Origin: Acidimicrobiia bacterium
GTDB lineage: Bacteria; Actinomycetota; Acidimicrobiia; Spongiisociales; UBA11373
Direction of reading: 5' to 3'
Assembly: GCA_040878325.1 (NCBI GenBank)
Contig: JBBDMM010000006.1
Location: 1-35,011, forward strand
DNA: 35,011 bases
Positions 1-35,011 of the stretch are shown piece by piece. Position 1 is the stretch's first letter; the number at the start of each line of letters is the position of its first letter. The position numbers were made by a program, and so were the translations under genes. The notes beneath the pieces are model-generated. The model saw only the letters and a list, made by a program, of their open reading frames with translations. It was not told where the DNA came from and did not search any database.

Positions 1-137
1 ATGGGCCCTCGGGGGCCCATCCACCGCGTTTGGGCGAGGAGAACCGCCCCCGGAGGGTGCTCGGGTGCCGGGGTATATACTCCGGGCCGCCTCCCGGCTG
101 GAGATGGAGGTGTCGGGTGTATCCTCGCCCGACGCCG

Positions 138-210
138 GCCCCCATCGTCCAGTGGCCTAGGACGCCGGCCTTTCAAGCCGGCAACACGGGTTCGAATCCC
201 GTTGGGGGCA
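138..210 (+). tRNA. tRNA-Glu (TTC)
   Basis: GCCCCCA/TGGGGGC acceptor stem, anticodon arm CCGGC-CTTTCAA-GCCGG, T-loop GGTTCGAATCC; CCA not encoded. Confidence 0.97.
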
Positions 211-214
211 CGCT

Positions 215-292
215 GGGGGCGTGGTGAAGCCTGGAGTTCACGCCGGCCTGTCAAGCCGGAGATCGCGGGTTCAAATCCCGTCGTCCCCGCCA
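215..292 (+). tRNA. tRNA-Asp (GTC)
   Basis: GGGGGCG/CGTCCCC acceptor stem, anticodon arm CCGGC-CTGTCAA-GCCGG, GGTTCAAATCC, encoded CCA. Confidence 0.97.
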
Positions 293-307
293 GTCCAATT
301 CGGACGC

Positions 308-380
308 GGTCAGGTAGCTCAGTTGGTAGAGCGCTGGTCTGAAAAACCAGAGGTCGCCAGTTCGATCCTGGCCCTGACCA
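308..380 (+). tRNA. tRNA-Phe (GAA)
   Basis: GGTCAGG/CCTGACC acceptor stem, D-arm TAGCTCAGTTGGTAGAGC, anticodon arm CTGGT-CTGAAAA-ACCAG, T-loop GTTCGATC. Confidence 0.97.
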
Positions 381-387
381 CAGAAGC

Positions 388-416
388 GGGGGGGGGGGGG
401 GGGGGGNNNNNNNNNN
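388..416. other. Scaffold gap (10 N) preceded by poly-G run; probable sequencing/assembly artefact
   Basis: 19 G followed by 10 N (407-416). Confidence 0.9.
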
Positions 417-471
417 AGCGGCCGCCTTTGGCGGCCGCCCGCTACCCGCCACCCGCTACCCGCAAGAGCGT

Positions 472-530
472 CCTCCCCCGGCCTCCGGGGGAGGTGGCTG
501 CCGGGCGAGAAGCCCGGCAGACGAAGGGGG
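472..530. repeat. REP-like double hairpin
   Basis: CCTCCCCCGG-cct-CCGGGGGAGG followed by CTGCCGGGC-gagaa-GCCCGGCAG. Confidence 0.6.
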
Positions 531-610
531 CAGCGGACACCGCGAGCACTCCAACCACGGTGCCTCTTCAAAGTCACGGACTGCCCGCGTGAACCTCTAG
601 CCAACGTCTG
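518..610 (-). ncRNA. Candidate structured non-coding RNA, family unknown
   Basis: Nested stems 518-523/605-610, 528-533/581-586, 536-545/555-564; three A-C mismatches on + become G-U pairs on -. Confidence 0.35.
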
Positions 611-644
611 TCGTTACTCTCGCTGGACCCCTTGGGAGGCGACG

Positions 645-2012
645 GTGCGAAGAATTGCGGTCCTGGCGTTGGCGGTGCTCATCGCCGGGTGCGCTGGTGC
701 GACGGGCGTTACGACGACCTCGCCGGCGACGACCTCCACCACTTTGGCGCCGACGAGTTCGACCAGCACGCTCCCCGAGGGCCTGGTGATTCCTCCCCAA
801 TGTGAGGGCCGGACGATCACCACCACTCCTCCGGTGGAGCCCACGTCCACGACGATCGCTCCCGAGGAGCTGACGACGGCGAGCCAGCTGTTGGTCCTCG
901 AGTCATTCGATCGGGTTTTCCGGGACACCTACTTCGACCCAGACCTTGGAGGCATCGACTGGGACGCCGCCATTGCAAGTCTGCGCGCCGAGATCGACGC
1001 CGGCATGAGCACCGCGGTCCTCTACGAGCGGCTCGACGGGTTGGTGGAGTCGCTGGGCGATGAGCACTCGCGCTTCGAGACCCCGGCCCAGGTGGCCGAG
1101 TCCGACGAGATCTTCGCCGGCGACAACGACTACGAGGGGATCGGGATCGTGGCGACCGCCGTCCCCGAAGACCAGCTCATCACGATCATCACCGTGTTCC
1201 CGGGGTCACCCGCCGACCTCGCCGGCATCGAGTCGCACGACAGCATCCTGGCTGTCGATGGGGTCGCACTGGGCGACGAACCGGGGCAGCAGTCGGGCCG
1301 GCTACGCGGGCCTGAGTGCAGCCTGGTCACCATGACGGTTCGCACTCCCGGGGAACCCGACCGCTCGGTGTCGGCGGTGCGCGCCCGCGTCACGGGCAAC
1401 ATTCCGATCGAAGCGATGCTCATCCCCGACGCTGCGGGCCGCCGCGTCGGCTTCATGATGATCCCGACGTTCGCCGACAACACCATCGACGACCAGGTCC
1501 GCGACACTCTCGAGGAGTGGGGGCCCCTGGACGGGCTGATCATCGACCTACGAGTCAATGGCGGGGGCTCGAGCGTCGTCGCGGAGCCCATCATGTCGCT
1601 GTTCGTCTCGGGCCTCATTGGGGAATACTCCAGCCGGGACGACACCCGCCAGCTTTCGATAGACGCCGATCCGATCCACAACTCCGCCACCGTTCCCCTT
1701 GCCGTCCTGATCGGCGAGCACACCGAGAGCTACGGCGAGATCATTTCGGGCATCCTTGGCTCCAGGGACCGCACCGTCTTGATCGGATCCACCACTACCG
1801 GGAACGTCGAGACCCTGCATGGGTTCTCGCTCCCCGGAGGTTCGAAGCTGTGGATTGCCGCCGAGGTCTTCCGGCTCTTGGCCGACCCCGATGCCGACTG
1901 GGAACGCGATGGCATCAGCCCCGACATCGAGATCCCGGCGGATTGGGAGGATTTCACGTTCGAGACCGACCCAGCCCTCGACGCCGCCCTCACGGCGCTC
2001 GCTGCAGCCTGA
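645..2012 (+). CDS. S41 family peptidase (C-terminal protease-like, PDZ), lipoprotein
   Basis: Lipobox LIAGC, Thr/Pro-rich linker, LGDEHS, PDZ (GIGI...PGSPA), DLRVNGGG, TESYGE, GISPDI; SD GGGAGG. Confidence 0.9.
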   Translation: MRRIAVLALAVLIAGCAGATGVTTTSPATTSTTLAPTSSTSTLPEGLVIPPQCEGRTITTTPPVEPTSTTIAPEELTTASQLLVLESFDRVFRDTYFDPDLGGIDWDAAIASLRAEIDAGMSTAVLYERLDGLVESLGDEHSRFETPAQVAESDEIFAGDNDYEGIGIVATAVPEDQLITIITVFPGSPADLAGIESHDSILAVDGVALGDEPGQQSGRLRGPECSLVTMTVRTPGEPDRSVSAVRARVTGNIPIEAMLIPDAAGRRVGFMMIPTFADNTIDDQVRDTLEEWGPLDGLIIDLRVNGGGSSVVAEPIMSLFVSGLIGEYSSRDDTRQLSIDADPIHNSATVPLAVLIGEHTESYGEIISGILGSRDRTVLIGSTTTGNVETLHGFSLPGGSKLWIAAEVFRLLADPDADWERDGISPDIEIPADWEDFTFETDPALDAALTALAAA

Positions 2013-2018
2013 CCCCGC

Positions 2019-2627
2019 TCACCCCGGATCCGACGGGCTCTCGATCTGAACGAGATCCGTCCCGTGCGAGTGGTGGTGGAGTCGTTCATGGCGCGCCTCG
2101 GCCTCCGCGGCCGCCGCCCGCGTCTGGGCGACGACAGCGGGGAGCACGGTGAGGATGGCCACGGTGCAAAGCACTCCGATGACAATCAGCCCGAGGAAAG
2201 GAATGGCCTCCCAGCCAAGCGTTCGGGAATACTCAAAGATGGTCGGCGACATCGCCGCGGCGTGACCCAGCGCGGCGGCGGCGGCCGCGAGGTCGATCGC
2301 CACGTGAAGCCCGCTCGGCGGGCTCTCGATCTGCCCGAAGCAGCCGCACGATGTCTCGCCCCGACGAATCAATGCCATCACAACCGCGGCGAACGCCAGG
2401 TAAGCGATACCCACCGCGATCGCAGGAACCGGGCCGGGTGCGGACAAGCCGGCGGCTCCAACCGCTATCTCGGCCGACCCGATGAGCCTGCCGATCCACC
2501 GGGGCACTCTCATGCCGAGTGTCTGCACCGCGCCCGCCACCCCGGCGGGTTGCACGACCTTGAAGGCGCCCGACACGATCAACACCCCGCAGGCGATGCC
2601 GAAGGCCCCGATGAAGGTTGCAGTCAC
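2019..2627 (-). CDS. MauE/DoxX-family redox-associated membrane protein
   Basis: Several TM helices, SGAFK motif, EIAVG, SCGCFG motif typical of MauE; leaderless GTG start. Confidence 0.85.
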   Translation of the reverse strand: MTATFIGAFGIACGVLIVSGAFKVVQPAGVAGAVQTLGMRVPRWIGRLIGSAEIAVGAAGLSAPGPVPAIAVGIAYLAFAAVVMALIRRGETSCGCFGQIESPPSGLHVAIDLAAAAAALGHAAAMSPTIFEYSRTLGWEAIPFLGLIVIGVLCTVAILTVLPAVVAQTRAAAAEAEARHERLHHHSHGTDLVQIESPSDPG

Positions 2628-2654
2628 GAAACGAGGGTACGTCCCGCCCGGCCG

Positions 2655-3419
2655 CTAGCGGGGCCGCAACCGCAGCTTCGACTGCGGGTGCACCCACCCC
2701 TCCATCTCCTCGGCCGCGAACCCTCGCTCTCCGGCCAGCCGCACCAGCATCTCGAGCGGATAGAAGTAGTCCTCTCGTAGCGTGCCCCAGTAGCGGCCGT
2801 CGGCGCTCTTGTTGTACGTGAGGTCGAAGAACCCGTCTTCTCGAATCACCCGGCGAACGCCCTTCAGTGCCGCCTCCACGATCTCGATCGGTGTGTGAGA
2901 GAAGACGCTGTGAGCATGGACGACGTCGAAGTGGCCGTCGGGGAGGGCCTTGAAGGACATGTCGTTGACGATCATCAGGTAAGGGCGCTTGGCCACGAGC
3001 CCCTGCTCCGCCAGGGTGTCCTGAGCGGCGAGAAGGATCTCGGGTGATATGTCGACCCCGGTGTAGGCGCCCTCCCCGAGGAACTCGATGAAGCGCCAGC
3101 CGGCACGAAGATTGCCGCACCCGATCTCGAGCATGCGATGGTCGGGACGCAATCCGCGGTCGCGAAGGTAGATGAACTGCCGATTGCCCAGCTCGAGCCA
3201 CGCCTCGCGATCCTCGGTGCCGACCGCGCCATCGGGCGACTTGCGCACCACGTCGTCGGCCATCACCCGGCGGTAGAAGGAGATGTGATCGCCACCGGCC
3301 GACTGCGAGATTCTGCGGTTCCGGCGGACGCGCACCAGGTACCGCCAGGCGGCCTTCGGATTCTTGATCCCTTTCCCCACCTTGCCGATGAGGCTGGTCG
3401 GCTTCTTCTGTTCCGGCAC
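2655..3419 (-). CDS. Class I SAM-dependent methyltransferase
   Basis: LEIGCG motif I, YTGVDIS, FDVVHAHSVFSH; start placed at GTG 3419, 6 nt after a TACCCT -10. Confidence 0.88.
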   Translation of the reverse strand: MPEQKKPTSLIGKVGKGIKNPKAAWRYLVRVRRNRRISQSAGGDHISFYRRVMADDVVRKSPDGAVGTEDREAWLELGNRQFIYLRDRGLRPDHRMLEIGCGNLRAGWRFIEFLGEGAYTGVDISPEILLAAQDTLAEQGLVAKRPYLMIVNDMSFKALPDGHFDVVHAHSVFSHTPIEIVEAALKGVRRVIREDGFFDLTYNKSADGRYWGTLREDYFYPLEMLVRLAGERGFAAEEMEGWVHPQSKLRLRPR

Positions 3420-3464
3420 CCGGTCAGGGTACCGAAGGCGACCTGTCGCGAGCACCCTCGGGAC

Positions 3465-3923
3465 TCAGGCGGGGGTCACCTCGAGCGAGTCGAGCAGGGC
3501 GGCGAGGAGCGGAACGGACCGTGACCGCAACCGATGGGCGCCAACGACTGCGTAGAGACTGAATGCTCGATCCCCCACATGGAAGAAGTGCTGTGTGCCC
3601 GTCTGGCCGGAGGCGGGGCCCATCACGGCATCCTGGCTCAGGCTCTCGGAATCGATCTTCGGCACCCCCGACGCTGCAAAGAGACGCTTGCCCGCGGCGT
3701 CGGACCCGTATTCGATCACGGCCAGGAACACATCCATCAAGCGCATGTTCTGCACCATCTCATGCCCGAAGTCGGACCGTTCACGCGGGAGCCAGAAGTT
3801 CGCCGCATGAACGATCGCCGGAGCATCGGCCGAGTAGCGACCCGTCTCGTCCGGCCGGCTGAAGATCTCGACGTCGAAGCCCACCGGAGCCTCGATCGTG
3901 ATACCGAGGTTGCTGATCCTCAT
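3465..3923 (-). CDS. Hypothetical protein (152 aa) coupled to the Mau-like cluster
   Basis: ATG at 3923 overlaps the upstream stop (ATGA); MRISNLGITIEAPVGFDVEI...HAANF...SDFG; globular-looking sequence. Confidence 0.75.
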   Translation of the reverse strand: MRISNLGITIEAPVGFDVEIFSRPDETGRYSADAPAIVHAANFWLPRERSDFGHEMVQNMRLMDVFLAVIEYGSDAAGKRLFAASGVPKIDSESLSQDAVMGPASGQTGTQHFFHVGDRAFSLYAVVGAHRLRSRSVPLLAALLDSLEVTPA

Positions 3924-4597
3924 GGTCTGACCCAACCCAGCAACACGACGAGCGCCGCCGCGATCGGACCGACGACAGCGACCGCGTTGGCTGCGGGGCC
4001 GAGTTTCGCCATGCGCCGGAAATAGCTCCGCAGGGCGGCAGGATCCCTTATCCCGCCGACTGTGAGGAGCGCCGACGCCCTGACCAGCCCGAACCAAGCG
4101 CCCACGATCAATCCGCCGACAGGGGAGCCGCCGAGGACCACCAGGAGCCACAAGGCGTAGATCGACGCCGTCTTCACGAATGTCATCACGCCCGTACCGA
4201 GTTGGAATCCAAACCCGCCGCCATAGACCCAGGTTCGATATCGGTTCAGCCAGGTCTCGTCGACTTGCCGCTCGAGCGAGGGTACGGGCACGTGCCACAG
4301 ATCGAGGAGGGCCGACACGATCAGAACCGCGATCACGGACCAGACCGCGAAGGAGTCCGAGATGCTCCAGAGCGATGCGACTCCGGCTCCGATGACTCCG
4401 AGGGCTGCACCCATCAGCGCGCCACCAAGGGTCGAGCCGACGACGTAGTACGTCGCCGTCGTTCCCCATCGGTTCCCTCTCGTCCGCTCACCGAGCGGAT
4501 GGATGCTGGAAAGCATCGACTCTCCTCAGGGCGACCAGTGGCTACGAATGGCCGCGGTCACGGCCACCAGCGCGGCGGACACCAGGGCAGGATTCAT
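3920..4597 (-). CDS. MauF/CcdA-like multi-pass membrane protein with in-frame UGA at codon 24 (probable selenocysteine), 225 aa
   Basis: ATG 4597 overlaps the upstream stop (ATGA) with SD GAGGAAGGGGG; MNPALVSAALVAVTAAIRSHWSP-UGA-GESMLSSI continues in frame into ORF 3920..4516; RQV..W and GFQLGTG motifs, multiple TM helices. Confidence 0.75.
4483..4499 (-). promoter_or_regulatory. Candidate bacterial SECIS hairpin
   Basis: mRNA UCCGCUC-GGU-GAGCGGA; the apical GGU loop starts 33 nt after the UGA (4526-4528). Confidence 0.5.
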
Positions 4598-5325
4598 TCG
4601 CCCCCTTCCTCGACGTCTTGGGCTCGGTTCGCGAGAAGACTTGGATGGTCGGGACTGATGCCGGCGGCCGCGAGTTCTTCGTCGGCGCGGTCGAGCCGGT
4701 CGGAGGTGCTTCCGCCCCGGGTGGCCCGGTTGAGCAGCCCACCGTCGGCCGCCGCCTGCGCCATCAACGACTCGAGTTGGCGCCAGTTGGCCGCGGCGCC
4801 CTCTCCGGCGATCTGGCCGCTGGGGCCGTCGACGAGGACGAAGTAGGGAGTGATGGGCACGCCGTAGTGATCCCACGCCTCGGTCGACATCACGGTGGTC
4901 ATCCGGCGCGGTGCCTTCGCCGCGATCGCCGCCGGGCTCTCGGCCTCGGGACCCTTGGTGACGATCACCAGGTGGGTGTCCTCGCCTGGCATTGCCAGCT
5001 CTTCCCGGCCAAAGGCCTCCCAGAAGTTCGCGCAGGTCAGACAGCCGGATGAAAGGAAGGCGAGCATCGTCGTATGCCGCGCGCCCACGACGCCCACCAT
5101 TCGTTGCGAACCCTCGGGGGTGATCCCGACGATGTCGGCGGCGGCCAGGCTGTCGGTGGTTCGCCGGGGCAACGGGCGCGGCACGGCAGTCGCGTCAGCC
5201 TCGTCGAGTTCGATGCCCAGGTCGCGCAGCGCGCGGAGTATCTCGCCGTGGCTACGCAATAGACCGATCACCAGCACGGCGAGCAGCAGGACCACCACAG
5301 CCTCGACGATGACCAAGGCCGTCAC
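4594..5325 (-). CDS. MauD-like membrane-anchored thioredoxin-fold protein
   Basis: N-terminal TM then LLRSHGEIL, FLSSGCLTC (CxxC), YGVPITPYFVLVDG (cis-Pro loop); GTGA overlap with the upstream stop. Confidence 0.85.
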   Translation of the reverse strand: MTALVIVEAVVVLLLAVLVIGLLRSHGEILRALRDLGIELDEADATAVPRPLPRRTTDSLAAADIVGITPEGSQRMVGVVGARHTTMLAFLSSGCLTCANFWEAFGREELAMPGEDTHLVIVTKGPEAESPAAIAAKAPRRMTTVMSTEAWDHYGVPITPYFVLVDGPSGQIAGEGAAANWRQLESLMAQAAADGGLLNRATRGGSTSDRLDRADEELAAAGISPDHPSLLANRAQDVEEGGE

Positions 5326-6698
5326 TTGCGCGGCACTTTCCGGCCCCAAACGGCTACCAGATCGGTCGCCCTTCCGAACTCGAACACGGTGGTCTGGTCG
5401 AGCCACCAATCCCTTCGAATGTGCCAGTGCTCACCGACGACCAGGCCCGGGCCATCGATGCCGTCACCGTCCCAGTCACCCACCACCGGCCTGCCGCCAG
5501 GAATCCCGAACTCGAACCGGACATCCTCCGACCCCGGCCCGTGTGGGTTGCGCAACAGCCAGGTGTCTCCCCTCACCACCCCCAGGGTGGCGGTGCCATC
5601 GCCATTCCAGTCCCCGACAACCGGCACATCGCCTTCCCGGCCAAAGTTGATCGTGTCGTAGATGGGATTCGGGCCGAGCGACCGCCGCAGCTTCCAGACA
5701 CCGGCGCGGAACGTGCCGATCTCATCGATCCCATCCCCGTTGAAGTCGCCAACGACCGGAGTCTCTCCGTGGATCCCGAACTGGAGGATCAGGTTCGCGC
5801 CTCCCGCATTGTTCGTGTTCCGCAGGTACCAGTTCATCGGCTGTCCCGGAGTTCCACCCGAGGCGGCTTCCTTCACCACCCCAACGGTACGCCGGCGTTT
5901 GCCGTCCCAACTGCCGAAGACGGCGAGGTCGCCCACGGCACCGAATCTGAACCTTCGCACCTTGGACTTCAACCGGGGACCCTTCCGCAGCCTGATCTGA
6001 TTGCCGCGTTGCCCCGCAAACCGGGCGTGAATCGGCTCGCGCTCGTGGAGGCAGGGCCGGTCGTGGAAGGTGGTGTCGGGGGAGAACAGCACGGGTCCCG
6101 CCGCACAGTCGGGGTCCCAAATCCACGGCGGGCTGCAGGTGACATAGCGGCACACCACGGCGCCGAGGTAAGGGATGTCATCGTTGCACTGGCCGTAGCG
6201 GAAGCGGGTGCAGGCTGTCTTCCGGTGGTCGCAGCGGTCGTTGCCGCAGCCGCAGTCGAAGTCGTGGCATGCGGCGCCACAGGTTCCGTCGCTGTCGTTG
6301 ACCTTGGTGCACCCGAGCTCGCACGTGGCGTTGCAGTCGATGTAGTAGCGGGGCTGCCGAACACCCTGCACGTCGCACAGCCCGGCCCCATCGGCGCGCC
6401 ACCAGCCGCCCGGCACGGTGCCCGGCGGGCATGTGTTGCCGGTCTCCGGGTGGATGGCGCAGCAGAACTCGGTCCACCCGGAACAGCAAAGGTCTCCACA
6501 GTCGCAGTTGCCCGGCGAGAGGGTCGAACAAGTGGCGCATAACGATCGCGAGGCAACGCCATACGCGGTTCTCGGCTCGAACAGGAACCGCTGGGGCGCA
6601 ACGGCGAGCGCGGTGCCGACCATGGCGGCCCTGGACAGGAACCCCCGCCTGCTCACGCGACGAGCGGTGTAGCCGACAGACTTCTGGAGCAGACTCAC
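5322..6698 (-). CDS. Tat-exported Cys-rich protein (methylamine dehydrogenase light chain/MauA-like) fused to FG-GAP/VCBS-like repeats
   Basis: SRRGFL Tat motif; 24 Cys in the N-half with CPPGT...WW...YYIDC; C-half has 4 FG..GD.PVVGDW.GDG repeats and no Cys. Confidence 0.8.
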   Translation of the reverse strand: MSLLQKSVGYTARRVSRRGFLSRAAMVGTALAVAPQRFLFEPRTAYGVASRSLCATCSTLSPGNCDCGDLCCSGWTEFCCAIHPETGNTCPPGTVPGGWWRADGAGLCDVQGVRQPRYYIDCNATCELGCTKVNDSDGTCGAACHDFDCGCGNDRCDHRKTACTRFRYGQCNDDIPYLGAVVCRYVTCSPPWIWDPDCAAGPVLFSPDTTFHDRPCLHEREPIHARFAGQRGNQIRLRKGPRLKSKVRRFRFGAVGDLAVFGSWDGKRRRTVGVVKEAASGGTPGQPMNWYLRNTNNAGGANLILQFGIHGETPVVGDFNGDGIDEIGTFRAGVWKLRRSLGPNPIYDTINFGREGDVPVVGDWNGDGTATLGVVRGDTWLLRNPHGPGSEDVRFEFGIPGGRPVVGDWDGDGIDGPGLVVGEHWHIRRDWWLDQTTVFEFGRATDLVAVWGRKVPRK

Positions 6699-6831
6699 GC
6701 CGAGCCACCCGCAGAGGCATTTCCGCGTTCGAGAGTCATCGGTCCCGCCTGTTCCTCTCGTTGGAGTCGGTCAAACGAGGTGCGGTTCTTGAGCGCTCCT
6801 CGCCCGAGGATTCATCATGAAAGAAGAACTT

Positions 6832-6924
6832 AGGACGTGCGCGGATAGGTCGCTGGTCCCAACAACTCTCGGCTTGCGACAAGCCGAGAGTTGATCCCGG
6901 GGCGAGCCTATCCGCGTACGTCCT
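6832..6924. repeat. Long imperfect inverted repeat (stem-loop/REP-like)
   Basis: AGGACGTGCGCGGATAGG...CCTATCCGCGTACGTCCT outer arms; perfect 14-bp inner stem 6863-6876/6880-6893. Confidence 0.75.
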
Positions 6925-6953
6925 TAGAGGGTCAGCCAATGATCGAGCGACCT

Positions 6954-7304
6954 TCAAAGTGATATCGGTCGGATCCGGTCGGCCTCGTCAAGGCGCTGGT
7001 TGATCGACGCGATCGCCCGGTTCAGCTCGTCGACCCGTCGCGATGCCGCCTCGGCGTCGACGGCAGCCCTGAGCAGTGGCGTCTCGCGTCGAACGACCCG
7101 CTGCAGGTCCGCTGCCTCGTCTTCGAGCCTGCTTCGCTCGACCCACCGCTTTGCCCACCATGCGGCCTCGTAGGGGCGATCAAGGTCGGGAATGGGCTTG
7201 CCGGCACCAGGAAGCGCCTCGAATTCGCCCCGATCGATCGCTTCGCGGATCTTGCGCTCGACCGGGTCGACATACGGCGCGTCAGGTGGCGGCTCAGTTG
7301 GCAT
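6954..7304 (-). CDS. DUF1992 domain protein
   Basis: VERKIREAIDRGEFEALPGAGKPIPDL motif; ATG at 7304. Confidence 0.85.
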   Translation of the reverse strand: MPTEPPPDAPYVDPVERKIREAIDRGEFEALPGAGKPIPDLDRPYEAAWWAKRWVERSRLEDEAADLQRVVRRETPLLRAAVDAEAASRRVDELNRAIASINQRLDEADRIRPISL

Positions 7305-8064
7305 ACACCAATGATTGGGCATGAGCCCAGCGAGATGCCACCGCGGAGTAATGACCGGCGGCGCCCTCGTAGTCGCCATCCTCGAGGGCGCTGAGACTCG
7401 CCGCAACCTCCGCAGCCGACTCATCTATGGCCAGCTCCGCCCGACTGAAGAGGGAAGCGACGTCGGCATAGTCGAGTTCGAGGATGGCGCGTGAGGGGAA
7501 CTGCTCCATCCATCGCACCAGGTCGGCTACCTGGTCGACGATCGCGTCGTCGAACCCTGCCTCCTCGAGTACCTGCACCGACCTCCGCATCCGGCGCAGC
7601 GCATCGCGCATCCGGCTTCGATACCGGATAGTCAGCCCAGACTCGTCGTCCAGCAGTCGACGATCGGAGGGGTCGAAAGCCGCAAACCACCGCAGCGGCA
7701 CGAAGAAGGGTGACGTGAGGATGTGGCTGCGCGCTGCGGGGAATCGTTCCTGGATGCGATCGAGCTCACGCGCCGCCCGGGCAGCGGTCGCCTCGGGAAC
7801 CAGCATCGAGGCAGTTGGCCCGCGGTAGGCGTTACGGAAGGCGAGCAGGCCCTCGAGCATCCGCAGGCGCGGGTAGCGAGGGCACACATAACGCCGCCCT
7901 TCGTCCTCGAGCACGAACGCGTCCTCCCGCACCGACTCGTCCCAGACGCCGTACTCCCCACGGGTCAGCACGCGGCTCTTCGCATCGGCCTCGGCCACAT
8001 GGACGAGCGGCTCCTCGACCCGATCGGCCGGTAGGTAAACACGGAGATAGGCCGCCTTTGCCAT
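7294..8064 (-). CDS. Conserved actinobacterial hypothetical protein
   Basis: 256 aa, AYLRVY, VPLRWF, ELDY motifs; TACCAT-N6-ATG leaderless start. Confidence 0.8.
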   Translation of the reverse strand: MAKAAYLRVYLPADRVEEPLVHVAEADAKSRVLTRGEYGVWDESVREDAFVLEDEGRRYVCPRYPRLRMLEGLLAFRNAYRGPTASMLVPEATAARAARELDRIQERFPAARSHILTSPFFVPLRWFAAFDPSDRRLLDDESGLTIRYRSRMRDALRRMRRSVQVLEEAGFDDAIVDQVADLVRWMEQFPSRAILELDYADVASLFSRAELAIDESAAEVAASLSALEDGDYEGAAGHYSAVASRWAHAQSLVYAN

Positions 8065-8256
8065 TAGGTGATGGTAGAGAACCCGGCGCGTTTCCGTTCA
8101 CGCCGAACAGCCATCCGCCCTCCGCCAGACGCGCCCGCTGCATCAAGCGGGTTCTTGCGGGAGGCGGGGGCGGGAGGCCACCTCTCTCCCCTGACGCCCG
8201 AAACCCTCCCGGGGTACACTCGCGCCCGTTCCGTTGCCTCGCGAAAGGAGCCGGCG

Positions 8257-9333
8257 TTGGGGGTATTCCACGCGCTCACTGGCCACGAACAGGTCGTATT
8301 CGGATCCGATGCGGCCTCGGGGCTCAAGGCCATCATCGCAATCCACTCGACAGCTCTAGGTCCCGCCCTCGGCGGGACTCGCTTTTATCCGTACGAGTCT
8401 GAGGACGCGGCTCTCCACGACGTGCTTCGCCTCTCCGCCGCGATGTCGCTCAAGGCGGCCGCCGCCGGTCTCGACCTCGGCGGCGGGAAGGCGGTCATCA
8501 TTGGCGACCCTCGGAAGGTGAAGTCCGAGCGTTTGTGGCGGGCCTATGGGCGCCTGATCGACTCTCTTCGAGGCCGCTACATCACCGCCGAGGACGTCGG
8601 CACCGACACGGCCGACATGGAGCTCATCCGCCGCGAGACCCGCTGGGTATGCGGTGTGCCCGTAGAAGAGGGAGGGTCGGGAGACCCATCGCCGGCCACC
8701 GCCCAAGGATTGATGGCGGCGACCCGGGCGGTATGGAAGTTCATGCACGGCACGGACGAGCTCCAGGGCCGCAAGGTGGCGGTGTTGGGCGTCGGGAAAG
8801 TCGGCTCGGATCTCGTCCGACGCTTCGTCGAGGCCGGCGCCTCGGTGGTGATCGCCGATGTCCACCCCCCTGCCATCGAGAAGGTCACGGCCAGGTTCGA
8901 CGTGGAAGTGGTCGCCTGCGATGAGATCTACGACGTGGAATGTGACATCTTCGCCCCGTGCTCCCTCGGCGGCGCCCTGACCGAAGAGACCATCCCCCGG
9001 CTCCGCTGTCAGGCGGTCGTCGGATCCGCCAACAACCAGCTCGCCACCGACGAGGACGCCGTGCGGCTTGCCGATCGCGACATCCTTTACGCTCCAGACT
9101 TCGTGGTGAACGCCGGAGGCCTCATCCACGTGAGTCAAGAGCTCGGCGACTACAACGCCGACAAGGCGTCGGCGCACGTCGAGAAGGTCTACGACAACAC
9201 GCTGCGCGTGCTCGAGGCCTCGCGCGAACGGAACGTCACCCCGAACGTGGCAGCGGTGACCCTGGCCGAGGAGCGGATCGCCGACATCGGGAACCTGCGA
9301 CTCTTCCGTCGCGGTGGCGACGACCGGAACTGA
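8257..9333 (+). CDS. Glu/Leu/Phe/Val dehydrogenase (leucine/valine dehydrogenase-like)
   Basis: GPALGGTR, GGGKAVI, YITAEDVGT, GSGDPSPATA, GVGKVG, GSANNQL, NAGGLI; TTG start after AAGGAG. Confidence 0.93.
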   Translation: MGVFHALTGHEQVVFGSDAASGLKAIIAIHSTALGPALGGTRFYPYESEDAALHDVLRLSAAMSLKAAAAGLDLGGGKAVIIGDPRKVKSERLWRAYGRLIDSLRGRYITAEDVGTDTADMELIRRETRWVCGVPVEEGGSGDPSPATAQGLMAATRAVWKFMHGTDELQGRKVAVLGVGKVGSDLVRRFVEAGASVVIADVHPPAIEKVTARFDVEVVACDEIYDVECDIFAPCSLGGALTEETIPRLRCQAVVGSANNQLATDEDAVRLADRDILYAPDFVVNAGGLIHVSQELGDYNADKASAHVEKVYDNTLRVLEASRERNVTPNVAAVTLAEERIADIGNLRLFRRGGDDRN

Positions 9334-9343
9334 GGAGGCAAGC

Positions 9344-11371
9344 GTGGCGATCGGCATCGACCCGATGCGCAACCATCTGGATCTCGGGATCAGCGACGAT
9401 GCGTTGCTCGAGATGTACCGGCTCATGGTGCGCGCCCGGCGGCTCGACGACCGCATGTGGGCCCTCAACCGGCAGGGCCGCGCCCCTTTCGTGGTCTCGT
9501 CGTCCGGCCACGAGGCCACCCAGGTGGGCACTGCATCCGCACTCGACAAGCGCCATGACTGGGCACTTCCCTACTACCGCGACGCCGGGGTGGCGCTCGC
9601 GATGGGTCTCTCCCTCGAGGAGCTCTTCCTCGGGGTGTTCTCAAAGGAGAGCGACCCCAACAGTGCCGGACGCCAGATGCCCAACCACTGGTCGCACAAG
9701 GACCTTCGGATATTCAGTCACTCGTCGGTCATCGCCACCCAGTTCCCTCATGCCGCCGGGCTGGCGTACGAACTGAAGCGCCAGGGCGACTCCGGGGTCG
9801 TCATGGTGTGGGGTGGAGAAGGTTCCTCGTCCGAGGGCGACTTCCACGAGGCGATGAACTTTGCCGGCATCCACCAGGTTCCATGCGTATTCGTGATCGA
9901 GAACAACCAGTACGCCATCTCGGTACCAGTGCGGCACGAGGTCGCGGGCTCGCTCACACTTCGTGCCAAGGGATACGCGATGCACGCCGAAGAGGTCGAC
10001 GGCAACGACATCCTCGAGGTCTACCGGGCCGCCTCGGAGGCAGTGGCACGGGCCCGGGCCGGCGGAGGGCCCACCTTCCTCGAGTGCCACACCTACCGGC
10101 ACTACGCCCACACCTCCGAAGACGACGACAAATACCGGCCGGCGGAGGAGATCGAGGAGTGGAAGAAGCGTGATCCCATCGGCATCCTCAAGCAGTACCT
10201 GGTGGAGAGCCGGCTCCTCGACCAGGAGCGAGAGAACGCCATCGACGACGAGGCGGTCAGCGCGATCAGCGCCGCGGTCAAGACCGCCGATGCCGCCGCC
10301 GACCCGACCGACCCATTGGCCAACGTCTACGTGAACGTCGTCGAGAACACCAACCCCGCCACCGCGGTCGAACCCGACCTCGACGGTGAGGAAATGAACA
10401 TGGTCACCGCCATCAACCAGGCGCTGCACGAGATCATGGAGGCGATCCCCGAGACCGTGTTCTTCGGGCAGGACGTCGCCGACCCGAAGGGCGGTGTCTT
10501 CCGCGCCTCGGTGGGTCTCACCGACAAGTTCGGGGCCGGCCGCAGCTTCAACATGCCGATCGCCGAGTCGTCCATCGTGGGTACGGCCATCGGAATGACA
10601 GCCGCCGGTGCCCGCCCGATCGCCGAGATCCAGTTCGCCGACTACATCCACCCGGCCTTCGATCAGATCGTGTCGGAGGCGGCGAGGCTGCTCTACCGCT
10701 CGGGTGGCGCCTGGAACTGCCCGATCGTGATCCGCGTCCCCTACGGCGGCGGGGTCCACGGAGCGCTCTATCACAGCCAGTCGATCGAGGCCTTCTACTC
10801 GCATGTCCCCGGCCTCAAGGTGGTGATCCCGTCGACACCTGCCGACGCCAAGGGTCTGCTGTGGGCCGCGGTGGAGGATCCCGACCCGGTGATGGTCATG
10901 GAACCCAAGAAGCTCTACCGCCTCGGCAAGGCACCCGTGCCCAAGGGGGCGCACCGGGTGCCGATCGGCAAGGCTGCGTTGCGGCGCACGGGCAGCGACC
11001 TGACGATCATCGCCTACGGCGCGATGGCGCACTTCGCCGGCGAAGCATCGGACCGGCTCGCCGAAGAGGGCATCGGGGCCGAGGTCCTCGACCTGCGAAC
11101 CCTCCGCCCGCTCGACTGGGCTTCGGTGGAGGCAGCGGTGCAGCGGACCTCCAAGGTGCTGATCGTCTACGAGGACAACAAGTTCGGCGGCTACGGCGCT
11201 GAAGTGTCCGCCCAGATCGCCGAGAAGACCTTCGAGTGGCTCGACGCCCCGGTCACGCGGTACGCCTCCCCCGAGATCCCAACCTTCCCCTACTCCTCGT
11301 CCCTCGAAGAGCAGGTGTACCCCTCGGTCGAGGGAATCATGGAGCGGGCACGCGAACTGGCGGAGTACTGA
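9344..11371 (+). CDS. 2-oxoisovalerate (branched-chain 2-oxoacid) dehydrogenase E1, fused alpha/beta subunit
   Basis: GRQMPNHW, ThDP motif GEG...ENN, beta domain GQDV..GGVF, EIQFADYI, YHSQS; SD GAGGAGG. Confidence 0.92.
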   Translation: MAIGIDPMRNHLDLGISDDALLEMYRLMVRARRLDDRMWALNRQGRAPFVVSSSGHEATQVGTASALDKRHDWALPYYRDAGVALAMGLSLEELFLGVFSKESDPNSAGRQMPNHWSHKDLRIFSHSSVIATQFPHAAGLAYELKRQGDSGVVMVWGGEGSSSEGDFHEAMNFAGIHQVPCVFVIENNQYAISVPVRHEVAGSLTLRAKGYAMHAEEVDGNDILEVYRAASEAVARARAGGGPTFLECHTYRHYAHTSEDDDKYRPAEEIEEWKKRDPIGILKQYLVESRLLDQERENAIDDEAVSAISAAVKTADAAADPTDPLANVYVNVVENTNPATAVEPDLDGEEMNMVTAINQALHEIMEAIPETVFFGQDVADPKGGVFRASVGLTDKFGAGRSFNMPIAESSIVGTAIGMTAAGARPIAEIQFADYIHPAFDQIVSEAARLLYRSGGAWNCPIVIRVPYGGGVHGALYHSQSIEAFYSHVPGLKVVIPSTPADAKGLLWAAVEDPDPVMVMEPKKLYRLGKAPVPKGAHRVPIGKAALRRTGSDLTIIAYGAMAHFAGEASDRLAEEGIGAEVLDLRTLRPLDWASVEAAVQRTSKVLIVYEDNKFGGYGAEVSAQIAEKTFEWLDAPVTRYASPEIPTFPYSSSLEEQVYPSVEGIMERARELAEY

Positions 11372-11420
11372 GAGCCAAGAATCAAGAGTCAAGAATCTTG
11401 GTTCTTGGCTCTTGGTTCTC
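11372..11420. repeat. Inverted heptamer array (AATCAAG/AGCCAAG type), probable terminator-forming hairpin
   Basis: AGCCAAG AATCAAG AGTCAAG followed by CTTGGTT CTTGGCT CTTGGTT. Confidence 0.8.
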
Positions 11421-11438
11421 AGGACATACGATTCCACC

Positions 11439-12308
11439 ATGACCGGTCGAATCCGCATCGCCACTCCCTCCGACGTCTTCGCCATCTCTGAGTGGACGCG
11501 CGACACGTTTCCTTGGGGTGATTACATCCCCTATGTCTTGGAGCGGTGGATCGCCGACGAGACAGGGCGGGTGTTCGTCGGGGAGGTAGACGGCACGGTG
11601 GTGGCCATGGGGCGAGTGGGGATGCTCGGGCCCGATGAGGCCTGGGCCCAGGGGATGCGGGTCCATCCCGACCACCGGCGCCAGGGCCACGGGCTTCGGA
11701 TCACCAATGCACTGTCCACCTGGGCGACGGAGCAGGGCGCCAAGGTGATCCGGCTGTCGGTGGAGACCTGGAACACCAGCGCGCAGGCACAGGTGGAGGC
11801 GGCAGGTTTCCGGCCAGTGAGCGATTGGGTCCACGCCGTGAGGGCAGTTGGAGAGAGCTCTCCGGTACCGGCAGGCAACGGCGGAAAACGGGTTCCGCCG
11901 GCTGAGCGATTGAGGGTTGCCCATTCCGCCGAGGCCGACGCCGCGTACATGTCGTGGATGGGGGGCGAGCTGGCACGCGCCGCCCGCAACCTGATTCAGA
12001 TCGACTGGCGCTGGCAACGGCTCAGCCTCGAGGTCCTCACCGTCGCCGCCCGTGACATGGGCTTGCTCGAGGGCCGCCCCGGGTGGGCGATCTTCGAGAT
12101 CGACGAGACCGAATTCCTGGTCCACTGGCTCGAGACAGGACCATCGGACGCCAGGGCAATGGTGCTCGCTCTGGTCGACAAAGCCGCCGAGTCGGGGGCC
12201 GAAACCGTCGGGATCATGATCCCCGCAGTCGCGTGGCTGGAACGCGAACTCAAGCGCCTCGGATTCGACCCAACGCATCCCAACACCGTGTGGGCAAAGG
12301 CGTTATAG
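11439..12308 (+). CDS. GNAT family N-acetyltransferase
   Basis: RVHPDHRRQGHG motif A, N..A...AGF motif B; TACGAT-N6-ATG start. Confidence 0.88.
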   Translation: MTGRIRIATPSDVFAISEWTRDTFPWGDYIPYVLERWIADETGRVFVGEVDGTVVAMGRVGMLGPDEAWAQGMRVHPDHRRQGHGLRITNALSTWATEQGAKVIRLSVETWNTSAQAQVEAAGFRPVSDWVHAVRAVGESSPVPAGNGGKRVPPAERLRVAHSAEADAAYMSWMGGELARAARNLIQIDWRWQRLSLEVLTVAARDMGLLEGRPGWAIFEIDETEFLVHWLETGPSDARAMVLALVDKAAESGAETVGIMIPAVAWLERELKRLGFDPTHPNTVWAKAL

Positions 12309-12392
12309 GAGTCAAGAATCAAGAATCAAGATTCAAGAATCAAGATTCAGGGCGTCTTGGCTCTTGATTCTCGGCTCTTGGCTCTTGGGGTT
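12309..12392. repeat. Inverted heptamer array (AATCAAG type) between convergent genes
   Basis: About 5 (A/G)A(T)TCAAG units, then CTTGGCT/CTTGATT/CTCGGCT units. Confidence 0.8.
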
Positions 12393-13269
12393 CCGGTATC
12401 GGCTCGGGCGGCCGCTCTCGCGCCAGCACCAGCAGGCCCGTGGACACCAGGGCGATGCCGACGATCGTGGTGGCTCTGATCGGCTCGTCGAGCACGGTCA
12501 TTCCCAGGATCGCCGCGGTCACGGGCTCGGCGAGGGTCAGGGTTGCCGCGACCGCTACGGGCGTTCCCCGCAGGCCGTGGGCAAAGAGAATGTACGAGAA
12601 AGCGGTGGCAGCCACAGTGAGCCAGAGGACCACCAACAATCCTCGGGTGGTTGTCAGCCAGGCGGTCTCGACGAACAGCAGAGTCGGGGCGAGCAGCACC
12701 GCCGCACCGGTGAACACCACTCCGGCGACGAAGACCGGCGGGTGGCGGTCGAGCAGCGACTTGACCGCCACCAAATAGATGGCCCAGACGAGACCGGCCG
12801 CGAGATTGAGGCCCACCCCGACAGGGTCCACGCCGGCAGCCCCACCGCCCGACACCAGTAGGACGGCTCCGACAACGGACACCGTCGTCGCCACTGCCCA
12901 GCGGACGCCGAGTCGCTCCCCCCGAAACGCCCACGCCATGAGTCCCGCCAGGATCGGCCCGCTGCCAATCGTCACGATCGTGCCGACGGCGACCCCGGTG
13001 CGATCCACGCCAGAGAAGAACAGAGGCTGGGAGACGGCCATCGTCACCACCGCAGCGACCAGTGACCACCCCCACATCTGCCGAAGCGGGGCAGTCCGGC
13101 GGGTCGCCAGGGCGTAGAGGACCAGTGTTGCCCCGCCCGCCATCCGGACGACCCCGACCGCAATCGGCGAGATGCCGTCCGGCCCGAGGGCTTGTGCGGT
13201 ACCTGTGGTTCCCCAGAGCGTGGCTGCGGCGAGCACCAGAAAGGGTCCAGTAGCAACGAAGCGAGCCAT
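12340..13269 (-). CDS. EamA/DMT family transporter
   Basis: 10 TM helices in two EamA repeats, LWGTTG, TLAEPVTA..LG...LDE. Confidence 0.92.
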   Translation of the reverse strand: MARFVATGPFLVLAAATLWGTTGTAQALGPDGISPIAVGVVRMAGGATLVLYALATRRTAPLRQMWGWSLVAAVVTMAVSQPLFFSGVDRTGVAVGTIVTIGSGPILAGLMAWAFRGERLGVRWAVATTVSVVGAVLLVSGGGAAGVDPVGVGLNLAAGLVWAIYLVAVKSLLDRHPPVFVAGVVFTGAAVLLAPTLLFVETAWLTTTRGLLVVLWLTVAATAFSYILFAHGLRGTPVAVAATLTLAEPVTAAILGMTVLDEPIRATTIVGIALVSTGLLVLARERPPEPIPEPQEPRAENQEPRRPES

Positions 13270-13295
13270 GAAGGGGGAGAGTAGGTCGGGGCCCT

Positions 13296-13415
13296 AGCCG
13301 ACCGCCGGCAGCCGACAGCCCATGGCCATCGATGAGATGCTCGGACTCGTAGTCGCGTGCCAAGCGAGGCGCGGGTGCCGCGCGTATCTGAACTGTCGGC
13401 TGTCGGCGGTCGGCT
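13296..13415. repeat. Inverted heptamer-arm element (AGCCGAC type)
   Basis: AGCCGACCGCCGGCAGCCGACAG (13296-13318) matches the reverse complement of 13393-13415 at 22/23. Confidence 0.75.
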
Positions 13416-13440
13416 TCCTTTCAACTACCGTCGGGACCGC

Positions 13441-13893
13441 ATGCGTCGCGCGATCGGATTCCTCGTCAAGTTCGTGATCCTCTGGGTCGCCATGCTGGTC
13501 ATCGGGCGAGTGGCGTCGCGCCAGTTCGAGGGGGAGACCACCCCCGACGACAACGAGTTCCGCATCCTCGGTTTCATCGGCGGCCGGTCGGTGCACAGCA
13601 ACGCCACCGCGTTGCGATCTGCCACCGTGCAGGTGACCATCGGTGGCATCGATCTCGACCTCCGCGGCGCATCCCTCGACCCCGCCGGCGCGCATCTCGC
13701 GCTGAAGGTGACAGTCGGGGGGATGAAGGTGGTGGTTCCACCGACCTGGCGGGTCTACGTCGCCGAGGACGTCCGCGGCGGCGCGATCGAAGTCAACACT
13801 GAGCCACCGGAGACGCTGGGTGACGACGCCCCCGTCCTCACCATCGAAGCGGTCGTGCGCTCCGGCGGAGTCGTCATCGACGCCGCCGATTGA
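13441..13893 (+). CDS. LiaF-like / cell wall-active antibiotic response domain protein
   Basis: N-terminal TM; GGIDLDLRGA, GGMKVVVPPTWRV, GGVVI beta-repeats. Confidence 0.75.
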   Translation: MRRAIGFLVKFVILWVAMLVIGRVASRQFEGETTPDDNEFRILGFIGGRSVHSNATALRSATVQVTIGGIDLDLRGASLDPAGAHLALKVTVGGMKVVVPPTWRVYVAEDVRGGAIEVNTEPPETLGDDAPVLTIEAVVRSGGVVIDAAD

Positions 13894-13907
13894 CTCCGTC
13901 GAGCTTG

Positions 13908-15143
13908 CTACTCGCGACTTGCCACCTGCGACTCGATCGCGTCCGCGTATAGCTCGAGCGGGTGCGCCACCCGCACCCGGTCACCGAGGTGCGCCCGCAG
14001 TTGGATTTCGCAGCCGGGATTCGCCGAAGCCACAATCGGGGCGCGGGTGGCGATGACCTCGGCCGCCTTGTTGGAGCCCAAACGCGCCGCGGTCTCGGGA
14101 CGAAGGATCGCGTAGATCCCGGCCGCTCCGCAACACATCCCCGACGGATCGACCTCCCGCACCTCGTATCCGGCGGCGCGGAGAACTGTTCTCGGCTCCT
14201 CGGTCATGCGTAGGGCGTGGCGGTGGTGGCACGGGTCCTGGACCGCAACCGCGCCCCCGTTGGGAGCGAGCCGCGGCAGTCGCCCCTCCCCGATCGCCCG
14301 AGCCACCAGGGCAACCGCATCGATCGCCCGCTGCTCAACCGACGCGGCCGTGGCGTCCCAGTCGCCGTAAGAGGCGAGGTGAGCGCTGCACCCCGCCACG
14401 TTCGACACCACCAGGTCGACCCCGACGAACGCGGCGGCATTCGTCTTTGCCAGGCGCGCCGCCTCGTCGGCGGCGCCGTCATGGGCGGCGAGGGCGCCAC
14501 AGCAGGTCTGGGCCTGCGGAACCTCCACTCGATAGCCGGCAGCGGTCAGCAAGCTGATCGTGGCGCGATGGACCGCCGGGAACCACGGGTCCATCACGCA
14601 CCCGGCGAGAAGGCCCACGGTGCCGATCGGTGGGGACTTCGGCTCGAAGGTGGCGCCGACGATCGACCTGCGCCTGAAGCCGAGCCGGCGCATACCCGCG
14701 AGACCAGTGCGGAGGCTTCGGGGCGCCCAGCGACCGGCGCCCATCCGCTGTGCCACCGCCGCCCAGAACGTGGCGAACCCGACCCTGCGCCGGCTTCCCA
14801 ACCACCTGCCGAGGGCTCGCTTTCGCAGCCGGCGGCCCTCAGGCCGCGCCGCGCTCAGCTCGGCCCGGGCACCCTCCATCATCCGTCCGAAGGGCACCAA
14901 TGACGGGCATACCGCCTCGCACGCCCGGCATTGGAGACAAAAGCTCATCACCTCATCGAAGGCCGCGTCGAGCGGCAGCTCACCCGACGCCACCGTCCGC
15001 ATCGCGTTGATTCGGCCGCGGGGCGACGCCGCCTCATCACCGGTGAGGCGAAAGGTGGGGCAATGGGGGAGACACAGGCCGCACTCGACGCACGCGTTCA
15101 GCTCGGCCGGGGTCGGCGCCCACGGGGTCGACCAACCCATCAC
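13908..15143 (-). CDS. glcF: Glycolate oxidase Fe-S subunit-like
   Basis: Two CxxCxxCxxxCP clusters, SPRGRI, CCG domains (TCCGA, MCCGAAG), NPGC; GTGA overlap. Confidence 0.88.
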   Translation of the reverse strand: MMGWSTPWAPTPAELNACVECGLCLPHCPTFRLTGDEAASPRGRINAMRTVASGELPLDAAFDEVMSFCLQCRACEAVCPSLVPFGRMMEGARAELSAARPEGRRLRKRALGRWLGSRRRVGFATFWAAVAQRMGAGRWAPRSLRTGLAGMRRLGFRRRSIVGATFEPKSPPIGTVGLLAGCVMDPWFPAVHRATISLLTAAGYRVEVPQAQTCCGALAAHDGAADEAARLAKTNAAAFVGVDLVVSNVAGCSAHLASYGDWDATAASVEQRAIDAVALVARAIGEGRLPRLAPNGGAVAVQDPCHHRHALRMTEEPRTVLRAAGYEVREVDPSGMCCGAAGIYAILRPETAARLGSNKAAEVIATRAPIVASANPGCEIQLRAHLGDRVRVAHPLELYADAIESQVASRE

Positions 15144-16255
15144 AGCCCTCCGGGCAGGCGTCCGGGTGCCATGACCCCGGCCGGGTCGAACCCGGCCTTG
15201 ATTCGGCGCTGGAGGTCCAGGGTCTGCGGCGGCGTCCCCCATGGGTCGAGGGCGAAGCCGTCGGGGGCTGCGAGCAGGACCATTGCGCCACCTGTCGACT
15301 CGGCCCAATCTCGCAGCCCCTCCAACTCCGATGGGTTGATCGAGTCGAACGAAGCGTTCACCTCCCCCACTCCGTGACCGGCGACGAACGAGTCAGGCGC
15401 CGGCAACCGGCGGACCGCTTCGGCCGTCGACGCCGGCGGAACCCGCACCGACACGACCACCTCACCGGTCGGGTGTTCGGGCCACAGCAGGCCCTCCTGC
15501 ACGCTGCCCCCGAGGGCGGCACCTTGCGCTGCGACCTCGCGTTCCGTCCCGGCGAGGTAGGCGAAGCAGCCCGTCGCGGTCTCGAGCACGGCCAGGGGCC
15601 GGTAGGCAATTTCAAGAGCCCGGCTGGGATCATCGACGCGCACGGTCGTGGTGGTCTCGCCTTTCGGCCACAACTTCAGACACACCCGACCGATGAGACC
15701 GAGCGATCCAAGCGATCCGGTGACGAGACGGGGGATGTCGTAGCCGGTGACGTTCTTCACCACCTGGGCGCCTCCCCTGACCACGCGGCCGTCACCGGTG
15801 GCGACGACCACCTCGAGCACACGGTCCCGGGTGGGCCCGTAGCGATACCTCCGCCAGCCGGACGCACCGGCAGCAACCACTCCCCCGACGGTCGCTGCCC
15901 CTGGCCGCTCGGGGAGAACCGCGCTCTGCGACCGCTCATCCAGGCGAGCCTCGAGAGCCGCCACCGGCAACCCCGGTTCGACGACCACTGTCAGATCGTC
16001 GGGCTGCCAGTCGACGATGCGATCCATCCGGGTGGTGACCAGCAACAGGTCGGGCTCGATCCGATACCCGAGGCCCTGGTGGGTGCCTCCGCCCCATACG
16101 ACGACCGCAAGCCCGTGCTCGGAGGCGAAGTCGAGGATGCGGGCGGCTTCTTCGACCGTGGTCGGGGCGAGCACTAGGTCGGCCGGCGGCGCGCCTTCGA
16201 CTGGGTCGGCCATTTCGCCAAACAGCCTCGCCGCGGTGGAACGCAGTGCGGTCAC
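15140..16255 (-). CDS. glcE: Glycolate oxidase FAD-binding subunit GlcE-like
   Basis: GGGT, ATVGG, RDRVL, GAQVVKNVTGYDI, GSLG, IKAGFDP; GTGA overlap. Confidence 0.85.
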   Translation of the reverse strand: MTALRSTAARLFGEMADPVEGAPPADLVLAPTTVEEAARILDFASEHGLAVVVWGGGTHQGLGYRIEPDLLLVTTRMDRIVDWQPDDLTVVVEPGLPVAALEARLDERSQSAVLPERPGAATVGGVVAAGASGWRRYRYGPTRDRVLEVVVATGDGRVVRGGAQVVKNVTGYDIPRLVTGSLGSLGLIGRVCLKLWPKGETTTTVRVDDPSRALEIAYRPLAVLETATGCFAYLAGTEREVAAQGAALGGSVQEGLLWPEHPTGEVVVSVRVPPASTAEAVRRLPAPDSFVAGHGVGEVNASFDSINPSELEGLRDWAESTGGAMVLLAAPDGFALDPWGTPPQTLDLQRRIKAGFDPAGVMAPGRLPGGL

Positions 16256-17679
16256 ACCCACACCCCTTCTGGCGGCTGCCTGCCGAAATCGAAGCACCGC
16301 GACCCGGCAGGCAGCACGGTGCCTGGATTGAATCGACGATCCCGGTCGAAGGCGTCTCGAAGTCGGGCCTGTGCATCGAGGTCGACCGCGGAGAAGACGA
16401 GGTGCATCAAGTCGCGCTTCTCCAACCCGATGCCGTGCTCGCCGGAAAGTACTCCACCGAGACGAATGGAGAGGGCGACCACCTCCTCGGCGGCCTGCTT
16501 CACCCGCTCACGCACGCCAGGGATCGACCCGTCGAAGGCGAACTTCGGATGGAGGTTGCCGTCGCCCGCGTGGATCGTGTTCAGCACCGGCAGGTCGTGT
16601 CGCTTGGCAATCGCGTAGATCTCGGTGACGGCCTCGACCAGCCGGGTGCGCGGCACCACCGTGTCGTGCAGGTAGTAGTCGGGGGCGATCTGGGCGATGG
16701 CGCCGAATGCCGACTTACGCGCCTTCCACAGCACCTCCCGCTCGGCTTCATCCCGGGCGATCCGGACCTCGGTGGCACCGTGACGCTTCGCCATGGTGAC
16801 GACCAGTTCTGCCTCTGCCTCCACCCCTTCGGGGTGCCCGGCGACCTCGGCCAGCAGCACCGCGGCGGCATCGATGGGAAGACCGGCGTGGAGGAAGTTC
16901 TCCACCGCGCGTATCAGTGGGCGGTCCATCATCTCAAGAGCGGCCGGGACCACCCCGGCGGCGATGACTCCGGAGACGGTCGCGGCGGCATCGGCGATGT
17001 CATCGAACGCCATCAGCATCGTCCGCACCGCCGGCGGGTTGGGGGTCAGTTTGACCAGCGCTCGGGTCACCACTCCCAGCGTGCCCTCGGAGCCCACCAT
17101 GACCCCACGCACGTCGAGACCCACTGGGTCGGGCCCGGGGCCACCCGCGATGAAGACGTTCCCTTCGGCGTCGACGAACTCGACCGCCAGCACGTGGCTG
17201 ACGGTGGTGCCCTCGGCCAAGCAATGGGGACCGCCGCTGTTGTTGGCGACGTTCCCCCCGATGGTGCACGCCGCCTGCGACGAAGGGTCAGGGGCGAAGT
17301 GCAGCCCAAACGGCTCGGTCAGCCGGGAGAGATCGAGGTTGATGACTCCCGGCTCTACCCACGCCGTCCGGTTATCGGTATCGACCTCTACCCCGGTCAT
17401 CCGGGTGGTGACGATCAGGACGGCGGGTTCCGACGGGACCGCCCCTCCGGAGAGGCCAGTGCCTGCGCCCCGCACGACCACAGGAATCCCGTGGGTGCCG
17501 GCGATCCGGACCACCGCCGCCACCTCCTCGGCTGACCGGGGGAACGTGATGGCGACCACCTCGCCACGGGTGACACCGGCATCCTTGGAGAAGAGCCTGC
17601 GGTCGAGCGGCTCGAATCGGACCGCCTCTGAACCCAACTCGCTGATGAGATCGACCACGAGATCGGATAAGGCGGCCAT
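16252..17679 (-). CDS. glcD: Glycolate oxidase subunit GlcD-like FAD-linked oxidase
   Basis: RGAGTGLSGG, PDPSS...CTIGGNVA, GSEGTLG, HAGDGNLHP, GEHGIG. Confidence 0.9.
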   Translation of the reverse strand: MAALSDLVVDLISELGSEAVRFEPLDRRLFSKDAGVTRGEVVAITFPRSAEEVAAVVRIAGTHGIPVVVRGAGTGLSGGAVPSEPAVLIVTTRMTGVEVDTDNRTAWVEPGVINLDLSRLTEPFGLHFAPDPSSQAACTIGGNVANNSGGPHCLAEGTTVSHVLAVEFVDAEGNVFIAGGPGPDPVGLDVRGVMVGSEGTLGVVTRALVKLTPNPPAVRTMLMAFDDIADAAATVSGVIAAGVVPAALEMMDRPLIRAVENFLHAGLPIDAAAVLLAEVAGHPEGVEAEAELVVTMAKRHGATEVRIARDEAEREVLWKARKSAFGAIAQIAPDYYLHDTVVPRTRLVEAVTEIYAIAKRHDLPVLNTIHAGDGNLHPKFAFDGSIPGVRERVKQAAEEVVALSIRLGGVLSGEHGIGLEKRDLMHLVFSAVDLDAQARLRDAFDRDRRFNPGTVLPAGSRCFDFGRQPPEGVWV

Positions 17680-17749
17680 GCGGCGAGGTTACCGACACAC
17701 CGATGCCTCGCCGGAAAGGGCGAAGGCCCGGGACTACCGTTTATGCCCA

Positions 17750-20700
17750 ATGGCATCTCTAGAAATACGCCTCCTGGGCGGATTCGAACTGGGAAGGCAG
17801 GGCCGGGTACTCGACCCCCTGGCCCTCAGGGCTGCCCGCTCGCTCTTTGCGTTCCTGGTGCTCAATCGGGAACGCCCCCACACGCGGGACCTGCTCGCCG
17901 GGACCTTCTGGCCCGACTTCGACGATTCCCGCGCCCGGCGCCGCCTCAGCCAGGCGCTGTGGCAGATCGGCACCATCATCGGGGACGAGTCGGGCGAGCG
18001 CTACCTGATCGGCACTCCGGACACCGTTCGCTTCAACCCCGCTGCCGACTTCATCCTCGATGTCGAAGTGTTCGAGCGCCGTCTCGATGAGGCTGCGCGG
18101 GCGGAATCTCGCCAGGACGAGGCCGAGGCACTCCAGGCCGCGGTCGACGTCTATCGGGGGGATTTCCTTGCCGGCTTCTACGACGATTGGCTGCTCCCCG
18201 AGCAGGACCGACTCCACAGCCGCTTCCTTGCCGCGCTCGAACGCTTGGCCGAACTCGCCCAGGCGCGCGGTGATTTCGAAGTGGCCCTCGTCATGGCTCG
18301 GCGGGTGGCCCAGGAGGACGAGTTCGACGAGGAATCCCACCGACGGGTCATGCGGCTGGCGGTTCTCCTCGGCCGGCACAACGAGGCGATACGGCAGTTC
18401 GAAGAGTGCCGACGCATCCTCGCGGAGGAACTCGGAAGTTCGCCGTCGCCCGAGACCCTCGAACTGTATGAAGCGACTTTGGCGGATCGCGAGACCGGCG
18501 GGCGCCCCCTGCCCGCCCATGACGAATCACCGCTCTTCGACGAGACCGACCACACCCCTTTCGTCGGGCGCGATTCCGAGCGTTCGCGGCTCGCCCAGCG
18601 ACTCGACGAGGTACTGGACGGCAAGGGCGGGCTGGTGCTGGTGGAGGGAGAGTCGGGAGTCGGCAAGACCCGCTTGCTCGCCGAAGTGGTCACCGACGCC
18701 GGATGGCGGGGGATGGACGTCCTCTGGGGACGCTCGGCTCCCAGCGGTGGCCGACCATTCGCCCCGCTCTCGGAGGCATTGAATGGGGTGACCGGGCTCC
18801 GGCTGCGGCAGCTGGCAAGCAGGCTGCCGCCGATCTGGGCCGAGACTCTCGCCCCCCTGGTGCCGGCCATTGGGACCTCGGCTCCCTCCGTCGAGCCCGA
18901 AGGGGCAGTCCGACGGGCCGACGAGCAGGCCCGAATGCGCGAGGCGATCACCGAGGCCTTCCGCGCCCTGGCCTCCCTCAGCCCGACGCTGGTTGTGCTG
19001 GAAGATGTCCACTGGGCAGACGACGACACGATCCAGGCCCTCACTCACATCGCCGGCCGCATCGCCTCGGACCGCATTCTCTTCGCCGTCTCCTACCGGC
19101 ACGGCGAAGCCCGGGAACGAACGGATGTCTGGGATCTCCTCCGATCCCTCGACCGGATGCCTCACTGCGAGCGCGTTTCGCTGGCCCCGCTGTCTCCCGC
19201 CCAAACCGAGGAACTCATTCGGCACAGCCTGGGCCGGGCGGAGGTGAGCGGCGACTTTTCGGAGAGTCTCCATCGCGATACCGGGGGCATCCCTCTGTTC
19301 ATCGTCGAGACCCTGCGCGCCCTCTACGAGCGCGATGCTCTCGATGAGGCCGAAGCTCCCACAGAGGCCCAGCCTCCCACCAGGGACCGGATCCCGGTCA
19401 CTCCGCGGGTCCACACCCTCATCCGCCACCGTCTCGACAGTCTCGACCCGCTTTCGCGACGCACGCTGGAGTTGGTCGCCGCCCACGACGGGGTACTGCT
19501 GCTGGAGGAGATCGTCGACGCCTCCGACCTCGATGACGACGCCACACTCGCCTCGGTCGACGATCTCGTCCGAAGGCGATTCCTCTCGGGCCGAGGCCGC
19601 GACTACTCCCTGGGCCACGAACTCATGCGCCGCGTCGTATACGACGACTTGCCGTTGTCGCGGCGTCTGGACGTGCACCGGCGGGTGGCGACGGGGATCG
19701 AGGCCCACAGGCCCGAGGAGGTGGAGGTACTCGCTCACCACTTCACCACCGCGCGGATGCCCGATCGGGCGGCTGAGTACCTCGACCGCGCTGCCCGGCG
19801 GGCGTTGGCCGTGCATGCCTACGACACCGCCGCCCTTCACCTCGACCGGGCCTCGCTCGCCCTCGACGAGATCGGTGCCCCCAACGAACGCCGCTTTGCC
19901 GTAGCGGCCCTCTACGAGGAAGTCCTCGACGTGATGGGACGGCGAGCCGAGCAGGAGGAGGCCCTGCGGCGGCTCGACCGCTTTGCATCACCCGAGCAAC
20001 GCGGTTTGGTCCACCGGCGGCGCGCATGGTGGCTCTCGCATCAGGATCGCTTCCCCGAAGCGGAACAGGAAGCCCGTTTCGCTCTAACGGCGGCGAAAAG
20101 TGCAAACGACGGCGGCCAGATCGTGTCGGCCCTCACCACGCTCGGAATGATCGCCTGCTTCGGTGGTCGCGCTGCGGAGGGCGTTCAGTTCCTCGAGGAA
20201 GCCGCAGGCTTCCGCGGGACCGATCGCCGGCAGGAAGCCGATGCGCGCAATGCGCTCGGCCAGAACCTCATCGATCTCCAAAGGTTCGGAGAGGCCGAAT
20301 CGCAGCTCCTCGCCGCGCTCGCCCTCTACGGGGAGTTGGGAGACCGACGGGGTCAGGCGGAGGTCTTGGGCATGCTCGGAACGCTTCGCATGGAACGCGG
20401 GGAGCCCGAGGCAGCCGAGAGCGATTTCGTGAAGGCCATCGAAATCTCGAAGACGATCGGTTACCGCCATGGTGAGGCCGTCTATGAGATGAACCTCGGC
20501 ATCCTCTACGTGATCACCAATCGGCTCGGCTCCGCCCTCGACTCGTTCGAGTCGGCAGCGAACACCTACGAGTCGATGGGCAACCGGCGCGGACGAGCAC
20601 TCGTGCAATCGAACGCGGCATGGATGCGTCACAGTCGACTGGGTGAGGACGATCGGGCCCGCGACAGCATCGACCAGGCGCTTGAGGTCTACAGGGAGAT

Positions 20701-21586
20701 TGGGGACCTTAGAGGTGAGGCTCAATGCCTCGGCATGATGGGCAGCATCGAAGCAAGGGCCGGGGCGACCGAAGCTGCCTGGAAACTCTTCGAATCAGCG
20801 GTCGAACAGGCCGAGGAAGTCCAGGATAAGTGGCTTGCGGCTCAAATCCTGCGCGAATACGCAAGCTCAAAACTAGCCGCCGGCCAGTCTGAATCGGCCC
20901 TGGACCATGCGCGTCGTGCAGAAAGAATCTGTCGCGAGATCGGCATGGACGACCTACTGATTGGAGTGCTTGGCCTTCAGGGCCGCATCCTGTTGGACCT
21001 TGGCCGAATTGAAGAGGCGTACAAGGTGACCGAAGCTGCAACGTCGGCCATGAGGCCCGGAATTGAACTAGCTCATCTCATCCACCACGCCCACGGCCTC
21101 GCGCTCCATTCGGTCGGTGAGCATGCTCGAAGCCAACGTGAGTTCGAGCGGGCGTATGAAGTGTTGATGGAGATCGTATCCGACCTCACCCCGGAGGATC
21201 GGCAACTCGCACTTGAGACGGTGCCCGAACACGGGATGATCGTGGAGTGGTGGCTATCGAAGCGCCCCATCGTCGAACAGTTTGCTATCGCTTCGGCAGA
21301 AGCACCCACGGGTCGGCCCCTCCGCGCCGACGAATTCGTCGACGTGGATTGGACGGTCAGTGAGCCGGGCGACCAGGACATTCCGGACAAAGTTGAGCGG
21401 CGCCACCACCGCATCCACCGGTTGCTGGCAGAGGCGGCCGACCGGGGCGCCGCGCCGACGGTCGGGGACCTGGCGAAAGCACTTTCCACCAGCGAGGCCA
21501 CGATCCGACGGGACCTGGTGGCGATACGGAGTTCAGGCGCCACCATCGCCACCCGCGGTAGTCGAAACAATGCTTTGAGCACTTGA
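17750..21586 (+). CDS. Large SARP/BTAD-AAA(STAND)-TPR transcriptional regulator with C-terminal HTH (DUF1670-like), 1278 aa
   Basis: LEIRLLGGF wHTH, BTAD (YRGDFL..F..DW), FVGR, Walker A GESGVGKT, Walker B LEDVHWAD, GGIPLF, TPRs, C-terminal DLAKALSTSEATIRRDL. Confidence 0.9.
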   Translation: MASLEIRLLGGFELGRQGRVLDPLALRAARSLFAFLVLNRERPHTRDLLAGTFWPDFDDSRARRRLSQALWQIGTIIGDESGERYLIGTPDTVRFNPAADFILDVEVFERRLDEAARAESRQDEAEALQAAVDVYRGDFLAGFYDDWLLPEQDRLHSRFLAALERLAELAQARGDFEVALVMARRVAQEDEFDEESHRRVMRLAVLLGRHNEAIRQFEECRRILAEELGSSPSPETLELYEATLADRETGGRPLPAHDESPLFDETDHTPFVGRDSERSRLAQRLDEVLDGKGGLVLVEGESGVGKTRLLAEVVTDAGWRGMDVLWGRSAPSGGRPFAPLSEALNGVTGLRLRQLASRLPPIWAETLAPLVPAIGTSAPSVEPEGAVRRADEQARMREAITEAFRALASLSPTLVVLEDVHWADDDTIQALTHIAGRIASDRILFAVSYRHGEARERTDVWDLLRSLDRMPHCERVSLAPLSPAQTEELIRHSLGRAEVSGDFSESLHRDTGGIPLFIVETLRALYERDALDEAEAPTEAQPPTRDRIPVTPRVHTLIRHRLDSLDPLSRRTLELVAAHDGVLLLEEIVDASDLDDDATLASVDDLVRRRFLSGRGRDYSLGHELMRRVVYDDLPLSRRLDVHRRVATGIEAHRPEEVEVLAHHFTTARMPDRAAEYLDRAARRALAVHAYDTAALHLDRASLALDEIGAPNERRFAVAALYEEVLDVMGRRAEQEEALRRLDRFASPEQRGLVHRRRAWWLSHQDRFPEAEQEARFALTAAKSANDGGQIVSALTTLGMIACFGGRAAEGVQFLEEAAGFRGTDRRQEADARNALGQNLIDLQRFGEAESQLLAALALYGELGDRRGQAEVLGMLGTLRMERGEPEAAESDFVKAIEISKTIGYRHGEAVYEMNLGILYVITNRLGSALDSFESAANTYESMGNRRGRALVQSNAAWMRHSRLGEDDRARDSIDQALEVYREIGDLRGEAQCLGMMGSIEARAGATEAAWKLFESAVEQAEEVQDKWLAAQILREYASSKLAAGQSESALDHARRAERICREIGMDDLLIGVLGLQGRILLDLGRIEEAYKVTEAATSAMRPGIELAHLIHHAHGLALHSVGEHARSQREFERAYEVLMEIVSDLTPEDRQLALETVPEHGMIVEWWLSKRPIVEQFAIASAEAPTGRPLRADEFVDVDWTVSEPGDQDIPDKVERRHHRIHRLLAEAADRGAAPTVGDLAKALSTSEATIRRDLVAIRSSGATIATRGSRNNALST

Positions 21587-21605
21587 GCGCGGAGTCGCTG
21601 GTCCA

Positions 21606-21851
21606 CTAGCCGATCGGCTTTAGATACGGCCGAGAGATGCCGAATTCATCCTCCTGACTACGCACTCGTTGCAGGAGGACAAATCGATGCGCAAGCGTCT
21701 CGCAGTTCTGGCATTGACCGTTGGCACATTCATGGCACTTTGGGCTCAGCCCGCTCTGGCCATTCTTCGCCCTGGCCACCCATAACTCGAAGAATTCCGT
21801 CGCCCCTCTGGGGCAGGCGGCTAGCCGCGACGGAGGGTGAATCCAGAGCAC
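21606..21851 (-). CDS. Possible small CxxC-x4-CxxC protein
   Basis: 81-aa ORF with CHECANGQCQNC that fills the gap between convergent genes; no clear SD. Confidence 0.3.
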   Translation of the reverse strand: MLWIHPPSRLAACPRGATEFFELWVARAKNGQSGLSPKCHECANGQCQNCETLAHRFVLLQRVRSQEDEFGISRPYLKPIG

Positions 21852-21909
21852 CCGAGTCGTGACAACCTAGGCCGGGACGTACGCCCAACGGGGACTCCGG
21901 CCACCCCAA

Positions 21910-21943
21910 ATGGATGATCCCCGGCTTGCCGGGGATCATCCAT
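21910..21943. terminator. Perfect hairpin at the end of the hydantoinase B gene
   Basis: ATGGATGATCCCCGG-cttg-CCGGGGATCATCCAT overlapping the stop codon. Confidence 0.6.
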
Positions 21944-23489
21944 GTCCGGGTGTGCCCCAGCCTCCACCCCCGGGCGTCAAGACCCGCACCCGATCGCCGG
22001 ACTCGACGTCGAGTGTCACCTTGCCGGGAAGGCGATCCGTGCCACCACCTCGACGCAGTAGCCAGTCCTCACCGGTTGCCCCCGGCTCACCACCAGCAAG
22101 GCCCCACGGTCGGTTCCGCCGCCGCTCGCCGATTAGCGACAAGGTGGCCGGCTCGCGGAACTCGATCTCGCGCACGATGCCCTCGCCCCCCCGATGACGA
22201 CCGTCTCCACCCGAGCCGCGGCGGAGGCCGGTCGCGGTGACCCGGAACGGATAGTGCGTCTCGAGTGCCTCGATCGGGGTGTTCCTCGTGTTCGTCATCC
22301 CGGTGTGGATTCCCGACTGCCCCGCCCGAAACGGAGGGGCCCCTTCGCCACCGGCCACCGTCTCGTAATACACGGTGCCGCCACTGCCGATGAGGATGTT
22401 GTTCATGGTGCCTTGCGACGCCGCCGGCACGCGGTGTGGCGCCGCCTGCGCCAGCGCACCCAGCAGCACGTCGGCGATGCGCTGGCTCGTCTCCACGTTG
22501 CCCGCCGCGACGGCAACCGGCGGCAAGGCCCCGACCAGGCTCCCGGGCTCGACGATCAGATCGAGCGGTCGATAGCACCCTCCGTTCGCAGGAATCGTCG
22601 GGTCGGTGGCCACCCGGACCGCGTAGTAGAGGCACGACCGGGTGACCGCCTCGACGGCGTTGATGTTCCCCTCGATCTGGGCGTCGGTGCCGCTGAAGTC
22701 GGCGACCAGGCGATCGGCGTCGATGCCGACGGTCACCCGGATCACGATGTCCTCGTCACCCCATTCCATGAGGTCCTCGAACGAGTACGACCCGTCGCGC
22801 AGATCTCGGAGGGCGGCGCGCATCCGGCCTTCGCCATACCCCAGGAGATCCGCCGTCACCCTGTCGAACGTCTGTCGGTAATGACCCGCGGCCTCCAGCA
22901 GCCGGATCGCCCCTGCCTCGTTGGCGCCGAGTTGCGCCCACAGGTCGCCCAGCCGCTCGTCGGGTGTCCGCGTGGCACCTAGAAATCCGCTGAGGAAACC
23001 GTCGTCCCAGGCACCGTCGACATAAGCAACGGTTGGTGGCACGACGTGGCCCTCCTGCTCGAGCCGGGTGGCGGTCGCCGGCATCGAGCCGGGGGCGTCG
23101 CCACCGACGTCGGCGTGATGGGCACGATTGGCCACCCAACCAATAAGCCGACCATCTCGATGGACCGGCCTCACGAGGGTCAGGTCGTTGAGGTGGGTGC
23201 CGCCATGGAAGGGATCGTTCACCGCAAACTGCAGACCCGGGTCGGGATCCAGACCAAACGCCTCGATCACCGCGGCCACAGATGCCGGCATCGAACCCAG
23301 GTGCACGGGAATGTGTTCGGCCTGGGCGAGCATCTCTCCGTCAGCCACGAAGGTCGCTGCCGAGCAATCGGCCCTCTCTTTGATGTTCGGCGAATAGGCG
23401 GTGCGCCGCAGCACGGCGCCCATCTCGTCGGCGACGGATGCGAAGCGGTTCCTCGCCACCTCGAGCGTCACCGCGTCGGTCGTCACCAT
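21936..23489 (-). CDS. Hydantoinase B / 5-oxoprolinase family protein
   Basis: RTAYSPNIKERADCS, HIPVHLGSM, NDPFHGGTHLND, HHADVGG, TPGGGGWG. Confidence 0.93.
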   Translation of the reverse strand: MVTTDAVTLEVARNRFASVADEMGAVLRRTAYSPNIKERADCSAATFVADGEMLAQAEHIPVHLGSMPASVAAVIEAFGLDPDPGLQFAVNDPFHGGTHLNDLTLVRPVHRDGRLIGWVANRAHHADVGGDAPGSMPATATRLEQEGHVVPPTVAYVDGAWDDGFLSGFLGATRTPDERLGDLWAQLGANEAGAIRLLEAAGHYRQTFDRVTADLLGYGEGRMRAALRDLRDGSYSFEDLMEWGDEDIVIRVTVGIDADRLVADFSGTDAQIEGNINAVEAVTRSCLYYAVRVATDPTIPANGGCYRPLDLIVEPGSLVGALPPVAVAAGNVETSQRIADVLLGALAQAAPHRVPAASQGTMNNILIGSGGTVYYETVAGGEGAPPFRAGQSGIHTGMTNTRNTPIEALETHYPFRVTATGLRRGSGGDGRHRGGEGIVREIEFREPATLSLIGERRRNRPWGLAGGEPGATGEDWLLRRGGGTDRLPGKVTLDVESGDRVRVLTPGGGGWGTPGHG

Positions 23490-25438
23490 GACAGCTCCAA
23501 AGCACCCGACTCATGGACGACCACGCGTTCCCCGACCCTGACGAAAGTGGTCGCCTCGGACTCCTCGATCACGGCCGGTCCAATGATCTCTGACCCCGGG
23601 GCCAACGACGGCCGCCACCACACCGAGGCGATCACTTCGCCGGCATCGGTCAAAACCTGTCGTGTTCCCCGGGCCGGATCCCCAGGCTCCACGCGATGAG
23701 GGACCTCAGCCCAAGTGAGCGCTGGGTTTCCGGTCGCCTCGGCCCGGATCGTCACCAACTCGATGGGATCGTCGGGGTGGGCGAAGCCGTTGCGCTGCAG
23801 GTGGGCTTCATGGAATCGCTGCGAAAGGATGTCCCACCCCTCGCCGGAACGGTACGGCACGGACGTCTCGTGTGACTGGCCCCGGTAGCGCACGTCCATC
23901 ACGAGATCGACCGTCGTGGCATCCGGCATTGCTCGGACCGCCTCACTCGTGACGGCGCGCGTTGGCCCTTCCAGGTCTGCCCCGCCTTGCAGGAGCACGC
24001 TCCGAGCCGCATCAGCGCGGGGCGGGGCGAGCAACATGCCGAACGCCGAGAACACACCGGCGTGAGCAGGGATGATCACGCTCGCCATCCCGAGCCGCCG
24101 GGCCAGCGCCGAGGCATGAAGCCCGCCGGCGCCACCAAAAGCCACCAGCACCGACCCGCGGGGATCGACACCCTGTTCCACGGAGACCGAGCGGATGGCC
24201 CTCTCCATGTGCGATTCGACCACCGCCACCACCCCCAACGCGGTGTCCGCCACCCCGAGACCGACAGAATCTCCGAGTCGCCGTAACGCCGACCCGGCGG
24301 CGCGGGAGTCGAGGCGAAGGCTGCCTCCGAGTTGAACATCCGCCCCGATCATGCCGAGCACCAGGTCGGCGTCGGTGACCGCGGCTTCGAGGCCGCCACG
24401 GCCATACGACGCGGGACCAGGCTCCGCGCCGGCGCTCCTGGGTCCGACCCGGAGTGCGCCACCCGGATCGGCCCATCCAACGCTTCCCCCGCCCGCGCCG
24501 ACGGTGTGGATCGCCACCGAAGGCATCCGGCACGGCATCCCATCGATCGACCGCTCATAACCGACCTCAGGGCGTCCGTTCTCGATCCGGCAGACATCGG
24601 TGGAGGTGCCGCCCATGTCGAATGAAACGACGGTATTCCTGCCGAGCGCCGTCCCCAGCGCGCCAGCGGCAACTGCGCCGCCCGCCGGGCCCGAGAGGAT
24701 GATCGAGGCGGGCAGCGCCGCCGCCGCCTCGAGGGAAATCAGCCCGCCCGAGCTCCTCATCACCGAAGGCGACCCGATGACACCGACCGCGCCGACCACT
24801 TCCCCGAGCCGTCTGAGGTAGTCGGCCACGACCGGAGTCAGGTAGGCGTTGAGGAGGGTCGTCGACGCCCGCTCGAACTCACGAAACTCGGCAACCACTT
24901 GACTCGACAGAGACACCGGCACGCCGGGCAGCCTGGCGTGGAGAGCCCGCGCCACCGTCGCCTCGCGGTCGCGGTGAGCGAACGAGTACAAGAGCGATAC
25001 CGCAACCGCCTCGGGCGCTGCTGCGGCGACCGCGTCGCAGAGCCGCGCCAGGTCATCCGCGCCAACGGTTCCCGGGTCGTCGGGCCACCCCCGGCCACCG
25101 AACCCGAAGCGGAGCTCAGGCGTTGCGATCGGTTCGGGACGCACCCGAGTGATGTCGTAGAGGGACGGTCGGTCCTGGCGCCCGATCTCGATGAGATCTT
25201 CGAAGCCGGCATCCGTGACCAGCGCGGTTTTTGCCCCCCGCCGTTGGAGCACCGCGTTGGTTGCCGCGGTCGTTCCGTGGACGAGTCGTGTTCCATCCGA
25301 GGCAAAACGGTCCAGTGCCTCCACAACCCCCGCGCTCTGATCGGGGGTCGTCGGCACCTTGCCGGTGGTGAGGTCAGTGCCGTTCCACACCACGATGTCG
25401 GTGAATGTTCCGCCCACATCGATGGCGGCGTGCATCAT
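23483..25438 (-). CDS. Hydantoinase A / 5-oxoprolinase family protein
   Basis: DVGGTFTD, HGTTAATNA, SGPAGG, DMGGTSTD, GAGGGS, FGGAGGLH. Confidence 0.93.
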   Translation of the reverse strand: MMHAAIDVGGTFTDIVVWNGTDLTTGKVPTTPDQSAGVVEALDRFASDGTRLVHGTTAATNAVLQRRGAKTALVTDAGFEDLIEIGRQDRPSLYDITRVRPEPIATPELRFGFGGRGWPDDPGTVGADDLARLCDAVAAAAPEAVAVSLLYSFAHRDREATVARALHARLPGVPVSLSSQVVAEFREFERASTTLLNAYLTPVVADYLRRLGEVVGAVGVIGSPSVMRSSGGLISLEAAAALPASIILSGPAGGAVAAGALGTALGRNTVVSFDMGGTSTDVCRIENGRPEVGYERSIDGMPCRMPSVAIHTVGAGGGSVGWADPGGALRVGPRSAGAEPGPASYGRGGLEAAVTDADLVLGMIGADVQLGGSLRLDSRAAGSALRRLGDSVGLGVADTALGVVAVVESHMERAIRSVSVEQGVDPRGSVLVAFGGAGGLHASALARRLGMASVIIPAHAGVFSAFGMLLAPPRADAARSVLLQGGADLEGPTRAVTSEAVRAMPDATTVDLVMDVRYRGQSHETSVPYRSGEGWDILSQRFHEAHLQRNGFAHPDDPIELVTIRAEATGNPALTWAEVPHRVEPGDPARGTRQVLTDAGEVIASVWWRPSLAPGSEIIGPAVIEESEATTFVRVGERVVVHESGALELSW

Positions 25439-25503
25439 GCGCTCCCGGAGTTCAGGCCCGGCTCCCCAACTATCGTGCCAGTGCGCACGACCCCGGAGTT
25501 GCC

Positions 25504-25758
25504 ATGCCTGTAAGCGTCAGCCAGACCCCCAATCCCAACGCGTTGAAGTTCACGGTGGGCGCCGACTTTCCGTCTCCCAAGAGTTTCGCCGCCGGGCAGG
25601 CGACCGATGACCCGGTGGCGGCGCCGATCATCGCCATCCCCGGAGTGACCAGCGTGTTCATGTCCGCCGACTTCGTGACGGTGAGCAAGTCTCCCGACGC
25701 GTACTGGGACGAGATCGCTCCAGCGGTGAGCGAGATCCTCGAAGCGCACTACGGCTGA
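25504..25758 (+). CDS. NifU N-terminal (Nfu_N) domain protein
   Basis: TPNPNALKF, IPGVTSVF..DFVTVSK...W. Confidence 0.9.
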   Translation: MPVSVSQTPNPNALKFTVGADFPSPKSFAAGQATDDPVAAPIIAIPGVTSVFMSADFVTVSKSPDAYWDEIAPAVSEILEAHYG

Positions 25759-25836
25759 GCCGAACACCAGAGCGAGGGTAGGGTGGCGTCGCTGCGCTCC
25801 GCCCGCAATTCGCAATTCGCAATCCGCTGGTTGCCA

Positions 25837-26682
25837 TCAGCCCTCGATGGACACGGCCATGGGCCAGCGGTTGCCGACTGCGTCGGCGACGGTGATCACC
25901 ACTCGCCAACCGTCGACGGTTTCGTGGGAGGACACCACCCTCGGTTCCGATCCCCACAGCGAGGCTGCCTCGACGGCTTCGTCCACGACGGCTCGGGGTG
26001 CCTCGACGCCCCCCTCGGGCCACGGGTCCGGTTCCGGGCCGGCGGGTAGCCGGGCGGGAGCAGGAAGATCGAGAACGGTGGTGCCCCCTTCCTCCGACAC
26101 GGCCACCAGCACTTCGACAGCCCGCACCGGCTGGCGGGAGAACCCTCGATCCGGTGGGGCGCCGAGCATCCGGAACGCCACCGCCACCCGATAGGTCCCG
26201 TCGCCGGCCTCCTCCACATTGAAAGCCCGAGCCCATTCGACATAGGAGATCCCCTCGCCATCGTCCTGCGGGAACGGCGGCAATGGCCCCGCCGGCAGAG
26301 CCGCCCGCACATCGGCCGACCCGTTTGGCTCGAAATCAGAAGTGAAGTAGTCAGTGACAAACCACTCCGCCCGGGCAATAGCCGCCCGTGCGTCGGGGTC
26401 GGGAGGGTCGGCCATGAGATCGGCCTCCGAATACAGCGGAAGCTCGGGTATCTCGGGAAGCGAGGTGACGGCGGCCTCTCCGGCCACCACCGTCGTACCG
26501 GGCACGACGGTTACGGGAACGCTTGCCGGCGCCCACCACGATCGAGCGACCAGGATCCCGAGAACCATCGATCCGAGAGCCCCCGCCACCAGGTAGAGGC
26601 TCCGGCGTCTCCGATCTTCGGGTTCGGCCGCTGCCATCAGGTCGGCCCACGGCACATGCTCCAACTCTTCTCTCTCGGGCAT
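25837..26682 (-). CDS. Hypothetical single-TM protein (weak TcpC-like resemblance)
   Basis: TM at aa ~29-48, Pro-rich linker, AEWFVTDYFT, SYVEWARA. Confidence 0.75.
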   Translation of the reverse strand: MPEREELEHVPWADLMAAAEPEDRRRRSLYLVAGALGSMVLGILVARSWWAPASVPVTVVPGTTVVAGEAAVTSLPEIPELPLYSEADLMADPPDPDARAAIARAEWFVTDYFTSDFEPNGSADVRAALPAGPLPPFPQDDGEGISYVEWARAFNVEEAGDGTYRVAVAFRMLGAPPDRGFSRQPVRAVEVLVAVSEEGGTTVLDLPAPARLPAGPEPDPWPEGGVEAPRAVVDEAVEAASLWGSEPRVVSSHETVDGWRVVITVADAVGNRWPMAVSIEG

Positions 26683-26909
26683 CAGGGCACCTCATATGGA
26701 ATCGGACCGGCACCGGGCAGTACCGGGATCGGGAGGATCGATGCGCTCCGGCTCCACATCTCACGCTCGAACAGCAGCGCGAGACGCACCGGAGGTGGTG
26801 ACAGCGCCGCTCGCGCTGGACCCGCGTGCAGCATCAGCATCAGCAGACCGGCAAGGGCGATACGAGCCGTGGGGAAGCCGGCACGCCGCAGAACAACGGC
26901 GATAGGCAC
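26682..26909 (-). CDS. Small hypothetical protein with hydrophobic/signal-like N-terminus (75 aa)
   Basis: TACCTT-N6-GTG leaderless start; TGATG overlap with the next gene. Confidence 0.55.
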   Translation of the reverse strand: MPIAVVLRRAGFPTARIALAGLLMLMLHAGPARAALSPPPVRLALLFEREMWSRSASILPIPVLPGAGPIPYEVP

Positions 26910-26965
26910 ACGCGGAAGGTATGCGACTCGGGGACGAGGTTCAAGGGGGATGTAAAGCTGGCCAC

Positions 26966-27044
26966 CGCTCCGGCTCCAACCACAGCCAGACCGGCCAACC
27001 CAGGTTTGCCCCGTTCCGGCTGGGGCTGTGGCTGGAGCGGGAGC
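26966..27044. terminator. Long imperfect hairpin downstream of folK-folE
   Basis: GCTCCGGCTCCAACCACAGCC...GGCTGTGGCTGGAGCGGGAGC. Confidence 0.5.
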
Positions 27045-27052
27045 CGCCCCGA

Positions 27053-28153
27053 CTAATCCTTGATCAACTCGAGAAACTCCGCTCTCGAACTTGGGTTCTG
27101 GCGGAAACCTCCGCGCATGGCGGAGGTGACCATCGACGAGCCTTGCTTTTGGACGCCTCGCATCAGCATGCAGAAGTGGCTGCCCTCCATCACCACTGCC
27201 ACGCCATGGGGATGCAGCACGTCCTCGATGGCGTCGGCGATCTGGTTGGTGAGCCGCTCCTGAACCTGCAAGCGGCGTCCGAACAGGTCGATGATGCGGG
27301 CGATCTTGCTCAGCCCGATGATCTTCTTGTTCGGCATGTAGGCGACGTGCGCCTTGCCGAAGAAGGGCAACAGGTGGTGTTCGCAGAGCGAGTAGAACTC
27401 GACATCCTTCACCAACACCATCTCGTCGGCGTCGCTCTCGAACACGGCGCTGTTGACCACTTCGTCGAGCGTGGTCGAGTAGCCGCTCGTGAGGAAGTCG
27501 AGCGCCTTTGCCACCCGAAGCGGAGTTCGTAGCAGACCCTCCCGATGGGAGTCCTCACCGAGCCGCTCGAGGATCGCCTTCACATGCCCTTCGATCTCGG
27601 CGTCGTACACCTCGTCGCGGGAGGCCTCCATCTCGAGCTCGGTCGCATACCGGTCGTGGACCAACGGGTTCTTTGTCATAATCGACTCGATTCGCTCTCG
27701 CATCGGCCGGGCGATCGCCTCGAGGGTGTCGCCATCGGTCCCATACTCCCAGGAAGGGGCGACATCGGCTGCAGGAACCGCCAGATGGGCGTGCTCGGCG
27801 ATCGTGGGATCGGGAATCAGCGTCCCCTCGATCTCGCCCGAGAAGCCCTCGAACAGCACCACGTCGAGGTCGATGACCCTGGGCGCGAACGGTTCCCCGG
27901 TGCGACGTCGGCCCATCGCGGCCTCGATCGACCGCATGACCCCCCTCAATCCGGCGGGGTCGAGTTCGGTCTCCACCAGAGCGGCCGCGTTGAGGAAGTC
28001 GGGCTGACCCTCGGGACCGATTGCGGCGGTCCGATAGATAGGGCTGACCGCCACCACCTCGAATCCGGATTCCCGCTCGAGTCGGTCGAACGCCGCCGGG
28101 AGGTTCTGGGCGGCGTCGATGTTGCTGCCAAGCGACACGACCGCTCGGCTCAC
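27053..28153 (-). CDS. folKE: Fused HPPK (FolK) - GTP cyclohydrolase I (FolE)
   Basis: N-terminal [22 protein letters not shown] (FolK); C-terminal [40 protein letters not shown] (FolE). Confidence 0.92.
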
Positions 28154-28515
28154 GCCCCGCCCTCGCGATCACGGGTGATCACCACGCCCACCGACTCGGC
28201 GAACCGCAGCGCCCCCGGCTTGTGGACTTCGACCTCCACCTGCTCGATCCGGGAATCGAAGTCGAGGCACAGCGAGGCGATCTCTGCGGCAAGTCGCTCG
28301 ACCAGCATCGGCTTGCCGGTCTCGACATGTTCGATGATCGCCTTGGTCACCGTCCGGTAATTGATCGCGTCGGCGATGTCATCGCTCGCCGCCGCCGGCC
28401 GGGTGTCCACGGAGAGCGTCACGTCGATGATGATGTCCTGAAGGTTCTTTCGCTCCTCCGGATTGATGCCAACGATCCCCCGAACGAGCAACCCCTCGAT
28501 GACGATGCGGTCCAT
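28150..28515 (-). CDS. folB: Dihydroneopterin aldolase
   Basis: MDRI.IEGL, GI.PEER...Q, SDDI....NY, LVERLA, KPGAL. Confidence 0.93.
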
Positions 28516-28525
28516 GGCTTCAATC

Positions 28526-28638
28526 TACGCGATACGCGATACGCGATACGCGATACGAAGGAACGCGAACCCTGGCCTGGAACGCGCTCTGTCGAATTGC
28601 GAATCGCGAATTGCGAATCGCGAATCACGAATTGCGGG
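28526..28638. repeat. Inverted heptamer-arm element (GATACGC / GCGAATT type)
   Basis: (GATACGC)x~4, spacer, then (CGAATTG/CGAATCG)x~6. Confidence 0.85.
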
Positions 28639-28655
28639 CCGAGCGTCCGCGAGGC

Positions 28656-29378
28656 CTACCTCAGGTGCGCTCCCCCATCCACTCTCAGTATCTCGCCGGT
28701 GATGAAGTCGTTGCGGAGGAGGAACAGGACGGCCTCGACCACTGGATCGGTTCCACCGACGTGCTCGACCGGGATCTCGTTGGCCAACTCCTTGAGATAC
28801 GCCGAGCCCTTGCCGGGCGGGGGAAGAATCGCCCCCAGGGCCACCGCGTTCACCCGGATGCGGGGGGCCAGCGCCTCGGCGGCGCCAACCGTGAAGGTGT
28901 CGATACCGCCCTTCGACACTGTGTAGGAGAAGTGATTGCCGTACGGGCGCTGGGTGCGCCAGTCCGTCAGGTTGACCACTGCCCCTTGTCGATCGTCCGG
29001 TAGCGCTCGAGCGAACGCCGCGGTCAGGAGAATCGGCGCTCGAAGGTTGACTGCGATCGTGTGATCGAACGTATCCGGCGCGATGTCGAGAATCGTGTCG
29101 ACAGGAAACCCTGCGGCGCTGTTGATCAGAATCTCGACAGGCGCCAGCTCGGCCGCCCCGGCCATTGCCCGGGCGGCATCGGCCACGAGATCTGCCCTGA
29201 CCAGCACCACTTGGGCGCCTAATGCTCGGGCTTCCGCCGCGGTGGCCTCGGCTTCACCGGCAGAGGTGTTGTAGTGAAGCACGAGGTTGCAACCCGCTCG
29301 AGCGAGTCCGAGGACGATCGCCTTGCCGACCCGCTTCGCCCCGCCGGTGACAAGGGCTGTCTTTCCCTGGAGGTCCAT
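28656..29378 (-). CDS. SDR oxidoreductase, pteridine reductase (FolM/PTR1)-like
   Basis: TGGAKRVG (Arg in the Gly motif as in PTR1/FolM), HY..S, YTVSK, APRIRVNAVALG, VDGG; next to folB. Confidence 0.8.
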   Translation of the reverse strand: MDLQGKTALVTGGAKRVGKAIVLGLARAGCNLVLHYNTSAGEAEATAAEARALGAQVVLVRADLVADAARAMAGAAELAPVEILINSAAGFPVDTILDIAPDTFDHTIAVNLRAPILLTAAFARALPDDRQGAVVNLTDWRTQRPYGNHFSYTVSKGGIDTFTVGAAEALAPRIRVNAVALGAILPPPGKGSAYLKELANEIPVEHVGGTDPVVEAVLFLLRNDFITGEILRVDGGAHLR

Positions 29379-29564
29379 GGCCGGGGAGGGTAATAGCCCG
29401 CCTCCGGCGGCCTTCCGCCATCCGCCTTCCGCCTTCCGTAAGAGAGGCCCTGATCCCTACGCCGCATAGTCAAGGTTTCGCCCATCGCCGGGCCGAGCGA
29501 AGCGAGGCGTATCGCCGCCCGGCGCGCGCCGGCCCAACTCCAAGACACGACTACCGTTTCGGTC

Positions 29565-30167
29565 GTGACGAGTGCCGATCCCAGGCATGGCCGTTGGATC
29601 CTGCCGCTGATGATTGCGGCGATGGTCGTGCTCACCTACACGTTCGTGAACAACATCGAGCCCGCGGCGAGCCCATCGGGCACGACGCTGGCCGGTGGTT
29701 CGACTGTGACCAGCGGTCCCGAGACGTCGACTACAACCCTGCCGCAAGAACTGGCGGCCTTCATGGTCACGGTCGATATTCTCGAGAACCAGGCCATCGA
29801 GTACGGAGCAGAGGTCGACCGAATCAACACCGATTGGGACAATCGCGACGCCCAATTTGCCGAGACCCGCACGGCCTTCGTCGATCTCGCTGCCGAGATC
29901 GAGGGCTGGGAGACCGATGTCGCCCTGGTGTCCAACATTCCCCCGGTTCTCGCGGCGTCACACGCCGCCCTCCTGGCCGAGGTGTCCGACCTGGCTCCAA
30001 AGATGACCGACATCATCGCCGGACTCGACTTTGACGACGACGGGACACTCCGCAGGGCGGCGACCGCAGAATTCCAAGCCGAGATCCAACAGGTTCTCGA
30101 CGCCATCGAGACGATTCGGGAGACGGCACGCGCCAGCGTGACGCCGACCACCGACGCGGACGCCTAG
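29565..30167 (+). CDS. Hypothetical membrane-anchored helical protein
   Basis: N-terminal TM, Thr/Ser-rich linker, acidic helical domain; TACCGT-N7-GTG. Confidence 0.75.
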   Translation: MTSADPRHGRWILPLMIAAMVVLTYTFVNNIEPAASPSGTTLAGGSTVTSGPETSTTTLPQELAAFMVTVDILENQAIEYGAEVDRINTDWDNRDAQFAETRTAFVDLAAEIEGWETDVALVSNIPPVLAASHAALLAEVSDLAPKMTDIIAGLDFDDDGTLRRAATAEFQAEIQQVLDAIETIRETARASVTPTTDADA

Positions 30168-30184
30168 GGCCGCCCTTCGGACGG

Positions 30185-30323
30185 CCCGCAATTCGCAATT
30201 CGCAATTCGCAATTCGACCGAACAGCCGAACGTTGCGCACGCGATCTCCGTCTCATCCTTGGGCCGAGCGAAGCGAGACCCCTCCGTCGTATCGCGCATC
30301 GCGTGTTGCGAATCGCGGGAGGT
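30185..30323. repeat. Inverted heptamer-arm element with GAGCGAAGCGAG core
   Basis: (GCAATTC)x4 ... GAGCGAAGCGAGACC ... CGTATCGCG ... GCGGGAGGT. Confidence 0.8.
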
Positions 30324-30377
30324 CGGGTTGGCGGCCGGCTTCGGCCGCTAAACCGACCGACCCCTTAGGATGCGCGG

Positions 30378-31523
30378 ATGCCCCGGCTCCTCGTTGTCAT
30401 CGCCATCGCCGCGGCAACTCTTGTTCCATCGGGACCATCAGAGGCCTCCAGCACCGGGGTCACCGCGTGGGAACAATGGGTCATCTATGAGATCAATCGG
30501 GCCCGCTGGAACCCTGGGCAATACGCCGCGGAGACTGGGATCTCGATCCCCCAACTCGGAGCCCTGCCGCCGCTCGCGCTGAGCCAGCACCTTGACGCCT
30601 CGGCGGATTTCAAGGCGATCGAAATGGCGGGAACTCCCTATTTCGCCCACCAACACCCGTTGACCATGGAATGGCCGAACGAACTGGTCCGGAGCCACCT
30701 TTTTCCGCTCCCGAGCTTCATTCTCGACAACGCCAACAATGTCGAGGCCATTTGGGGAGGAAGCGGTGGATGGCCCAGCGTCGCCACCTTCCTCGAGTCG
30801 CCAAACCATCGCGATGCCCTCTTCGGCGCGTCCGGTCACTGGTGGTGGGAGTCCGTCAATCAGGTCGGGGTCGGTCGGGCCGAGTCGGGCGGGCAACGGC
30901 GAGTTGCAGTCCACGTCGCCCGCACCGATCCACTCAAGACCTTCGTGACCGGGGTCGCCTATGCCGATGCGAACGGGAACGGCCGCATGGACCTCAACGA
31001 GGGCCTCGCCGGGGTGACGATCACCGTCGGCAACACCACCGCGCTCACCAACGCCGGCGGGGGCTACTCGATCGCGGTACAGCCAGGGACGACGTCGGTG
31101 AAGGCATCGGGCCCAGGATTCGCCGGGGCCCCGACCGCCAGCATTCATGTGGACCAATTCAACGTTGGTGTCGACTTCATTTCCGGCGTCCCCACCCCCG
31201 AGGTGCGAGCATTTGCCAAGTGCGACGGAGCCCGCCCGACGATCATGGGCACCGCCGCCAGCGAGGCGATCCGTGGCACCTCCGCCGACGACATCATCCA
31301 TGGCCTCGATGCCAGCGACCGGATCTGGGGATACGCCGGCGACGACACGATCTGCGGTGGGAAGGGCAAGGACCGCCTCCGCGGAGGCTCAGGCAATGAC
31401 GACCTGTTCGGCGGCAACGGCAAGGACCAACTCTTCGGCGGACTAGGCACCAATCACCTGGACGGCGGAAACGGCACCAAGGACAAGTGCCTCCAAGGCA
31501 ACAAGGTCCGCTGCGAGGTGTAG
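30378..31523 (+). CDS. Secreted protein: CAP/SCP domain + Ig-like/SdrD-B-like domain + RTX-type Ca-binding repeats
   Basis: Signal peptide; INRAR, YFAH, SPNHR (CAP); DANGNG.MD..EGLAGVTI; GGxGxDxLx nonapeptides. Confidence 0.85.
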   Translation: MPRLLVVIAIAAATLVPSGPSEASSTGVTAWEQWVIYEINRARWNPGQYAAETGISIPQLGALPPLALSQHLDASADFKAIEMAGTPYFAHQHPLTMEWPNELVRSHLFPLPSFILDNANNVEAIWGGSGGWPSVATFLESPNHRDALFGASGHWWWESVNQVGVGRAESGGQRRVAVHVARTDPLKTFVTGVAYADANGNGRMDLNEGLAGVTITVGNTTALTNAGGGYSIAVQPGTTSVKASGPGFAGAPTASIHVDQFNVGVDFISGVPTPEVRAFAKCDGARPTIMGTAASEAIRGTSADDIIHGLDASDRIWGYAGDDTICGGKGKDRLRGGSGNDDLFGGNGKDQLFGGLGTNHLDGGNGTKDKCLQGNKVRCEV

Positions 31524-31538
31524 GCGCCCGGCAGGCGG

Positions 31539-31665
31539 CCGCAATTCGCAATTCGCGATACGCAATTCGACAGAAACGCCGGACCTCCGAAACGCCCCCA
31601 TCGCTCTTTCGTGGCGAGCGAAGCGAGACCTTCCGGCGTATCGCGAATTGCGAATTGCGGGAGGT
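31539..31665. repeat. Inverted heptamer-arm element with GAGCGAAGCGAG core (direct-orientation relative of 30185-30323)
   Basis: CCGCAATTCGCAATTCGCGATACGCAATTCGAC ... GAGCGAAGCGAGACC ... CGTATCGCGAATTGCGAATTGCGGGAGGT. Confidence 0.8.
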
Positions 31666-31739
<74 letters not shown>

Positions 31740-31743
31740 ACTC

Positions 31744-33165
31744 TCAACAGTCGTAATACAGCCGGAACTCCCAGGGGTGGGGGCGGAGGCGGATGGCGTC
31801 GACCTCGCGTAGCCGCTTGTAGCTGATCCAGTCCTCGAGCAAGCCCTCGGTGAACACGTCGCCGGCGAGCAGGAACTCGTGGTCGGCTTCCAGCGCGGCC
31901 AGTGATTCCTCCAACGAGCCTGGCACCGAAGGCACCTTGGCCAGCTCCTCCGGGGGCAGGTCGTACAGGTCCTTGTCGACCGGGGCGCCGGGGTCCAGCT
32001 TTCGGGCGATTCCGTCGAGGCCGGCCATCAGCATCGCCGCAAAGGCGAGGTGGGCGTTCGCCGACGGGTCGGGGCACCGGAACTCGAGCCGCTTGAGGGC
32101 AGGCTTGCGGCTGTAGACCGGGATCCGCACCGCCGCCGACCGGTTCCGCTGGCTGTAGACCAGGTTCACCGGCGCCTCATACCCTGGAACCAGCCGTCGG
32201 TACGAGTTGGTGGTCGGGGCAGCGAAGGCCAACAGCGCGGCGGCGTGGGTCAACAGGCCGCCGATGTAGTGCCGAGCCATGTCGGACAAGCCGGCGTAGC
32301 CCTTCTCGTCGTAGAACAGGGGCTTGCCGTCGAGCCACAGGCTCTGGTGAACATGCATCCCCGAGCCGTTGTCCTGGAAGATCGGCTTCGGCATGAACGT
32401 GACCGTTTTGCCGTAGAGGGTGGCGGTGTTCTTGACGATGTACTTGAACATCGTCACCTTGTCGGCTGTTGCCAACAGCGAACCGTAACGGATGTCGATC
32501 TCGGCCTGGCCCGCAGTACCCACCTCGTGATGCTGCACTTCGACGTCGATGCCGGCGTCGATCAGGCGTGCCGCCATTTCGGACCGCAGATCCTGAAAGT
32601 GATCGGTGGGAGGCACCGGGAAGTAGCCCTCCTTGTATCCCGGCTTGTAGCCGAGGTTCCCCCCGGGCTCGTCGGCGCCGGTATTCCAGGCCCCCTCGAC
32701 CGAGTCGACCTCGTAGAAGCCGGAGAACTGGTTCTGATCGAACCTCACCGAGTCGAGGATGTAGAACTCGGCCTCCGGTCCCCAGTAGGACACATCGGCC
32801 AGACCGGTGGACTTGAGGTAGGCCTCCGCCTTCTGGGCGATGAAGCGCGGGTCCTTCTCATAGGGCTGGCCGGTGACCGGATCACGGACCCAGCAGTAAA
32901 GGATCAGGGTGCGTCGATCGCGGAACGTGTCTTCGACCGCGGTGTCCGGGTCGGGGACGAGCAGCATGTCCGACTCCTGGATCTCCTGGAAGCCGCGAAT
33001 CGAGGAGCCGTCGAATCCGAACCCCTCGGTGAACGCCTCCTCGTCGACCTGGCTCACCGGAACCGTGAAGTGCTGCACCTGGCCGGGGAGGTCGATGAAC
33101 CTGAGATCGACGAACTCGTACGCGCCTTCCGCCAGCATCTTCACCACGTCTTTGGGTGACGCCAT
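31744..33165 (-). CDS. glnA: Glutamine synthetase type I (GSI-beta, adenylylatable)
   Basis: [19 protein letters not shown]...[39 protein letters not shown] adenylylation site; SD GGAG. Confidence 0.96.
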
Positions 33166-33216
33166 TGACCGACTCCTTCCGTTCCCTGGTGCGACGAGCC
33201 TTTGTAGTTCAAGCTC

Positions 33217-33254
33217 GTTTCCCGACGGTTGCCGATGTGTGAACACTCTGTTTC
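33217..33254 (-). promoter_or_regulatory. Tandem GlnR-type boxes upstream of glnA
   Basis: Minus strand GAAAC-n6-TTCAC-n6-GCAAC-n6-GAAAC (11-bp periodic), resembling the actinobacterial gTnAC-n6-GaAAc consensus. Confidence 0.75.
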
Positions 33255-33316
33255 GTGCCCGCCCCCACCTTCTCAACCGGAGGCGCCCCCCGTACGATGA
33301 CCCGCCGGGAGGTCAA

Positions 33317-34645
33317 ATGGGCAAGCAAGAGGAATACGTTCTCCGCACCGTCGAAGAGCGCGGCATTCGCTTCATCCGGCTGTGGTTCACCGATGTCCTC
33401 GGGTTCCTCAAGTCGTTCGCCATCACCCCCGCCGAGCTGGAGACCGCGTTCGACGAGGGAATGCAGTTCGACGGCTCGGCGATCAATGGATTCTCCCGGG
33501 TGCAGGAGGCGGACATGCTGGCGCACCCGGACCCGACCACCTTTCAGATCCTCCCCTGGCGTTCGGACCAGGCGGGGGTGGCCCGGATGTTCTGCAACAT
33601 CACCACTCCTGACAACGAGCAATTCGAGGGCGATCCCCGGTCGGTGCTGCAACGCAACCTGCAGCGAGCGGCCGACCTGGGCTACTCGTTCATGGTGGGG
33701 CCCGAGGTGGAGTACTTCTACTTCGCCGACGCGGGGCCGGTGCCGCAGACCCTCGACCGCGGCGGCTACTTCGACCTGACCCCCCTCGACGTCGCCCAGG
33801 AGTACCGGCGCCGGACGATCATGGCCCTCGAAAATCTCGGTATCCCGGTGGAAGCCTCACATCACGAGGTCGCCCCCAGCCAGCACGAGCTCGACCTGCG
33901 GTACACGGATGCCCTCACCATGGCCGACAGCTTCATGACCACCCGACTGGCGGTGAAGGAGGTGGCCATGGAGCACGGGATCCATGCCACCTTCATGCCC
34001 AAGCCGATCGAAGCAGTCGACGGCAGCGGGCTCCACCTTCACCTGTCGCTGTTCGAAGGCGACCGCAACGCGTTCCACGAGGCCGGGGCGGAGTATGGGC
34101 TGTCGAAAGTCGCCAGGGGCTTCATCGCCGGGCTGCTCCACCACGGACGGGAGATCACCGCGGTCACCAACCAGTGGGTGAATTCCTACAAGCGGTTGGT
34201 GTCGGGGTTCGACGCCCCGGTGTGGATCACCTGGGCCCGCAACAACCAGTCGGCGCTGGTGCGGGTGCCGACGCCGAAGAAGGGCAAGCCGGCAAGCACG
34301 CGCATCGAATACCGATCCCCCGACCCGGCTTGCAACCCGTACCTGGCGTTCTCGGTGATCCTCGCCGCCGGCCTCGCCGGGATCGAGGGCAATTACGACC
34401 TTCCGCCGGAAGTGGCATCGAACGTCAAGGGCATCACCCCGGAAGAACTGGCGGCAAACGGGGTCAATCGAATCCCCGACAACCTGGCCTCGGCGCTCGA
34501 CGCCATGGAGGGCTCGGAACTGGTTGCCGAGGCATTGGGCGAGCACCTGTTCGAGTGGTTCCTGCGGAACAAACGTGTCGAATGGGACAGATACCAGCGT
34601 CACGTGAGCCGGTACGAACTCGAGGAGTACCTGCCGATCCTCTAG
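33317..34645 (+). CDS. glnA2: Glutamine synthetase family protein, GlnA2-like
   Basis: IRFIRLWFTDVLGFLKS, FDGSAI, HHEVAPSQHE, FMPKP, NSYKRL; no NLYDLP adenylylation motif; SD GGAGG. Confidence 0.88.
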   Translation: MGKQEEYVLRTVEERGIRFIRLWFTDVLGFLKSFAITPAELETAFDEGMQFDGSAINGFSRVQEADMLAHPDPTTFQILPWRSDQAGVARMFCNITTPDNEQFEGDPRSVLQRNLQRAADLGYSFMVGPEVEYFYFADAGPVPQTLDRGGYFDLTPLDVAQEYRRRTIMALENLGIPVEASHHEVAPSQHELDLRYTDALTMADSFMTTRLAVKEVAMEHGIHATFMPKPIEAVDGSGLHLHLSLFEGDRNAFHEAGAEYGLSKVARGFIAGLLHHGREITAVTNQWVNSYKRLVSGFDAPVWITWARNNQSALVRVPTPKKGKPASTRIEYRSPDPACNPYLAFSVILAAGLAGIEGNYDLPPEVASNVKGITPEELAANGVNRIPDNLASALDAMEGSELVAEALGEHLFEWFLRNKRVEWDRYQRHVSRYELEEYLPIL

Positions 34646-34740
34646 ATCCCGCCGCTCGACACGGGGTCCCGGCGAGAGAAACAGTTGACGCACCGCCGTA
34701 GGAAGCCGACAGTCATTTACAGTCGACCCTGAGATACCAA

Positions 34741-35011
34741 ATGCACGCTGCCGTCTACCCCCTCCAGCCTTCCGCCGAGTTGCTGCGCGGCCTGGCCGAC
34801 GCCGGTTTCAGGGCGACGCCGGTGGCTGATGCAGCCGCGGTCGCCGAATCCGCACCGGAAGAAGGATGGTCGCTGATCGTCGTGGAACTCGGCGACGATC
34901 AGCTCGCCGGACTGGCCGCCTCCCGGCGCATCCGCGACGAGGGCTCGGCTCCCGTCCTAGTCGTCATCCCGCGACCCGTATCCCTCGATCTGGCGGGGGG
35001 CGACTTCGACG
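34741..35011 (+). CDS. Response regulator receiver-like N-terminus (possibly GlnR-like), truncated by the window end
   Basis: Open from ATG 34741: MHAAVYPLQPSAELLRGLADAGF...WSLIVVEL...RRIRDEGSAPVLVV; alpha/beta receiver pattern; not in the ORF track. Confidence 0.6.
   Translation, partial: MHAAVYPLQPSAELLRGLADAGFRATPVADAAAVAESAPEEGWSLIVVELGDDQLAGLAASRRIRDEGSAPVLVVIPRPVSLDLAGGDFD

Follow-up and report, generated by a model that had tools for sequence, protein, structure and literature searches.

Evidence for a membrane selenoprotein family of Actinomycetota distantly resembling CcdA/DsbD and encoded beside MauE- and MauD-like proteins

The locus and its interrupted reading frame

We performed a detailed inspection of a 35,011-bp stretch of DNA from an Acidimicrobiia bacterium (assembly GCA_040878325.1, contig JBBDMM010000006.1), hereafter called the window. 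Its minus strand carries, at positions 3920..4597, a read-through ORF of 225 codons plus a stop, whose putative product is a CcdA-like selenoprotein with approximately six transmembrane (TM) helices. The start codon (ATG, 4597-4595) overlaps the TGA stop of the upstream gene (ATGA) and opens a run of 23 mostly hydrophobic codons ending ...AAIRSHWSP. Codon 24 is an in-frame TGA (4526..4528, minus strand), read here as a candidate selenocysteine (Sec) codon and corresponding to the Cys/TGA column of the homologues; it stands between WSP and GESMLSS, and the frame then runs on as GESMLSSIHPLGER... up to a TGA stop at 3922-3920. The Met28 codon (4514..4516, minus strand) is the start of the truncated, 198-aa product found in gene calls. 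An earlier note had described this split gene, and both its coordinates and the lack of any Cys in the read-through protein apart from the Sec site were confirmed on the translation. TGA also serves as the ordinary stop of this gene and of its neighbour, therefore no change of the genetic code is involved.

Two hairpins, located on the same strand downstream of the UGA, were found at the spacings previously proposed. Hairpin 1 (4502..4517; 6-bp stem GAUGCU/AGCAUC, 4-nt loop UUCC) starts 8 nt past the UGA. Hairpin 2 (4483..4499; 7-bp stem UCCGCUC/GAGCGGA), the best SECIS candidate, has a G-containing apical loop (GGN; here GGU), which begins 33 nt 3′ of the UGA; the usual UGA-to-loop spacing is 16-37 nt according to the description of bSECISearch. 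An Rfam search of positions 4300-4700 gave a single match, by chance (Cyano-2, E 3.4).

The neighbouring genes, all on the minus strand, encode (i) a CxxC protein (C123, C126) with an N-terminal membrane anchor (4594..5409; start codon uncertain), which is weakly MauD-like (24 bits with the MauD model TIGR02661, cut-off 189), (ii) a probable client protein (5322..6698) with a twin-arginine signal, a stretch (residues 54-216) that holds 24 Cys and then FG-GAP-like repeats, (iii) a conserved, Cys-free protein of 152 aa (3465..3923), whose ATGA start overlaps the stop of the selenoprotein gene and for which only unnamed Actinomycetota clusters were matched in the ESM Atlas, (iv) a class I SAM-dependent methyltransferase of the same gene string (2655..3455) and (v) a true MauE (PF07291) membrane protein (2019..2627) with an invariant C-G-C motif (C94, C96). 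The interrupted gene had been taken for the membrane protein of a Mau cluster: a MauE gene does lie nearby, but the selenoprotein is not itself MauE. Similarly, the supposed thioredoxin next to it proved to be the membrane-anchored CxxC protein, whose likeness to MauD is only weak, while a candidate for the postulated disulfide-rich exported client is encoded two genes upstream. This arrangement is conserved at the loci of relatives, where the CxxC gene was found in 28/29, the 24-Cys gene in 26/29 and the 152-aa gene in 29/29 cases. In other genomes MauE is clustered with the selenoprotein family, and some relatives of the selenoprotein are fused to it.

Conservation of the UGA codon and of the hairpins

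Comparison with homologues revealed Cys at the position of the UGA. The sequence WSPCG, which the earlier note had named for homologues, occurs in 11/11 full-length homologues, and Cys is invariant at this column in 59/59 full-length database homologues, encoded by TGC or TGT in all ten Cys-form loci. At each of the 46 TGA-form loci inspected (30/30 at the order level, including L043 from an unpublished genome, and 16/16 at the phylum level), TGA occupies the same codon and the frame is kept on both sides. These loci span many genera and families, with protein identities of 27-86%. On a tree of 55 rows, at least three changes between Sec and Cys were counted. No Cys other than that of the UGA column is conserved among family members. 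The TM1 peptide upstream of the UGA is conserved in frame among relatives, and in the TGG-TCN-CCN codons preceding the UGA of TGA-form loci positions 1 and 2 are fixed and position 3 varies. As judged from these alignments, coding selection acts upstream of the UGA, and purifying selection is strong on both sides of it.

The hairpins stand above chance because of the comparison across relatives, not because of the single-sequence fold (z = -0.92, with 33/200 shuffles equally good). Taking both hairpins of the TGA forms together, 94.2% of 572 cells are paired, versus 84.4% in shuffles; none of 500 shuffles reached that fraction or the covariation score, and slid controls pair at 37-47%. Two-sided (compensatory) changes occur in 6 of the 13 base pairs. 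Within hairpin 1, 98.9% of cells are paired, and pair 28-35, C-G in 35 sequences, is reversed to G-C in nine; within hairpin 2, pair 42-58 is CG in 24, UA in eight and UG in four sequences, and pairs 45-55, 46-54 and 48-52 show two-sided changes. The stems vary in sequence among subfamilies and keep a constant position. The pair of hairpins is absent from 10/10 Cys forms, even from those that retain the peptide PLGER. An unrelated GC-rich hairpin is located close by in the Cys form L073.

The host genome encodes SelA (409 bits), SelB (289 bits) and SelD (381 bits), all above the curated cut-offs, and contains a tRNA-Sec(UCA). Among TGA-form genomes of the order, selA was detected in 62/69. Of the remaining seven, G012 (98% complete) has no detectable selA and no convincing selB, and the other six are 54-74% complete. 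Across the order, moreover, 175/201 genomes carry selA, most of those with the Cys form among them, so that its co-occurrence with the TGA fits the Sec reading but discriminates nothing. A Sec-type formate dehydrogenase is missing from the host genome, whose selD lacks an in-frame stop. A genome-wide scan for TGA codons followed by hairpins gave 34 candidates, which do not constitute a census of the selenoproteome, since the scan missed the gene at 3920..4597 itself. Those tests proposed in the earlier note that were run support its assignment of the UGA to Sec in a CcdA/DsbD-type membrane protein; the decoding of UGA-24 of this gene as selenocysteine may be considered strongly supported.

Proposed mechanism and alternative readings

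It is very probable that the gene encodes one 225-residue, CcdA-related Sec protein with a single redox residue, decoded with the aid of SelB and a SECIS element. UGA-24 would be decoded as Sec by the SelA, SelB, SelD and tRNA-Sec of the host genome. Hairpin 2, with its GG(U) loop, would direct this decoding, and the conserved hairpin 1 ahead of it may act as a helper. The redox residue of the TM1 Ser-Pro-Cys motif would have been kept as Sec, and the cysteine of TM4 lost. From the genetic context we infer a redox-relay function, including its partners, direction of electron flow and client: the selenol would exchange with the thiols of the MauE C-G-C motif and/or of the CxxC motif of the membrane-anchored MauD-like protein, and redox equivalents would cross the membrane for disulfide formation or repair in the co-encoded, Tat-exported 24-Cys protein. 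As one redox residue is not enough for the two-cysteine cycle of CcdA, the mechanism of such a relay is conjectural.

A bolder proposal, which we consider rather doubtful, is that the single-selenol, CcdA-derived protein and MauE form a hetero-pair, i.e. a new transmembrane redox module acting as a selenosulfide relay for exported Cys-rich proteins. The invariant C-G-C motif of MauE, fused to the selenoprotein in some lineages, would then supply the thiols that the lone selenol lacks. A complex prediction for a natural Cys-form orthologue and the neighbouring MauE, performed for one genome, gave a score of 0.00, which is evidence neither way. If the hetero-pair exists, it may be a principal reason why many aerobic Actinomycetota retain the Sec machinery.

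The TGA might have a trivial origin, as a nonsense mutation, a mark of a pseudogene or an assembly error peculiar to this genome. This is extremely improbable: nothing but the presence of a stop codon speaks for it, and against it stand the strong purifying selection on either side of the TGA and the differences in the contigs of four public runs, where none of the 40 listed out of 68 falls on 4526-4528 and gives an alternative base there. The recurrence of the same TGA in 46 loci of many genera and families answers the caveat of a nonsense mutation raised in the earlier note, and the suggestion that the codon is unique to this assembly was rejected on the same grounds. The UGA could instead terminate translation of a 23-residue leader, followed by re-initiation at Met28 to give a separate 198-residue protein, with the hairpins serving for coupling or attenuation. 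In subfamily 1 a Shine-Dalgarno-like GGNGAR is located 5 nt before the ATG, and the GGAGAG ahead of Met28 makes some termination and re-initiation possible. Public gene calls also begin at Met28 (22/22 of the closest database matches, 195-198 aa in length), but such starts are expected of any stop-aware gene caller. All 65 aligned members have Met28, the Cys forms no less than the others, so this Met is not a start signal; in the Cys forms one uninterrupted ORF includes the same TM1 and the invariant Cys. Despite retaining the UGA and the hairpins, subfamily 2 shows GGCCTC, a sequence unlike a Shine-Dalgarno site, and the spacing and frame between the UGA and Met show zero drift across the 46 loci. 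The AF2 model of the read-through protein (pLDDT 93.9, pTM 0.90) packs TM1 into the helix bundle (pLDDT ~95). Re-initiation is thus a very unlikely explanation of the locus.

A different function is conceivable even if Sec is real: the protein might transport or bind a soft metal or a chalcogen compound, with Sec24 and Met28, lying on one face of a short helix, as ligands. In the model the invariant Met28 and Sec are separated by one turn of helix 23-31, the protein has just one redox residue, DsbD_2 is a broad, permease-like family, and metal transporters are among the known membrane selenoproteins in Table 1 of a recent review (PMC13188914). The relative L075 weakly matches the ArsG efflux permease model (22 bits, cut-off 200), and JGI names some homologues TauE/SafE exporters or MFS permeases; these labels, however, are automatic names, and the scores lie under threshold. 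Other observations run counter to transport, namely the tight and wide synteny with the CxxC protein and the 24-Cys exported protein, the clustering or fusion with a MauE bearing the invariant CGC, and the placement of Sec by hhalign on the catalytic SPC of CcdA. We regard a transporter as unlikely.

The preferred reading, that of a Sec-containing redox protein, has consequences for a whole family. A profile search retrieved 3350 clusters at E ≤ 0.001, and among the best 150 of these approximately 40% begin exactly at the Met following the UGA. The family is present in 79/201 genomes of the order and 77/401 of the phylum, most matches having an in-frame TGA. By these counts it is large and widespread in Actinomycetota, with its Sec branch clipped by gene callers. 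NCBIfam gave no match at E ≤ 0.1 for the selenoprotein at 3920..4597, nor any for P0039, L060 or L063; none of the 119 families in Table 1 of the 2026 review (PMC13188914) fits it, and no description of the family was found in the literature on bacterial selenoproteins, CcdA/DsbD, MauE and Acidimicrobiia. On the evidence of its sequences this is very probably a new family of actinomycetotal membrane selenoproteins, nameless in the libraries searched and mis-annotated. Selenoproteins are discovered family by family because gene callers halt at UGA, and the clipped database entries lack the first membrane helix and the sole redox residue. Recognition of the family would allow the annotation of Met28-start entries to be corrected, and would add an integral-membrane, CcdA-like member to a selenoprotein catalogue composed mostly of soluble thioredoxin-fold proteins. 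The natural Sec/Cys switch offers a system in which to study the preference for selenium, and the poorly understood MauE/MauD-type accessory proteins would gain a conserved third partner and a testable candidate client.

Comparison with known systems

The selenoprotein may be a distant relative of the membrane domain of CcdA/DsbD (PF02683 DsbD_TM, PF13386 DsbD_2) with a single redox residue, although the similarity is weak. Its score with PF13386 is 20.9 bits, below the cut-off of 24.9, which its relative L075 exceeds (33.1). Of the family members, 11/65 match PF13386 at E ≤ 0.01 and 4/65 match PF02683, L058 being aligned to the latter from profile position 3. In hhalign, WSP-C/U falls on the SPC of the order's own CcdA (probability 22%, E 9.6e-4), and the WTPC containing the second CcdA Cys, in TM4, falls in a gap of the selenoprotein family; this second catalytic Cys (T-P-C) is absent from the family. 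The earlier assignment to the CcdA/DsbD type needs correction in the number of redox residues. Fold searches with the selenoprotein model gave no convincing solved relative (Foldseek versus 5vkv: probability 0.63, TM 0.36, E 0.29; best VIA Z = 6.5, to MFS halves), and, among PDB sequences, the family profile gave only spurious GAPDH matches (E 0.034).

Both CcdA/DsbD and the selenoprotein have about six TM helices, with a putatively equivalent Ser-Pro-Cys/Sec at the end of TM1, and hhalign also aligns the SM(L/M)S segment following the redox residue of CcdA and the selenoprotein. In both cases the gene adjoins one for a membrane-anchored CxxC thioredoxin-like protein; ccdA is encoded beside ResA, TlpA or CcmG. 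In contrast to CcdA, the selenoprotein family has no second Cys, has Sec in approximately 40% of its best-scoring clusters and shows only marginal sequence similarity. A canonical two-Cys CcdA is encoded elsewhere in the host genome (C12:141078-141668).

K07090 denotes a TauE-like permease, and JGI's automatic name for some homologues studied here is the same. A predicted selenoprotein group matching K07090 was listed by deep-Sep in Actinomarina genomes (bioRxiv 10.64898/2026.04.03.716425). Like the present family, it is a predicted selenoprotein group with function unknown in the class Acidimicrobiia; the preprint provides neither a motif nor a SECIS nor a context for it. Should the two prove to be one family, it is only listed there, without description. 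TsoB (NF045694) likewise combines Sec with a DsbD-like membrane part; as presented in the review, it differs in having two Sec in a UxxxxU motif and a rhodanese fusion (PMC13188914).

The MauE/MauD pair (PF07291; TIGR02661) provides a parallel in gene context, where MauE and weakly MauD-like CxxC genes stand beside a gene for an exported Cys-rich protein. In methylamine dehydrogenase (MADH) clusters, MauE and MauD accompany the disulfide-rich small subunit of MADH. PF07291 gave no match to the selenoprotein at E ≤ 0.1, nor does the protein contain a C-G-C motif, and no methylamine dehydrogenase subunit was named when the adjoining genes of the operon were compared with Pfam and NCBIfam. Unlike in the Mau cluster, the putative client encoded here is an FG-GAP-repeat protein.

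An in-frame UGA and its conservation

The selenoprotein gene (4597-3920, minus strand) starts with an ATG codon (4597-4595) that forms an ATGA overlap with the stop of the upstream gene. Its first 23 codons are mostly hydrophobic (the last residues being AAIRSHWSP) and are followed by TGA (4528-4526), after which, as described in an earlier note, the unchanged frame reads GESMLSSIHPLGER... up to the TGA stop at 3922-3920. The read-through product contains no cysteines besides the recoded position, also in agreement with that note. TGA is the ordinary stop of both this gene and its neighbour, so there is no genome-wide reassignment of the codon. Of the 68 differences between the region and public contigs from four runs aligned to it, none of the 40 listed falls on 4526-4528, which supports the TGA itself.

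A database search returned 172 relatives; the closest 22 (57-100% identity) range in length from 195 to 198 aa. When database relatives were aligned, the short forms begin exactly at Met28 (MLSSIHPLGER) in 12/12 cases, and the longer forms, of 223-297 aa, carry WSPCG, whose Cys stands in the UGA column (11/11), as stated for homologues in the earlier note; W-S-P-C-G is invariant across the 59 full-length forms of a later alignment. On this evidence, the short database forms are gene calls truncated at an unrecognised UGA.

A six-frame search detected the family in 79 of 201 genomes of the same order: 69 with the TGA form, 9 with the Cys form and 1 undetermined (C-terminal fragment only). All 30 order-level loci fetched carry TGA between (W/G)-S-P and G-E-S-M-L; they include one (L043) from an unpublished genome, on which alone no claim depends. 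Within the phylum, the family is present in 77 of 401 sampled genomes, with an in-frame TGA in 65 of the 79 match rows. Eighteen of these loci were fetched, and 16 of the 16 TGA forms have TGA at the homologous codon; the recurrence of UGA in related genomes, proposed as a check in the earlier note, is found at both levels. The phylum-level TGA forms include a second, distant subfamily (27-34% identity), which reads F-(S/G)-P-U-G-L-S-M-V-E-T. Just 5′ of the UGA, positions 1 and 2 of the codons TGG-TCN-CCN are fixed while position 3 is free, and conservation of the hydrophobic TM1 peptide follows this frame. It follows that the N-terminal piece is translated and that selection acts on it as a segment of the one protein.

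When 1.84 billion cluster representatives were searched with a profile, 3350 members emerged at E <= 0.001 (551 at E <= 1e-30). The best 150 of the 3350 comprise 69 full-length Cys forms with xxxCGxSM, 60 sequences with the start M(L/V)xx(I/L)xP and 21 others, among which about 9 Cys-form variants and 4 further Met-start variants were recognized by eye. Three Sec/Cys changes are needed on a 55-row tree (45 Sec and 10 Cys rows, built without L043 and from the residues that follow the site), and at least 2 of them are forced by well-supported branches. Because its rows were picked as the best matches to a Sec form, this tree does not reveal the ancestral state.

RNA hairpins 3′ of the UGA

Both hairpins described in the earlier note are present on the minus strand: hairpin 1 (GAUGCU-UUCC-AGCAUC; 4517-4502), 8 nt after the UGA, and hairpin 2 (UCCGCUC-GGU-GAGCGGA; 4499-4483), whose loop lies 33 nt after it. 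Taken by itself, this sequence folds no better than expected by chance (z = -0.92, with 33 of 200 shuffles doing equally well). Among the 29 order-level TGA forms, 98.4% of the base-pair cells of the two helices are paired, compared with 30-46% when the partner is slid, and pair 42-58 occurs as C-G (14), U-A (8) and U-G (2). For the order and phylum forms together (45 sequences), 94.2% of cells are paired versus 84.4% in shuffles, a level reached by 0 of 500; two-sided changes occur in 6 of 13 pairs, and 43 compensatory cells were seen against 11.6 expected. The clearest case of covariation is helix 1 (GAUGCU/AGCAUC, encoding Leu and Ser, in subfamily 1; GAUGGU/ACCAUC, encoding Val and Thr, in subfamily 2), in which the amino acids are exchanged jointly and the stem is thereby kept. 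Helix 2 takes forms of differing sequence by clade (CCGCUC-GGN-GAGCGG, CUCCCC-GGUC-GGGGAG and CCCCGUG-GUC-YACGGGG).

The hairpin pair was found in none of 10 Cys-form loci. Three of the 10 keep the PLGE(R/K) peptide in codons unable to form helix 2. A GC-rich hairpin in the vicinity of the site in L073, also a Cys form, is unrelated. Hairpin 2 is a SECIS candidate, since its loop is invariantly G-rich and its distance to the UGA is typical of SECIS elements. Hairpin 1 is probably a helper.

Many foreign contigs from four metagenome runs match only 4484-4537, i.e. 54 nt comprising W-S-P, the UGA and both hairpins, where contig depth is up to about 30-fold above the rest of the gene. No other part of the gene is as well conserved at the DNA level.

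Selenocysteine machinery

The search for Sec machinery in the window's genome was successful for all components: selA (409 bits) and selB (289 bits), which are adjacent genes on the contig of the window, selD (381 bits, without an in-frame stop) and tRNA-Sec with anticodon UCA. Within the order, selA was found in 62 of the 69 TGA-form genomes; 6 of the 7 lacking it are 54-74% complete, and the miss in G154, G170 and G182 was deduced from absence in the list of positives. Since selA occurs in 175 of all 201 genomes of the order, this co-occurrence is consistent with recoding, but not discriminating. The order, phylum, CcdA, selA and flavoprotein-relative counts include unpublished genomes (G004, G016 and G196; nine in the phylum tally).

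Neither selA nor a convincing selB was found in G012 (98% complete), whose locus (L026) has the TGA form and both hairpins. This may be either a genuine exception or a case of genes missed in binning, the likeliest cause being the location of selA/selB on unbinned contigs.

No Sec-type formate dehydrogenase was found in the window's genome (best TIGR01553 match 40.9 bits, without a stop) and selD is stop-free, so that retention of the machinery is not accounted for by the usual "anchor" selenoproteins. The same genome encodes a second selenoprotein candidate (contig C16:200223-201638, plus strand; L102:624-2039), a class-I flavoprotein disulfide reductase whose best NCBIfam matches (FAD-containing oxidoreductase, MerA and lipoamide dehydrogenase) are all under cut-off. 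Its in-frame TGA (C16:200346) takes the place of the first Cys in the GGT-C-xNxGC-xP redox motif and is common to the same-genus genome G100 (98% identity), while relatives of 35-39% identity are stop-free; it could represent either Sec or a nonsense mutation common to the two genomes. A flavoprotein disulfide reductase with UxxxxC was not found in the table of a 2026 review (PMC13188914).

An extra tRNA of 90 nt (contig C2:139699-139788, plus strand; L013:1501-1590), with anticodon CCA and a long variable arm, reaches 50.8 bits against the tRNA-Sec model of Rfam (gathering score 47). It is type-II-like and would read UGG; the genome also has a normal 75-nt tRNA-Trp(CCA), and its Leu and Ser sets are complete.

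Gene neighbourhood, proposed role and affiliation

The gene is third in a minus-strand string of six, preceded by genes for a twin-arginine-signal protein with 24 Cys in residues 54-216 and FG-GAP-like repeats (5322-6698) and a membrane-anchored CxxC protein weakly like MauD (4594-5409), and followed by those for a conserved 152-aa protein of unknown function (3465-3923), a SAM methyltransferase (2655-3455) and MauE with an invariant C-G-C (2019-2627). The first of these is a candidate for the disulfide-rich exported client that had been postulated; its Cys-rich region has no Pfam match even at E <= 10. The neighbourhood was compared in 29 relatives' loci with flanks of 1.5 kb: adjacency holds for the 152-aa gene in all 29, for the CxxC gene in 28 and for the Cys-rich gene in 26, and the misses are at contig ends or short flanks. 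The selenoprotein itself is not MauE; PF07291 matches the separate gene at 2019-2627.

MauE clusters with the family in more distant genomes. Moreover, four subfamily-2 loci (L061:2360-3709, L062:2229-3773, L063:2518-3732 and L065:2576-3790; 405-515 aa) carry a C-terminal extension with C-G-C on the selenoprotein domain, identified by Pfam as MauE in both that were scanned (L063 and L065; E 1e-20 and 2e-18). Such fusion links the two membrane proteins in Rosetta-stone fashion.

The analysis shows the recoding signature, the relationship of the family and the conservation of its neighbourhood. We propose that the selenol at the end of TM1 would exchange with partner thiols, i.e. the CGC of MauE and/or the CxxC of the MauD-like protein, and that this exchange would pass redox equivalents across the membrane, so that disulfides could be formed or isomerised in the Tat-exported 24-Cys protein. 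It is less probable, though conceivable, that Sec is real and the protein instead transports a metal or a chalcogen, for which the invariant Sec24/Met28 pair would be the ligand. Termination at the UGA followed by re-initiation at Met28 is very unlikely, since Met28 is equally invariant in the Cys forms and subfamily 2 has the UGA and hairpins but lacks any Shine-Dalgarno-like sequence.

No description of the family was found in full-text literature searches, and a CcdA/DsbD_2-like single-Sec membrane protein is absent from the 119 families in Table 1 of the 2026 review of prokaryotic selenoproteins (PMC13188914), in which the nearest entries are TsoB (a rhodanese/DsbD fusion, UxxxxU), a Cu/Zn efflux permease, MerT and YeeE/YedE. 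A selenoprotein group matching K07090, predicted by deep-Sep in Actinomarina genomes (bioRxiv 10.64898/2026.04.03.716425), may be the same or a related family, which would thus possibly be already listed, but not described.

The window's protein scores 20.9 bits against DsbD_2, just under the 24.9 cut-off; 11 of 65 family members match DsbD_2 and 4 of 65 DsbD_TM. With TM1 restored, the protein of L075 is above the DsbD_2 cut-off and the DsbD_TM alignment of that of L058 starts at profile position 3. The AF2 model is confident (pLDDT 93.9, pTM 0.90) but has no clear solved relative in fold searches, and no NCBIfam model matches the family. We also built a canonical CcdA profile from the same order, in which the SPC and WTPC cysteines are invariant; hhalign aligned WSP-C/U with its SPC, and the SMLS that comes next with its SMMS. 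At a probability of only 22% (E 9.6e-4), this alignment agrees with the Pfam matches, as a lead rather than proof. Together, these profile comparisons point to a distant CcdA/DsbD relative, nameless in the libraries searched. The second cysteine of CcdA (WTPC) falls in a 2-residue gap of the selenoprotein family, which has one redox residue and therefore fails a defining CcdA feature. The CcdA/DsbD-type assignment made earlier stands as a distant relationship (Pfam, hhalign), with the correction that the family, unlike CcdA, has a single redox residue.
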